The notes beneath the pieces are model-generated. The model was not told where the DNA came from. It did no database searches and was given only the letters and a program-made list of their open reading frames with translations. From Azolla caroliniana (lineage: Eukaryota; Plantae; Polypodiophyta), in contig JBHGNT010000006.1 in the NCBI GenBank assembly GCA_043228905.1, forward strand, positions 10,354,001 through 10,418,000: a stretch of 64,000 nt of DNA. Direction: 5' to 3'. This document shows positions 1-64,000 of this stretch, piece after piece. Each line of letters starts with the position of its first letter. The first letter of the stretch is position 1. The translations under genes were made by a program, and so were the position numbers.

Positions 1-624
1 CTAGTCTATGATTGGCAAAGTATTTTTGTGTCCACCAAGGAAGCGAAAGTATGAGAAAATTTTAAGAGTAAGTATAATTGCTCATGTAGGCTAAGGAATG
101 CAATACAATGTGGTTGCAACTACTCTATGATAAAAAAACTTTGATTGTGTCCCCTACATGTAAAATATGTGACATTGGCTTACAACCAATGGTCACGTCA
201 AAGTAAAAACAACTTTTATTGAAGAAGCTTCATGGTCATTTTCTCAATTTGCTAATGATCTATAATAAGTTTTATGAATTGTTTCACAGATGAAAATGTG
301 GCTGGTTTTGAACTCATGTATGATAACATAAGATTGTCTCTTCTATATCAAAATATGACAATGACTTAAAGATAGAAACATTTTTAGTATGGTGTAGTCA
401 ATTTACTAAAATGCTTCTTCCATAGTTAATGATCATCTCCATACATGGTTCATGATCATGAAGAAAGTTTAGGTATTTCACATATGAGAAAGGACAAATT
501 TGCCCTAAGTGCTCAACACACACATGGAATGTGGCAAATCGTAGCTACATCATATATGTTCAAATGGAATGTGGGAATTGTACGCACTTACTAGTAGAAC
601 ATTATTTTATGCTATATGGCAATT

Positions 625-642
625 CACACACACACACACACA
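625..642. repeat. (CA)9 microsatellite
   Basis: Direct read: cacacacacacacacaca. Confidence 0.9.
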
Positions 643-809
643 CCTATCATAAATAGCGCACTCTCACTTGTATCTCTTGAATTTTTACCTTTTCATACTA
701 CCTATTTCCCTCATTCCCTTAAAAATATGTGCTTTCCAAGGAAGGCTTTTGTGCAAAGGGTATCCAACTCTCATGACAAAGGGAGTGTAAATTGTGGGCT
801 AGTGAAAAT

Positions 810-1412
810 TCACATATAAAACTTCATGTTTGCATTTAATTTAGAGAAGAAATCAAGACCTGGAATTGGGGAGATTTTTGAAGCATCCGATGACCGAGAC
901 ATATAGAAGAAGTCTGGGTCGAGGGCCCTAGAGATGCCATGGATGACAATATTTTCATCGGAATAAAGATCTGGAGCCACGATTTCATGTTCATCGGCAA
1001 GAACAGCCATGCCAGAGTTGTTTATTCTAACAGTGCGACCAAGGAGCAAGGTTTGAAGGTCACCCTTGTTGATCAAGAGGAGGTCTTTGAATGTGTATCG
1101 AGAAGTAACAATGTGGTAAGCCACTCTATCCAAATCATGAGAAGAGGGGAATGCAACAGCTATGGAGTGGTTTAGAGGTAAAAATATTGTTGCAGAGGAA
1201 GGTAGGTTGAGATGATTTGTGAGAAGAATGAGATTGATGAGCAAGACTTGTGCAGGAGGCATGGGAGGGGATGAGAGAGGGAGAAAAGAATAATTTGGGG
1301 ACGATTTGGAAGAAGAAGAAGAATGCAAAGATTTTGCAAGGCAATGAATGAAAGAGAAGGGGAGAAAGACAAGGCTCCATAGCCATGCCCTTGTAGACAT
1401 CATCATCCTCAT
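810..1412 (-). CDS. Fasciclin (FAS1) domain protein, FLA-like, single exon, ~200 aa
   Basis: ORF from ATG 1412 (MRMMMSTRAWLWSLVFLPFSFIHCLA, signal-peptide-like), Ser/Pro-rich linker, then FAS1 motifs: H1 ATIFLP, central YHIV, LQTLL, APDLY, H2 IVIHGISRALDP. The ORF track extends to 1502, but 1412 fits a signal peptide better. Confidence 0.8.
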   Translation of the reverse strand: MRMMMSTRAWLWSLVFLPFSFIHCLAKSLHSSSSSKSSPNYSFLPLSSPPMPPAQVLLINLILLTNHLNLPSSATIFLPLNHSIAVAFPSSHDLDRVAYHIVTSRYTFKDLLLINKGDLQTLLLGRTVRINNSGMAVLADEHEIVAPDLYSDENIVIHGISRALDPDFFYMSRSSDASKISPIPGLDFFSKLNANMKFYM

Positions 1413-1460
1413 ATTTTGAAAACCCAAGAAATTCACAAAAAGATTGCATGGGACTACTTC

Positions 1461-1473
1461 TATATAATATATA
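1461..1473 (-). promoter_or_regulatory. Possible TATA box of the FAS1-domain gene
   Basis: TATATATTATATA on the minus strand, ~50 bp upstream of ATG 1412; positional inference only. Confidence 0.3.
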
Positions 1474-1706
1474 AACCTTTCCTTAAAGCATTTACTATAC
1501 ATTGTTATAGAACACCTAACCTTTTACCCATTTGACAATTGCATACTAATACAAAGCTTATTTCATTTTTGTGAGGGGGAGGGGAAGATGATGGTATATG
1601 AATGGAGACATGGAAGAAAGAGAGAGATCCATTGATGTGCTCATCCTTGCCACAACATTCTTGATACAAGCATGCATTCATGTAGAAGAGAAGATCAACC
1701 CTCTCC

Positions 1707-1726
1707 AAAAAAAAAAAAAAAAAAAA
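1707..1726. repeat. A20 homopolymer
   Basis: Direct read. Confidence 0.9.
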
Positions 1727-4700
1727 CAGGACAAAGGTTTCTGTGTTTTTGATGCGATTGTATTAAGATGGCACATATGCAACTAGTTTTAACCAAATGA
1801 CATTTCCTAGAAGAAAACATGTATTATTTTCACAAACTCAATCTTCATATTTTGATTGCTAATTATATACCCCAAACTATGAGCAATTACTTAACATCTT
1901 TGGAAAAGAGGCCCAACAGAAAATACCTGTATTAAGCTCATCGACATGTAATGTGCCAAACGTGGGAGTTAGATGCATGCGTCCTACCACATAAAAGAAA
2001 TAATGTTTGCATGACAATATCTTAATGGTATTGCAATGGATACTCCATGAGTCCTAAACATTGGAAGAAACTTTTATCATTATCAGAAGGAATTTTCTTG
2101 TTTGGAGGTGTTTTTCGTCAGCAAAAAAGAGTGCTTCCTTGTGGAGAAAATGGAAATTTCCTACATTAATCTATGTGTGTATATGTATATGAAAGATAAA
2201 CCAGATACATAGGTGGCCTACCACACAGGATTTAAAATGCTTGTGTTTCAAACACCTACTAAAATTTTGAACACCTAAAGTAATTTATCAACAAGCTAAG
2301 TGTAGGGTTCGACTTGATTGTGTTGTTGATAGTGGAGCATTTTATTTTGTGTAGGATTTTCGGAAAACCAAAAGACATGGTGGGGCAAAGAAGGCCTCCC
2401 CAGGTAAAAATGAAAAAAAGTGAAGCATTCAACCAACTATTTGTTGTGAGGTGGAATACTACTAATCATCTATCTTACTTTAAAGAAATGAGATGTTACA
2501 TTAAGAGTGCACAACTCTCGCATTGCATTAGTGTATTATTCATAAGGATTTCTTATTTCAAGATGCAAACTCGCAACCCTTTCACAAAAGACTATACCAT
2601 GTTTTGATTTACCAAGTCAATTAGTTGAATTAAGAAAAGACCAAACAAAAACTCCAAGATTGCAACAATGTTATTCATCTAAGCTAAAGCAAAATATTAC
2701 ATGAGTAATTAAAAGGCATTGCATGCACATTTATCATATTGTAAACATGATGCTACCTCTACTAGGTCATGATTACATGGAGCAAACACTTGCTAGGAAT
2801 TTTGTCAAGTTTATGGGAAAGATGAATATTCATCATAAACAACTATCCTAATTCTCATCAAGTTATTATTGTTGGACTCATTGGCAAGTAAAATGCATGG
2901 AGTGCTTGTCCCTAGAATCAACAAACACTATCTTTTTACAATATGAACCCACTATTCACCTAATTGTTCAGACAAGTTTGATGCGTCAATGAATAAGAGC
3001 TTGACTATGTGAATAAAGGGTGCCATATACTTTTTGTATATTCGAAAGAAAACTCACTTTATTTAGATAAATCTATTACCCTAGACAAACACAAACGTCC
3101 AGGTTCTCCTTTAAACTATAATTATTCAAAGGTAGGAAGCCTTCCCCCTTTGCAAATTAGGTGATAATTACTTTGTTCTTTGTTATGTATAGGGTTCATC
3201 CACAATACGGAAAATGGATTCCCTTTGCAAATATAGCCATAATTTCCTATATCTTCATAAAGAAACAATTGTATGCTAGCAAAATATGAGATATGTTAGG
3301 GTCACTATGTTAACCAACCATGTGAGCTAGAATAATGAGCACCTAGATGTCCGATTACTTCCTATAAAACCATGTGAGTTGGAAATTGTTATCTTTAAAA
3401 GGCATTTGATTGCGTGAAATAAAGTTTTGTGCTTCATATCTTGCCAACAAACCTATATATCTTTTCACTAATAATAAAGGAAGTCAATCATACATTTTAC
3501 ACGATTTACAACAAGTAATGTTTTGTGCCTACTTAACTTTTTCTCTAGAATTGTTACATTTTTAGGCAAAACAAGATGAATATGCACACAATGCCATTAG
3601 ATCTTGTAGGTTTTCTTAGTAAACGTGGATTTCCTATTTTCCTTCTTCTATCCACATGATGATTGAATCACTTCATTATTTGTAGATTTCCTTGTCTTCC
3701 TCTACAATGAAATGGTTTCTATCATTTAGTTGTAAATATCTCTCCTACTATCACATATAATGAATGCCTTCTTATGTGCACTATCATTGTTTTTCATGGT
3801 TCGTAATGCAAGAAAATGTAAACGTCATAGTTGCAAAAAACACATTTTAGAAGCAAACTCAATGCGTGCATTATTCCAAACAAAAATTACCAAGAGTATT
3901 TTAATGAACACATAATTGAACCCATTGCAAGTGATTGAAGCACACAACCTTACTACCACAAGACCAAGCTTAAAAAATTCAAGGTTGAGCCTTGAAATTT
4001 GAAGAAGTAGCCTTGTGGTAGATGTAATTATTAAGGCTCTTAATCGAGAAAATTGTGAGCTCTAAGAATGGCGTAATTAAATATGCAATCATGATCATAG
4101 TTGAAGAGAAATGTTAGGTTCATTTAAATATATAAACAAAGAATAAGTTATAATATAATGTGATACAATTAGTGAATCTCAACAATAAACTCATGTGATT
4201 ATGTCATTTAGTGAGTGATTACAAGATCAAGTGATAACCAATGCGTAAGAAGATGATTAATGAACTAAGAAAGATGTTAAAATAAAATAAGGAGGGTGTG
4301 CATGCGTGAAAAGAAGATGGTAGATATAACGTTAGAATGGGCTTGTAAACCTTGACAATTCATATTCTAATCCTCAAAAATTAGAGACTCAAGATGGAAG
4401 TTATCATAAGCACAAATAGGAAGATGATTTTTCCCTCCAACCCTTGTCTTTCCTACTGCAAGACGTTATTGATCCCACTCAAATTTCACAGTCACTCATG
4501 AATTATTGCAACATACTTTTTAAGCATTGACCCACCAATCAAGGGTGGACTTAAAGGGGAAGTAATTGATCATAAAAAAACATCCAATAATAGTCTTTTG
4601 CATGAAAGTCACCTGAATAGGTAGCTATAACTTTGCAATAGGTTCACTATACTAACAAAGCCATTGCCACCTCAACACGACAACCTTAAGCATGAATACA

Positions 4701-5049
4701 ATCCTTAGTATGTGTACAAATGACATTGGAATGGGCATAGAGCTTGGAAGTCACACAAGTCAAAATTGACCCCTAATCCTAGGTTTTGACATTGATTTTA
4801 CTTGAATGGCTATCCTTCGTCAGAATGAAGGGTAAATTTCTTCTGTGCTATAATTGAGTTCCATTTTCTACATTGAAATGAAAATGCTAATTCCTTTGCA
4901 CATGGAAAGCATGACAAATGATAGAGTGCTAATTCCAACACCAAAGCACAAGTTTAGATTCAACTTGTTACCACTTGAACAAAATTTGAGCCTAAATTAT
5001 TTTTTAGAATCTTGGCAACTCCACAATGTTTGTATGTAAACTTAGGCTA

Positions 5050-5919
5050 TTTTTTTAAAGCAATTGTTACAAACAAAATAGGATGTATAGAGTGTTTATT
5101 ACCTACTATGACCAATACGTGGTTAAAATTCACATAGTTACAAAATAGTAGCTCCAAGGGGGGAGTTACATATAAATATTCCATCCAACGGGATTGAATT
5201 TGGAGCACATTTCATCGGATTAACCTCTCTAACCACTAACCATTCAAATTCTAACCTCCAAAGCTCCAAGCAAATCCAAGCTAAAGGAATCTAACCTGCT
5301 CCAAAATAGGGAGAAAAGGAAAAGAGAGGAGGTGAATTCATTATTAGAATCTCAAAAATTAGGGAATCAAGCACCTAGGCTTTATCGATAAACATGATCA
5401 TGGGGCACTGAATTACAAGGGCACGTGGGAAAATGCCATAAGGCTATACATACAAGATATACCACAAATCCCCTTTATTTTTCTAAATTCTAATGATGGA
5501 CGAAAAAATAAATACTTTGGTGCTGAGTAAAACCACTCCACCGTATCAAAAAGTTGTCCATAAAATATACCTATGTCCTAGATGGCATGAAACTCCAAAT
5601 GCTTAAGCTCCGCTTGGTGTATATTACCTTTTATACTATCCAACAAACCTTTGAGATTATGCACAATCTCTGTCCAAATTCCAGAAATTATTTGGGCAGG
5701 TCTTTTAGTCACATTTTGAAATACCTTCAAACATCGAGCCTTCCAAATATACCAAATTGTAATACTACTTACCAATCGCCAAATTTGAGGTTTATTAGCA
5801 TGTATTTGTGGATTCAAAGGTATTAGTTTTTTTTCCATTGAACCATATCTCATCACAACCTCCAACTCCTCTTGTTCATATACCATAGGTTTATCATGTA
5901 CCACCACCCATAATACCGT
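5050..5919 (-). mobile_element. L1-type LINE, 3' fragment (ORF2 C-terminus and 3' UTR), decayed
   Basis: ORF 5578-5940 contains IWRLVSSITIWYIWKARCLKVF, the IWxIWKARN..VF motif typical of plant LINE ORF2 C-termini. It continues at 12899 across the S1 insertion. The 3' end (short A tract at ~5050) is approximate. Confidence 0.7.
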
Positions 5920-6329
5920 TGTCGTGAAGATTTTCGGCAATGGTGTGAAAATCGCATAGAACGTACAAAATCAAGTGTGGTTCTTCACACGAGACATGAA
6001 ACAATAATAGAGAAGATACTATTTTAGATTAGCTTAATATCTTGGTATGGGAAGATGGAGGTCTTCAAGAGCTTTCGAATGCTTTTCACTACATAAGAAA
6101 CGGACATCTAAGTGTCAAGTTATGTGGGTATAAAGTTTTGCAAAAGAAAAAAAGAGAAAAAAAAAACTGTGAAATATCCCACATAGATAGGAAAAGTTTA
6201 GGCTCCACCTATATAAGCAGATTGAGATCCATCATATTTCATCTATGTCTTAAGAGCACATAAGAAATAGTTGGACTTGAGCCACTTTTGTCTACTACGA
6301 CAATGGGACATATGTGGCTAATCGGTGAA

Positions 6330-6650
6330 GAAACTCAAACCGGCCGAAGACAAAACTGGACACTGGATGGAGCTGGCAACCGGCGACCGGCAATGGAACC
6401 GGTGATTGGTGAACGGCAACCGACGGCGGAACCAATGATCGGTGACTCGGCATCCGGCAAGGTTTTGGCCAACCAAAACCGGCGGCAACTAGTGGCGGAA
6501 CCGATTACCAGTGAGCGGCATCCGACGACGGATCCGGTGACAGAACCGATGACCCGACATCTGACGACCTCGGGATACGGACCAAACCGGCTCGGGATGT
6601 GGACCGAACCGGGCCAAACCGAACGAATGCAAATCGGTCGCAACGGTTGA
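6330..6650. repeat. GC-rich degenerate ~36-bp minisatellite inside S1
   Basis: Recurring units like cggcaaccgacggcggaaccgatgatcggtga. Confidence 0.65.
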
Positions 6651-6965
6651 TCGCGGTGGATGGTGTTTTAAAGATATTTGGTTCAAAAGCCTAATAGTAT
6701 TTTGTGCATAAAACAAAAAGATGTAAGCAAGACTCAAACTTAACACCTGCAAGATAGGAAGCAATAAACTTACCATTAAGCCAAACCATTTCTTTAGGGA
6801 TTATATTTTTATCATTGTAGCTTTACATGTAAATTCTCATATGTGAGAGCTTAGACGATGACATGGCAAGCATGCATTGCGTGCATGTCTTACACCCTCA
6901 CATGCACCATATGCATGGGGCATCTATAAAAGAGTGGAGGAATCAAGAAAAATGGGGGTATATTT

Positions 6966-7691
6966 TGTTAGGAAACAGGTCCTTCCGGATGGGAAGTGAG
7001 AAGAACAGTACTAATGAGCAAACTCGGCCGAGGCCGAAACCGGATGAGGAATACCTAGCCACGGAAGACCCGGTGAGAACCGGATGACGAGTACCCGGCT
7101 ACGGAGAGCCGGATGGTGCAGACCCGGTGAGAACTGGATGAGGAGTACCCAGAAACGGAAGACCTGGTGAGAACCAGATGACGAGTACCCGGCAAGTGCC
7201 GGATGATGCAGGCCCGGTGAGGAGTGCTCACCGGATGAAGGGACATATCCGTAAATATGTTTTCTGAGAGTCCATCGGGGTTATATTTGTAAATAGCCAA
7301 AAAGTCATATTAGTATAAATATGACTTAGGGAAAACCTCAGAGGGTTGTCATTCTTGTTGGCGCAAGATTAGAGCGTGCAACTGTGTACAGAGAGAGTGA
7401 GAGAGAGGAAGAGGTCGTTGCCTCTGATTGTAACCGCCGCCTGTGGCGAAGATAGCAAGCTCGAGGTCGTGGCCTTGGTGCTTTCTTATTGTACATTCTG
7501 ACATAGTGATAGTTCGCGGTCTGTGGGCTGCCGTGGTTTTTCCCAAGTTTGGGTTTTCCACGTAAACATTCTGTGTACTCTTCTCTCTATCGTGTTGTGT
7601 TTCATTCCCTATTTTTCTTTTCTTTTCTGTGTTTTATTCTAGGCTCGGTTGTGGCCGAGCGTTGAGTAAACGGAGCGTGTTGTTCCTGTCA
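6966..7691 (+). repeat. Copia E 5' LTR (726 bp)
   Basis: TG...CA termini, matches 11781 onward, has internal ccggatgaggagtaccc repeats and TATAAAT near 7314. Confidence 0.9.
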
Positions 7692-7694
7692 AAG

Positions 7695-7706
7695 TGGTAT
7701 CAGAGC
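7695..7706 (+). promoter_or_regulatory. PBS (tRNA-iMet) of Copia E
   Basis: TGGTATCAGAGC 3 nt after the LTR. Confidence 0.95.
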
Positions 7707-7721
7707 AAAACGACACAGACA

Positions 7722-10700
7722 ATGGACGATTCATTGGGAGGCATGTTCAAGCTCACCGGCTCCAACTATTCGGTGTGGAAGTCGAAGATGAGGGACATGC
7801 TCGTGGTTAAAGATCTTTGGTTGCCGGTTCAGTTCGGGGACAAGAGACCGGACAAGATCAACGCCACGATATGGGAGGTAATGCACATGAAGACAACGGC
7901 GTACATACGGTGCTTCATCGACATGAGCCTATACAACAACTTCAATGAAGAGAGCAAGGCTCATGAGCTCTGGGAGAAGATCGACATTATGTTTCAAAAC
8001 AAAAACACCGTTAACCAGGTGTCGGTATTCCGGAAGCTAGTAAGACTCCGATACCAAGTTGGCTCCAGCATGGCGGAGCACATGAATACCTTCCAGGGGC
8101 TGATCCACCAAGCAACACCATTGAAAGTACCTCTCGCCGATGAGGTACTAGTGCTACTCCTGCTCGGTTCCCTCCCAGATAGCTGGGAGACGTTGGTTGT
8201 CACCTTGGGCAACGCCGGGCCGGAAGGGAAACGGTTATCGCTAGCAAGAGTAAAGTCGAGCTTGCTAGATGAGGAGGCACGTCGGAAAGATAAAGATACG
8301 AGCTCCGACTCCAAAGCGCTCCTTACCGAATCGGAACGCGGAAGACAAAGGAACCGTAGTCCCCAGAACCGGGAAAAGTCGGGGACACGGTCAAAGTCAA
8401 GGGTGAGGCCTACTTGCTTCTATTGCGGCAAGCCGGGACACTTCCAGAAGAATTGTAGGCATTTCCGAAAGGACAAGGAAACCGACGGTACCGATTCGAA
8501 GCGGACATCAGATCGGAACGGTAAAGACTGGAGGGGGCCGGATCACAAGGGAACGACGACAATCGCGGCAAGTGAAGAAGAGTTGATGCTCATCACCAAG
8601 GAGAGTGAGATAAACCTCGCTGACGACGAGATGACCTGGGTGGTCGACTCCGGAGCGTCATTCCACCTTACCCCGGACCGGAAATGCTTCTCATCCTACT
8701 CAGTCGTTGATCACGGCTGTGTCCGGATGGGGAATGAAGGTACATGCCGAATTGTCGGCATGGGAGACGTGTGGCTATCAACACCAACTGCATGCAAGAT
8801 GCTGCTGAAGGATGTCCGACACGTGCCGGAGGTTCGTCTGAACCTGATATCAGCCGGTCGGCTAGATGATGAAGGCTACACGGGTAACATCTGGAACGGT
8901 GTTATGAAGTTCAGCAAAGGGAGCCTAATTGTGGCTCGGGCCTGGAAGGTAAACACGTTGTACCTGATGAATGTCCGATTATGTCCGGAGGAAGTGAACG
9001 TGGCATCCGATACTGCCGGTGAGCTGTGGCACAAGAGGTTGTGTCACATGAGCGAGAAGGGGATGAAGAGGCTTGCAGACGACAACCTCATTCCAGTGAA
9101 GAACATGCACTTGGAGAAGTGCATTGATTGTCTGGCCGGTAAACAAAACCGGACCTCTTTCCGATCGAGGCCACCGATGAGACGTAATGCACCACTGGAG
9201 TTGGTGCATACTGATGTGTGTCAAGTGGACACGAAGTCACATGCATGATCATAGTACTTCGTGACGTTCATAGATGACCACAACCGGAAGCTGTGGGCCA
9301 CACCGTTGAAGACGAAGGATCAGGTGTTATCCGTCTTCAAAGAGCTCCACGCGAGAGTGGAAAGAGAGACCGGCCGGAAGCTGAAGGCGGTTCGAGCAGA
9401 TAACGAAGGTGAATACCGGGGGCAGTTCGAGGAGTACTGTCGCTCGAAGGGAATCCGGCTCGAATTTACCATGCCGAAGACACCAGAACTAAACGGGCTA
9501 GCCGAGAGGATGACCCGGACCATAATGGAGAGGGTCCGGAGTATGCTAGCGCATGCAAAACTACCCAAAGAAGTTTTGGGCTGAGGCACTGTCGATGGCG
9601 ACATATGTGATAAACAGATCACCCTCAGTACCCTTGGACGGAGACACGCCACAGAGAGTATGGACCGGTAAGGAAGTATCCTACCGACATTTGAAGGTAT
9701 TTGGGTGTCTTGCGTATGTGCATGTAGCTAAGGACGAGAGAGAAAAACTAGATCCGAAGAACCGGCCATGCATATTCCTCGGTTACGACAACGATGAGTT
9801 CGGCTACCAAGTGTGGGACCTTGTCGACAAGAAGGTATTCCGGAGTCGAGATATTATCTTCATGGAGGACCAGACGCTCGCCGATTGGGAGTCGGAGAAG
9901 AAGATAATGAACTCCGAGTTGACCGGTAAGGATCGATTCTACGATGAGCAGACCCAACTGGCAGGAGATCGGTTAGCAGTCGAGGAACCAGCCGGTTACG
10001 GTGAGGATACCGAACCGACAGAAGAAGAAGTAGAGGAAGCTGAAACCAGAACCGGCCAAGACCCCGAATCGGATTCGGATGAAGAGAAAATGGAGGAGCC
10101 GGCTACCGAAGCCCAAAGACGGAGATATCCTCTCAGAGAGAGAAGAGCCCCTCAAAGATTTCTAGATGCAGAGCATGTGCTGCTAACCGATGAGGGGGGG
10201 CCAGAAAGCTTCGTAGAGGCGAAGGATGACACCCACATCCACAAATGGTTAAGTGCCATGCAGGATGAGATGGATTCCCTACATGAGAACCATACGTACG
10301 AATTGGTGGAGTTGCCGAAAGGAAAGCGGGCACTCCGAAATAAGTGGGTGTACAAGTTGAAACCGGGAGATGCCGGCAACCCCCCAAGATACAAAGCTAG
10401 GATCGTGGTGAAGGGGTTCCAACAGAAGAAGGGCGTGGACTTCGACAAGATATTTGCCCCGGTAGTAAAGATGACCTCCATCCGGACGGTGCTGAGTATA
10501 GCGGCAAGTATGGACCTCGAGGTAGAGCAGCTGGACGTGAAGACGACATTCCTTCACGGCGACCTCGAAGAGGAGATCTACATGCAGCAACCGGAAGGAT
10601 TCGTGGAGAAAGGGAAGGAGCACCTGGTATGCCGGTTGAAGAAGAGCATGTACGGACAGAAGCAGGCTCCTCGGCAATGGTACCGGAAGTTCGACTCCTT

Positions 10701-11770
10701 CATGACCGATCAAGGGTACCACAAAACGCAGGCCGATCACTGCGTGTTTGTGAAGAAGTTCGACGGAGGCGACTTCCTGATACTCCTTCTGTACGTGGAC
10801 GACATGTTGATCGTCGGACAGGACCAAGCCAAAATACAGGATGCTGAAGAAGGCTCTCAACCGGACCTTCTCAATGAAAGACTTGGGTCCGACAAGACAG
10901 ATGTTGGGGATGCATATCATCCGGAACCGGCCATCGAAGCAATTGTGGCTATCACAGGAGAAGTACGTGACAAAGGTGCTTCAACGGTTCAACATGTTGG
11001 AAGCGAAACCGGTCGGATCGACACTCTCGGCAAACTGTAGATTATCCGGTAAGCAAAGCCCGAAGATGAAAGCAGAGAAGGCTGATATGATGAAGATTCC
11101 ATATGCCTCTGCCGTCGGGAGCTTAATGTACGCAATGGTGTGTACCCGACCGGATATAGGATACGTAGTCGGAGTGGTGAGCCGGTTTATGAGCAATCCT
11201 GGCAAGGAGCACTGGAACGCAGTCAAATGGATACTCCGGTACTTGAAGGGCACTTCGAATATGTGTCTCCGATTCGGCTCCGGAAAACCTCAACTTGACG
11301 GTTTTACCGATTCCGACATGTCGGCTGATGTGGATACCAGCCGGTTCACATCCGGGTATGTAATGACATATGCAGGGGGAGCTGTTTCGTGGCAGTCGAG
11401 GCTGCAAAAGACGGTTGCATTGTCAACCACAGAGGCGGAGTACATGGCGGCTGTGGAAGCCAGCAAGGAAATATTATGGATGAAGGACTTCATCGGAGAG
11501 CTCGGTATCAGGCAAGATGAATACCGGCTCCATTGCGACAGTCAAAGTGCCATCCACCTTGCTAAGAATGCGGCCTACCATTCCCGGACGAAGCATATCC
11601 AACGAAGGTATCACTGGATCTGGGAAAGAGTAGATGACCAGAAGTTCGCGTTGACGAAGATCCACACGGCCGAGAACGGGTCTGATATGTTGACCAAAGT
11701 ATTGATACCCGACAAGTTGGATGCATGCCGGAAGCGGATTAGACTAGTAAGACATCCCATGTCGGAGTGA
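7722..11770 (+). pseudogene. Copia E gag-pol polyprotein, disrupted
   Basis: CX2CX4HX4C knuckle (CFYCGKPGHFQKNC), PR WVVDSGAS, GAG-pre-integrase LWHKRLCH, INT VHTDV/FIDD, RT LYVDDML, RH TEAEY. Stops near 9246-9254 and frameshifts near 9570 and 10838. Confidence 0.95.
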
Positions 11771-11780
11771 AGGGGGAGTT
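11771..11780 (+). promoter_or_regulatory. PPT of Copia E
   Basis: AGGGGGAGTT immediately before the 3' LTR TG. Confidence 0.9.
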
Positions 11781-11853
11781 TGTTAGGAAACATGTCCCTC
11801 CGGATGGGAAGTGAGAAGAACAGTACTAATGAGCAAACTCGGCCAAGGCCGAA

Positions 11854-12759
11854 ACCGGATGAGGAATACCCAACCACGGAACACCCAGTGAGAACCGGAT
11901 GGTGCAGACCCGGTGAGAATCGGATGAGGAGTACCCGGAAACGGAAGACCCGGTGAGAACCAGATGACGAGTACCCAGCAAGCGCCGGATGATGCAGGCC
12001 CGGTGAGGAGTGCTCACCGGATGAAGGGACATATCCGTAAATATGTTTTCTGAGAGTCCATCGGGGCTATATTTGTAAATAGCCGAAAAGTCATATTAGT
12101 ATAAATATGACTAAGGGCAAACCTCAGAGGGTTGTCATTCTTGTTGGCGCAAGATTAGAGCGTGCAACTGTGTACAGAGAGAGTGAGAGAGAGGAAGAGG
12201 TCGTTGCCTTTGATTGTAACCGCCGCCTATGGTGAAGATAGCAAGCTCGAGGTCGTGGCCTCGGTGCTTTCTTATTGTACATTCTAAATCTAAAGTCAAG
12301 CATTCTACCGGATGAGGAATACCCAACCACGGAACACCCAGTGAGAACCGGATGGTGCAGACCCGGTGAGAATCGGATGAGGAGTACCCGGAAACGGAAG
12401 ACCCGGTGAGAACCAGATGACGAGTACCCAGCAAGCGCCGGATGATGCAGGCCCGGTGAGGAGTGCTCACCGGACGAAGGGACATATCCGTAAATATGTT
12501 TTCTGAGAGTCCATCGGGGCTATATTTGTAAATAGCCGAAAAGTCATATTAGTATAAATATGACTAAGGGCAAACCTCAGAGGGTTGTCATTCTTGTTGG
12601 CGCAAGATTAGAGCGTGCAACTGTGTACAGAGAGAGTGAGAGAGAGGAAGAGGTCGTTGCCTTTGATTGTAACCGCCGCCTATGGTGAAGATAGCAAGCT
12701 CGAGGTCGTGGCCTCGGTGCTTTCTTATTGTACATTCTAAATCTAAAGTCAAGCATTCT
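11854..12759 (+). repeat. 453-bp tandem duplication covering the truncated E 3' LTR and 21 bp of S1
   Basis: 11854-12306 and 12307-12759 are near-identical; both end ...tacattctaaatctaaagtcaagcattct. Confidence 0.9.
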
Positions 12760-12898
12760 ATCTTATCTCAAGCTCTCTCTCTTTCAATCTATCTTAAATA
12801 CTTTCTCGCTTAAGATAGTGCAAACTTCAAGTCCTTCTGGTGTAGAACCCCGATGGTTCCGCCTCACGATCCGCGAGTAGTAACGGATCTTCACGACA

Positions 12899-13079
12899 CC
12901 ACTCCCCATGTATACACTGCTATAAGATATACTAGAGTTAATAATTTTATGATTTGTTTCCATATGTTTAGTAGTTCTCAACCTCCTCTTGTTCATATAC
13001 CATAGGTTTATCATGTACCACTGCCCATAATACCGCTCCCCATGTATACACTACTATAAGATATACTAGAGTTAATAAT
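12899..13079 (-). mobile_element. LINE ORF2 middle fragment containing a 134-bp tandem duplication
   Basis: Continues the 5866-5919 sequence and resumes at 37162. ctccccatgtatacac occurs at 12902 and 13036. Confidence 0.75.
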
Positions 13080-13532
13080 TGTTGAGAATCAAGCTCAACA
13101 TAGTGCAACGTGTAAACACACCTTTTGAGAATCTATGATTACTCAAAGATCAAGAGTCACGCCACTACTCTCTACACTTTAACTATGTGCCATAGAATCA
13201 TATTCTATGACACATAACTAATGAGTTACATATCCTCCATGACTATGAGTCTTCACATTCCCCAAGTGAGAGTGGTTGTGGTAGCTAGTTAATGAAGAGA
13301 GAGGGTGACTTATATAAAGCACCCTCCTCATACTTCATAAAAAGTCGGTTGTGACTCCTTGTAATGCTACATTTTTGTATTTTCTATTTTACTTGTGAAT
13401 ATACATCTTCTTCTTCTTGAGTATTTCCTTTCCCTAGCTTATCTATCTTGTGTTTCTCTTATCTTCTCTCTTTTCTCTCACACATAACACATATCTCTTC
13501 CGCTACACAAGAATCATATTCGATTCTTTACA
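13080..13532 (+). repeat. Copia A 5' LTR (453 bp)
   Basis: TGTTGAGAATC...TCTTTACA, matching the split 3' LTR. Confidence 0.95.
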
Positions 13533-15333
13533 TGGTATCAAAGCGGTTTGGTAGCTCGATCTAGCCCATTCGCGTGTGTTGTGTTCTACGCCGACGTTCG
13601 AGAAGAACCAGTCCATCACTATCGTAGTGCGACTACATAGATTGTATTCGAGAGAGAAGGAAAAGAAAAGAAGGAAGAAATCTTCATCGACAATGAATAC
13701 TCAAATGGGGAGCGCTCTCCTTAGCGAGAAGCTAGATCGAAACAACTTTGCATCTTGGGAGTACAAGATGCACCAATACCTTGTCGGCCAAGGCTATTAG
13801 GCTTACATCAAAGGAGCACAAGAAAACTGACCCGAGCTGAAAGACGCCGACTACGCAACATGGGAGCAAGCGGCAAGCCAAGTGATGTATTGCTTGGCGA
13901 CATGTGTTCACAACCACATGCTCAGTTACATTCGAAAAGTCGAGATGCCAAAGGAAGCGTGGGAGAATCTACGAAAGATTTTTGCCGCCAACACAACCAT
14001 GAGAAAGCTTCAACTCCACCAAGAACAACATCCAACAAAGGGATATGTCCATCACGAGCTACACCTTGAAGATCAAGGAGCGTTGCGACTCACTTGACTC
14101 GATAAGCGTCAATGTGGACGATGATGAGATGGTGCAAATATGCCTCGACAACCTTGCACCACGGTTCGGCGCGATGAGGACCATCGTATTAGCATGAGAG
14201 AATCCGTCCTCCATCTTCGATCTTCAATCCATGTTGTTGGTCGAAGAAAACCATGTTCGAACAAGGAGCAACGCCTCGGAAGGCCAAATGCTTTACTCAC
14301 ACTCGGACGGAGGAAGAGGACGCGACCATGCAAGAAGAGGCCGATTCGGCCAAGGACGAGGCGGAGGAGGCCTAACTTAAAAAAACAACTCGCAATTTCG
14401 GCATCAAGACGGAAAACATCGAGGAACCTTCGGAAAAAGGGGGAGCTTCCAGTTTGGTCAGAGCCGACAAAACTCAGTCGAATGCGGATATTGCAGAAAA
14501 ATCTGTCACCACGAAGAAGAAAGCCGTAAGAAGATGCACGAGTCGGCTTCCACAAGCCGACAACTCACCAATTATGCCACCAACTCCGACTATGAGGATC
14601 ATGGCTGAATGTTCATGATGAGACTTAGAGCAAATTCTATGTCGGTTTCTACTTCGAATAGTGCATCTAGTCTGGAAGGCGTTGTCGAGGTATTCCTCGC
14701 GGATGCGTGGAATGAGGCGGGACCTCGGGGGTCCTGTACTGAAGAGCAAGAGAGAAAGGAGAAGGGAAGGAACCCACGACGTGCGAGCGTAGATTCACAA
14801 GGACACGGCCCTTCGACACAAAGACGCGAGTGGGACAACGACACAGAGAGACACGAATGTATGTATGTATTAACAAAGACAACAACAAGAAGCACGAAGT
14901 CGGTTACAACTGAACATGCCGACGAACAGATGCCGATGCCTGTTCGTAAACGCACAGAAAGGAAAGAGTAGGATGGAGGTGCTGCCGGAAGCACTCGGGC
15001 ATTCCTCAGAGCAGCGCGAGCCTCCCGAAACCTTCGCCCACAAACCGACATCACTTCGTCCTCGGCTCTCTGCGATCCCTCTCCCCTCCTCGTCTCCCTC
15101 CTTTTATAGGCAAGGAAGGAGCCGTTTCCCACTAACTTCCTACCTACCAAATCTACCTACCTAGGATCTTCTATGTACAACATAAGGCGTACGTATATGA
15201 AGAGCCGGTTCCTATGCTCTGGTGCACCGATTCCGCTTGTGGACGGTTTTCTTCACGACATCCGCCCCCACCTAACAGCGCATCCACCGGCATGCGCCAA
15301 ATTGAGCTGGGACGGAGAAAACCGGTCCAATCG

Positions 15334-18300
15334 TCATTCCCCGCCCGTCGGTTCTTCCTCGGTTTCGGATCGTTCGTGGTCCAGGTTAACCGGATCCGGC
15401 TCGTCGTCGTGACGCTTCTTGAACGCTTTGATCCGCTTCCCAGCTACCGGTATCGCCATTCTCGTGCCGTTGAGTTCCGCCAGATGGTACGTCCCGTTGT
15501 CGTTGGCGTTTTGTACTACGTAAGGCCCGAACCACCTTCTTGGGAACTTCCGTGTTGCTCGGTGTTGGTTGTCGAGGCTGCTGTCGTAGACTAGCACCCA
15601 GTCGCCTTCCTCGATCTTCTTCGGTCAGAGCCGGTGCATTCGGTCAAACTGGGCTTTGTTCCTCGTCCTTGCCACCCGAAGCTTTTCCATAGCCTGCTCT
15701 ACGTCCTCCGGTCTTCGCTCGAGCTGCCGTATGCGCGCCGCCAACAGTTCCTCCCTGCTCATCTCGTCCCTCCAATCCACGGTGGCCCATGAGGAGATCG
15801 TACGTTCCATCGGCATGATCGGCTTCTGCCCAAACATGAGCTCTGCCGGCATGAATCCGGTTACCGAACTGTGCGTAGTTCGGTCCGCCCACAACGCGTA
15901 AGGCAATAGCCGCGGCCAGTTCCCGACTTGTCCTCCGCATGCCTGAACTAACGCCTTGATGATCGGTCCGTGTCCGCGCTCCACCTTCCCATTCGCCCCC
16001 GGATTGTACGCAGTAGTAAGCGAGAGCTTGATTCCTAGCCGGTCAAACAGCTCCTCGGCCTCTTCGGCATCCAACTCCCCGCGATCAGCCACGATCTTCC
16101 CGACGCATCCGTACCGGCATATCACGTCCTCGAGCAGGAACCGACATACGGCTGCAGTCGTTTTGTTCTGAAGGGCCCGGCCTTCCACCTGGTTCGTCAG
16201 ATCTTCCCGAGCCAGGACCAGATACCGCATCTGTCCTACTCCCATCGGCATCGTCACCAGGTCTACCATCCATTTGAAGTGGATGGTCGGAGGGTACGTA
16301 GGGTGAAGCCCGTCCCGATGTCGGACTATGGAGTGCATCTGACAGCTCTCGCAAGTTGTCACGAACCGACGCACGTCCCCGTACAGTCCCGGCCACCAAT
16401 ACTTCCCTTTTATCTTCTCGAACGTGGCCCACGTTCCACGGTGTCCAGCCCAAGGGCTGTCGTGGTAGGCCGTCAGCAGCTCCTCCTGTTCTTCCTTCAT
16501 CGCCACCACCCGGAGCGGGACGCCGTTCCTCTTCTTCGGGTGCTTCCATAAGTATCCGTCTCGGAGAAAGAATCGGTAAGCTTTCTTCCGGATCCGGTTG
16601 GCCTCGTCCTTCGTCCATGACGCATCCGGCGTCATTGTCCTCAAAAATCCACCGATCTGGAGCCACTCGCCATCGTACCTGCTCTCGTCGAAGTCGTTAA
16701 GTGCCGGAGTGCTCATCCCATCGGTCGTCACGTACGCCGCCTCGAAGAAGTCCACGCCGACTTCTTCGTCCTCCGAAACCATGCCGCCCTCGTCATCAAA
16801 CCTCGCCCTCGAAAGCATGTCGGCCATGGCGTTGTCCTTTCCGGAAATGTGCCGTATTTCCGGATCTAGGGACTTGATGTACGCTATCCACCGGAGCATC
16901 GCTAGGTCCGGTGTCGCGCATCCGGAAACCATGCCGAGAATCGGCAGGAAATCCGTCTCGATAATCACTTCTGTTCCGATCAAGTAGTCTTTGTCGGCCT
17001 TTACTGCCGAAACGATACCCCAGAGTTCGCGTTTAACCTGGGCGTACCCTCGCTGTCGCTCACTGAGGACCTTTGCGCCGAATCGGATCGGGAACCGAAT
17101 GCCGTCCTTGTCTTCTTGGTTGACGACCCATCCTATCCCGATCGGGCTCGTATCCACCGTTATGTGGTAGAACGCGCATGCCCCCAGGAACCTCCGAACT
17201 TCCGTAACCGAGCTACAGTCGGTCTTCATCGCGGAGATGGCTTCTACCTTTGCCGGAGACGGCTTCCGGCCATATGGTCCACATAGGTGTCCGACCACTA
17301 GGATTTCTGATTACCCGAAGGCCGATTTCTCCCCGGAGAAGGTGAGCCTCGCATCCTCTAGCCTTTGTAGCACCTTCTCGCAGTCGTCGATGTGTGTTGC
17401 CACGAATCGCCGGCATCCGTCCGGCCCGAATGTCTCATCCTTCTCTTCCACCGGGCACCCTTTGATAGGGATGTCGTCTAGAAACGGCATGGTGATGTCC
17501 GGGATGCAATCCCTCAGTACCTTGTTCATTGCATTCACCATGTGGGCCACCGAGTTGGTCCCTCCTTGCGACAGGGTACACATTCGCACTAGGCCGAGGG
17601 GAGTTCGCATCGTCGTAATGTCTCTGCTCTCCACGGCTAGCTGGAACGGGTCGTACCCCGAGTATAGATCACCGACCGAGTAAATCGACCTTCCGGCGAA
17701 GGCCTCCGCGAACTCGTCTATGGTCGGTCCGATTCCTGTGTTCCGAATGGTCACTCTGTTGACCGGCTGCAGGTCCTGAATGAAGCGCAATGTTCCGTTT
17801 TTCTTTGGTACGGTAAACCATCGGTTCGAGTATGGCGCGCTCGACGGTTCGAGAATACCCATATTGACTTTCTGCCTCAGTAGCTCCATCAACTCCGGGA
17901 TGTGAGCTCTTGGTACCGGAATCGGCTTGAAATTCCACGGCACATGCGGTACCGTGAATATCACCATCGGCTCCACGATTGTCGGGTCTACGCACCCGAT
18001 CTCTTCCGGCGAGAATGCAAAGGCTTTCCCGTGACTTCCGAGCATTCTCCGAAACCGGTCTTCCTCTGCCGGCAGTAGGAACCCGCCCCCACCGATCTTG
18101 AGCTCCCAGAGTGTCCCGTCGGTGAAGGTGTGTCCTATGCAGGCCGGATCTCGTAAACTGGGGTCCGACGCAACCCCTCTGATTCGGGACTTGCTGCCCT
18201 CCGGTAAGGGTGCCGCGACTGGCCTTACCTTCTGGTCCACAGTCTTGTACTTCGTGCTAACTCGGGCCGTCCGATCTGACCGGAGCCCCTGGTTGAAGTT

Positions 18301-18657
18301 CACGATGACTTCGTACATTTCTTCGGAACATACCGGTATCGTCCGATCTTCGTTAAGGTCTTCTCCGGCTACCTTCCTCAGCATCCCCAAGGTGTCGTCG
18401 AAGGAGACCGCCTCCACGGCCCCGTTGATTTCCTCATCTGGGCCGAGAACTCCGCACGCTCGAAGTCGCTCCTCCGCCCTTGCCCTTTCTCGGCCAACGA
18501 TGCCGACTATCATACACCCTCCGTTGTTGGAGAAGCAGAATTTTCTACCTATCGTACAAGGTTTCTTCGGTTCCGGTTCTATCGTACAGCTGTGGGGTCT
18601 TTCCCGAGTGTCCGGACTGTCTCGGCCCCACGCCTTGGCAGCCCTCTCTAAAAATCC
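15334..18657 (-). pseudogene. Gypsy B pol (RT-RH-INT), lightly disrupted
   Basis: RT FIQDLQPVN, DLYSGY, QGGTNS, PFLDDI. RH DTSPIGIG..RELWG, with the connection region apparently deleted. INT HDSPWAGH..CESC, MVDL, VADRGE, GKVERGH, then WFGPY. Premature TAA at 17311. No chromodomain seen. Confidence 0.9.
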
Positions 18658-20752
18658 TCTCGGTTCTCGCCACCGAGGGATTCACGGTTTCGCTCATGGT
18701 TCGGCCGCACCATCAGAAATTGGACCGAATGGCGCTCGTCCTGGCTCTTGACCCTCGTGTAGGCCGAACCGTTGTCCAGCACTTTGGTCTCCATTCGTGC
18801 TGCTGTGATGTATGGTTCCCCTAATATGACCGGATGCGAGGACGTCTCTTGCACGAAGAAGTGCTGGTCAATCTCGACGTCGCCAATCTTGACTCGCACG
18901 TTCGGGTAGGCCCCGTGCAGTTCCTCGGTGGCGCGCGTCGCCGCCCGTATCTTCCACCCGTGCTTGGTGTTGATCGGCCACTTTCCCTTTTTATAGAAGT
19001 CCATGGACATCAGGTTTATTTCCGAACCGTGGTCCACCAATGCCACCACCGGTTCCTGAATATCTCCGATCCTTACCGGGGTCTCCGTGGTCGCTCGGGC
19101 CCAGTGCGGCCTTGAATAGTGGCTCTCCGCCCACTCATCTTCCAGCGCCATGTCGTCGATGTGCGTCGTCCGCACCTCCACCGGTCTTTCCGGTTCCGTC
19201 TCCGTCGACAGCCTCTTCCGTTTCACCAGGTCCACAATGGAGTCGTGGAACTCCTTCTTGGCGATCCCTAGCACCTCTCGCAATGACAACTCCACTTTGC
19301 TGTCGAGGATCCGTTCTTCTAGGACCTTTCGTAGGTCCGTAGTCCTTTCTATTTCCATCTCCAGTCGGTATCCGCCTTTCCTGGGGTTATCTTGCGAGCT
19401 GGACCCACCGGCATCGTTCCGTCGTTGCCCGAATCGGGTCTCGTACCGTTGCGAGGGCCCGGCCGCTCCGGCTTTCCCCACTCGTTTGTCTTCTACCAGA
19501 GCCTCGTAGTTCCGGCAGGCGGCTTCTACAAAGCCCGTCTTCTCCTCGACCGGATCGCTCCACCCGGTTATTTCCCGGACCTGTCTCTCAGCGCGGTCCG
19601 TTTCATCTTTCCTTAGCCGTGCGCCGGCAAGACCTTCCAGCATTGCCGACCAGAATCCGTCTTTGCCCTCCTTTCGGGCCTCACTGCCCCCGACTCGAAT
19701 GCCGGCCGACGCCGAGTAGTGGATGGCCTCCACGTGTCGGGCCGCTGCCTCTTCCATCAGTCTCTTCATTCCTCCTCGCCCGTCGTTTCGGTTTAGGGCC
19801 CTTCTGGTGTCGCCGGCGTGCACCCGGCCTTCCCACAGGTACACCACCTGGTTCCTCAACGCTTCTGCGAAATCGCCGTAGTCCTTCCGGATGTGGCCGA
19901 CCTCGTCGCACCACATGCACCTGTTCCCTGCTATTGGCCGTCGGTCACGAGCCGGTTCGCTGCCTTCCCTTCGAGTCTGGGCAATCTGGAGATCCTTTAT
20001 CGCCCGCGTCAACTCCTCCAGCGCTACTCCTCCGGACGAGCCACTGACCATGCCGGTCGAAGCCGGACCGGTTTCGAGCCATTCCCGGGTTTCTTCCCTT
20101 CGCCCTTGCGGTGCCGGTTCAAGCCTCCTTGCTGTGACAGAGCCCGCACCAGTCGCCCCGTTGTCAGCCCATTCTCGCCGTTTGTCGAAACGGCCATAGA
20201 CTCTCTTAACCGCAGCCCAGTCGGTCATCAGCCTGTCTTTGGTTTCCAGCAAGGAGCCGACTTGATCCCGATCCCAGTAGGACTCGGCTCGTATCCAGAA
20301 CGGTTCGGTCAAGCGCCGAAAGGCGCGCAAAGCGTTCTTCGAACTCCTGGAGGAGTGCCGACGCGTTTCTTCCCTTGCCGGGGGACTCCACCCACTCCAT
20401 GAAGTTCCGTTTCGAAAGCCGGAGCGTGTCGTCCAGCCCGTATTTTTCTAGGAGTTGACCTTCGAACTCCTCCCAGGTACGGCTCTCCGCCCGCACCTCG
20501 AGCACCTCCGCATGGATGCTTGGCATCGCCACTCGAGGGAACCCGGCAAGACGCCTCTCTTCCAGAATGTCCCGCATCAGCATTTCTGCCCCGTAGGACG
20601 CCAAATACTTTGTGGCGTCCTTTCCGCTGAACCGGCCGATCGTACCGACGACCGCCTCAATGGCTCTATTGAGGGCGCCGGTGCCCTCGTGTGCGCTCAA
20701 TATCCGATCCACTGCCGAAGCCATGGCCTCCGCAAGATCCGACCCCTTCATC
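18648..20752 (-). pseudogene. Gypsy B gag-protease ORF
   Basis: gag GRFSGKDATKYL..WEEFE, knuckle CMWCDEVGHIRKDY (last Cys lost), protease ALVDHGSEINLM..VILGEP. One frameshifting deletion near 20275. Confidence 0.85.
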
Positions 20753-20773
20753 TTCTGCTCTTCTGCCGACTCC

Positions 20774-20791
20774 TTCACGTCGGGTTCACCA
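20774..20791 (-). promoter_or_regulatory. PBS complementary to tRNA-Trp (element B)
   Basis: TGGTGAACCCGACGTGAA is the complement of the plant cytosolic tRNA-Trp 3' end (...TTCACGTCGGGTTCACCA, recalled from knowledge). Confidence 0.85.
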
Positions 20792-23700
20792 AGATGTCGA
20801 GGTATTCCTCGCGGATGCGTGGAATGAGGCGGGACCTCGGGGGTCCTGTACCGAAGAGCAAGAGAGAAAGGAGAAGGGAAGGAACCCACGACGTGCGAGC
20901 GTAGATTCACAGGGACATGGCCCTTCGACACAATGACGCGAGTGGGACAGCGACACAGAGAGACACGAATGTATGTATGTATTAACAAAGACAACAACAA
21001 GAAGCACGAAGTCAGTTACAACCGAACAGGCCGACGAACAGATGCCGATGCCTGTTCGTAAACGCACAGAAAGGAAAGAGTAGGATGGAGGTGCTGCCGG
21101 AAGCACTCGGGCATTCCTCAGAGCAGCGCGAGCCTCCCGAAACCTTCGCCCACAAACCGACAGCACTTCGTCCTCGGCTCTCCGCGATCCTTCTCCCCTC
21201 CTCGTCTCCCTCCTTTTATAGGCAAGGAAGGAGCCGTTTCCCACTAACTTCCTACCTACCGAATCTACCTACCTAGGATCTTCTATGTACAACATAAGGC
21301 GTAGGTATATGAAGAGCCAGTTCCTATGCTCTGGTGCACCGATTCCGCTTGTGGACGGTTTTCTTCACGACAACGTATGGTTTGTCGACTTCGGTGCCTC
21401 GAACCATATGATGTCTCATAAACAATGGTTCCGAGAACTTCGAGAGTCGGACCGACCCAGCTATATCGAAACCGGAGACGACACTACGCATCCGATTCGA
21501 CACATCGGCAATGTCCCATTTGGCAAAGAAGGTAACCAATGTGTTGCATGTACCAACCATTACAAAGAATTTGGTCTCCATCGACCAAATTGTTGAGCAA
21601 GGGATGCAAGTTCGATTTAATCAAGGCAGTTGCTTCATCGAAAAAGAGGGCCGACTCATCGCTCACGGATGAAGAGAGGGCCGATTGTTCATTCTCAACT
21701 TGCACAAGATGAAATCGACCATATTCGCAAAGGGCACGAAAGCTTATTCTGACATAGAGTTATGGCACAAGCGGATTGGCCATATCAACCTCCAAAAGCT
21801 CAAGGCAATGCAATCGAAAGGAGTCGTTATCGGGCTCCCAACATTCAAGGAGAAAGAGATTGAAGGCGTGTGTGCCACTTGCCAATTCAGCAAGCAACAT
21901 CAGCACCCACTTCCGAATGAGCGGAACGTGAGCAAAGACGTACTTCCGAATGTATGGGGTCCGGCTGAGAGGGCTACACTCGGCGGATACCGATACTTCG
22001 TGGTCTTCATCGATGACTTCTCTTGGCACACATGTATCTACCTCATGCGGCAAAAGAGTGAAGTGTTTGGACACTTCCAAAGATTTAACAATGAAGTCGA
22101 GAAAGCCACGGGCCGACATGTATGATGTCTTTTGTTGGATGGAGGCAAGGAGTACTTCTCTGACGAATTTTCGGTTATTCTACGGAAAGTAGGAATTCGG
22201 CAAGAGTTTTCTTGTCGACATATGCCACAACAAAACGGAGTCGCCAAACGAAAGAATCGGCACATCCTCGTAGCAAGGGCCAAGATGAACGAAAAGCACT
22301 TGCCGAAGTAGTACTGGGCAAAAGCAGCTAACACGACCATATACCTCATGAATCAGTGTACGGCATCGGGTGTGCACGAACTTACTCCGCACGAGAAGTT
22401 TTTCAGAAAAAAGTCGGACCTATCACATGTTCGGATATTTGGCTCCATTGCGTACATCCACATCCTCGACGAGAAGCGACAAAAGCTCGACTTGAAGTCG
22501 GAGAAATGTATCCTCGAAGGATACTCACTGGAGCAAAAGGGGTACAATTTCTATAACCGCTCAACTCGAAAAGCTTGAGTAAGTTGAGATATCGTTTTTG
22601 ACGAGTCCGCATCCTGGTATGCACCAGAGGCAACTTTGACTTCGATTTCGCTTGACCTGGAATCCGCCGAAATAGAGATAGAAGCTGAAGATCGGCTCAC
22701 GTGCATGTTCGAAGAAAGCCCGATTACGACAAGGCTTAGTGGGCCACAAGAGCCTCCGAGCGATCAAAGAACATCTCGGCTGAGTCCAAAGCTGGACAAA
22801 GCACATCTCGGCCGAGTATGAAGACGATCAGTTCAACGACAACGAATCAACTCACTCCCTCGATAGTGAGTTCGAAGGCTTTGACATCCGGACAAATGGA
22901 TCGAAGAAAGCCTTAGTATCCGCAAACGAGAAGCTCCGCCGATCCATCCATGAAAAGAACCTTGGAAGCCGATTCGGCTACAATGATTACATGGTGTACC
23001 ATTACGACTATATGATGAAGGTGGTGACAGTACGGGAGCTGGAAACGTTTTCCGAAGTTGTGAAGGACCCTAGATGGATTGAAGCAATGAATGAGGAGAT
23101 GAAAACACTCTCCAAAAACAAGACATGGGATCTTGTCCCCCATTTACCGCACAAGAAGGCAATTGGATGTAGATGGATCTACAAGGTGAAGTATAATGCC
23201 GACGGCTCCGTAAACCGCTACAAAGCTCGACTCGTAGCAAAAGGATATACACAGACGCATGGAGTTGACTACGAAGAGACATTTTCCCCAAGTGGCAAAG
23301 ATGACGATTGTGCGGACCATGATCGTGCTCGCAACGACGAAAGGGTGGCACCTCCACCAAATGGATGTCAAGAACGCCTTTGTTCAAGGAGAATTAGAAG
23401 AGGAGGCGTACATGATACAACCACCCGGCTTCGAATCCAACATTCATCCGAAAGGCGTATGCCAACTCAAGAAGCTTCTCTACAGCCTCAAGCAAGCACC
23501 GCGTGCTTGGCATTCGAAGATTACACAAGATCTTCATCAAATCGGCTTTCGAATGTTGAAATCCGACAACTCCCTCTACGTACGAAACAACCCTAGAAGC
23601 TCAATTGCTATCATCCTATATGTGGATGATCTGGTCATTGGAGGAGAAAATTTAGTCGACATCAACAAGGTGAAATCCCTCCTCTCCAACAGATTCGAAA

Positions 23701-25401
23701 TGATGAACATGCAGGAACTTCATTACTTCCTAGGCATTGAAGTAATTCGGATTCCGACCGGCATTATGATCTGTCAACGACACTACAATCTCAACTTATT
23801 ATAAAAATTAGGGATGACAGAGTGCAAATTTGTGGCAACCCCTCTCGATCGAAACCTCAAACTAGATGCCGACTCTAGCACAGATGAGTGTGAGCCGACT
23901 CAATATTGACAGCTGATTGGGAGCCTCATCTAAGTTACGATCACTCGACTCCACCTCAACTATCCGGTCGGCCTCCTTAGCCAATTCATGCAAACTCCTT
24001 GAGATATCCATTTCAATTGCGCTAAGCGAGTATTACGATACGTGAGCAGCACAATGGATTACGACATCCTCTACGCATCGATCACACGAATTTCACTCAA
24101 AGGGTACACAAATGTCGACTGGGCCAGCTACCGAACTGATCGACGATTGGCCTCCGGATTTGTCTTCTCGCTCAGTAGTAGAGCAATATCTTGGAGTAGT
24201 AAGAAGCAGCCTACCATCGCACTTTCGAGTACAGAGGTCGAATACAAGGGCGCAACCATAACTGCATTTGAAGCCGTATGGCTCAAGAGGATTTCGAAGG
24301 ATCTGGGCATTCCCATTAAGGATCCGACTCCCATTTACTGCGACAACATGAGAAGTATATATCTGGCTCGAAACCTGGTGTTCCACGCACACACAAAGCA
24401 TATCGAAGTGCACTACCACTTCATTCGAGAGTGTGTTCAGGTTGGAGATGTCGATCTTCTACACATCAACACAAATCTTTAGACAACCGACATCTTCACC
24501 AAGGCCCTAGGAGCTGAAAAGTTTCGGCAATTCATGTTAGACATTAGATTGACGATCCCTGACTTGCCAAGCTTGAGGGGGAGTACAAGCGAGAACCGGA
24601 TACCATCCGAACCGGGTATGACCCGAAGCGGACACTGGAGATTGTCCAAACTAGATACCAGCCAAAGCGGACATCCATCGAAAGGAACCGACCCGAGTTG
24701 AGCTTGAGGGGGCGTGTTGAGAATCAAGCTCAACATAGTGCAACGTGTGAACACACCTTTTGAGAATCTATGATTACTCAAAGGTCAAGAGTCACACCAC
24801 TACTCTCTACACATTAACTATGTGCCATAGAATCATATTCTATGATATATAACTAATGAGTTATGTTGAGCGAGCAAGCTCAACCACATCCGGATCAGCT
24901 AAATAAGCTTGAGCCGGATCGGCATCCGTAAGAATGAACCGGATCGGTATCCGGAAACAACAGACCGGATCGGGGAGCCAGATTTGAGCGGGAACCGGAA
25001 GCCTAGTAGTAGCCTAGACTACTAGGTAATTATTATCTCATAGTTAGTGTCAGTCACACGTGTGAGCATTGAAGTACTTGTCAATACTTCTGTCAGTCCT
25101 TTATGGACTTGTATATATAGTGTTGTTTAGCACGTTGTATGTACAGAGTTTTAGAGTTATTTTTGAATATAGTCTATGTTCTGCTCTCTCTTTCTCTCCC
25201 GTATATACTCTCTATGTTAAGCTTCTCCATTAAAACCTTCATCTCATTTTTTGTTGCTATCCGGATGAGCCGGTTCTGTTTGACACTTCTGCACATTAAC
25301 ATTCACATGGTATTAGAGCGCGAGGGTTGAGAGCCTCTACAACCGACATTTGTTTCTGTAGACGAACCCTAGAACTCGGTAACAACAAATAGAGAGAAGA
25401 T

Positions 25402-28400
25402 ATGGAAAGAGGAATAAAGAGTTCACTTCCAACAGAGAAGCTCAACCGGAGCAACTATGCATGCATCCTAGTCATATAAAATGCACCAGTACCTGCTGGG
25501 GCATGGATATTGGAGCTTCGTGGAAGGAACAAATGAAGAAGCACTAGAACCATCGCACAAGGACTTCCCGATATGGGAGCAAGGAGCAAGTCGGGTACTG
25601 TATTGTCTCGCGTCCGGTGTGCATGATCAAATGCTCAGCTACATCATGGATGCAAAGACGCCAAAGGAGGCCTGGGGAAATCTACAGAAGATTTTCGCCG
25701 CGAGTACCACAACCCGTAAGTTGCAGCTCTGGCAAGAGCTGAACAACATCCGACAAAAAGACATGTCGGTTATAGATTACACCATCAAGATAAAGGATAT
25801 TTATGACGCACTCAGGTCCATCAACGTGACGGTGGACAGAGACGAGATGGTACAAATCTGCCTCGGTGGTCTTGCGCAAAGGTATGGGCCAATCCGGATA
25901 GCGATCTGCACCCGGGAGAAACCACCGTCTTTCTTCGACTTGCAATCGATGCTGATGGTCGAAGAAAACCACGTGAGTGGGTCAAGGTCCACTCAATCGG
26001 ACGACCAGATGTTGTACATGGAGACAAATCCGCCCCATGGACGTGGTGGACGAGGTGGGTCGGCACGCAATGGAGGCGACCGACAAGAGCAGGACCGGAG
26101 GCACAGAGGTTGTGCCGACAACAGTTCCGGAACCTCCACAAGCAGGGGGAATCAAAGCGGCGCCGAGAACCGACAAGGAAAGGCCGACATGGAATGCTGG
26201 TACTATGGCAAAGAGGGCCACAAGGAAAGTGAGTGCTAGAAGAAGCGCGCCGATTTGGACAAATCCGGATCCGACAAAACTAGTCAGGAGAACCGGCAAA
26301 GCTTGCACTATGCGGAAGGATTTGGAACCGGGAAAACTGGTAAAGGGCTAGCCTTCGTGATGTAGCACAAGGCGAACTCGATGAAGAAGACTACTTCTGG
26401 ATCGGAGGAAGTATGGTACGTTGATTCTGGAGTGTCCAACCACATGACGAGCCATGAAGAGTGGTTCTCCTTCTTGGAGAAGCCGGAACAACCGGGGATT
26501 GTCGAGACCGCAGACAACACCCCTCACCCGATTGTGCATGTCGGAGAAGTCCCTTTAAGCCATGTCGGACAGAAGGGGAAGTTGATGAACGTATTACACG
26601 TTCTGACTATCACAAAGAACCTGGTGTCGATTGGAGAAATCGTCGACCAGGGGATGCAGGTGCGGTTTACGCACCTAGGGTGCTTCATCGAGGAAGAGGG
26701 CCAAATAATTGCACAAGGGCGCAGAGACAGGAGGATGTTCATCCTCAATACTAATGATGTCGGCACCGCTATGTTTGCGAAAGGGCAGAAGGTCAAATCG
26801 GACATCGACCTATGGCACAAGCGGATCGGCCATGTCAATTATCGGAGGCTTCAAAACCTACAATCGAAAAAAGTCGTTTTCTGTTTGCCAAAATTTAGCG
26901 GTCGGAAGGCCGAAATTTGTGAAGCCTGGCAACTCGGGAAGCAACACCGGCTTCCATTCCCCACCGATCAGAACCGGAGCCATAACAAGCTCGATTTAAT
27001 CCATTCGGATGTATGGGAGTCGACACAAAACGTTAGTCTTGGCGGGAGTCGGTATTTCGTCTCCTTCATCGACGACTACAACCGGCACACGTGGATCTGC
27101 CTCATCGAGAGGAAGAGCGAAGTCTTCGAGTGTTTCAGGAACCTTCAAAGCTTGGTTGAACGGGAAATGGAGAGGAAGGTCAAGTGCCTACAGTTGGATG
27201 GCGGGAAAGAATACTTTTCAGGCCAATTCAACAATTATTTGTAGCAAAACAGAATTCGGAGAGAATTGAGCTGCAGGGACACATCGTAGCAAAACGGTGT
27301 GGCCGAAAGGAAGAACAGGTCGATTGTCAACGCGGCAAGGGAAATCCTGGAGGAGAAGAGCATGCCCCATTTCTATTGGGCCGAGGCAGTCGGGACGACC
27401 GTCGACATTCAAAACTGGATCGGTGACAAGGTGTCAACACATGAGCTGTATTTCGGGCGAAAGTCGAATTTGGGACACCTTCGGATATTCGGTAGTATAG
27501 CATATGTGCATGTACCGGATGAGAAGCGGAGGAAGCTAGATCCGAAGTTGGAGAAGTGCATCCTAGTTGGTTACTCGCATGAGCAAAAGGGGTATAAGTG
27601 CTATAATCCCCGGACTAAGCAGGTCCGAGTAAGCCGAGATGTCGAGTTTGATGAGATGGCATCATAGTACTCTTTACCGACTCCAACTCCCAACGAAGAC
27701 CCGATTCCAGAAGATGAGGCTAGTGAGCTCGAGGAGGTTCAGATAGAAGATGACGAGCTGGAGACTCTAGTAGAGAGTCTGGAATCGTTTTGGTTGAGCA
27801 GACCGAACGAGCGACTAGGTCAAAGTGACCAGTCAGATGAGGAACCGGCGAGTAGTGGAGACTCTGTCGTGCTCTCCCCACGTAAGGAACTGAGGAGACG
27901 GTTCACATGCAAAGAGAAGGGGAACAAGAAGATGCCGGAATACGAAGCCGGCAACATTGAGTCGGATCGAAGCGAATCCGACTCTGGAAAGGATGAAGGC
28001 AGATCTTCGGGTACGAAGTCCGACCTGGCCAAGAAGGGCCCCAAACCGGGTAATACCAAGTTACGCCGGTCTTCCCGCCCGAAGAACCCTTTTATGCGGT
28101 ATAGGTACAATGAGTACATGGCGCATCATTATGCGTTCATGACTAATGTGGCGGAAGTGCGTGAGCCGGAGAGCTACGTAGAAGCGGCAAAGGACACAAA
28201 TTGGCGTGCCGCTATGGAGGAAGAAATGCGGACACTAGATGCCAACGACACATGGGACGTCGTTGACCCTCGCCCGACACTGTAAACCGATTAGTTGCAA
28301 ATGGGTGTACAAGGTAAAGTACAATGCTGACGGTTCGATTCACCGATACAAGGCTCGGTTAGTGGTGAAGGGATACGCACAAACCCAGGTAATCGATTAC

Positions 28401-30000
28401 GATGAGACATTCGCCCCGGTAGCGAAGACGACGATGGTTCGTGTGGTACTGGCGGTTGCTGCAGCAAGGGGGTCGCATCTTCACCAGATGGACGTGAAGA
28501 ATGCATTTCTTTAAGGTGACCTTGAAGAACGGGTCTATATGATCCAACCTCCCGATTTTCAGTCGGAGATGAACAAGTCGGCGGTTCGTGTGGTACTGGC
28601 GGTTGCTGCAGCAAGGGGGTCGCATCTTCACCAGATGGACGTGAAGAATGCATTTCTTTAAGGTGACCTTGAAGAACGGGTCTATATGATCCAACCTCCC
28701 GATTTTCAGTCGGAGATGAACAAGTCGGCGGTTCGTGTGGTACTGGCGGTTGCTGCAACAAGGGGGTCGCATCTTCACCAGATGGACGTGAAGAATGCAT
28801 TTCTTTAAGGTGACCTTGAAGAACGGGTCTATATGATCCAACCTCCCGATTTTCAGTCGGAGATGAACAAGTCGGCGGTGTGCCGGCTCAAGAAGTCGCT
28901 TTACGGTCTGAAACAAGCCCCCCGAGCTTGGAATGTGAAGATCACGCACCGGTTGCGTAAGATGGGGTTTGTGACCTCTAAATCCAACTCGTCGTTATTC
29001 ATCCAACAAGGTCCGAAAGGTCTAGTTTGCATCCTACTTTATGTTGATGATTTAGTCATCACCGGTCCCGGACTCAATGAAATCGGCCGAGTAAAGTCCC
29101 AACTGTCGGTTGCATTTGAAATGAAGGACCTAGGGGACCTTCATTATTTTCTTGGGATCGAGGTGATCCGAAGCCCCAAAGGCATATTGCTCTCACAACG
29201 CCACTATGTGTTAAATATGCTGTACAAGTTCGGCATGACGGAATGCCGACCTGTCTCCACACCCTTGGACCGGAACCAGAAGCTCCGTCCCACCTCTGGA
29301 CCGGCTTGCAATGAGAAACGGTTCTGACAAATCGTCAGAACCTTGATATACTTGACAATCACTCAACCCGACCTCAGTTACCTGGTCGGAGTGATCAATT
29401 AGTTCATGCAGAAGCCGACCGTCGAGCACCTTCAGTGCGCACACCGGATACTCCGGTATGTTAGTGGCACGAAGGATCGGGGATTGTTATACCGACACGG
29501 TATAGCTGGGAAGCTAGTCGGATATACCGATGCTGATTGGGCTGGTGTGTGTCGGATTTCCGATCCACCTTCGGTTACATGTTTTCTCTAGGTAGCGCGG
29601 CTATTGGGTGGAGCAGCAAAAAGCAGCCAACAGTGGCTCTGTCGAGCACTGAAGCTGAGTACCGGGGCGCTACCAATGCCACCTGTGAAGCCATCTGGCT
29701 TTGGCAACTGCTGCAAGACTTACGGATTGAGGTACCGACCCCGATCCTGATCTATTGTGACAACATGAGCAACATTTAGCTCGCCAAGAACCCCGTGTTC
29801 CATGCTCAGACGAAGCACATAGAAGTCCACTATCACTTTGTGCGTGAGCGGGTTTTGAGCTGTGAAGTAGAACTTCGTTATGTTCAGACGGATCGGAAAA
29901 TTGTCAATATCTTCACCAAACTACTCGGATCGGACAAGTTGCAGCACTTCACCAAAATTCTTGGTGTTCAGCATCTCGACGTGCCGCACTTGAGGGGGAG
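25402..30000 (+). pseudogene. Copia C gag-pol, disrupted, paralogous to A and F
   Basis: MHQYLLGHGYW gag, WYVDSGVSNHM, LWHKRIGH, IHSDVW, LYVDDL, STEAEY. Many in-frame stops, several consistent with C>T or G>A changes. Confidence 0.9.
28436..28879 (+). repeat. Three tandem 147-bp copies inside the RT of Copia C
   Basis: ggttcgtgtggtactggcgg at 28436, 28583 and 28730, with GGT microhomology at the ends. Confidence 0.95.
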
Positions 30001-30600
30001 AAAAGGAAAGGGAACGGATGGCATTGGACAAGGAGCCAGAGAGGAAGAAAGAACCAACAAAGGGGGAGACAAGAGGAAGAAGGAAGCCGAGCCAACCGAA
30101 GGAGTCGGCACATCCGAAGTGTTGAAAAACAGTGCTCGGCCACAACCGAGGAATAGGATCAACTCACAGAAAACAGGAAATACACAATGCACGAAGGCAA
30201 TAGAGAGAAGAGTGCACAGGATGTTTTACGTGGAAAACCCTAAATGGGAAAAAACCACGGGAGTCCTCAAACTCCAACTATCACTATGAACAGAGATGTA
30301 CAATGGTGAAGCTACAAGGCAACAACCTTGAGCTCACTGTCTTCGCCACAGGCGGCGGTAATACACAGAGGCAACGACCTCTTCGTCTTTCTCACTCACT
30401 CTCTCTCTCTCTCTCGGCTGCTCTCTTCACTCTCTCTAAGTGGAAAACAGAAAACATGAGCAGCAACATAAAACTGTTTGCCCTAAGTCATATTTATACA
30501 CATATGACTTTCCGGCTATTTACAAATATAGCCACAAGGGCCCTTGGCAAACATATTCACAAATATGTCCCCGCATCCGGATCTCTCTCCAGGTACATAC

Positions 30601-30875
30601 ATCATCCGGCTCCGTAGCCGGGTCTTCATCATCCGGCTCCGTAGCCGGGTCTTCAACATCATCCGGCTCCGTAGCCGGGTACTCTTCATCCGGCTTCATG
30701 CCGGGTCTTCAACATCATCCGGCTCCGTAGCCGGGTACTCTTCATCCGGCTTCATGCCGGGTCTTCAACATCCGGCTCCGTAGCCGGGTCTTACATCATC
30801 CGGCTCCGTAGCCGGGTACTCTTCATCCGGCTTCATGCCGGGTACTCCTCATCCGGCTTCATGCCGGGTACTCTT
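30601..30875. repeat. Tandem array of catccggct(ccgta/tcat)gccgggt units in the D LTR (also 35556-35830)
   Basis: About a dozen 23-27-bp units read directly in both LTRs. Confidence 0.9.
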
Positions 30876-30968
30876 CATCCTCCGGTTCCGTAACCGCAAC
30901 CGGGCTTGCCGTCATTCATCTCCGGACATCCCATCCGGAGGGACCATAAATCCCAACAAACTCCCCCT

Positions 30969-33900
30969 TCACTTCGGCATGGGATGTCTCTCCAATCCGA
31001 TCCTCTTCCGGCATGCTTCCAGCTTGTCGGGTGTAAGTACCTTAGTCAGCATATCCGACCCGTTCTCGTCCGTGTGGATCTTCGTCAGCACGAACTCCTT
31101 GTCTTCTATCCTTTCCCGGATCCAGTGATATCTTCGCTGGATGTGCTTCGTCCGGGAGTGATAGGCCGCGTTCTTCGCAAGGTGGATGGCACTCTGACTG
31201 TCGCAGTAGAGTCGGTATTCCTCCTGCCGGACACCGAGCTCTCTAATGAAGTCCTTCATCCATATTATTTCCTTGCCGGCTTCAACAGCCGCCATGTACT
31301 CCGCCTCCGTGGTTGACAGTGCAACCGTCTTCTGCAGCCTCGACTGCCATGAAACAGCTCCCCCTGCATACGTCATCACATACCCTGATGTGGACCGGCT
31401 GGTATCTGCATCAGCCGACATATCCGAATCGGTAAATCCATCGAGTTCGGGCTTACCGGAGCCGAATCGGAGGCACATGTTTGCTGTGCCCTTCAGGTAG
31501 CGGAGTATCCATTTGACCGCGTTCCAATGCTCTTTGCCGGGATTGCTCATGTACCGGCTCACCACTCCGACTGCATATCCTATGTCCGGTCGGGTACACA
31601 CCATCGCGTACATCAAGCTCCCGACGGCAGAGGCATATGGTACTTTCATCATGTCCTCCTTCTCAGCCTTTGTCTTGGGGCTTTGCTTGCTGGACAGCTT
31701 GCAGTTTGCCGGGAGTGTTGACCCCACCGGTCTTGCTTCCGACATGTTGAACCGGTGAAGCACCTTTGTCACGTACTTCTCCTGTGACAACCACAACTGC
31801 TTCTTCTTCCGGTCCCGGATGATGTGCATCCCTAGTATTTGCCTCGCCGGACCCAGGTCCTTCATTGAGAAGGTTCGGTGAAGAGCCTTCTTCAGCATCC
31901 GTATCTTGACCTGGTCCCGTCCGACGATCAACATGTCGTCCACGTACAGGAGGAGTATTAGAAAGTCTCCTCCTTCGAACTTCTTCACAAACACGCAGTG
32001 ATCGGACTGCGTTTTGTGGTACCCTTCGTCGGTCATGAAGGAGTCGAACTTCCGGTACCACTGCCGGGGAGCCTGCTTCAGACCGTAGAGGCTCTTCTTC
32101 AACTGGCATACCAGGTGCTCCTTCCCTTTCTTCTCGAATCCTTCCGGTTGCTGCATGTAGATCTCTTCTTCGAGGTCACCGTGAAGGAATGCCGTCTTCA
32201 CGTCCATCTGTTCTACCTCGAGGTCCATGCTTGCCGCTATGCTCAGCACCGTCCGGATGGAGGTCATCTTCACTACCGGGGCAAATATCTCGTCAAAGTC
32301 GACGCCCTTCTTCTGCTGGAACCCCTTCACCACGATCCTGGCTTTGTATCTCGGGGGGTTTCCGGCATCTCCCGGTTTCAGCTTGAACACCCACTTGTTT
32401 CGAAGTGCCCGCTTTCCTTTCGGCAACTCCACAAGTTCATATGTGTGGTTCTCATGCAGGGAATCCATCTCCTCCTGCATGGCACTTAACCACCTGCGGC
32501 TATGTGTGTCAAGCTCTGCTTCTTCAAAATTCTCCGGCTCCCCCTCGTCGGTTAGCAGCACGTGCTCTGGTTCCGGAAATCTCCGGGGGGCCCTTCTCTC
32601 TCTTAGAGGATATCTCCGTTCCGGAGCTTCGGTAACCGGTTCTTCCGATTCTTCTTCATCCGAATCCATTTCGGGATCGGGGCCGGTTCCGGTATCATTT
32701 TCGTCTTCTTCGGCCGGTTCTGTTTCTTCACCGTCTTCGGCCGGATCCTCGAGTGCTAACCGGTCTCTTGCCGGTCGGGACTGCTCCTTGTAGAGTTGAT
32801 CCTCACCGGTCGACTTGGAGCTCTTCATCTTCTTCTCCGACTCCCAGTCGGCGAGTGTCTTGTCCTCCATGAAGATGATATCACGACTCCTGAATATCTT
32901 CTTGTCGACCGGGTCCCATACTCGGTAGCCGAACTCATCGTCGCCGTAACCGAGGAATATGCATGGCCGGGTCTTTGGATCTAGCTTTCCTCTCCGGTCC
33001 TTTGCCACATGCACGTATGCGAGACACCCGAACACCTTCAGATGCCGGTAGGATACTTCCTTACCAGTCCATACTCTCTGCGGCGTGTCTCCGTCCAAAG
33101 GTACTGAGGGTGATCTATTTATCACATATGTCGCCGTCGACATTGCCTCAGCCCAAAACCCCTTGGGTAATTTCGCATGCGCCAGCATACTCCGGACCCT
33201 CTCCATTATGGTCCGGTTCATCCTCTCGGCCAGCCCGTTCAGTTCCGGCGTCTTCGGCACAGTAAACTCGAGCCGGATTCCCATCAAACGGCAATACTCC
33301 TCAAATTGCCCTCGGTATTCTCCTCCGTTATCCGCTCGTATCGCTTTCAGCTTCTTGCCGGATTCTCTTTCCACTCTCGCGTGGAGTTCTTTGAAGACGG
33401 ACAATACTTGGTCCTTTGTCTTCAACGGTGCCATCCACAGCTTCCGGCTGTGATCATCTATGAATGTTACGAAGTACTGGGCTCCGCCATGTGACTTCGT
33501 TTCTACTTGACACACGTCAGTGTGCACCAGCTCCAATGGTGCGCTACGTCTCGTCGGTGGCCTTGAGTGGAAGGAGGTCCGGTTTTGCTTACCGGCCAGA
33601 CAGTCGGTGCACTTCTCCAGGTGCACATGCTTCACTGGAATAAGGTTGTCTTCTGCAAGCCTCTTCATCCCCTTCTCACTCATGTGGCACAGTCTCTTGT
33701 GCCATAGCTCACCGGCAGTGTCAGCTGCCACGTTCAGCTCCTCCGGACATAGTCGGGAATTCATCAGGTACAGTGTGTTGACCTTCCGGGCCCGAGCTAC
33801 TATCAAGCTCCCCTTGCTGAACTTCATGACACCGTTCCGGATGCTACCCGTGTAGCCTTCATCGTCTAGCCTCCCGGCCGAAATCAGGTTCAATCGAACC

Positions 33901-35042
33901 TCCGGAACGTGTCGAACATCCTTCAGCAGCATTTTGCATCCGGTTGATGTCATCAGCCACACGTCTCCTATGCCGGCAATCCGGCATGTACCTTCATTTC
34001 CCATCCGGACACAGCCGTGCTCACCGGCTATGTAGGATGAGAAGTATTTCTTCTCCGGGGTCAGGTGGAACGACGCTCCGGAATCGACCACCCAGGTCAT
34101 CTCTGCACCGGCAAGGTTCAGCTCCCTCTCTTCGGTAATGAGCATTATTTCTTCTTCACTTGCCGCGAGTGCCGTCGTTCCTTTCCGGTCCTGCCCTCGC
34201 CGATCCGGACCTCTCCGGCCCGTGGCTCCCCGGTATGCACCGTTTCTCTCCGGTGACTTCTTCGAATCGGTGTCGTCGGCTCCGTTGTCTTTTCGGTAAT
34301 GCCGACAATTCTTCCGGAAGTGCCCCGGCTTCCCACAGTGGAAGCATGTGGGCCTTCCTCTTGACTGCGACCGGGTCCCCGACTTCTCCCGTCTTTGCGG
34401 ACTCCGGTTCCATTGTCTTCCCCGATCCGATTCGGTAAGCAGCGCCTTCGGGTCGGAGGCCGGTTCTTTATCTCTCCGACGCGCTTCTTCGTTCAAAATA
34501 CTTGTCTTTACCGTTTGTAGAGACAAGTTATCTTCGGTGCAGGAGGTGCTGAGAGTCACCACCAAGTTCTCCCAGCTTTCCGGCAATGTACACATCAGGA
34601 TGATGGCTTGCATTGCATCCTCCAACGGGAACTTGATCGCCGCAAGCTGGTTCACGAATCCCATGAACGTGCTTACGTGTTCCACCATACTCTCGCCGTC
34701 CCGGTACTTGAGGTTCACTATCTTCCTCATCAGGGAGGTCCGGTTCAACGCATTCTTCCTCTCATAGAGGCCCGACAGCTTCTTCCACATCTCATAGGCG
34801 TTCGTATCGTTCGCCACATGTTGCAGGACACTTACATCGACATATTGCCGGATCGTCGCTACGGCTTTCCGGTTCAGGAGCTTCCACTCCGACTCTATTA
34901 CCCCCTTGGGTATCTCGGCATTGTCGATCGGTTCGTACAGGTCTCGGACAATGAGAAGGTCTTCCATCTTTATCTTCCAGTCGGCGTAGTTCTGCGCATT
35001 CAGCACCATCATCCCCGGCTGCCCGCTGCTGCCGCCTTCCAT
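30969..35042 (-). CDS. Copia D gag-pol polyprotein, uninterrupted, 1357 aa
   Basis: Single ORF from ATG 35042: CFHCGKPGHFRKNC, VVDSGAS, HKRLCH..CTDC, VHTDV/RADNGGEY/AERMNR, LYVDDML, FTDSD..TEAEY..CDSQSA. Confidence 0.95.
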   Translation of the reverse strand: MEGGSSGQPGMMVLNAQNYADWKIKMEDLLIVRDLYEPIDNAEIPKGVIESEWKLLNRKAVATIRQYVDVSVLQHVANDTNAYEMWKKLSGLYERKNALNRTSLMRKIVNLKYRDGESMVEHVSTFMGFVNQLAAIKFPLEDAMQAIILMCTLPESWENLVVTLSTSCTEDNLSLQTVKTSILNEEARRRDKEPASDPKALLTESDRGRQWNRSPQRREKSGTRSQSRGRPTCFHCGKPGHFRKNCRHYRKDNGADDTDSKKSPERNGAYRGATGRRGPDRRGQDRKGTTALAASEEEIMLITEERELNLAGAEMTWVVDSGASFHLTPEKKYFSSYIAGEHGCVRMGNEGTCRIAGIGDVWLMTSTGCKMLLKDVRHVPEVRLNLISAGRLDDEGYTGSIRNGVMKFSKGSLIVARARKVNTLYLMNSRLCPEELNVAADTAGELWHKRLCHMSEKGMKRLAEDNLIPVKHVHLEKCTDCLAGKQNRTSFHSRPPTRRSAPLELVHTDVCQVETKSHGGAQYFVTFIDDHSRKLWMAPLKTKDQVLSVFKELHARVERESGKKLKAIRADNGGEYRGQFEEYCRLMGIRLEFTVPKTPELNGLAERMNRTIMERVRSMLAHAKLPKGFWAEAMSTATYVINRSPSVPLDGDTPQRVWTGKEVSYRHLKVFGCLAYVHVAKDRRGKLDPKTRPCIFLGYGDDEFGYRVWDPVDKKIFRSRDIIFMEDKTLADWESEKKMKSSKSTGEDQLYKEQSRPARDRLALEDPAEDGEETEPAEEDENDTGTGPDPEMDSDEEESEEPVTEAPERRYPLRERRAPRRFPEPEHVLLTDEGEPENFEEAELDTHSRRWLSAMQEEMDSLHENHTYELVELPKGKRALRNKWVFKLKPGDAGNPPRYKARIVVKGFQQKKGVDFDEIFAPVVKMTSIRTVLSIAASMDLEVEQMDVKTAFLHGDLEEEIYMQQPEGFEKKGKEHLVCQLKKSLYGLKQAPRQWYRKFDSFMTDEGYHKTQSDHCVFVKKFEGGDFLILLLYVDDMLIVGRDQVKIRMLKKALHRTFSMKDLGPARQILGMHIIRDRKKKQLWLSQEKYVTKVLHRFNMSEARPVGSTLPANCKLSSKQSPKTKAEKEDMMKVPYASAVGSLMYAMVCTRPDIGYAVGVVSRYMSNPGKEHWNAVKWILRYLKGTANMCLRFGSGKPELDGFTDSDMSADADTSRSTSGYVMTYAGGAVSWQSRLQKTVALSTTEAEYMAAVEAGKEIIWMKDFIRELGVRQEEYRLYCDSQSAIHLAKNAAYHSRTKHIQRRYHWIRERIEDKEFVLTKIHTDENGSDMLTKVLTPDKLEACRKRIGLERHPMPK

Positions 35043-37161
35043 TTTCTGTGTTGCCGTCGCTCTGATACCACTTTGTTGAAAAACAGTGCTCGGCCACAAC
35101 CGAGGAATAGGATCAACTCACAGAAAACAGGAAATACACAATGCACGAAGGCAATAGAGAGAAGAGTGCACAGGATGTTTTACGTGGAAAACCCTAAATG
35201 GGAAAAAAACCACGGGAGTCCTCAAACTCCAACTATCACTATGAACAGAGATGTACAATGGTGAAGCTACAAGGCAACAACCTTGAGCTCACTGTCTTCG
35301 CCACAGGCGGCGGTAATACACAGAGGCAACGACCTCTTCGTCTTTCTCACTCTCTCTCTCTCTCTCTCTCGGCTGCTCTCTTCACTCTCTCTAAGTGGAA
35401 AACAGAAAACATGAGCAGCAACATAAAACTGTTTGCCCTAAGTCATATTTATACACATATGACTTTCCGGCTATATACAAATATAGCCACAAGGGCCCTT
35501 GGCAAACATATTCACAAATATGTCCCCGCATCCGGATCTCTCTCCGGGTACATACATCATCCGGCTCCGTAGCCGGGTCTTCATCATCCGGCTCCGTAGC
35601 CGGGTCTTCAACATCATCCGGCTCCGTAGCCGGGTACTCTTCATCCGGCTTCATGCCGGGTCTTCAACATCATCCGGCTCCGTAGCCGGGTACTCTTCAT
35701 CCGGCTTCATGCCGGGTCTTCAACATCCGGCTCCGTAGCCGGGTCTTACATCATCCGGCTCCGTAGCCGGGTACTCTTCATCCGGCTTCATGCCGGGTAC
35801 TCCTCATCCGGCTTCATGCCGGGTACTCTTCATCCTCCGGTTCCGTAACCGCAACCGGGCTTGCCATCATTCATCTCCGGACATCCCATCCGGAGGGACC
35901 GTAAATCCCAACACGAAGAGGTCGGAACAAGCGGCAGCGGCGGTAGTGTCAAGAAGGATAGAGTCGACCGGAAGAAAATGGCCAAGACCCGGACGTGGTC
36001 CGGTGTGGTGAAGGGCCTGAAACCAGAAGACGAGTTGGAGAACACCGACTCGGACAAGAGCTTGAATGCATCGAAGGAAACCGATTTGGTTTAAGATTCG
36101 GAGAAGATGGATCAACTAAAGGCCAAGCGGACACGGACGTAGTGGAAGTCGATGCCAACACAAAAGAACCGACAGGTTGACAAGCGTCGGAGTCGCAGCA
36201 ACGAGGGAGCTAAAATGGGCCTGTTGAGCAGACAAGTCGACCGAGGAGGTCGAGGTGCACAGAACTAGAAGGGTCGCAGCAAACAAGACCGGACCGAACG
36301 GGGAACGCGAGCGAGGCGGAGCAACGCTAGAAGGAGCCGGGTAGAAGAATCGGTTGCCGCGGACACTAACACCACGATCTGACCTCAAGTTGAGTTTGAG
36401 GGGGAGTGTTGAGTGAGCAAGCTCAACCAGATCCGGATCGGTTGAATAAGCTAGAGCTGGATCAACATCCGAAAGGATGAACCGGATCGGTATCCGGAAA
36501 CAACCGACTAGATCGGGGAGCCGGATTTGAGTGGGAACCGGAAGCCTAGTAGTAGCCTAGACTACTAGGTAATCATTGTCTCATAGTTAGTGTTAGTCGC
36601 ACGTGTGAGCATTGAAGTACCTGTCAGTACTTCTGTCAGTCCTTTATGGACTTGTATAAATAGTGTTGTTTAGCACGTTGTATGTACAAAGTTTTAGAGT
36701 TATTTTTGAATATAGTCTATGTTCTGCTCTCTCTGTCTCTCCTGTATATACTCTCTGTGTTAAGCTTCTCCATTAAAACCTTCATCTCATTTTCTGTTGC
36801 TATCCGACTGAGCCGGTTCTGTCTGACGCTTCCGCACATTAACATTCACAAGTTACATATTCTCCATGACTATGAGTCTTCACATTCCCCAACTGAGAGT
36901 GGTTGTGGGAGTTATTTAATGAAGAGAGAGGGTGACTATATATAAAGCACCCTCCTCATACTTCATAAAAAGTTGGTTGTGACTCCTTGTAATGCTACAT
37001 TTTTGTATTTGCTATTTTACTTGTGAATATACATCCTTCTTCTTCTTGAGTATTTCATTTCTCTAGTTGATCTATCTTGTGTTTCTCTTATCTTCTCTCT
37101 TTTCTCTCACACATAACACACATCTCTTCCGCTACACAAGAATCATATCCGATTCTTTACA

Positions 37162-38950
37162 ATAATTTTATGATTTGTTTCCATATGTCTATAGCAAAAC
37201 CACAACTCCGGCAGTTCGTATTAAATCCGCATAGAAAGGGCACATCTTGTCTACATTTACTTTTCGCCATCCATTAACTGGTATAGCTTTATGAACCAAC
37301 AACCAATGAAAACAAACAATTTTCCTACTCGTTTTTATACCCCATAGCCATTTTCAAAATTGTTTGAGATGTTGTGGAGAAAGTCCATTTCATCTCCAAA
37401 AAACATTAGTTGGTTCTTTTCATGATCTAGCACCTAATATTTTTCTACCAATCTTCACAGAATATTGAAAGAAAGGCACATATTTTATGTGATCTTGCAC
37501 CCACACCTTCCAATTAGTTCTCTAGGATCCCAAGTTAATCTAGATATTGGTTTCCTTTCCATAATCCAAATCCTGCAAAAAGAATTCACCTTTTGAGGAT
37601 CCGGGTCTAAGACCCAATTTGATTCATCATTTGCGATTACCCTCACTTCTTTATGCAAACAAAACCTAAACAAATTATTTTCCTTAGGTGTAAAGATTAA
37701 CCGCCAATCATCCTGTACATAAAAAATCATACACTCTTGTTCAATTAAAACAAAATGGGTTTTAACTCCAATTAAAACATCCAATGGAGTAAATAAACCC
37801 ATCCACTTCTATGTAGCAGATCGAATTTGCATCTGAATATTAGAAAGGGCATTTTGTTTTGCAAAATATATTATCTTCCCATCCCTTATATTACTAATCA
37901 ATAACATTTGTTGACCTATAGGTTTAGATAGAAATGTTGTTCATGCACCTACAGACTGTGCTGGGCCACAATCTAATTCTGCTCATGCACATCTAGTACG
38001 CCTTCCCGACATTTGTCCTCTCTAGTAAGTCAACCATGAATTCCAAATCAGGGGTTGTCTACAAGATTCAGATTCTGTTTTTGGCAATCTCTTAACTAAA
38101 TCAAGAGAAACATCTTTCTATGCATTAAGAATAGATCGAGCAAATCTGTCTTCCCAGTTTGTGGCAATAGCCAACTTGTTATGTCCCATAAAAGCCCACC
38201 TAAAATTAGGTCTCCAATCCCCACCAGTTTTGGGACAAAAGTTTTGCAATTCATAAACCAACAATTGTTTCCAAGGTTCTGATCCCAACAACAATCCTCG
38301 AATCACCAAATTTGCAATCAAAGCTTTGGATTGTTGTAATGGATCTACAATCCCTAATCCTCCCTGATCCAATGTCTTAACAATCGTGGATGACCTTTGC
38401 TCTGGCATGGCTTCCATCATTACCAGACCACAAATAATTCTAGATCAATATTTGTAATTGTTCCATACATGAACTAGAAAAACTCCAACATGACATAATA
38501 TACTAGAGGCTAGACAACATAACTTGATTAACAACTATCACTCTACCCCCAAATGATAGTTTAGCTTTACTCCAAAACAATAGTTTTTTCCTAATTTTCA
38601 ATAGCAAAGAAGCAACCTAAATTTCTGAAGAAATATTCAAACCTACTTGGCATCCCAAATATCTAATTGAAGTGCCCTCGGGAATCCATCGGAAATCTGG
38701 ATGAGGACTCCATTGTGGAGTTGTGTAATTTGACGACACCCAAAAACCCACTGATTTATTCCTGAAGCCATACAAAATGTTTGCACTATTATGTACATTT
38801 TCTGCAGATTATTAATCTGAGCATCTAGATACAAACTTGTATCATTAGCAAATTCTACATCGACAACATTTGTCCCATCAAGGGGCATTGCTATTCTTTT
38901 CAATCCAACCTCTTCAACAGTCAAAAACAAATTCATCGCTTTAGCAATAG
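37162..38950 (-). mobile_element. L1-type LINE ORF2 (end of RT to zf-RVT region), 5'-truncated and decayed
   Basis: VEFANDTSLYL (decayed FADD), IRYLG, LSFGGRVIVVNQV, QGGLGIVDP and WLLVHKAIPV in alternating frames. Joins 13079 across the A TSD. Confidence 0.85.
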
Positions 38951-38989
38951 ACTGTTTTCATGTTAAGGATCTAGATGTTATAGTGCATC

Positions 38990-40770
38990 TTCTTAATCGT
39001 GTCCATTCTTTATTGATCAATATATTTGAATGCATATTTGTAACATAATTGTGAGCGAGGTTATTTAAGAACACAATTTCAAGAATTTATAGAGAAGACA
39101 ACAATTGCTTTATAATGTATCCATCAAATATTTATGAATCAATATTGTGGAATGGGTATATTTTTTTCGCCAATTATAATTTTTCTTCTTTTCAATTATT
39201 ACACACACATGAAAAGACATGAACCATGCATGACACATGAACCCATGCGCCATGACTAGAACATTATAAATGGCCAAGGTTGCAAATTATGGAATAGGTA
39301 TTGATCCAAATAATTCGAGTCTTTTTGTTTTAATAAGATATGATCCTTAAACCTAGAGCTAGATGAATCTTTATATAATGATTAAACAATGGAAATAGTG
39401 GGGACCAAACACGTGACTAGAAGGGTACAAGATGTTGACTATGGGATAACAACATGGTACTAACTGATGTGAAGGATTTATATGCTACATTACATCTATC
39501 CTAATCGTGCTCATATTCATTACTAATCAATATCCTTGTGAGTTAGGTTTGTTAAGAAATCATAATTTAAAGAATTCAAAAACAAGATATTAATTGATTA
39601 ATCATGCATCCACCCATTATCAATCAAAATCATGGAATGGATATATTTTTGTCAACAATTAGAATGTTCTTCTTTCGAATTCCTACGATCGCAAATGAAA
39701 CAATGCTAACCACGACGCATGAGCCCATAACAAGAATATGTATCACCAATCATTGTAACAAATGACCTAGATTACATGATAGAATGGGAGTTGATCCAAA
39801 CAATGTGAATATTTTCTCTTTTAGAAGGACATGATCCCTAAGATCCCTAAATTTGGAACTAGATGAACATGTTATATAATGAATAAGCAATGCTAAATTT
39901 GGGAATGAAACACATTATCACAAGGGTAATAGATGCATATGGAGTAACAATGTGGTACAAATTGATGTGAAGTACCGACATTCTATATGACATATCTCCT
40001 AATCATGTCCATGTTTGTTATTGATCAATCATCTCATAGTATGTATGTATAACATAATTGCGAGCTACTTTATTAGAAGAATGGATAGAAAATGTAACAA
40101 TTGTTTAATCGTTATTGATTATCAATGAGTATTGTGCAATGGATATATTCTTCTCAACAATTAATATTTTCTTCTTTTGAATTCATAACGTCACATATGT
40201 AACAATGTCAACTGACACATGAGCCCATGACTAGAATGTAATGGCTTTATATTAAATGACCTAGATTGCATATTGTGGAATGGAAATTGATCCAAACATG
40301 TGTTTTTCTCTTTCAAGACAACATGTTCGTTGAATCTAGAACTAGATGAACAATGCAAACCATGGGGATCAAACCCATGAAGACATTAGTAAGAAATGTA
40401 TACTATGGCAAAACAATGTGGTATGAATTGAGGCAAATGATCTTCATGCTATATTACATGTTTCCTCGCCATACCCATATTCATTATTGATCAACTTTCC
40501 CAAATTGGTATTCATAGCGCAATTTTGGCGTTCTCCCTTTTAAAGACAAGCTGACATCATTTATAGATTTCTAGATATTGACATGTTAATAGATTGCATG
40601 AACTAAAATAGGTTGGTTTGCCAATATTGTTAATAGTTATTATTTGAAAATTTTAATCTATATTATACAATCTCAAGAATTTAAATGTTATCTAACATTC
40701 TATTTATCATGTCTCGAATAGCAATTAATCAATATTGTCGAATGAATATATTTGCGCAACCAACTTTATT
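38990..40770. repeat. Old degenerate tandem repeat, ~490-bp unit, about 3.5 copies
   Basis: Landmark aatattgtggaatgg.tatatt at ~39140, 39628, 40130 and 40731. acatgagcccatgactagaa, ttgatccaaa and ctagatgaa recur in the same order. Confidence 0.7.
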
Positions 40771-41430
40771 GTTTCACCAACAAATTCACACCCTTCGATT
40801 TGACTGAGATTTAATATCGATCATTATTATGAAATGGGTATAGATTGAATGGATGTAAGTTTTGCTCTTTTTTCAATGAAGAGCTTCCTAAATCTAGACC
40901 ACCATGCCCATATAATGTACAAAAAATTTGATAAGTACTGTGGATTGGGTATGTAGATTCCTATTTGAGTTTGAGTTTTTCTTTTGAGAAAATGACACCA
41001 TTTCTATTATCTAAGACTACCATGGGCCAATGAAATAAGCAAGTAAATGAAATTGACGTGACCTCAAGCTTTGGAGACTTGTTAATTGATGAATAGACTA
41101 GCTAATTTTTATAGAGAACTTTAGAGGATGGGTTCTCCTAAGTGATGACTACTATATGTTTCTTAAGTCCATTCCTCATTGTGAGGTGTCTTTTATTAGT
41201 ACCTAGAATAGTAAGATGATTTGGTTAACCTAAGTATACATTGCTTGATCATGTTCCCATTGATTAATAATGATAATAGTTATGATCCTTTAGATGTTGT
41301 ATTTTTAACATAACTATGACATTTTCTTTCCCCAAAACAAACCTATAATAATTTAGATGATGTATTTTTATGACAATTATAACATTTTCTTTCCAAGAAA
41401 TGAGATTATATATATGGGAAAAAATGTTAA

Positions 41431-41495
41431 CACCAACCATGGGGCTCGAATCCATGACTACAAGGTTAGTACTCCACCAATTGAGCTAGGTTGGT
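41431..41495 (-). pseudogene. tRNA-Lys(CTT)-like pseudogene
   Basis: Minus strand accaacctagctcaattggtggagtac-taaccttgtagtcatggattcgagccccatggttggtg aligns to plant tRNA-Lys(CTT) (recalled), with ~9 nt of the anticodon arm deleted. A T6 terminator follows (41419-41424). Confidence 0.7.
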
Positions 41496-44269
41496 TTAAT
41501 ATGTTTGAATTGTCTACATATAATATATATATAATCGCAAGAATTGAAACGTCATATCGTTATAATACGCTAAATCAAGGCAATAGTTCAAAAAGGGGAA
41601 TTGTGTTATGTTGAATAGGTGAACTCTTTATGTGTTTGATATGGAACAAAGGATGTGGAAGGTTAATAGGTGAGTGGAGGAAGAGATTAAGAGGAGATGG
41701 GTTTGGGATGTAGAGGTGACAGTGATGCATTTCAAGGTCTAGACTCCAAATAAGATGCAATGGATCAAAGTGAGTTACATATTGATGAAAACACCTAAAT
41801 CACAAGGTTGAGAGTCTTATTACTTGATCATTACAATTCAACACAATGTGCTTGCTAGCTCATTACATCAATCCCTATGGATCAACAAGCACAATAACAA
41901 GTCATGGATGTTGAGATTCTAGCACTTCTGAGGATGTTAACACAATGTGAAAGCAGAGAGGGGACGAGGACGAAATTTGTTGTGGTGGAGAGGACATAGA
42001 GGTGATTAGAGTGGTGTACAACAACACATCAACATGTAAACAAGTGGGACTCATAGGACATTGGAGGTGCTAGATATTAAGGGGATGCAACTAGAAGTCT
42101 TGCATGAGTGAGGCAATTCCTTCATGTTACCCATGAGCAATTTATAGACAACAAGATGAGTGAATAGGGAGGTTGGTTGCGTTCATAGCTTGACTACGGC
42201 TGGACCAATTATGTGTCAACGATAGATTCAAACTCTCATTTGTAGGATGACGATAGGGTGTCTACTTGTCTCAAAAGACTAAACATTTGATACATTAGGG
42301 CCCTTATTAAAGTCGAAAGAGATGCCCCAATTTAGGGTGGAAGCTTGGACACTCGAATGAGGATGAGGTTAGGAGAAATTATATTGGTTTCAAGACATGA
42401 ATTGTGGCTTGGATGTTCGGATTAAGGATATCAACATCTTTTTTGAAGAATGGTAACACCAAGGGTGTTCGGCATCCGAGGATTCAACTTGTGGATTCAA
42501 TACATCTTATGACAACCCCTCAACTCAATGTGAACAATCTTAATACATCAATATCGTTTTTGTACATATGATAGAGAAGAGTAGGTGTACATGTTGTTTA
42601 ACTATTATATCAAGATAGAAAGTGTATAGTTAGATACAGAGAAGGGGCTCAAGTACGAAGGAGGGGCATATTGTAGCAATCAAAAGGCCAAGGCATTGGG
42701 GTCGTGATTTGGTCACCAAGGTGATAGGTTGGCCTATCACTATAGTCGTCATTCCCCTTAGGTTCATGGTGGAGACTAATATAATTAAGTTGAAAAGTAA
42801 CTACAAAATCTACATATTTTAACGATCTAGTGAAATTCCTTAGTGAACAGTTGTTGTGGACAAGTCTACCTGTGTGATCAGAAGTGGCAACAACTTGTGA
42901 AACATGAGAGTGTGTTAAAGGGTGATTGAAAGGGAGGGCTACATAAAGGAAAAAACCAATGAGGCATAAACCTCATCACGAATCGAAGTACGGTCCAAAA
43001 TGTGGGGGATATGGTATTTTACATGTTTATTTATTAGCGGTACTAGTTATATATTTATCGTTTTTATTGTTATCATCAACACCATTATAACGGGTCATTA
43101 TTAATGTTATAGTTGTTCTTTATTATTATTGTCATCAAGATTATGTGTGTGTATATAATATCTATGCCTATTTATTGCGTTTTCTTTCTTTCATTTTGTA
43201 CTTTTTCTTTATGGGAATCAAGCCTTTGTGTAATTGAGGAACTCATCGAAGGTGAGGGCCAAGGCTCTCATGTGTTCTAGGCCTTAGTGGAATCTATACC
43301 TTCATGGAAAAGATTCCTTTGTTGAAACATGGCTTTCGTGTAGATTGGGCCTTCGCAAAAAGTACGACTTTGTGGAAACATGATTTGTCTTTCGTGTAAG
43401 TTATGCTTTGAGTAATAGGGCATTCATGTGAATTTGAGGCCTTCATGGAAATCAAGGCATCGTGAAAGTGGAGGCTTTTGGAAAATCAATTCATCATTAA
43501 TCCTTGGTGGAATTCACAGTTTTGTTTAATACAAAGTATTCACATAAATTGAATCTACACTAGATTTAAACCATCAAGTAATTTGAAATGGAGAGAGGCA
43601 ACAAAGGTGTAGTTAGGCAGGTAGTTTTGAAAGTGGAACATGAGCTTGATATGCAAAAGTGTAGAAGCATGGGGAATATTGAGGATGAGAAGGATATCAA
43701 ATAAGAAAAAATAGAGAAGACGAATTAATGTAAGAAAGAAGACAAGAAAGAATTTGGGCAAGGAGCAAAGTAGGAGAATTGGAATGAAGAACATAGAAAG
43801 TAAATAATTAATATTGCGTAAAGGGAAAAGGTAAAATGTTAAAATGCAGTCAAACACAGGAAAAAGAAAAAGAATTAAAATAGGATTAAAGAATAAAACA
43901 AATAGGATACCCACTCATCTCATCTTCACTAGAAGCTTAATCCCTCTTCTCCTTTCTTTCCTTCTTTATTCATTGCTTAATTAGTGGTGACCATTAGCAC
44001 TACTGTTGTAATCACCTGCCCTTACTGTTGTATGTACTAAGATATAAAGGGTTCCCCTTAATTAATCAAATGTTATATATTCCTAAGTAAGGATCATCAA
44101 TTGTAATGCCATTGTCCTTTCTTAAAATTTTGGCTATTGTGTTAATTCATTGCCCTGGACTATGATTATTACGTTAATCGCATGTCTCACTCTAAGCCCA
44201 TGTACTAATCGTAGTTTACCTCTAAGAGAGAGAAAGAGAGGAAAGTGTAGAACAATTCTCTCCCATCGA

Positions 44270-44405
44270 CTCTAGTTTGGGCTCCCTTTGAGTTTGGGCT
44301 GCATTTGACTCTGGGTTGAAGCTCCCTTTGAGTTTGGAGCTCCCTTAAACTCTAGGCTCCTTTTGACTATGCACTCCCTTTGCCTCTGAGCTCCCTTTGA
44401 GTCTA
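44270..44405. repeat. ~20-bp minisatellite (gctccctttgagt/actctggg), resuming at ~44885-44945
   Basis: Direct read of repeated ctccctttga units. Confidence 0.7.
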
Positions 44406-44409
44406 TGCT

Positions 44410-44885
44410 ACCTAACAATCGGTAATGGTTTGGTTTGGTTTGATAGGGTCAAAACCGAACCGGTTAAAAATTTTGAAACCGGAATTGAACTGAACCATGA
44501 AAACCGTTAAACCGAACCGTTAAAAAAAGTTCAAACTGTTACACAAATAAACTGTTACAACCGCGGTTTCGTGGTTCGGTTTCAGTTTTCAACTTAGGTC
44601 AAAATCTAAAATTTTAAAGATGTTCCTAAAATCTGAGAATAAGGTCTAAAAATAAAAACATTGTTTAAAAATAATTTTTTAAAATTTTAAATGTTTTTAA
44701 AATTGTTTTAAAAATAAAAATAAAAAAACAAAAAAAATCGTTAAACAGTTTAAACCACGGTTTCTAACTGTTGAAATGGAACTGAACCGTTTAAAAAAAA
44801 CCTGAACCTGAACTGAACCGAACCGAACCGAATAGTTTAAACCGTTAAGCCGTGGTTTCACTATTCGTCAATTGTTAACACTATG
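44410..44885. mobile_element. Probable non-autonomous DNA transposon (MITE-like) rich in AACCG motifs
   Basis: Clusters of aaccgaaccg/cggtt at both ends around an AT-rich core, interrupting the minisatellite. No clear TIR or TSD resolved. Confidence 0.4.
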
Positions 44886-45286
44886 TTTGACTCTAGGCTC
44901 TGTTTCACTTTGAGCTTTGTCCAACTCTGTGCCTCCCTTCGAGTCTAAGGATCCTCCCTATTCCAAGACCCCTATGCCTATGGTTCTGCTTGAGTAGCAT
45001 ACACACGTGCATTATCACAACATCATTAGAACCTATGAAGGAGGAGCCGAAGATTGGCCTTGATTAGGGCTGACATAACCCTCCATAGCTTGGTGACGGG
45101 GTTCATGCCAACCAGCTCATGAATGGACAAAAGCTAGTTGTGCCCATCCAAGAGATGATCGCATCATGGGTAGCGATTATTGACACAATATATGTCTTGG
45201 TCGGCTATAATATGATGATGGGCCAACTAATCCGGAAGTGTGTGTATATCTTACTATGGAGCTAGCAAGCAAGCATAGGATGGAGA

Positions 45287-45505
45287 TGTAAAGCAATGTA
45301 CCTCTTCAAGAAAGTATAGAGAGAGAGAGAGAGAAAATTACACGGTTATGGCTCAAGAAGACTTTTCCTATATTAATCCCTTCGTACTAATATTACAATA
45401 CAGACTTCTCTCTTATATAGTTAGATTACCTAAGCCCTAACTCTGAGAGTGTTCACAGTAGGAATACAATTGGGTGGAGTAGGACTTTTAGCCCAACAAA
45501 CTCCC
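45287..45505 (-). mobile_element. Possible short LTR plus PPT remnant of another Copia
   Basis: tgtaaagc...cccaaca followed by aactccc (resembles the D LTR/PPT junction), with a (GA)n U5-like tract. Confidence 0.3.
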
Positions 45506-45506
45506 T

Positions 45507-48500
45507 TGTAAAAGGACTACTCTAATTGTTACAAGCTTAGGGGTAATCTCCCAGTAAAGAAACGAGAGTGGCATTACAGGTGATGTTGTGAAGTGGAAGT
45601 AAACTGTGTGTGTGTGTGTAAGAGAAGTAGAGAGGGAGAGAGCTTTGAACAAGAAGCTATATTAGTGAAAAGATAAATTACATCCAACAATAACTAAGTT
45701 ACAAAGAGTTGGTTTAAATACCAACTAGTCTAGGGCAAGCGCCCTTTTTACTAATTACAAAACTAGCATACTATGATGTCCACTAGCTAGTGTGAACATT
45801 GTCTCTATGGGAAGTTCCGTTCGATTCTTAACACGCCCCTTACTTTCGGATGTCGAAAAATTGGTTCGGTTTGATCCTCGAAAATCTTCAATTCATCTAA
45901 ATCGTCTTTCAGAAGGTTAGTTGACACAACTTTGTCTGTTCACGTGCTTCATGCTCCTTCTTCGGCTCGATTATCATTGTACTTCGACTCCTCTGATAAG
46001 CTTCAATCGACTACTTGGCTGCTGTTTGGCATCAACGACTACTGTTGTTTTTCGATGCCCCCCCTCAAGCACGGTTGGTCAGTGATTGAGAGAGCAAGGT
46101 TCGTTGTGAACTGTTGCAACTTGTCGATACCCAAGGCTTTTGTGAAGATGTCGACGACCTGAAGATTTGTGCTGATGTGTTGTAAATCGACATCTCCAAC
46201 TTGAACGCGCGCTCGGATGAAGTGATAGTGCACTTCGATATGATGAGTCCTCGCGTGGAACATGAGGTTTTGAGCCAGGTAGATACTGCTCATGTTGTCG
46301 CAATATAGGAGAATCAGATCTTTGATGGGAACACCCAGATCCTTTAATATGCGCTTTAACCAGACGACCTTGCATGCGGTGACTGCCGCACCCTTGTATT
46401 CGGCCTTTGTGCTCGACAATGTGATTGTGAACTGCTTTTTGCTGCTTCAAGAGATGGCTCCACTACCAAGAGAGAAGAAGAATCCGGATGTAGATCATCA
46501 ATTGAGTCCGTACAACGGTTTCTTGAGTCAGCAAACTGATGTTGGGTGTTTGCTCGATTCGAAACCGGGTGGTTGAATCATGAAGACCTCCTCTTGCAAT
46601 TCTCCTTGTAGGAAGACATTCTTTACATCCATTTAGTGGAGGTGCCACCCTTTTGCAGTTGCAAGAGCAATGACTATCTGAAAAGTCGTCATCTTTGCCA
46701 CCGGGGTAAAGGTCACCTGCAGTCGATCACTTTCTTGTGTGGAGAATGGGGGACGAGATCCCATGTCTCATTTTTTTCTTCGTTCATGGCTTCAATCCAT
46801 CGTGGATCCTTGGCTGCCTTGAAAAGGTTTCTGGTTCTCGGATTGTCGCCACCTTCATCGTAAAGGCATAATGATATGCCATATACTCGTCGTAGCCAAA
46901 TCGGCTAATCGGGTTTTCCTCTCGGGTGGAGCGACAAAGCTTCTCATTTGCAAAGACTACGTCTTTCTTTCCTCCATTCATTCGGATGATTGGGATATCC
47001 ACGCCTTCAAACTCACTATCAAGGGAGTGAGTTGACTCATTGATTGGATCTTCGTATTCTAGCTTTTTGTCCTTTCCTTTATCTAACCCTAGACTCAACC
47101 GAGATGTCCTTTGGTCACTCGAGGGTTCTTGTGCTCCACTCATCCTTGTGGTAATCAGACTTTCTTCGAACATCTGTCTGAGTTGATCTTTGTTTTCTAG
47201 CTCTTCGTCGGCCGAATCTGGGCCAATTGTTGTCGAAATCGGAGTTGTCTTTGGTTCATACTAGGATGCCGTCTCGATGAAAATGATGTCTCGACTCACC
47301 CTAACTTTTTGGCTAGAGGGGTTGTAACATTTGTACCCCTTTTGTTCGAGTGAGTATCCTACGATGATACATTTCTCTGACTTTAGGTTGAGCTTTTGTC
47401 GCGTCTCGTCGAGAATGTGTACATATGTGATCGAGCCGAAGATCTGGATATGTCATAGATTCGGCTTCTTTCTGAAAAACTTTTCATGAGGGGTTATGTC
47501 GTGTGGCCTAGAGGTTGTACATCTATTCATGAGATAGATGACTGTGTTAACTGCTTCGGCCAATACGATTTTGACATGTTCTTCTCGTTCATCATGGTCC
47601 TTGCTACCTCTACTATATGCCGATTCTTCCGTTCGCTACTCCGTTTTGTTGAGGTGTATGTTGGCATGAGAATTCTCTTCGAATTCCTTCCTGTCAGAGA
47701 TATGATGTAAAATCATCCGAGAAATACTCCTTGCCTCCATTTGATCGAATGCATCAGACATGCCGACTTGTAGCTTTTTTGACTTCGTTTTTAAACCATT
47801 GGAAAGGTCCGAACACTTCACTCTTCTGCTACATAGGATTGATCCAGGTATACCTCGAGAAGTCATCGATGAAGGTGACATAATATTGGCAACCACTGAA
47901 TGTTGCCATCTGGGATGATCCCCACACATTTGAATGTACTACATCCAGGATCCCTTTGCTCATGTTCCTCTCTTTCGAGAACGGTTGCCGGTGCTGTTTG
48001 CCGAATTAACAGGCTTCACATACACCTACAATCTCCTTTTCGGTGAAAGTTAGGAGTCGAATTACTAGTCCTTTCGAATGCATTCCTCCGAGCTTCTAGA
48101 TAGGTATGTGGCCAATTCGTTTGTGCCATAGTTTCAAGTAAGTTTCGATTTTGAGGCCTTTTGTGAAAATGGCCGACTTCACCTCATTCAATTCGAGGAT
48201 TAACATTCAACCTTCTCTTCGACTGTGAACTATGAGTCGATCGTGTTTTTCAATGAAGCACCCGTCATTGTTGAATCGTACTTGCATACCTTGTTCGACA
48301 ATTTGGCCAACCGAGACTAATTTTTTCGTGATGGTTGGAACATGCAAGACGTTCTTGAGGTAGGTTTGTTTGCCGTCACTCCCAAATGGGACATTTACGA
48401 TATGCCGAATCGAGTGAGTTGTGTTGACTCTGGTTTCGACATAGCCGGGTCGATCGGGCTTTCTCAACTCTCGGGACCAATATTCATGAGATGTCATGTG

Positions 48501-49067
48501 ATTGGATGCTCCTAAGTCGATAAACCATACATCGTTTGAGGAAGAGGTGCTTGTCGAACCCTGTGCCGACATCGAATGAGCTTTGTGCCTCATTATGAAC
48601 ATTCCGCCATGATCATCATAATTGGAATTCGTGGCATAATTTATGAGTTGTTGGGTGGTCGAAGCTGACTCTCGCTTCTTCTTTCGGCACTCCTCTTCAT
48701 AGTGGTTGAGCTCTCCACAATACTTGCATTCGATTGGATTGTTGCAAAGGCTTGGTCCGGCAAGATGGCTCCTTCTTCTACCGAACTCCCTAGGATTGCT
48801 CTTATCGTCTTTCCATTGGTGGGAGTTGCGTTCTCGCGTCGTCTGACCTTGTCGCCCTCAACCGAATCGACCTCTATTTCCTCAACCTCTATTTCCTTGA
48901 CCGAATCCTCTTCCATCATCTGGTTGGGAGTAGAGCATTTGACCATATGGTGCGTTGCTCCTTTGTTGAACATGATTTTCTTCCACCAGTAATATCGACT
49001 GAAGGTCGGAAAAGGAGGGAGGGTTCTCCCTTGCAAGAATGGCCGATCTGATCATGCCGAATCGCGG
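45507..49067 (-). mobile_element. Copia F: decayed A/C-like Copia, 3' part, with gag interrupted by S2
   Basis: RH STKAEY..HARTHHIEVHYHF, INT, PR VWFIDLGASNHM, gag PRFGMIRSAILARENPPSFSDLQ cut at 49067. PPT 45834-45840, LTR edge at 45833 (left end 45507 tentative). The RT core is deleted near 46500. Confidence 0.85.
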
Positions 49068-49276
49068 TGTCGTGATAATCCGCCACTATAAGTGGATCGT
49101 GAAGCGGAACCGCCGGGGTTAAGGACTGGAAGGAATTAGTGCTCATCCGTACAACACAAGCAATATTTGAACATAAGACAAGTAGGAGGGAGAAAACGTT
49201 CGTTTCTTGCAAAAGAAAATATATTCTTTATGATTCTAGAATCATGTTACAATGGATTGGATATGAATATAAAAGA

Positions 49277-49470
49277 TCATTCTTAAAAGAAAGGAGCCAA
49301 CAACCATGTAAGGAGTGCTCTGATATGAATATGAGAGATTATTCTTGAAAGGAAGGAGCCAACAACTATGTAAGGAGTGGTCCGATATGAATATGAGAGA
49401 TTATCCTTGAAAGGAAGGAGCCAACAACCATGTAAGGAGTGGTCCGATATGTATATGAGAGATTATTTTC
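49277..49470. repeat. Three ~60-bp tandem repeats inside S2
   Basis: aaggagccaacaaccatgtaaggagtggtccgatatgaatatgagagattat x3. Confidence 0.85.
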
Positions 49471-50249
49471 CCCCAAGGAATGGGAGAGAGCAGAAGAGAA
49501 GGGAAAACTAGAGAAAAAAAAAAGAGTGGAACATATACAGAGTTCTTTGTTGATCATAGCTGATAGAGAGAAGATAGAAAGAAGAGAGAAGGAAGATATA
49601 TAGATCCAAGTCTACAAAGATATATGGATAACAACACAACCACACTACATGAATGGGCAAGAAAAACACCACAAGAAGTAGACTCCTCCTTCACCACCTT
49701 ACTCTTCTTGCTTTATATGAAGTTCTCCTCTACTAGTTTCCCTTGCTTTCTTTTCCACGCTTATTTTAGAGCTTTTCCATCTCCTATTCTTAGCTATGAC
49801 ACAACAATCGTCAAATCTTCATACAAGCTCCAAATTTAGGGATTTAAAAAGTTATAGATAGCTGACTTCACGAGCTTTCTAACCCATATTTGCACATTAT
49901 ATTTGGCTTCCAAACGAATGAGTTATGAGCATTCGTTTCAAACTGTGTTTTGGTGGCCCGTTTTTTTCTTCTTTTACTTTTCTCCATCTTTCTTGCTTTT
50001 AGTTTTGACTTATCCTTGAGACCTTTGTTCGTGATTTTGCCCTCCGGATGTGAACGCACCATACCTTATAGTCTTGTAGACTTCAATACCTTGAATTCTA
50101 AAAACACTTTCACAATAGCCTCGCATGTTCCTTTGCATGCCTCCCCTTTTAGTTGCATGGCCTCCATTTTTAGTTGCTTGACCTTTAATTTTAGTTGCAT
50201 GTGACCGTTCATATAATTTGGCCATATGATCCAATCATCCATAAAGTTC

Positions 50250-50386
50250 AGCCCGTGCGTAATCCGTCCTGTGTGTGCAAGTTCCGACCGCACAGTGTAC
50301 GCATCCGTGCGCGTGTCCCGACTGCCCCGTGTACGCATCTGCGCGCGCGTCCCGACAGCCCCGTGTACGCGTCCACACACATGCGT
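50250..50386. repeat. CpG-rich ~34-bp minisatellite of S2, continuing at 53264-53480 after G
   Basis: gtgtacgcatc..gcgtcccgac.g.c. units on both sides of G. Confidence 0.8.
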
Positions 50387-53263
50387 TGTCGTGCCTTTCG
50401 GCTCCGGATCGTTTGCGTGAGTCGAGTGGTTCCCACCCGACTCACGCAAACGATCCGGAGCCGAAAGGCACGACATAGTTGGTGAACCCGACGTGAAGAG
50501 GGGTGGTAAGGAGATGGAGAATCAACAAGAGGCAATGAGCATAACGATGATGATGATGTTCGAGCGGATGCTACAAGAACAACGAGTGATGTCGGAGATC
50601 ACGGGGCAGTAAAGCGGCTCGTACAACGAAACGGACAATTCAACGGAAACGATGTGTCATGCTATCTACGTGACTACAAGGCGGAGATGATACGATGTGG
50701 GATACCGGAAGGATTGCAAGTGACATCCTTCAATCGGGTGGCCACGGATGAGCTACAAGAGAGAATCTACAAGATACGGCAACAAAATTCGACATGGGGG
50801 TCATTCGAAGAAGCTTTACGAGAGGCATATGATTACAAGAGATCGAAGGGAAAAGATCGGCGAGAATTCGACGAATGGGTGGCGTTGGAGAAGACTCACC
50901 GAAGTGCAACGCAAGCGTTCCTAGAGTTCGAGCATCGTTTTGCTTGATTCTCGGAGCGGGAACGAAGATTGGTGGGAGAAGATAAAGTCTTAATGTTCGT
51001 AAGATCGATCGATCGGAAAGAAAGGATGGACATTGGGATCGAACTCGAAGATGATGACGGTGCGAACGGCCTTACCGAGGATTGGGCCAAAGTCGAAAGG
51101 GTATGCCGGAGACATGATGAGAGGAAGATGAGAATCTTGTCAACGACATGGCCCATGAAGGATGGTCGATTGAGGAAAAACGATGAAGCCAATATGAAGG
51201 CCGAAATACAACATGATGGTACCACGGGAGAAAGAGTGGAACAAGACACCCACTCGTCTTGTGAAAGAACGATGGCGAAGGATAAGGCCGATAATTCAAG
51301 TGTAGAAGGAAATTTCGGGATACAAGTGCCCGAGACATCGGGTCAAAAAGGGGTAAGCATAATAGATGTTTGCATAATTGATGCAGATAAAGAGTGTGAA
51401 GCGGATGTGATTAAGGAGGTAGCCACAAAAGACGAAATCGAATCGGAGGTGGCTATGGACGAATCAATGGCGGATTGCCATATCGAGACTTCCCCACCAC
51501 TGATTCCAGAGACTCCGGCGGTTGCGATCGAAAGGCAACGTGAGACCGAAGAGACGGAAGGTGGCGGAGAGAAAACGAATGTCGAAGCCGACGAATACGA
51601 TGAAGAGATAGCCGAGAAGAATGCTAAGGGTGAAACTACGAAAGAAGGTAATACCGAGGATTCATGCCAACAATATCTAGAGACTTCGGCGGTTGTGTCC
51701 GAGAACCAACGTGAGACCGGAGAGACGGGAGATGGCGGCGAGGAAGGTAAAGTCGGAAGTCGGTTCGGATGGAAAATGATCCATCCGAAATTCCAATCTA
51801 AAAGAAAGTGCGACAATGCGGAGGTCGGGTCTACGACGGGAGAAGCGCGTAATACAGAGCACGCTCTACGGCGAATAAAGAAACGCGTGTTATGGCGAAT
51901 AAAGAAGCACGCGCTACGGCGAGAAAAGAAGCATGCATTACAACCACACGAGGACCGAACAATGAGCACATATCGGAGGACCTACGTGGCGAACAACGGA
52001 AAGAAGTGCCGAAAGTCGAACCGGACAAGGCAGGTGAAAACGAAGAAAAGAAAGCAAATCCGGACGAAAAGAAAAGAAAAGAAACCGACCCGAAAGAGCA
52101 CTGAATCGGTAAAAACCGATCAACCGAGTCCGGATCGACCGAATACAAATCGGAAAGGAAGCCGAACTAAACGAAAGACGATCCGACGAGACCGAATCGG
52201 AAGTAAGCTAATCCGACTAAACCGAAAATCCGAAAAGAAGTCGAGATTGATGAAGACAAGAAAGAGGCCAGTAAAAGACACTACCACGAATGACAAGGGC
52301 CAAGAATATGACGAGAGAGAACAAAGAATATGGTGGATCGGATGGCGACAATGGTTCGGGTGGAAAGAATGGATGTGCTCCAAATGGAGAGACAAAGTCA
52401 ACATAACAAGAGAAGTCGAGGGTACTTCGAGCCGGCAACGAAACCAATCGGGTAGAGACCGGACGGAGGAGACTAACAAACACCAACAACTTCGGCACAT
52501 ACCGGAGGATGTGCGGGTAACTGTGTCGTGCCTTTCGGCTCCGGATCGTTTGCGTGAGTCGGGTGGGAACCACTGGGGTTTTGGACTAGGAGGAGGAAGA
52601 ATTTGAGGCTAATCTAATTATGAATATCAATAGATTATAAGAAAGAGATATAGAAATTTCGTGAATCCCACGAGTGTATTGTATTCGATTAATCAATATT
52701 TAGATAAGAATATGTATTTAGATTGAAAGAAAGATATAAGAAACTTGTGAATCCCACAAGTATAGATTATATTATTTTCGTGAATCCCACGATTATATTA
52801 ATTGGTTGGTGTTTTCGGAAATATATCCAATTTCCCAAATATTTTTCACACACAATTACATTGTGCTTCCCATCCTTATGTAGTGATGAGGAAGTCTTAG
52901 TAATCCATGCTTTTTCTCTAACTATAGACCCCATGCTTTTCCTATAGATAGACTATATGCTTTATCTAAAGTGATCATGCTTTTTCTAACTTGTGCGTTT
53001 TTTATCATGCACGCTAGATGTGTATGTGTAGCTTTTTCTTTTGTTATGCGTTTTTCTAATGTTTATCCTAGCGTGAATTTACCTTTCTATGTGGGACATC
53101 TATGCTTTAACACTAATGAAATGCTAGTGTAATGGTAAGACATTACATTATTAACATGGAGGTGCAAGGTTCGAATCTTGCCCTATGCATGTTCCATTTA
53201 TTTTGCTATTTTCTTCTATTTCTTCATTTTTTATTGAATCTAATACTATATACGTTAAGAACA
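50387..53263. mobile_element. G: gag-only LTR element with inverted internal domain
   Basis: TSD GCGT (50383-50386 / 53264-53267). 38 bp of LTR terminus, then inverted U5 end, PBS-Trp and gag on plus, then aactg and a full LTR 52524-53263 in the opposite orientation. Confidence 0.85.
50515..52518 (+). pseudogene. G Gag plus acidic/basic tail, homologous to the H ORF
   Basis: MENQQEAM.., YLRDYKAEMIRCG, FVRSIDRKERMDIG, WWIGWRQWFGWKEW. Frameshift near 50605 and TGA at 50945. Confidence 0.85.
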
Positions 53264-54589
53264 GCGTGTCCCAACCGCGCCATGTACGCGTCTGGACACA
53301 CGCGCATCTGGACCGTGCCATGTACGCATTCGTGCGCGTCGGCACACACGCATCGTGTACGCATCCCAACCGAGCCGTGTATGCGTCTGCACACACGCGT
53401 TGTGTACTTGTCCGCACGCACGTCCCGACCGAGCCGTGTACACATCCGTAGAGCCGCACATCCCGACCATGCCGTACGCTGTGGCCTATCAAGGCATGAC
53501 CCAAAACCATTTGAGCCATTCTCCACACAATTTAGCCCAAGTCACCTTGAACATTCTGTGCTTCACACATAGACAAAAGTAATAGGTTCTGGCTCTCCTT
53601 ATATACTATGGGGATCCAATGTTGTCCTATCTATGTGGGATATCTCACAATTTGTTTTCCCAATCTTCTCAAACTTCACACTCACATACCTTGATACTTG
53701 TTTATCCGTTTCATGTGTAGTAAAATGCGTTATAAAGCTGTTGATGACATCTATCTTTCCATATCAATCCATTAAGCTAATCTTAAATAATTATTTTACT
53801 AGTTTTCATATCGTGTGTAAAAAACCACACGATAACGGTGTTAAGCCGCCGAGGCATATTTGAACCATTTCGTCATCGTCAATGATGATGTTGATCGATC
53901 CGAGGGAATCACACAACTCGTTGATCTTCAAGGTGCAACTGGTAATCGACATGTCCCTCTATTGCATATTGTTTAACTCATGTCGGAGTTGGAGCTTTTG
54001 TGCAGTCGTGTTAGCTGCAAAAATCTTCTTGGATTACCCCAAGCTTCTTTCAGCATTTTTGACTCTCGAATATAGCCGAGCATGTGATCATGAACGCATG
54101 ATACAAGGCAATACTGTTAGAGCTTAGCTACTAATGTAAGCATATGATAAGGATAAAAGATACATAAATAAGAAAGGAGAGAGAGAAAGAAGGGTGCCAA
54201 TCCACCCGAACACCCCTGAGCAAAGGGATCGAGACGGACTCGAGCTTCGATCGGCGTCCCATACCAACGTTGTGGCATCGAGTCGTACCTAGTGCTGGTG
54301 CGCTCGCTATAAGAGTTGACCCAACACAATGTCAGAGTCTTGATGTAGTAGATAATGTGTCAAATGAGGGTAGCTAGGACTCATATTTATAGCCAGACCT
54401 AAGGCTCCAAAGCAAGTTCACACTTGGCCTAATGGGTTGTCTCAATCCCGAGGATTAAAAGTAATCCTCCCCTTCTTTACACTCTCGTTTAACCCTCACA
54501 CTTTATCCATGTGTATAGCATACTACGGTAAATTCTCACCACAAGATATTATATGGTCATGCATGTAACATACTCCCCCTCTTGAAAAC

Positions 54590-57500
54590 ATTGCACTCTT
54601 GCAATGGAAAGTTAGGGAAGTTAGTTCTAAGAGTATTTTCACATTCCCATGTGGCATCTTTTATAGACTTATCCATCCATTTAATTTTAAATTCTCGGAT
54701 TATTTTAGAACATTATGCAATTTTTTTGTTTTAATATCGAGAATTCTTTCTGGTACATGTGGTTTAGAAGATAGATCTTCAGAAGTAACTAGAGTTTTAG
54801 TTGTCACTATATTGTGGCCAGAACCAAGAAGTTCTTTTAGATGACTTACATGAAAAACTGGATGGATTTCAATGCCATTAGGAAGAGCGAGACGATAATC
54901 TAATGAACCAATGCGTTTGAGGATTGTAAAAGGTTCTCAAAACCATGGGGCTAACTTAGTGCACTAACCCGTAGACAATGTCTTAGAATTGTGAGGTACA
55001 CTTAAAAATACTTTCTATCTAGGGTTGAATACACGAGATTGCCTATTATGATCGGCATAAAAACGCGCACTATCTTGAGCTATTTTTATATTATCTTGTG
55101 CAATATGCAACATATCTTGCATATCCTGAAGAAATTTTTGTGTACTTCGCAACTCATCATGATGTATATTAACATCAATCGGGGCTCGTGGCTGAAAACC
55201 ATACATCAACATAAAAGGACTATATCTCGTCGATGTATGCTTGGAGCTATTATAAGCAAACTCCAAAATTGGGAGATAACATTCCCATTTTGTTGGTTTT
55301 GTACCAACATATGCACGGAGCATGTCCTCAATAATTTGATTTACTCCTTCTGTCTATCCATCAAATTGAGGATGATCCATGGAGCACATGCTCAATGTAG
55401 TTTCTAACTTCTTAAGGACTTGCGTCCAATAGTCGCTAGTAAAGTTTGGATTTTGATCACTCACGATATCCATCGGTAACCCATAAAAAAAAATAACTCT
55501 TCAATGAATTGGTAAGACAATTCAAGAATTGTTAGTGTGGTTTTAGTAGCAATAAACCACAACCCAGATGGCAGCGTGGCCTTTTTGGGTGCGAGGAAGG
55601 CTAACAAGAAAATCCATTTATATACTTTCCCACTTATTATTGGGAATGTCCAAGGGATGTAAAAGTCTCGCGGCTTTAAGTCGCTCGGCTTTGTTAACTT
55701 GACACTGGTGACATTTAGTCACATAACTATGTATGTCAGGACGCATCTTAGGCCTATAGAATTGAGTGGAGATGAGAACGAGTGTACGATGTATTCTAGG
55801 GTGCCCTGCTAAGGGTGCATGATGGCATTAAAAAAGAATTCTCTTTCTGACCTTAGGCAAATTTGGAACACAAACCTTCCCATTATGGCACACCAGACCA
55901 TTAGCAATGTGGAAGGATTCCTTCGAGGATGTGGTGGTGTCTGTTCTAGACTCAACTCTTGCCCAATATTTCACAAAATAACTGTCATCATGATACTTTC
56001 CTCGAAGGTGATCATAAAGCTTTGATGTTATTTCAGTGAAGCTAAGCATGTTAACTTCACGGATGTGGCTTAATGCATCAAGGACAGTGTTCATGGAACC
56101 TTTACGATATTGTATGGAAAAATGAAAGTCCTAGATGATATCTGCCCATCGTGTCTTACGACCCTTAAGGTCTTGTTGCTCACAAAAATATTTCAAGAAC
56201 TTGGGGTCCATAGTTACCACAAAACGATTACCATAAAGATAATGGCGCCATGTCTTGAGTGCATGCATAACTGCAAATAATTCCTTTTCTTGCACGGTAT
56301 ACTGACACTGAGCAGAATCAAGTTTCTTACTCTCAAATGCTATTGGTTTACCATATTGATATAGGACGACACCTATAACATAATCGCTTGCATCGGCTTC
56401 AACCTGAAAAGGTTTTGAAGGATCTGGTAAAAGAATCGAAGGAGCTTTGCACACCAAGTTCTTGAGTTCCTTTAAGGAGCATTCCACACAATAGATTTTG
56501 TAGACTTATGTGTTTGACCTTTGAGAAGATCAGTAAACAATGTTATCAATTGGGAGTAATTACGAAGAGGTTTTCGCAAAAACCCGACAAAACTAAGGAG
56601 TGATCAAACTTCTCGAATATTCCGACGAGTGGACCAAATTTTGACTTTCTCGATGCAAGAAGGATCAATTTCCACTCGTTCGGTTATGAGATGTTCAAGA
56701 TAAGTAATTGATTTTTTGAAGAACTCGTATTTTGAGATCTTCGAGTAGAATTGCTTGTCACGCAATGTTTGTAAAACAAAACGGACATGTTTAGCATGTT
56801 CTTCTAATGTATGGCTATAAACTAGAATATCATCCAAGAAAATAACGACAAATTTTCAAAGTTGTTCTCGGAAAATGTCATTCATTTCTTGTTGAAATGG
56901 GACAGAGCATTCGTCAAACCAAAAGGCATAACCAAAAACTCATAATGGCCATATCGTGTATGAAATGTCATTTTAGGAACATCTTCCTCAGTTATACGAA
57001 TTTGAAGGTAGCTTATACGAAGATCAAGTTTCGTAAAATACCGAGCTCCTTGGAGACGGTCAATTAGATCGTCACCCCGGGGCAATGGATATGAATTCTT
57101 GATCGTCACTTTATTCAAGCATCGGTAATTAATACACATACACCATGTATCCTCTTTCTTTTTAACCAAGAGAATAGGTGCACCCCATGAAGATTTATTA
57201 TAACGTATATAACTCATTCGTAAATAGTCATTGAGTTGCTTAGATACCTCATCCTCTTTGGATTGACTTAAGCGATAAGGAGGTATACTTATTGGTGCAA
57301 CACCATGTACAATATCTATACGATGGTTTATATTACGTTAAGGAGGTAACCCATGTGGTAGTTCACTCGGAAAAACATCATGAAAATCATTTAAGGTTTC
57401 ATCGAGTTGTTGTTCAAAATATGATAATTGACGCGAGACATTATCGAGATTATAAACATGAATGTTCAGATCAATTACACAATAAAATAAAGAAGAACAA

Positions 57501-58945
57501 GACAACTGAGATATTGATGGAGAGGAAACAATCGAAAGAGATTGTTCATTTACACATTGAATAAAATGAGTAGGATCGTTTAGTACAAAGGAAATGGAAT
57601 GGCGAACCCAATCAATAGACAAAGAAGAGTTTTTATTAAAAAATCAGGGATAACCCAATATTACATCAGTGGTACAAAGATTCATTACATGGAAATCTAC
57701 TTCCTCTATATAGGTATCAATGGAAATTCCTAATAAATAAATGGCCCCGTTGAGGTATTGTACTCTTCCATCAGCCAAGTGCACCCTATAGGTGTGATCA
57801 CTTACGGTGGGCTGGATTCCCCATATCTGAACAAAACGATCATTCACAAATTTGTGTGAGATTCCCAAATCAAATAAAATTGTACAGGATATCCATTGAT
57901 ATATCCGTTTGTATCAAATAAAATCATTGGGTCCTAATACATAGTGAGGGAAAGAACATTTACAATTACTTAAATGATGTGTATAGACCTCAAGGACATT
58001 ATGAATGTGACCTTTATGGTCTGCAACTTTTGTTTTGTTGTTGTGCTCTTTCCGTTGGAGCTTTCAACATTGCACTTTTGTATGACCATTATTTTGGCAG
58101 AATACACAAAAAGGATTTTGTCGCTTACCATCGTGATCCATGAATTCGTTGGGTGTCTTGCATTTCCCATTGAATTGTGATTGCTTAGTCACGGGTGCTT
58201 CGTTGGGTTTGTGATGGTCCTTCTTCGAAGTGTATTGCTAGTGAAGAACTATTTCAACGGCCTCTTCTAAGGATTTGGTATCCTTATCATGCACTATCCA
58301 GTGATAGTTTGAATTGGGGATACCATTGACAAAACAAGCTATCAACCAATTGTCCCCTTCTAGACCTAATTTTTGGATTTGGGGTTTACCATGGTGAACA
58401 TAGTCTTCTAGTGAGGAAAACTTCCTGCGAGAGATGTTCATTAAAGCTTGTACTACCTCGGTTCGAGATGGAGGTTGCAAAAATTGGCCCTCTAAAATTT
58501 TGACAAATTCTGTCCAGGTATCAGGCAATTTCCCCAAAGTGTGGAGCCCACGCCACCAAGCGGCGGCCTTACCCCATAGTTCTCAGCCGACATATGCAAT
58601 CTTCGTACTATCTGGCTTGGGATAGAGCTAAAAATGAGACTCCCATCGACCCAACCACGTGTAGATTGCTTCTTTGGTTCTTTCCTTTTTGTCTCGCGTA
58701 AATGACTTTACGACAAATGATGGTTCACCTTGACGCTCATCGGGTCTATTAGTATCACATTGTAAACTAATGACATGTGCCTCGAAAGCACTATGAGATT
58801 GCCAAAGTTCGGACATCTTACGTTCGGTTGAATTAAGGAAATTTTATATTTGTATCAAATATGACTCAATGGGGATTGGCCCAGGAGCATTTCCTTGAAT
58901 TCCTTCCGCTTGAGCGAATGACATCGGGTCGTTATTATGAGCCAT
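54590..58945 (-). pseudogene. Gypsy I gag-pol with C-terminal chromodomain
   Basis: [81 protein letters not shown], chromodomain PERILD..IKW..DATWE (~54620-54760). Confidence 0.9.
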
Positions 58946-60365
58946 TGAATGATAATTTCTAGCAAAGAAATAGGATAAGCCAGACAAATAGTCATAACAT
59001 TGTGTCATGATGTGAATATATCATGGGCAAACATTAATTGATATCATGATCTCACATCAATACCCCTCTAGACGTATGAGATGAGGTTCAAGATTAGGTT
59101 ACTATGGTAACACAAAGGTGTTTTAAAAACCATGGGGGTGACAAATGAAAGTTTTTCCCTGATCTCTATATCGATTTTTTCATGGCGGCTACCCGAGGCT
59201 CAACCATATATGTTTGCGTTATGAATAGTTTAAACACGAAAAGATGTTAACAATAAACTATGTCTCTGTGCCCACGCATGTCGTCTTGGCTCTTTAAGTC
59301 CTATTACGAGGACCTTGAAGTGCACTAGTACGTTACCCAACCTCAAGGCTCATCAATACAACGACATACCCCAAAGTGCAACCTAATGGTCAAACCACAC
59401 GAGCCCTCTTTTCGTAGTAGGCCCACGTGGCCCATCACATGGTTACATCATTACGAATGCCTTTCGTAATGATGATCTCATGGTGGCATCGTATCCATGT
59501 AATGAGGGTGGGATGTTGGATATATGTGTCAAAGGAGTGACCTCACATGAAGTGGGTCAAGCCCTACGTTGTCAACATCATTGTGACTATGATCATTTCA
59601 TTACGTAACGCAATCGAAGTGACCAACGGGGATGTAAACAAAAAAAATTGTTGAAAAAGGGATGGTGACTGTCATTCTCACAAAAATGTGAGGACGGACA
59701 CCAAGATCCTTTCCCCGAAAAGGATAATGTTCAACATACACAATCACGTAATATAAACTAATATATATTTATGTTTATCACATGTATACGATTAAATACG
59801 TATACACGTTGTCGTGCCTTTCGGCTCCGGATCGTTTGCGTGAGTCGGGTGGGAACCACTGAGGTTTTGGACTAGGAGAAAGAAAAATACAAATAAGGCT
59901 AGTAAAGAATACGTATAAAGAGTTATAAGATAAGAATCTCGTGAATCCCACGAGTTTAGTATATTTAGTCAATATTTAGGTAGTAAGAGAGAATTATTTT
60001 TAGCAAATTCGTGAATCCCACGAATATTTTAGATTGATTGATCATTATAGAAAAATAATCAACAAAAACTACAATGTGCTCCCCATCCTTATATAGTGAT
60101 GGGAGAGACTAAGCATAGCTACATGCTTTTTCTCATATGTTCATGCACACTAAATGTGCATGTGATGCTTTTCTAATCCTTGCTTTTATTTGCTAAATAT
60201 AGTGCTCATGCATGCTAGATGTGCATGAGTCACTTTTTAGTTGCTTGCGTTTTTCTATAAAATATTCACGCACTCTAAAAATGCATGATTTACCTTTTAA
60301 TAAAGGTAGGCGCAAATAAAGCAGTTATAGTTATTAAATCTATTTATAGAACACTAAAGATAAGG

Positions 60366-60419
60366 TAGCATAATGGTAAAGTTGAGGTTTGGCTACGTGG
60401 AGGTACAGGGTTCGAATCC
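60366..60419 (+). promoter_or_regulatory. Pol III type-2 A box and B box inside the H LTR (also 63106-63159; in G at 53125-53178)
   Basis: TAGCATAATGG fits TRGCNNARYGG and GGTTCGAATCC fits GGTTCGANNCC, 43 nt start to start. T4 at 60455-60458. Confidence 0.65.
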
Positions 60420-60483
60420 TGCCCTATGCACGTGATAAATATCTTGATATATTATTTTATTTATTTATATGTAATTAAATCGG

Positions 60484-62511
60484 TTATATTATTTTTACTT
60501 TTTCACGTAGTGTACGAAATACACTACGACACTCGCCCCCTCCGAACCCGCACATCCTCCGGTATGTGCCGAAGTTGCCGATGCTCGTTGTCTCCCCTTC
60601 ATCCTCCGTTTGTCCCGCTATGTCAACTTTGTCTCTCCATTTTGAGTAGACCCATTCTTTCCACCCGAACCATTGCCGCCATCCGATCCACCATATTCTT
60701 TGTTCTCTCTCGTCATATTCTTGGCCCTTGTCATTCGTGGTAGTGTCTTTTACTGGCCTCTTTCTTGTCTTCATCAACCTTGACTTTTTTCCGGATCGCT
60801 CTCGTCCGATCGACTTTCGGTTTGATCGGCTTCCGATCGGATTCGTATTCGGCCGAATCGGAATCGGTTGTTCGGTTTCGATTGAGTCGGTCTCCTTTTC
60901 AGTTGGCTTTCTTTTCCTCGTTTTCACCAACCTCGACCGGTCCAACCTCCGGTTGAGTCGGATTAGCTTCTTTCCGGATCCGTTTCGTCCGATCGGCTTT
61001 CGGCTAGGTCGGCTTCCATCCATATTCGCGTTCGGCCAAGTCAGACTCAGTCGATCGGTTTTGACCGAGTTGAGCCCTTTTCGGATCGGCTTTCTTTCGG
61101 GTCGTCTTTCGGCCGAATCCTCATTCGCCCGGTTCGGCTTTCGTTTGTGTCGTCTTTCGGTCGAATCCTCTTTCACCCGGTTCGGCTTTCTTTCGGTTCG
61201 TCTTTCGGCCGAATTCTCTTTTACCCGGTTCGGCTTTCTTTCGGATCGGAATCCCGTCCGGATCACCTTCCATCCTAACTGGCTTCCGACTTTACCTTTC
61301 TTGCCGCCACCTCCCGTCTCTCCGGTCTCACGTTGCTTCTCAGACACAACCGCCGAAGTCTCTAGGATTAGTGGGTAGGAATCCTTGGTATTATCATCCT
61401 CCGTTGTTTCACCCATAGCCATATTCTCGACTATCTCTCCGTCATACGCATCAGCTTCAACCTTTGATTTCTCTCCGCCACCTTCCGTCTCTTCGGTCTC
61501 ACGTTGCCTTTCGAATGCAACCGCCGGAGTCTCTAGAATCAGTGGTGGGGAAGTCTCGATATGGCCATTTGTCGTTAATTCGTCCATAGCCACCTTCGAT
61601 TCGATGTCATTTTTCGTGGCGACCTCCTCAATCAAGTCCTCTTTGCTCTCTTTCACTGCATCAATTATGCTTACCCCTTTTTCACCCGATGTTTCGGACA
61701 CTTGTATTCTGAAATCTTCTTCTACACTTGGGTTATCGGCCTTATCCTTCGTCGTTGTTCTTTCGCAAGACAAGAGGGTAGCTTGTTTTACACCCTCTTC
61801 CGTCGCACCATCATGTTGTATTTCGGCCTTCATATCGGCTCCATCGTTTGTCTTCAATCGACCATCCTTCATCGGCCATGTCGTTGACAAGATTCTCATC
61901 TTCCTCTCATCATGTCTCCGGCATACCCTTTGGACTTCGGCCCAATTTTCGGTAAGACCATTCGTACCTTCATCGTCTTCGAGTTCGATCCCGATGTCCA
62001 TCCTTTCTTTTCGATCGATCGATTTTACGAACATTAGGACTTTATCCTCCCCCACCAACCGTTGTTCCCGCTCCGAGAGTCGAGCAAAACGATTCTCGAA
62101 CTCTAGGAATGCTTGTGTTGCACTTCGGTGGGTCTTCTCCGATGCCACCCATTCGTCGAATTCTCGCCGATCTTTTCCCTTCGATCTCTTGTAATCATAT
62201 GCCTCTCGTAAAGCTTCTTCGAATGACCCCCATGTCGAGTTTTGTTGCCGTATCTTGTGGATTCTCTCTTGTAGCTCATCTGTGGCCACCCGATTGAAGG
62301 ATGTCACTTGCAATCCTTCCGGTATCCCACATCGTATCATCTCCGCCTTGTAGTCACGTAGATAGCGTGACACATCGTTTCCGTTGAATTGTCCGTTTCG
62401 TTGTACGAGCCGCTTTACTGCCCCCGTGATCTCCGACATCACTCGTTGTTCTTGTAGCATCCGCTCGAACATCATCATCATCATGTTCATCGCCTCTTGT
62501 TGATTCTCCAT
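60484..62511 (-). CDS. H Gag-like protein with acidic and basic low-complexity tail, 675 aa, intact
   Basis: Open from ATG 62511 through the PPT into the 3' LTR. The N-terminal ~200 aa align by eye to B gag (GQFNGNDVSRYL vs GRFSGKDATKYL; RFARLS in both; LTENWAEVQRVC vs LMTDWAAVKRVY). Confidence 0.85.
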   Translation of the reverse strand: MENQQEAMNMMMMMFERMLQEQRVMSEITGAVKRLVQRNGQFNGNDVSRYLRDYKAEMIRCGIPEGLQVTSFNRVATDELQERIHKIRQQNSTWGSFEEALREAYDYKRSKGKDRREFDEWVASEKTHRSATQAFLEFENRFARLSEREQRLVGEDKVLMFVKSIDRKERMDIGIELEDDEGTNGLTENWAEVQRVCRRHDERKMRILSTTWPMKDGRLKTNDGADMKAEIQHDGATEEGVKQATLLSCERTTTKDKADNPSVEEDFRIQVSETSGEKGVSIIDAVKESKEDLIEEVATKNDIESKVAMDELTTNGHIETSPPLILETPAVAFERQRETEETEGGGEKSKVEADAYDGEIVENMAMGETTEDDNTKDSYPLILETSAVVSEKQRETGETGGGGKKGKVGSQLGWKVIRTGFRSERKPNRVKENSAERRTERKPNRVKEDSTERRHKRKPNRANEDSAERRPERKPIRKGLNSVKTDRLSLTWPNANMDGSRPSRKPIGRNGSGKKLIRLNRRLDRSRLVKTRKRKPTEKETDSIETEQPIPIRPNTNPIGSRSNRKSIGRERSGKKSRLMKTRKRPVKDTTTNDKGQEYDEREQRIWWIGWRQWFGWKEWVYSKWRDKVDIAGQTEDEGETTSIGNFGTYRRMCGFGGGECRSVFRTLREKVKII

Positions 62512-62527
62512 CTCCTTGCCACCCGCC

Positions 62528-62545
62528 TTCACGTCGGGTTCACCA
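62528..62545 (-). promoter_or_regulatory. PBS (tRNA-Trp) of H
   Basis: TGGTGAACCCGACGTGAA, identical to the PBS of B and of G (50480-50497). Confidence 0.9.
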
Positions 62546-64000
62546 ACTGTGTCGTGCCTTTCGGCTCCAGATCGTTTGCGTGAGTCGGGTGGGAACCACT
62601 GAGGTTTTGGACTAGGAGAAAGAAAAATACAAATAAGGCTAGTAAAGAATACGTATAAAGAGTTATAAGATAAGAATCTCGTGAATCCCACGAGTTTAGT
62701 ATATTTAGTCAATATTTAGGTAGTAAGAGAGAATTATTTTTAGCAAATTCGTGAATCCCACGAATATTTTAGATTGATTGATCATTATAGAAAAATAATC
62801 AACAAAAACTACAATGTGCTCCCCATCCTTATATAGTGATGGGAGAGACTAAGCATAGCTACATGCTTTTTCTCATATGTTCATGCACACTAAATGTGCA
62901 TGTGATGCTTTTCTAATCCTTGCTTTTATTTGCTAAATATAGTGCTCATGCATGCTAGATGTGCATGAGTCACTTTTTAGTTGCTTGCGTTTTTCTATAA
63001 AATATTCACGCACTCTAAAAATGCATGATTTACCTTTTAATAAAGGTAGGCGCAAATAAAGCAGTTATAGTTATTAAATCTATTTATAAAACACTAAAGA
63101 TAAGGTAGCATAATGGTAAAGTTGAGGTTTGGCTACGTGGAGGTACAGGGTTCGAATCTTGCCTTATGCACGTGATAAATATCTTGATATATTATTTTAT
63201 TTATTTATATGTAATTAAATCGGTTATATTATTTTTACTTTTTCACATAGTGTACGAAATACACTACGACAACGTGATTACTTATGCATATATTTAAAAC
63301 AATTGTAACATCATATAAGAACCGAATGATATAAATCCAGATATGTAATCGAGGCGTATAGCCTCTACGCACAGGAAACATCCAAAAATGAGGGTGAATG
63401 TAATACACATTTCAAGTATTGACCTCTTACGTATACGACACCAATCGCATATCCTTTACATAGAAATCAAGGTATTGACCTCATACGCAAATGTAACATA
63501 TGTATGTGAACGTAATACGCAATTGAGACATTAACCTTGTACGCATACAATACAAATCACATATCAAATATATGTGGAATGAGGTATTCACCTCATACAC
63601 ATATGTAAACGTTTTATACAACGAATTAATTACCATGACATCGTATCCATGTAATGAGGGAGGGATGTTGGATATGTGTGTAAAAGGAGCAACCTCACAT
63701 GAAGTGGGTCAAGCCCTACATTGTCAACATCATTGTCGGTATGATCGTTTTGTTACGTAACGAAATCGAAGTGACCAATTGGGGATGTCACTAAAAAAAT
63801 TTGTTGAAAAAGGGATGGTGACTACGCCATTCTCACAAAAATATGAAGATGGCCACTAAGATCCTTTCCCCAAAAAGGACAACGTTCGATATACACAATC
63901 ACGTAATAAAAACTAATATATATTTATGTTTATCATATGTATGCGATTAAATACGTATACACGTGATTACATATGCATATATATGTAAATTGACAATGTG

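Follow-up and report, generated by a model that had tools for sequence, protein, structure and literature searches.

Gag-only retrotransposons of the TR-GAG type were described by Chaparro et al. (2015, PMC4350172) as elements of <4 kb in which LTRs, a PBS and a PPT surround a single Gag ORF, without PR, RT, RH or IN. The account of TR-GAG1 in that paper gives a 433-aa ORF with a zinc knuckle and no internal repeats, a 5-bp TSD, and no partner element. In Arabidopsis, the TR-GAG AT5TE33540 of ATCOPIA63 encodes a gag-only ORF of 562 aa, has a similar autonomous member, and has been shown to transpose (PMC8704663). Why gag-only elements keep Gag, and whether it meets the Gag of a helper, are questions raised in this literature (PMC4350172, PMC7765848).

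Several other described systems are relevant to this locus. Phygy, a non-chromovirus Ty3/gypsy lineage, is characterized by a 4-bp NCGN TSD, a tRNA-Trp PBS and no extra domain (Neumann et al. 2019, PMC6317226). Helenus and Cassandra TRIMp3 are non-coding TRIMs of 0.3–1.3 kb that occur in tandem arrays and carry an A-box/B-box module in the LTR, where the boxes are proposed to drive genomic RNA (Kojima 2024, PMC10886601). In yeast Ty1, p22 is a Gag-derived restriction factor that the autonomous element itself encodes in truncated form (PMC4599808). Finally, a sugar beet survey describes modular non-autonomous LTR families with tandem arrays and template-switch reshuffling of LTR and internal region, including 28 GAG/PROT-only families whose coding parts are regarded as remnants (PMC13570524).

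The window considered here is the whole stretch of DNA that was analysed, 64,000 nucleotides from Azolla caroliniana. It contains an element, H, which spans 59810–63271 on the minus strand (3,462 bp) and has the termini TG...CA. Its LTRs (5′, 62550..63271; 3′, 59810..60531; both minus strand) are 722 bp each and 99.3% identical, with five differences, all of them transitions. A 4-bp TSD, ACGT, flanks the element at 59806..59809 and 63272..63275, and occurs singly at a paralogous empty site (63961–63964). The PBS (62528..62545, minus strand) is separated from the 5′ LTR by a 4-nt spacer (62546–62549) and all 18 of its nucleotides pair with the 3′ terminus, CCA added, of a genomic tRNA-Trp(CCA). 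At the other end of the internal region, a hairpin with a 6-bp stem and an 8-nt loop (60550..60569, minus strand) immediately precedes the PPT (60532..60543, minus strand). A first-pass annotation of the window had listed near-identical LTRs, a Trp PBS, a PPT and a perfect TSD, all of which are confirmed, and its proposal of recent mobility is supported. A fasciclin gene, whose named homologues are from Adiantum, neighbours H, and on that ground a moss origin (compare Physcomitrium RLG1, a chromodomain element) was set aside. Among four sequencing runs, two possible RNA runs contained only short pieces of H, and the run that covered it fully is probably DNA.

The internal region is occupied by a single intact ORF of 675 aa (60484..62511, minus strand), the last 48 nt of which lie inside the 3′ LTR, stop codon included; the remaining two sense frames of the tail contain 28 and 26 stops. 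As annotated earlier, pol and a CCHC knuckle are absent: a motif scan of the ORF for CX2CX4HX4C was negative, and Pfam returned no PR, RT, RH or IN match. Pfam likewise gave nothing significant for the full protein or its tail, with Retrotrans_gag reached only at E 4. Homology of the N-terminus to the gag of a second family, B, had also been noted, and it holds (32% identity over 150 aa, E 6e-23). The N-terminal part comprises a first helix and capsid N-lobe (aa 1–106, 62194..62511, minus strand), followed by a capsid C-lobe (aa 112–210, 61882..62178, minus strand). A predicted model of aa 1–215 has a pLDDT of 84, and fold searches with it returned Gag-type capsids, the outcome anticipated by the suggestion of a capsid fold. 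All seven VIA matches with Z of at least 8 were of this kind, although helical folds can reach Z 8–10 by chance, as were the top ten Foldseek matches, whose E-values were weak (best 0.05). The fold matches of the capsid part include p22 and Drt2.

Beyond the capsid, net charge along the ORF is acidic, then basic. An acidic block with ETSAV and QRETGETE repeats (aa ~215–410, 61282..61869) precedes a basic repeat block (aa ~411–600, 60712..61281) that is exchangeable between subfamilies, and both minus-strand blocks are predicted to be disordered. An Arg/Trp-rich motif follows (aa 605–625, 60637..60699, minus strand), with two GW dipeptides and Trp at every third residue; in the clade to which H belongs, it forms the conserved C-terminal module. 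A helix predicted at 602–629 spans this motif with a pLDDT of only about 44. Pfam gave no family match for the motif, an Atlas search using the C-terminal region of the homologue P0001 returned nothing usable, and a complex prediction of the A capsid (see below) with the Arg/Trp peptide, run without alignments, scored 0.01. The H protein is predicted to consist of a two-lobed capsid with a long disordered tail. The acidic-then-basic tail and Trp-rich motif reported at first pass are upheld by the charge profile and by conservation of the motif.

A census of exact LTR/PBS junctions of the H type yielded 736, of which the first 100 were classified: 53 belong to gag-tail elements, 42 to a gag-pol family (A), and five to others. 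The copies examined came from 160 junction/PBS places plus 20 places of another gag-tail family, F2, mostly on contigs C1–C6. A multi-copy gag-only family, as had been proposed, is evident from these counts. Median LTR divergence is 0.14% for 45 gag-tail copies and 0.25% for 29 A copies. TSDs conform to NCGN in all 38 perfect gag-tail TSDs (a 4-bp NCGN TSD is present in 38 of 39 cases) and in all 25 perfect TSDs of the 29 A copies, versus a background of 5.8%. In 25 of 49 gag-tail copies (19 of 34 young ones), the ORF extends as far as the PPT. Internal lengths vary from 1.6 to 2.2 kb with three unrelated basic blocks, and tails across the clade from 465 to 1,200 aa, with ORFs of up to 1,421 aa in other branches. 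The C-lobe is missing from one subfamily (internal region of 1,619 bp) that is nevertheless young, so a complete capsid is not required for spread. A genome search with the Arg/Trp pattern gave 574 hits. In the F3 family, the motif is duplicated, while in copies L253, L255 and L291 it is not seen before the PPT. Within the window, G (50387..53263) had been taken for a second, diverged member of the family; membership stands, but the copy is broken and rearranged. Its reading frame is shifted near 50605 and interrupted by a stop near 50946, its internal region is inverted and it has a terminal hairpin, although the GCGT TSD is intact.

Family A elements are 7.0–7.4 kb long, have a tRNA-Trp PBS, and share with H the LTR (94% identity between the H 5′ LTR and that of copy L074), the PBS, the PPT and the first ~100 gag codons. 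Both ORFs are open in 12 of 28 full-length copies, and a Pfam search of the Pol of copy L040 found no chromodomain or extra domain. The pre-PPT hairpin is common to helpers and satellites and displays compensatory changes. The structure, copy number and NCGN TSDs of H are directly observed, as are the cis-signals (LTR, PBS, PPT and hairpin) that it has in common with A. The earlier caution that copies with this LTR might normally carry pol, H being a one-off deletion, is right in its first part for 42% of the 100 classified junctions and not borne out in its second. Since these 42 junctions belong to A, the likely helper is one with H's own LTR. The first-pass annotation had favoured a B-like helper, which was considered and rejected: H and B share only the PBS, the PPT core and 5-bp termini, although B-like LTR ends do occur on other branches of the gag-tail clade. 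The proposed dependence on Pol in trans is counted as supported, and H likely borrows RT and integrase from A.

The two capsid lobes have different affinities. The N-lobe of H is 73–85% identical to A at the DNA level and, like the LTR, groups with A (support 98/99). In contrast, the C-lobe is 70–82% identical to F2 versus 48–60% to A, and groups with an older, pol-less gag-tail clade (100/100). A C-lobe topology joining H to A was rejected (p-AU 0.0024); an N-lobe topology joining H with F2 and F3 was not (p-AU 0.08). None of the 32 rows inside the C-lobe tail clade bears pol, collinear pol was absent at the 20 examined of 102 F2 copies, and no pol lay within 1.5 kb upstream at the 30 examined of 574 Arg/Trp-motif hits. 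A search for longer proteins gave two hits, neither with Pol domains. Searches with blastn and tblastn found no source for the tail in the pol of A or B, and it has no counterpart in either family except over its last 50–100 nt. By sequence comparison, the H gag is shown to be a chimera of an A-type N-lobe and a clade-type C-lobe, and H is, on the same footing, not a simple deletion of A. Similar exchanges appear elsewhere: copies L056 and L090 contain exact A patches of 127 nt and 138 nt, and L156 has an A/H-type LTR end attached to an F2 gag, mosaics that ectopic DNA recombination could also yield.

Purifying selection is detected on both lobes (omega 0.42 for the N-lobe and 0.40 for the C-lobe, compared with 0.49 for the A capsid) and on the Arg/Trp motif (0.35 and 0.50; 0.53 and not significant within the H family alone). 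Omega in the acidic block is 0.60, rising to 0.91 in its second half, and is 0.84 in the basic block (not significant); the second acidic half and the basic block are indistinguishable from neutral. Shifted-frame controls gave 0.69–1.73, none significant. Of 30 distinct lengths measured between the ATG and the motif, 23 preserve the frame (p 1.5e-6), whereas LTR lengths, as a control, do so in 13 of 34; downstream of the motif, the frame is not conserved. Variants shared in the motif fall at codon positions 1, 2 and 3 in the numbers 8, 9 and 24, and its conservation across three families is at the protein level. The tail keeps its frame and its acidic-then-basic order while its sequence, predicted to be disordered, is largely neutral. 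The selection and frame tests also answer the possibility, raised at first pass, that the ORF is not conserved.

Taken together, H is best explained as a recently inserted member of a pol-less Ty3/gypsy satellite lineage with many copies that encodes a tailed capsid and likely uses the enzymes of A, a reading to which we assign a probability of about 60%. Transcription by Pol II from the LTR would generate a single RNA serving as both mRNA and genome. The H protein could then join A-type particles through its A-type N-lobe and so gain access to A's Pol, and template switching by RT within shared particles may account for capture of the LTR and N-lobe, as well as for the recent A patches. The basic block and Arg/Trp motif would replace the missing zinc-knuckle nucleocapsid and aid cis packaging of the element's own RNA. 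Roughly half of the copies being broken, the near neutrality of most of the tail, and the young subfamily without a C-lobe are points against this explanation, as are the non-significant motif omega within the H family, the N-lobe topology with F2 and F3 that was not rejected, the weak Foldseek E-values, the F3 copies without the motif before the PPT, and the alternative origin of mosaics by ectopic recombination. A wider proposal, to which we give odds well short of even, is that H belongs to an ancient clade of pol-less satellites, roughly one in four tRNA-Trp-primed elements of this fern genome, that switches helpers by capturing their LTR and N-lobe, which would let its Gag into the particles of that helper, and in which a disordered tail with the Arg/Trp motif replaces the nucleocapsid to favour its own RNA.

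Other accounts place the role of the protein elsewhere. The tailed Gag could be selected for poisoning or outcompeting helper capsids, the satellite RNA being moved passively by the Gag and Pol of A. In favour are the conservation of the two lobes, the helper-type N-lobe, a bulky tail of 465–1,200 aa that might be expected to disturb the lattice, and the young subfamily without a C-lobe; Ty1 p22 offers a precedent (PMC4599808), and such a role is suggested, though not shown, for TR-GAGs in PMC7765848. However, A is itself numerous, with 42 of 100 junctions, and young, with a median LTR divergence of 0.25% and 12 of 28 full-length copies intact, and selection acting via the satellite's own replication should favour a benefit in cis over harm to the helper, which makes interference rather unlikely. 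Alternatively, an ORF open to near the PPT might avoid nonsense-mediated decay or aid packaging at the RNA level, with the tail as filler and protein function only in the capsid part. A frame held while sequence drifts (omega 0.84–0.91 over the greater part of the tail), basic blocks of three unrelated kinds, internal regions of 1.6–2.2 kb, and a stop at the PPT or within the LTR in all subfamilies examined are what this would predict. It sits poorly with a motif that is conserved as protein (omega 0.35–0.50; codon positions 8/9/24) and duplicated in F3, with the loss of frame after the motif, and with the maintained acidic-then-basic order, and we regard it as improbable.

The motif itself could instead be a module for binding membranes or Argonaute, by which the particles reach membranes or blunt silencing. 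GW hooks bind Argonaute, and Trp-rich peptides bind membranes. The two GW dipeptides, the Trp periodicity and the predicted helix at 602–629 would suit such a module, but the low pLDDT of that helix (about 44) and the lack of a family match leave it very doubtful. Least credible is that H arose from A, B or an unsampled gag-pol family by ordinary internal deletion, with the open frame a by-product of recent amplification. The LTR, PBS, PPT and 5′ gag in common with A, and a sample confined to 160 junction/PBS and 20 F2 places mostly on C1–C6, leave some room for it. Against this are a tail unmatched in A and B beyond the last 50–100 nt, rejection of the H+A topology for the C-lobe, a clade without pol-bearing rows, two longer proteins without Pol domains, and significant selection and frame tests. 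A domesticated Gag gene of the Arc/PNMA type would be a fixed locus, present once and devoid of mobile cis-elements, whereas here young copies number in the hundreds and differ in their TSDs.

If the wider proposal holds, the clade would parallel, among retrotransposons, the satellite viruses that remodel the capsids of their helpers. A tail acting as a packaging or condensate module free of zinc knuckles would give Gag a new type of architecture. The gag-tail clade may also be a sizeable, unannotated share of fern repeats. The genome has young satellites and a likely helper that are both intact, along with N-lobes swapped naturally between helpers, which makes the question of why Gag is retained directly testable.

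Two features first put forward as part of an undescribed system have described counterparts. The LTRs of H carry a tRNA-like A-box/B-box module on the plus strand, antisense to the element, in the U3 of the 5′ LTR (63099..63170) and in the 3′ LTR (60359–60430, a shift of 2740). The Rfam tRNA model scores it at 14.2 bits (E 7.9), below the gathering threshold of 29, and ARAGORN calls no tRNA. An initial motif count (44 of 46 gag-tail versus 5 of 31 A copies) suggested boxes specific to satellites, an idea dropped when LTR alignment revealed a variant box in A; the motifs are retained in H, A and F2. Such sequences are already known from Helenus, which differs in that H is 3.46 kb long with a 675-aa ORF and its module is antisense and present in A too (compare PMC10886601). 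CpG targeting, the other feature, corresponds to the published NCGN preference of Phygy and is seen in A as well. Gag-only elements, NCGN targeting and tRNA-like LTR boxes are already known. A search of the openly accessible literature and the supplements of PMC6317226 found neither a tail under selection nor capture of a helper LTR and N-lobe in print, and a catalogued H-family entry may exist.

The NCGN TSD, tRNA-Trp PBS and lack of an extra domain in A, B and the satellites match Phygy, which as tabulated in PMC6317226 comes from Physcomitrella only, measures 7.66–9.97 kb (given also as 7.7–10 kb) and encodes polyproteins in all members. At 7.0–7.4 kb and from a fern, A lies outside this size range and is termed Phygy-like. 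As with Ty1 p22, the Gag-only product of H could in principle enter helper particles, but H moves as a lineage of its own and has two capsid lobes plus a long tail (compare PMC4599808). Unlike the coding remnants of the sugar beet survey (PMC13570524), the H ORF shows selection and belongs to an old clade of its own that spans several types of LTR. The Arabidopsis TR-GAG is a Copia element highly similar to its partner, and a foreign tail or helper switch is not reported in the portions of PMC8704663 that describe it. The class assigned at first pass nonetheless fits: with two LTRs, a PBS, a PPT, a length of 3,462 bp, a Gag-like ORF, no pol, multiple copies and recent activity, H agrees with the TR-GAG definition in PMC4350172. 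The 5-bp TSD in that paper is descriptive, outside its filter, and set by the helper integrase; with a 4-bp TSD, H is filed as a TR-GAG-type variant rather than under a described family. Compared with TR-GAG1 as described there, H lacks the knuckle and has a 4-bp NCGN TSD, and its clade combines a repeat tail of 465–1,200 aa, in which the Arg/Trp motif is under selection, with a partner that has been identified and a capsid of chimeric make-up.

H occupies 59810–63271 of the window on the minus strand. Its two 722-bp LTRs differ at five sites, transitions only, which places insertion at ~0.4 million years ago under the moss substitution rate of 9e-9 used in PMC7466625, a rate uncalibrated for this host. 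The target site duplication (TSD) is ACGT, a single copy of which stands at the paralogous empty target (63961–63964), and the primer binding site (PBS) pairs over 18/18 nt with a genomic tRNA-Trp(CCA). The ORF of 675 aa ends 48 nt inside the 3′ LTR, and contained no CCHC in a motif scan and no Pol domain in Pfam. The first-pass annotation had described near-identical LTRs, a Trp PBS, a perfect TSD and an intact ORF ending in the 3′ LTR, and all were re-measured as claimed. The second member that it named, G (50387–53263), does belong to the family and has a GCGT TSD, but is broken and internally inverted. The TSD of G is intact despite the inversion, and its left end is an 89-bp near-perfect palindrome of the U5 end; G may be an aberrant strand-transfer product. 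A fold-back at the PBS of another copy, L149, resembles that of G. Elsewhere in the window are a Ty1/copia element (30120–35851) with an open 1,357-aa ORF and GC-rich 26/56-bp tandem repeats in its LTRs, and a host fasciclin-domain ORF (810–1502) with its closest named homologues in Adiantum (58–60%), in keeping with the host being a fern.

The exact LTR-end/PBS junction of H occurs 736 times in the 523-Mb host genome. Among the first 100 of these (contigs C1 to part of C4), the region behind the junction was a gag-tail, that is, a capsid followed by an acidic block, a basic block and an Arg/Trp motif, in 53 cases, gag-pol-type in 42, and other in five. The family is multicopy, as had been proposed, and the search for pol-bearing elements with the LTR of H yielded the gag-pol family, A. 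Full-length A encodes a Gag-PR of 679 aa that includes a CCHC knuckle, plus an RT-RH-IN frame in which Pfam found no chromodomain; among 28 full copies, gag-PR is open in 21, pol in 15, and both in 12. LTRs are identical in 14 of the 45 gag-tail copies that retain both (median divergence 0.14%), and the median for A is 0.25% (29 copies). With six tandem-array units left out, perfect 4-bp TSDs flank 38 of 39 gag-tail copies; the figure for A is 25 of 29, and every one in either group is NCGN, for which the background rate is 5.8%. The gag-tail ORF extends to the polypurine tract (PPT) in 25 of the 49 copies having a PPT; among young copies it does so in 19 of 34. About half of the copies are broken. 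Tandem arrays of gag-tail elements with common internal LTRs were seen at L002–L005 (C9), L048/L049 (C1), L107–L109 (C3) and L078. In the set L050, L083, L089 and L092, three copies at different sites or contigs were inserted at the same ACGT of an LTR-end-like repeat, and L092 lies within an A/H-type LTR, beside a tRNA-like box.

The gag of H is chimeric with respect to A. The LTR is 94% identical to that of A (copy L074), the PBS is also A-like, and gag is 72–85% identical over its first 300 nt; the last 50–100 nt before the PPT are again A-like, and the PPT is common to both. Nucleotides 300–660 of gag, in contrast, are 48–60% identical to A versus 70–82% to F2, a gag-tail family that has a separate LTR of 640 bp, with 102 exact junctions; the 20 copies examined, of which 13 retain both LTRs, contained no collinear pol. 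Trees of real copies (20 chosen rows) place the N-lobe of H with A (support 98/99) and its C-lobe with F2 and F3 (support 100/100), F3 being a further set of gag-tail elements whose LTR ends are those of B-like autonomous elements. On the same rows, grouping H with A was rejected for the C-lobe (p-AU 0.0024), and the reverse test on the N-lobe was not significant (p-AU 0.08). A larger C-lobe tree, built by a quick method from the 58 of 77 rows of sufficient length, placed none of 32 pol-bearing rows inside the tail clade of H, F2 and F3. Recent exchange is seen in two of the 53 gag-tail copies, which contain stretches of 127 and 138 nt matching A exactly, and in an F2 gag carrying an A/H LTR end (L156). 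Two tail-bearing rows, L262 and L274, stand apart from the main tail clade in their capsid lobes and form a fourth tail-bearing gag group.

The Trp PBS itself occurs 5,527 times in the genome. Forty places picked by order (six skipped, including two known H-type copies) comprised 28 pol-type gags, 11 tail-clade gags, which are the F3 elements, and one unclear case. One F3 copy, L272 (G000:C1:6266944-6274943), has identical 681-bp LTRs and an open ORF of 1,421 aa with a capsid, acidic repeats and, at its end, tandem Arg/Trp repeats. LTR-to-PBS spacers are long and family-specific, being 4 nt in H and A (62546–62549), 5 nt in F2, and 3–8 nt in B-like and other elements.

Residues 1–215 of H are predicted by AlphaFold2 to adopt a two-lobed helical fold (pLDDT 84). 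Capsids of Arc, dArc, copia, MOAP1, PNMA2 and Ty3 make up the ten best Foldseek matches, where the lowest E is 0.05 and no row is ≤0.001, as well as all seven VIA rows that reach Z≥8; single lobes superpose on the matched capsids at 1.7–3.1 Å. Atlas returns Retrotrans_gag for H at 0.94, though only 128 of 256 features are in common. The modeled N-terminus thus agrees with the retroviral-type capsid that had been expected. Residues 210–605 are predicted to be disordered, and 602–629 to form a helix, at low confidence. The place between acidic block and motif is taken by any of at least three unrelated basic blocks, the flanking parts being the same; a young gag-tail subfamily is without the C-lobe. 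The W-motif pattern has 574 genomic matches, and the 30 examined included 27 with an acidic block and none with pol ≤1.5 kb upstream. Database searches returned 17 protein relatives near the length of H (three being A-like Gag-PR), 115 tail fragments, and two longer relatives, neither with Pol domains; the few named members of the relatives' clusters are "hypothetical protein".

H is copied by the established LTR cycle, primed by tRNA-Trp; A is the most likely source of the Phygy-like integrase acting in trans. H Gag would be made, its A-type N-lobe would admit it to the particles of A, and the role of the zinc knuckle would fall to the basic block together with the Arg/Trp motif. Taken whole, this reading is somewhat favored, at a probability of roughly 0.6. 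The first-pass annotation had proposed a satellite borrowing Pol from B-like helpers; trans dependence is likely, but A rather than B is the most probable source for H. Rival explanations are that H Gag interferes with the helper, that the frame is maintained at the RNA level, or that membrane or Argonaute is bound. Codon models were fitted to 33 rows with an open ORF, filtered block by block; omega, approximate owing to recombination, was 0.42 for the N-lobe (LRT 34), 0.40 for the C-lobe (LRT 28) and 0.60 for the first acidic half (LRT 9); the second acidic half (0.91) and basic block (0.84) were not significant. The Arg/Trp motif gave 0.35 (LRT 12), 0.53 without F2 (not significant), and 0.50 with broken copies added (LRT 6). 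Shifted-frame controls ranged from 0.69 to 1.73, none significant, and the capsid of A itself gave 0.49. Shared variants in the motif fall at codon positions 1/2/3 as 8/9/24, a split slightly biased because the pattern used for selection allowed more variation at third positions. The distance from ATG to motif is in frame for 23 of 30 distinct lengths (48 copies, with three tandem units and two motif-less copies left out; p 1.5e-6, optimistic since lengths have common ancestry) and for all five lengths seen at least twice. LTR lengths, the control, gave 13 of 34, and downstream of the motif the frame is free.

Helpers and satellites also have cis signals in common. A 6-bp hairpin just 5′ of the PPT (60550–60569) occurs in every tRNA-Trp-primed family examined (L035–L134, L165–L184, L245–L304 and B), with compensatory pairs in its stem (at position 3, A-T in 33 sequence types and G-C in 11; at position 5, counts of 38 and 5). 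Judged from these sequences, it probably acts in cis, in packaging or in priming of the plus strand. The U3 of H, A and F2 contains, in antisense orientation, a tRNA-like module of A and B boxes (60359–60430 in H), which was not found in B and is retained over diverged LTR types, including those of autonomous A.

In the literature searched, outside which lay Repbase, subscription journals and most supplements, no description was found of the selected long tail, of the old pol-less clade, or of the capture of a helper LTR and N-lobe. Already known are gag-only elements as a class (TR-GAG), the preferred target (Phygy) and LTRs that contain tRNA-like boxes (Helenus). The proposed Pol III boxes exist as a module, but it scores under the Rfam threshold, is antisense, and is also found in A; the boxes of Helenus are proposed to drive genomic RNA (PMC10886601), whereas those of H, being antisense, are unable to drive sense genomic RNA. 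The proposed CpG targeting holds at all perfect TSDs of gag-tail and A elements, but is a published trait of the Phygy clade, marked by an NCGN target preference and a Trp PBS (PMC6317226), and in both respects A and the gag-tail elements are like Phygy.

Follow-up and report, generated by a model that had tools for sequence, protein, structure and literature searches.

tRNA-type A/B boxes in coding Ty3/gypsy elements of Azolla caroliniana as a putative orientation-independent TFIIIC site

A pair of tRNA-type A and B boxes situated in the U3 of long terminal repeats (LTRs) is widespread beyond the gag-only retrotransposon family in which it was noticed, and occurs in two distant Ty3/gypsy lineages. 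We read this module as an orientation-independent putative TFIIIC site that would aid the Pol II promoter of the element, and not as a gene for a 100-nt RNA, with a probability of about 50%; the reading is preferred because a function exerted at the DNA level and indifferent to orientation fits all the data. The window, i.e. the whole stretch of 64,000 nucleotides that was analysed, corresponds to positions 10354001-10418000 of contig C6 in a 523-Mb assembly, and holds the following features (positions within the window).

60366-60376, plus strand: A box TAGCATAATGG, in the U3 of the 3′ LTR of element H, antisense to the element
60377-60408, plus strand: spacer of 32 nt (class I tRNA geometry), with a conserved variable-loop-like AGGT inside and the anticodon stem absent
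60409-60419, plus strand: B box GGTTCGAATCC, whose CpG at 60413-60414 is the LTR's most variable CpG among copies
60455-60458, plus strand: first T4 run, a possible Pol III terminator, varying in position in other families
59810-60531, minus strand: 3′ LTR of element H, 722 bp, TG...CA, with a TATA-like box near 60089-60096 on the minus strand
60532-60545, minus strand: polypurine tract (PPT), directly before the 3′ LTR of element H
60484-62511, minus strand: single gag-like ORF of 675 aa, no pol, the coding content of element H
62528-62545, minus strand: primer-binding site (PBS), 18/18 complementary to the tRNA-Trp 3′ end
62550-63271, minus strand: 5′ LTR of element H, 722 bp, 5 differences from the 3′ LTR
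63106-63159, plus strand: A and B boxes of the element H 5′ LTR, directed out of the element, last B-box letter T
59806-59809 and 63272-63275: 4-bp target-site duplication ACGT, NCGN type, flanking element H
53125-53178, plus strand: A and B boxes in the G-subfamily LTR (start 52524) of a rearranged copy, with a T4 at 53201 and T as the last B-box letter
6731-6783, minus strand: decayed A/B module in a Phygy-type LTR fragment (5923-6975, minus strand) that is interrupted by a copia-like element

Element H measures 3,462 bp (3.46 kb) and lies on the minus strand with its boxes on the plus strand, which makes the boxes antisense; they fall within U3, 269 nt upstream of the LTR TATA box. The box starts are 43 nt apart, and both boxes show 0 mismatches to the textbook type-2 Pol III promoter consensus. 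Perfect A+B pairs numbered 3 in the window versus a mean of 0.0 in 20 Markov controls. The original prediction that A box, B box, 43-nt spacing and a T4 run stand antisense in U3, and that the boxes return in the second H LTR and in the G LTR with B boxes ending in T, was borne out at every position.

The PBS of element H reads as the reverse complement of the 18-nt 3′ end of the genomic tRNA-Trp with CCA appended. Matches to this tRNA-Trp 3′ end were found 63 times genome-wide, with clusters or tandem arrays at C8:17.80-17.82 Mb, C16:4.99-5.11 Mb and C5:10.1 Mb; those checked by ARAGORN were mostly tRNA-Trp genes, and it is tRNA-Trp that primes the very abundant Phygy elements. Gag-only elements such as H presumably come under the TR-GAG label. 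Because the 4-bp NCGN duplication and the tRNA-Trp PBS match the listing of Phygy (4-bp NCGN duplication and 81% tRNA-Trp PBS in the available part of Neumann et al. 2019, PMC6317226), element H most likely derives from Phygy as a gag-only form. Its autonomous relatives also have the compact gag-pol of Phygy, with L103 and L106 showing the RT-RNaseH-integrase order, no chromodomain and a length in the range of 7.6-10 kb, and element H has no pol; the same available part of PMC6317226 mentions no tRNA-like LTR motif for Phygy, from which element H further differs as a gag-only derivative. The nearest named proteins are from Riccia, and the retroelements as a whole indicate a non-seed plant. The gag-like ORF gave no Pfam match above the cut-off, and a search for Gag homologues among longer proteins returned 0 of 248 candidates; the N-terminal 200 aa of Gag are 51% identical to the Gag of the autonomous L113 and 33% to that of L106, and the LTR is 73% identical over 421 nt to autonomous G2-type elements such as L113 and L109. 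Judging by sequence, G2-type autonomous elements (L113, L109) are likely helpers of element H, and it is most likely from an autonomous partner of the Phygy type that the gag-only family inherited the module along with the LTR. The C-terminal half of the ORF (60484-61300) is lysine/arginine-rich, built of 16/48-nt repeats and extended 48 nt into the 3′ LTR; the insertion site, ACGT, lies in a unit of ~330 bp that is duplicated nearby (59484-59809 versus 63636-63964, 89% identity). Gag-only elements also form tandem arrays of 4-6 units with common LTRs at C3:11.23 Mb, C9:7.03 Mb and C18:6.69 Mb.

Between H and G, the A box is identical at 9/11 positions and the B box at 10/11, versus 5/18 for the first 18 nt of the spacer, 11/14 for its last 14 nt and 17/40 for the 40 nt upstream of the A box; the spacing is unchanged, as originally claimed. 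The G LTR, noted at first as diverged, belongs to a rearranged copy (50388-53260), with its gag part inverted relative to the LTR at 52524. In this copy an LTR-end fold-back hairpin (50388-50473) precedes the PBS, and another locus, L326, has an inverted LTR end resembling it; the likeness of the two suggests that fold-back or inverted LTR ends are a recurrent template-switch product. The other intact LTR pairs in the window (four copia-like by PBS/PPT and one Phygy-type) carried no module at ≤2 mismatches.

Genome-wide, the A+B pattern gave 2,936 matches versus 1 for a reversed-pattern control. Among the first 30 matches, 27 had 238-300 nt upstream of the A box in common with relatives, and the rest comprised one with 52 nt in common, one tRNA-Leu gene and one unplaced match; since upstream sequence is common to relatives, the matches are LTRs and not free SINEs. 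Homology extended ≥150 nt upstream in 252 of the 261 head contexts with relatives (289 were examined), many of these loci having been picked by queries favouring intact contexts. A free SINE with this head, i.e. with homology starting at the head, a tail and its own target duplication, was found in none of the sampled loci, and L066, L077, L088 and L115-L117, considered as free SINE copies, are actually LTRs of a chromovirus family. The idea of a captured tRNA/SINE head keeps its tRNA-derived motif, but the sampled loci yielded no SINE from which it could have come.

The hosts of the module include the gag-only H and G, the autonomous family A (L101, L102 and L104-L106), L103 with RT, RNaseH and integrase, and chromodomain-bearing elements; the autonomous carriers measure 7.9 kb and possess a TATA box for Pol II. 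The module is antisense in H, G, family A and the chromoviruses of this genome. It is thus no peculiarity of the gag-only family, as had been supposed, because autonomous Phygy-type and chromovirus LTRs have it too. For sampling independent of the boxes, LTRs were anchored on the PBS (Phygy) or the PPT (chromovirus). The module was present in 4/30 and absent in 26/30 PBS-anchored Phygy 5′ LTRs (30 of 5,057 sampled), and the dominant Phygy families, with LTRs of ~525-1,190 bp, are without it. At 20 further PBS loci, chosen mostly for H-clade resemblance, the module is present in all H-clade or family A LTRs whose U3 is intact, and 3 LTRs are truncated; L326, L330 and L335, H-clade LTRs with 'no head', were set aside as truncated or rearranged before the module place, L333 has no module, and L331 and L332 have a weak match only. 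In the last two (C1:11.03-11.04 Mb) the tRNA-Trp PBS is not followed by a gag-like ORF, the antisense A box is perfect and the B box weak; they are possibly a non-coding derivative.

Among PPT-anchored chromovirus LTRs (30 of 174), an antisense B box at ≤1 mismatch was found in 28/30 versus 2/30 on the other strand (p 3e-12, with same-family copies non-independent), at a distance of 6-32 bp from the LTR end, compared with 60-550 nt for the module in Phygy LTRs. Two chromovirus groups have a poor A box. A chromodomain (PF00385) was identified in L158 with E 1e-8, and a chromodomain-like reading precedes the PPT in most of the 30 loci. Chromovirus L108/L109 lacks a tRNA PBS; the 11 nt of its primer site are complementary to a stretch of its own LTR 35 nt past the TATA box, which makes it self-priming (one element checked). 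The chromodomain before the PPT and this self-priming are shared with Tcn1-type chromoviruses, for which the available part of PMC6317226 makes no mention of an A/B module lying antisense at the outer edge of U3.

Relatives outside this assembly carried the module in both directions. An integrase alignment led to 80 metagenome loci, of which 48 had ≥600 nt after the integrase; these 48 Phygy-type loci contained 11 antisense and 8 sense modules at ≤2 mismatches, two loci having both, and are not fully independent because most contigs come from one assembly series and some heads are nearly identical to ours. L365 among the metagenome matches is weak and distant. On the integrase tree the antisense state took 6 changes and the sense state 3, a sense clade (L402, L406) being the sister of the antisense G/H-type clade; 32/52 rows are without a module, though some contigs may end before the module place. 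In L103, L384 and L386 the TATA region stands between two modules, the upstream one antisense and the downstream one sense. Where the distance was measured, upstream modules end ~110-270 nt short of the TATA box. In L103 (885-1986), L384 and L386 the modules flanking the TATA region are divergent, with extra decayed or duplicated upstream copies, L384 being one with extra upstream module copies. To the putative TFIIIC site, orientation would not matter. Among chromovirus relatives in IMG/VR, modules were found in 1/11 records; this record, L349, a Tekay-like plant chromovirus, has two tandem sense modules in U3 (3483-3539 and 3652-3704), so the trait may extend to seed-plant chromoviruses.

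Across 18 sequence groups, the share of the commonest letter was 0.84 in the B box, 0.58 in the A box (lowered partly by spacer-length shifts) and 0.53 in the spacer, versus 0.49 upstream and 0.48 downstream. The variable B-box columns are exactly the R and N positions of the consensus, the variable-loop-like AGGT in the spacer is conserved across groups as well, and the spacer length stays at 32-33 nt. Between the H and family A LTRs (Gag 33% identical) the sole blastn match is 81 nt around the B box. The boxes are thus far more conserved across families than the spacer and flanks, which was the comparison proposed as a check.

Features of an RNA product fared otherwise. At the element H module ARAGORN called 0 tRNA genes, Rfam gave no tRNA match at E≤10, and the RNA 60355-60460 folded no better than its shuffles (z −0.51), in agreement with the expectation that no full cloverleaf forms; the module is not a tRNA gene. 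In 26 non-redundant heads, the acceptor and anticodon stems paired at chance level (0.35 and 0.39), and the D and T arms showed partial pairing with no covariation above column shuffles. The T4 run following the boxes is present in H at 60455, but its position is not conserved, the distance from the A box to the first T4 ranging by family from 54 to >300 nt, and past the B box the families have unrelated sequences. What persists is therefore DNA motifs and not an RNA product, since the boxes are conserved while stems, spacer and terminator position vary.

These observations bear directly on the alternative that the module is a working Pol III unit, whose short RNA (~100 nt in H) or antisense read-through matters, e.g. 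in tuning self-silencing or as a decoy. The complete A and B boxes at canonical spacing, the T4 beginning 35 nt past the B box in H, the AT-rich DNA upstream of the A box and the T4 that immediately follows the B box in chromovirus family S are all what such a unit calls for, and a slid T-arm hairpin in the 26 heads showed weak covariation (p 0.037, uncorrected). The shifting terminator, the unrelated sequence after the B box, the absence of a conserved fold and the orientation flips, sister clades included, speak against it and make the conserved ~100-nt RNA of the original prediction unlikely; we consider a working Pol III unit unlikely as well.

The B box holds a CpG, at which decay to CA still fits GGTTCRA and decay to TG breaks the invariant C. 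Copies were tallied by eye over the first 100 of each search, the first 30 for H being confirmed by script. In H (first 100 of 586) the site was CG in 39, CA in 39 and TG in 22; in family A (first 100 of 697) CG in 76, TG in 17 and CA in 7; and in G (first 100 of 838) CG in 67, TG in 21, CA in 10 and TA in 2. The 61/100 non-CG copies of H compare with 18 and 7 for two neighbouring CpGs, and make the site the most decayed of the 20 LTR CpGs and the top of 24 TCGA sites, the next being 0.43 and 0.33. A TCG context is insufficient for this excess, C after T standing at 0.058 versus 0.031 for C after A in the LTR. As the B-box CpG is the most decayed in the LTR, a methylation shadow at this CpG is ruled out, and the local methylation dip that had been anticipated is contradicted.

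Because both LTRs of a new copy take their U3 from one template, a change common to both LTRs is an inherited one. Aligned H pairs (n=26) were CG/CG in 8, CA/CA in 12, TG/TG in 3 and discordant in 3, with 37 unpaired H copies, partly chosen by state, left out of the rates; nine other U3 CpGs in H pairs gave 4 CA and 4 TG inherited changes over 231 pair-sites. Pairs in the other two groups, formed by distance and strand only, were CG/CG 15, CA/CA 0, TG/TG 0 and discordant 5 in family A, and CG/CG 14, CA/CA 2, TG/TG 1 and discordant 6 in G. Inherited B-box changes were CA:TG 14:4 versus 28:52 in other mutated copies (Fisher p 0.0013), a bias that comes mainly from subfamily H, since without H it is 2:1 versus 13:36 (p 0.2). 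A-box changes common to both LTRs fall only at consensus-tolerant positions. The bias among inherited changes fits selection for a working B box, and it could instead mark a replication-stage mutation hotspot in a hairpin loop. A single origin of the CA variant in H was disfavoured (p-AU 0.02) on a poorly resolved 23-row tree from which the 3 discordant pairs were left out, and CA may accordingly have arisen in H more than once, as far as this weak tree indicates. CpG methylation blocks TFIIIC. Speculatively, the CA variant in H is an escape from CpG methylation.

The fast decay of this CpG in H, the four elements with a box-breaking change in both LTRs and the 26 module-free Phygy LTRs out of 30 sampled are also what would be seen were the module a passenger, an old tRNA/SINE insertion in an ancestral LTR with no current function; SINE insertion is proposed as the source of such LTR sequences in the available part of Kojima (2024, PMC10886601). 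A passenger would hardly explain that boxes and spacing persist between families of 28-33% Gag identity whose flanks are unalignable, and between chromovirus and non-chromovirus lineages, nor that the same place upstream of the TATA box is held in both orientations and inherited changes are biased, and we regard it as distinctly unlikely.

The antisense orientation in U3 is just what pairing with a tRNA needs, and the module might thus be the 3′ half of a bipartite PBS, its antisense U3 RNA annealing to the primer tRNA at the D and T loops and so aiding minus-strand initiation or transfer. The precedents, as far as the available parts of these papers go, are Ty3, whose U3 pairs with the T and D arms of the primer (PMC5371799), and Drosophila Gypsy with its 3′ PBS (PMC1635307), both with a stretch complementary to tRNA close to the 3′ end of their genomic RNA. 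Phygy heads and the tRNA-Trp gene have words of 7-9 nt in common at the same spacing, and family A matches tRNA-Trp at 16/32 spacer nt. Those of Ty3 and Gypsy match their own primer tRNA, unlike the module here, whose B boxes conform to the generic consensus and have two or more mismatches to tRNA-Trp (6-8/10 identical); the longest word common with tRNA-Trp is 4-9 nt, the U3 complementarity is not primer-specific, sense modules cannot pair with the tRNA, and the module also sits in a self-primed chromovirus without a tRNA PBS. A bipartite PBS is therefore very unlikely. An integration signal, either a landing pad for Pol III-targeting elements or a TFIIIC handle carrying cDNA ends to particular chromatin, is highly improbable, for although the chromovirus B box is only 6-32 bp from the cDNA end, the Phygy module is far from it, and in the 9 of the same 261 query-favoured contexts where homology breaks ≤150 nt upstream of the A box the breaks scatter from −9 to 148 nt with no fixed distance.

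tRNA-like boxes in LTRs are already known from TRIMs. Helenus/TRIMp3 are non-coding TRIMs of 311-1263 bp with a tRNA-like sequence and conserved boxes A and B in the LTR, and resemble the present case in these boxes, in being non-functional as tRNA and in having a PBS and a PPT; the hosts here are instead elements with a Pol II TATA box that code for gag (3.5 kb) or are autonomous (7.9 kb) (available part of PMC10886601). In the same part, the tRNA portion is in sense in the Helenus-1_SMo and Helenus-2C_ToGe LTRs, so that Pol III could make the Helenus element RNA, whereas the module here is mostly antisense. Element H, with 3,462 bp, a 675-aa ORF and an antisense promoter, was accordingly rejected as a Helenus/TRIMp3 member, and a sense Pol III promoter for the element RNA, of Helenus or Cassandra type, is ruled out by orientation, length and the Pol II TATA box. 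HIV U3 has a tRNA-like sequence as well. Cassandra TRIMs likewise conserve Pol III promoter boxes in a plant LTR; theirs, by the available parts of PMC10886601 and PMC12786077, are 5S-derived, in sense and non-coding, and drive Cassandra's own transcript. 'Not a few LTRs' in Repbase hold tRNA-like parts, only TRIMs having been analysed (Kojima 2024, PMC10886601, available part). A/B boxes in the LTRs of coding plant Ty3/gypsy elements were not described in the literature searched, though subscription journals, supplements and Repbase annotations may hold a description.

The preferred reading, a putative TFIIIC site, would work as follows. TFIIIC would bind the tRNA-derived A/B module, which sits in U3 some 110-270 nt ahead of the TATA box, and once bound would position a nucleosome or block heterochromatin, so that the Pol II promoter of the element stays open in silenced chromatin; element transcription would rise and box-bearing LTRs would be favoured, with short Pol III transcription as a possible by-product. 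Of the roles put forward in the original prediction, the TFIIIC/insulator type would be the best reading of the sequence evidence. Yeast tDNAs act as chromatin barriers. The mouse B2 SINE is a chromatin boundary, again a case of Pol III-type boxes as mobile boundary elements, with the difference that the boundary there belongs to or affects the host and here would sit in the retrotransposon's own promoter (PMC8136502, available part). Against the TFIIIC reading stand the dispensability of the module, evident from its absence in most sampled Phygy 5′ LTRs and integrase-tree rows, the lack of protection at the B-box CpG, the four elements broken in both LTRs, the origin of the inherited CA bias mainly in subfamily H, and the poor A box of two chromovirus groups. 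TFIIIC moreover tolerates looser A-B spacing than the exact 32-33 nt seen, which likewise counts against it.

More tentatively, and with less than even odds, plant coding Ty3/gypsy elements may have repeatedly built in tRNA boxes as an orientation-independent putative TFIIIC anti-silencing insulator beside or around their Pol II promoter, H swapping a methylatable CpG for a box-compatible, methylation-proof variant; the antisense copy may first have arisen by tRNA read-through in reverse transcription. Pol III boxes in LTRs have so far been described as promoters of tiny non-coding elements (Cassandra, Helenus), whereas here coding and autonomous elements from two distant lineages carry them, so placed and oriented that the element RNA cannot be made from them. 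A built-in test is offered by the genome itself, whose nearly identical LTR copies include B boxes that are intact, changed but box-compatible, or broken. If TFIIIC binds, plant retrotransposons would have a cis-acting route to resist silencing by way of an essential host factor, one not easily altered by the host, and this genome would be strewn with potential chromatin boundaries in the thousands, given the 2,936 consensus matches against a few dozen per tRNA type.
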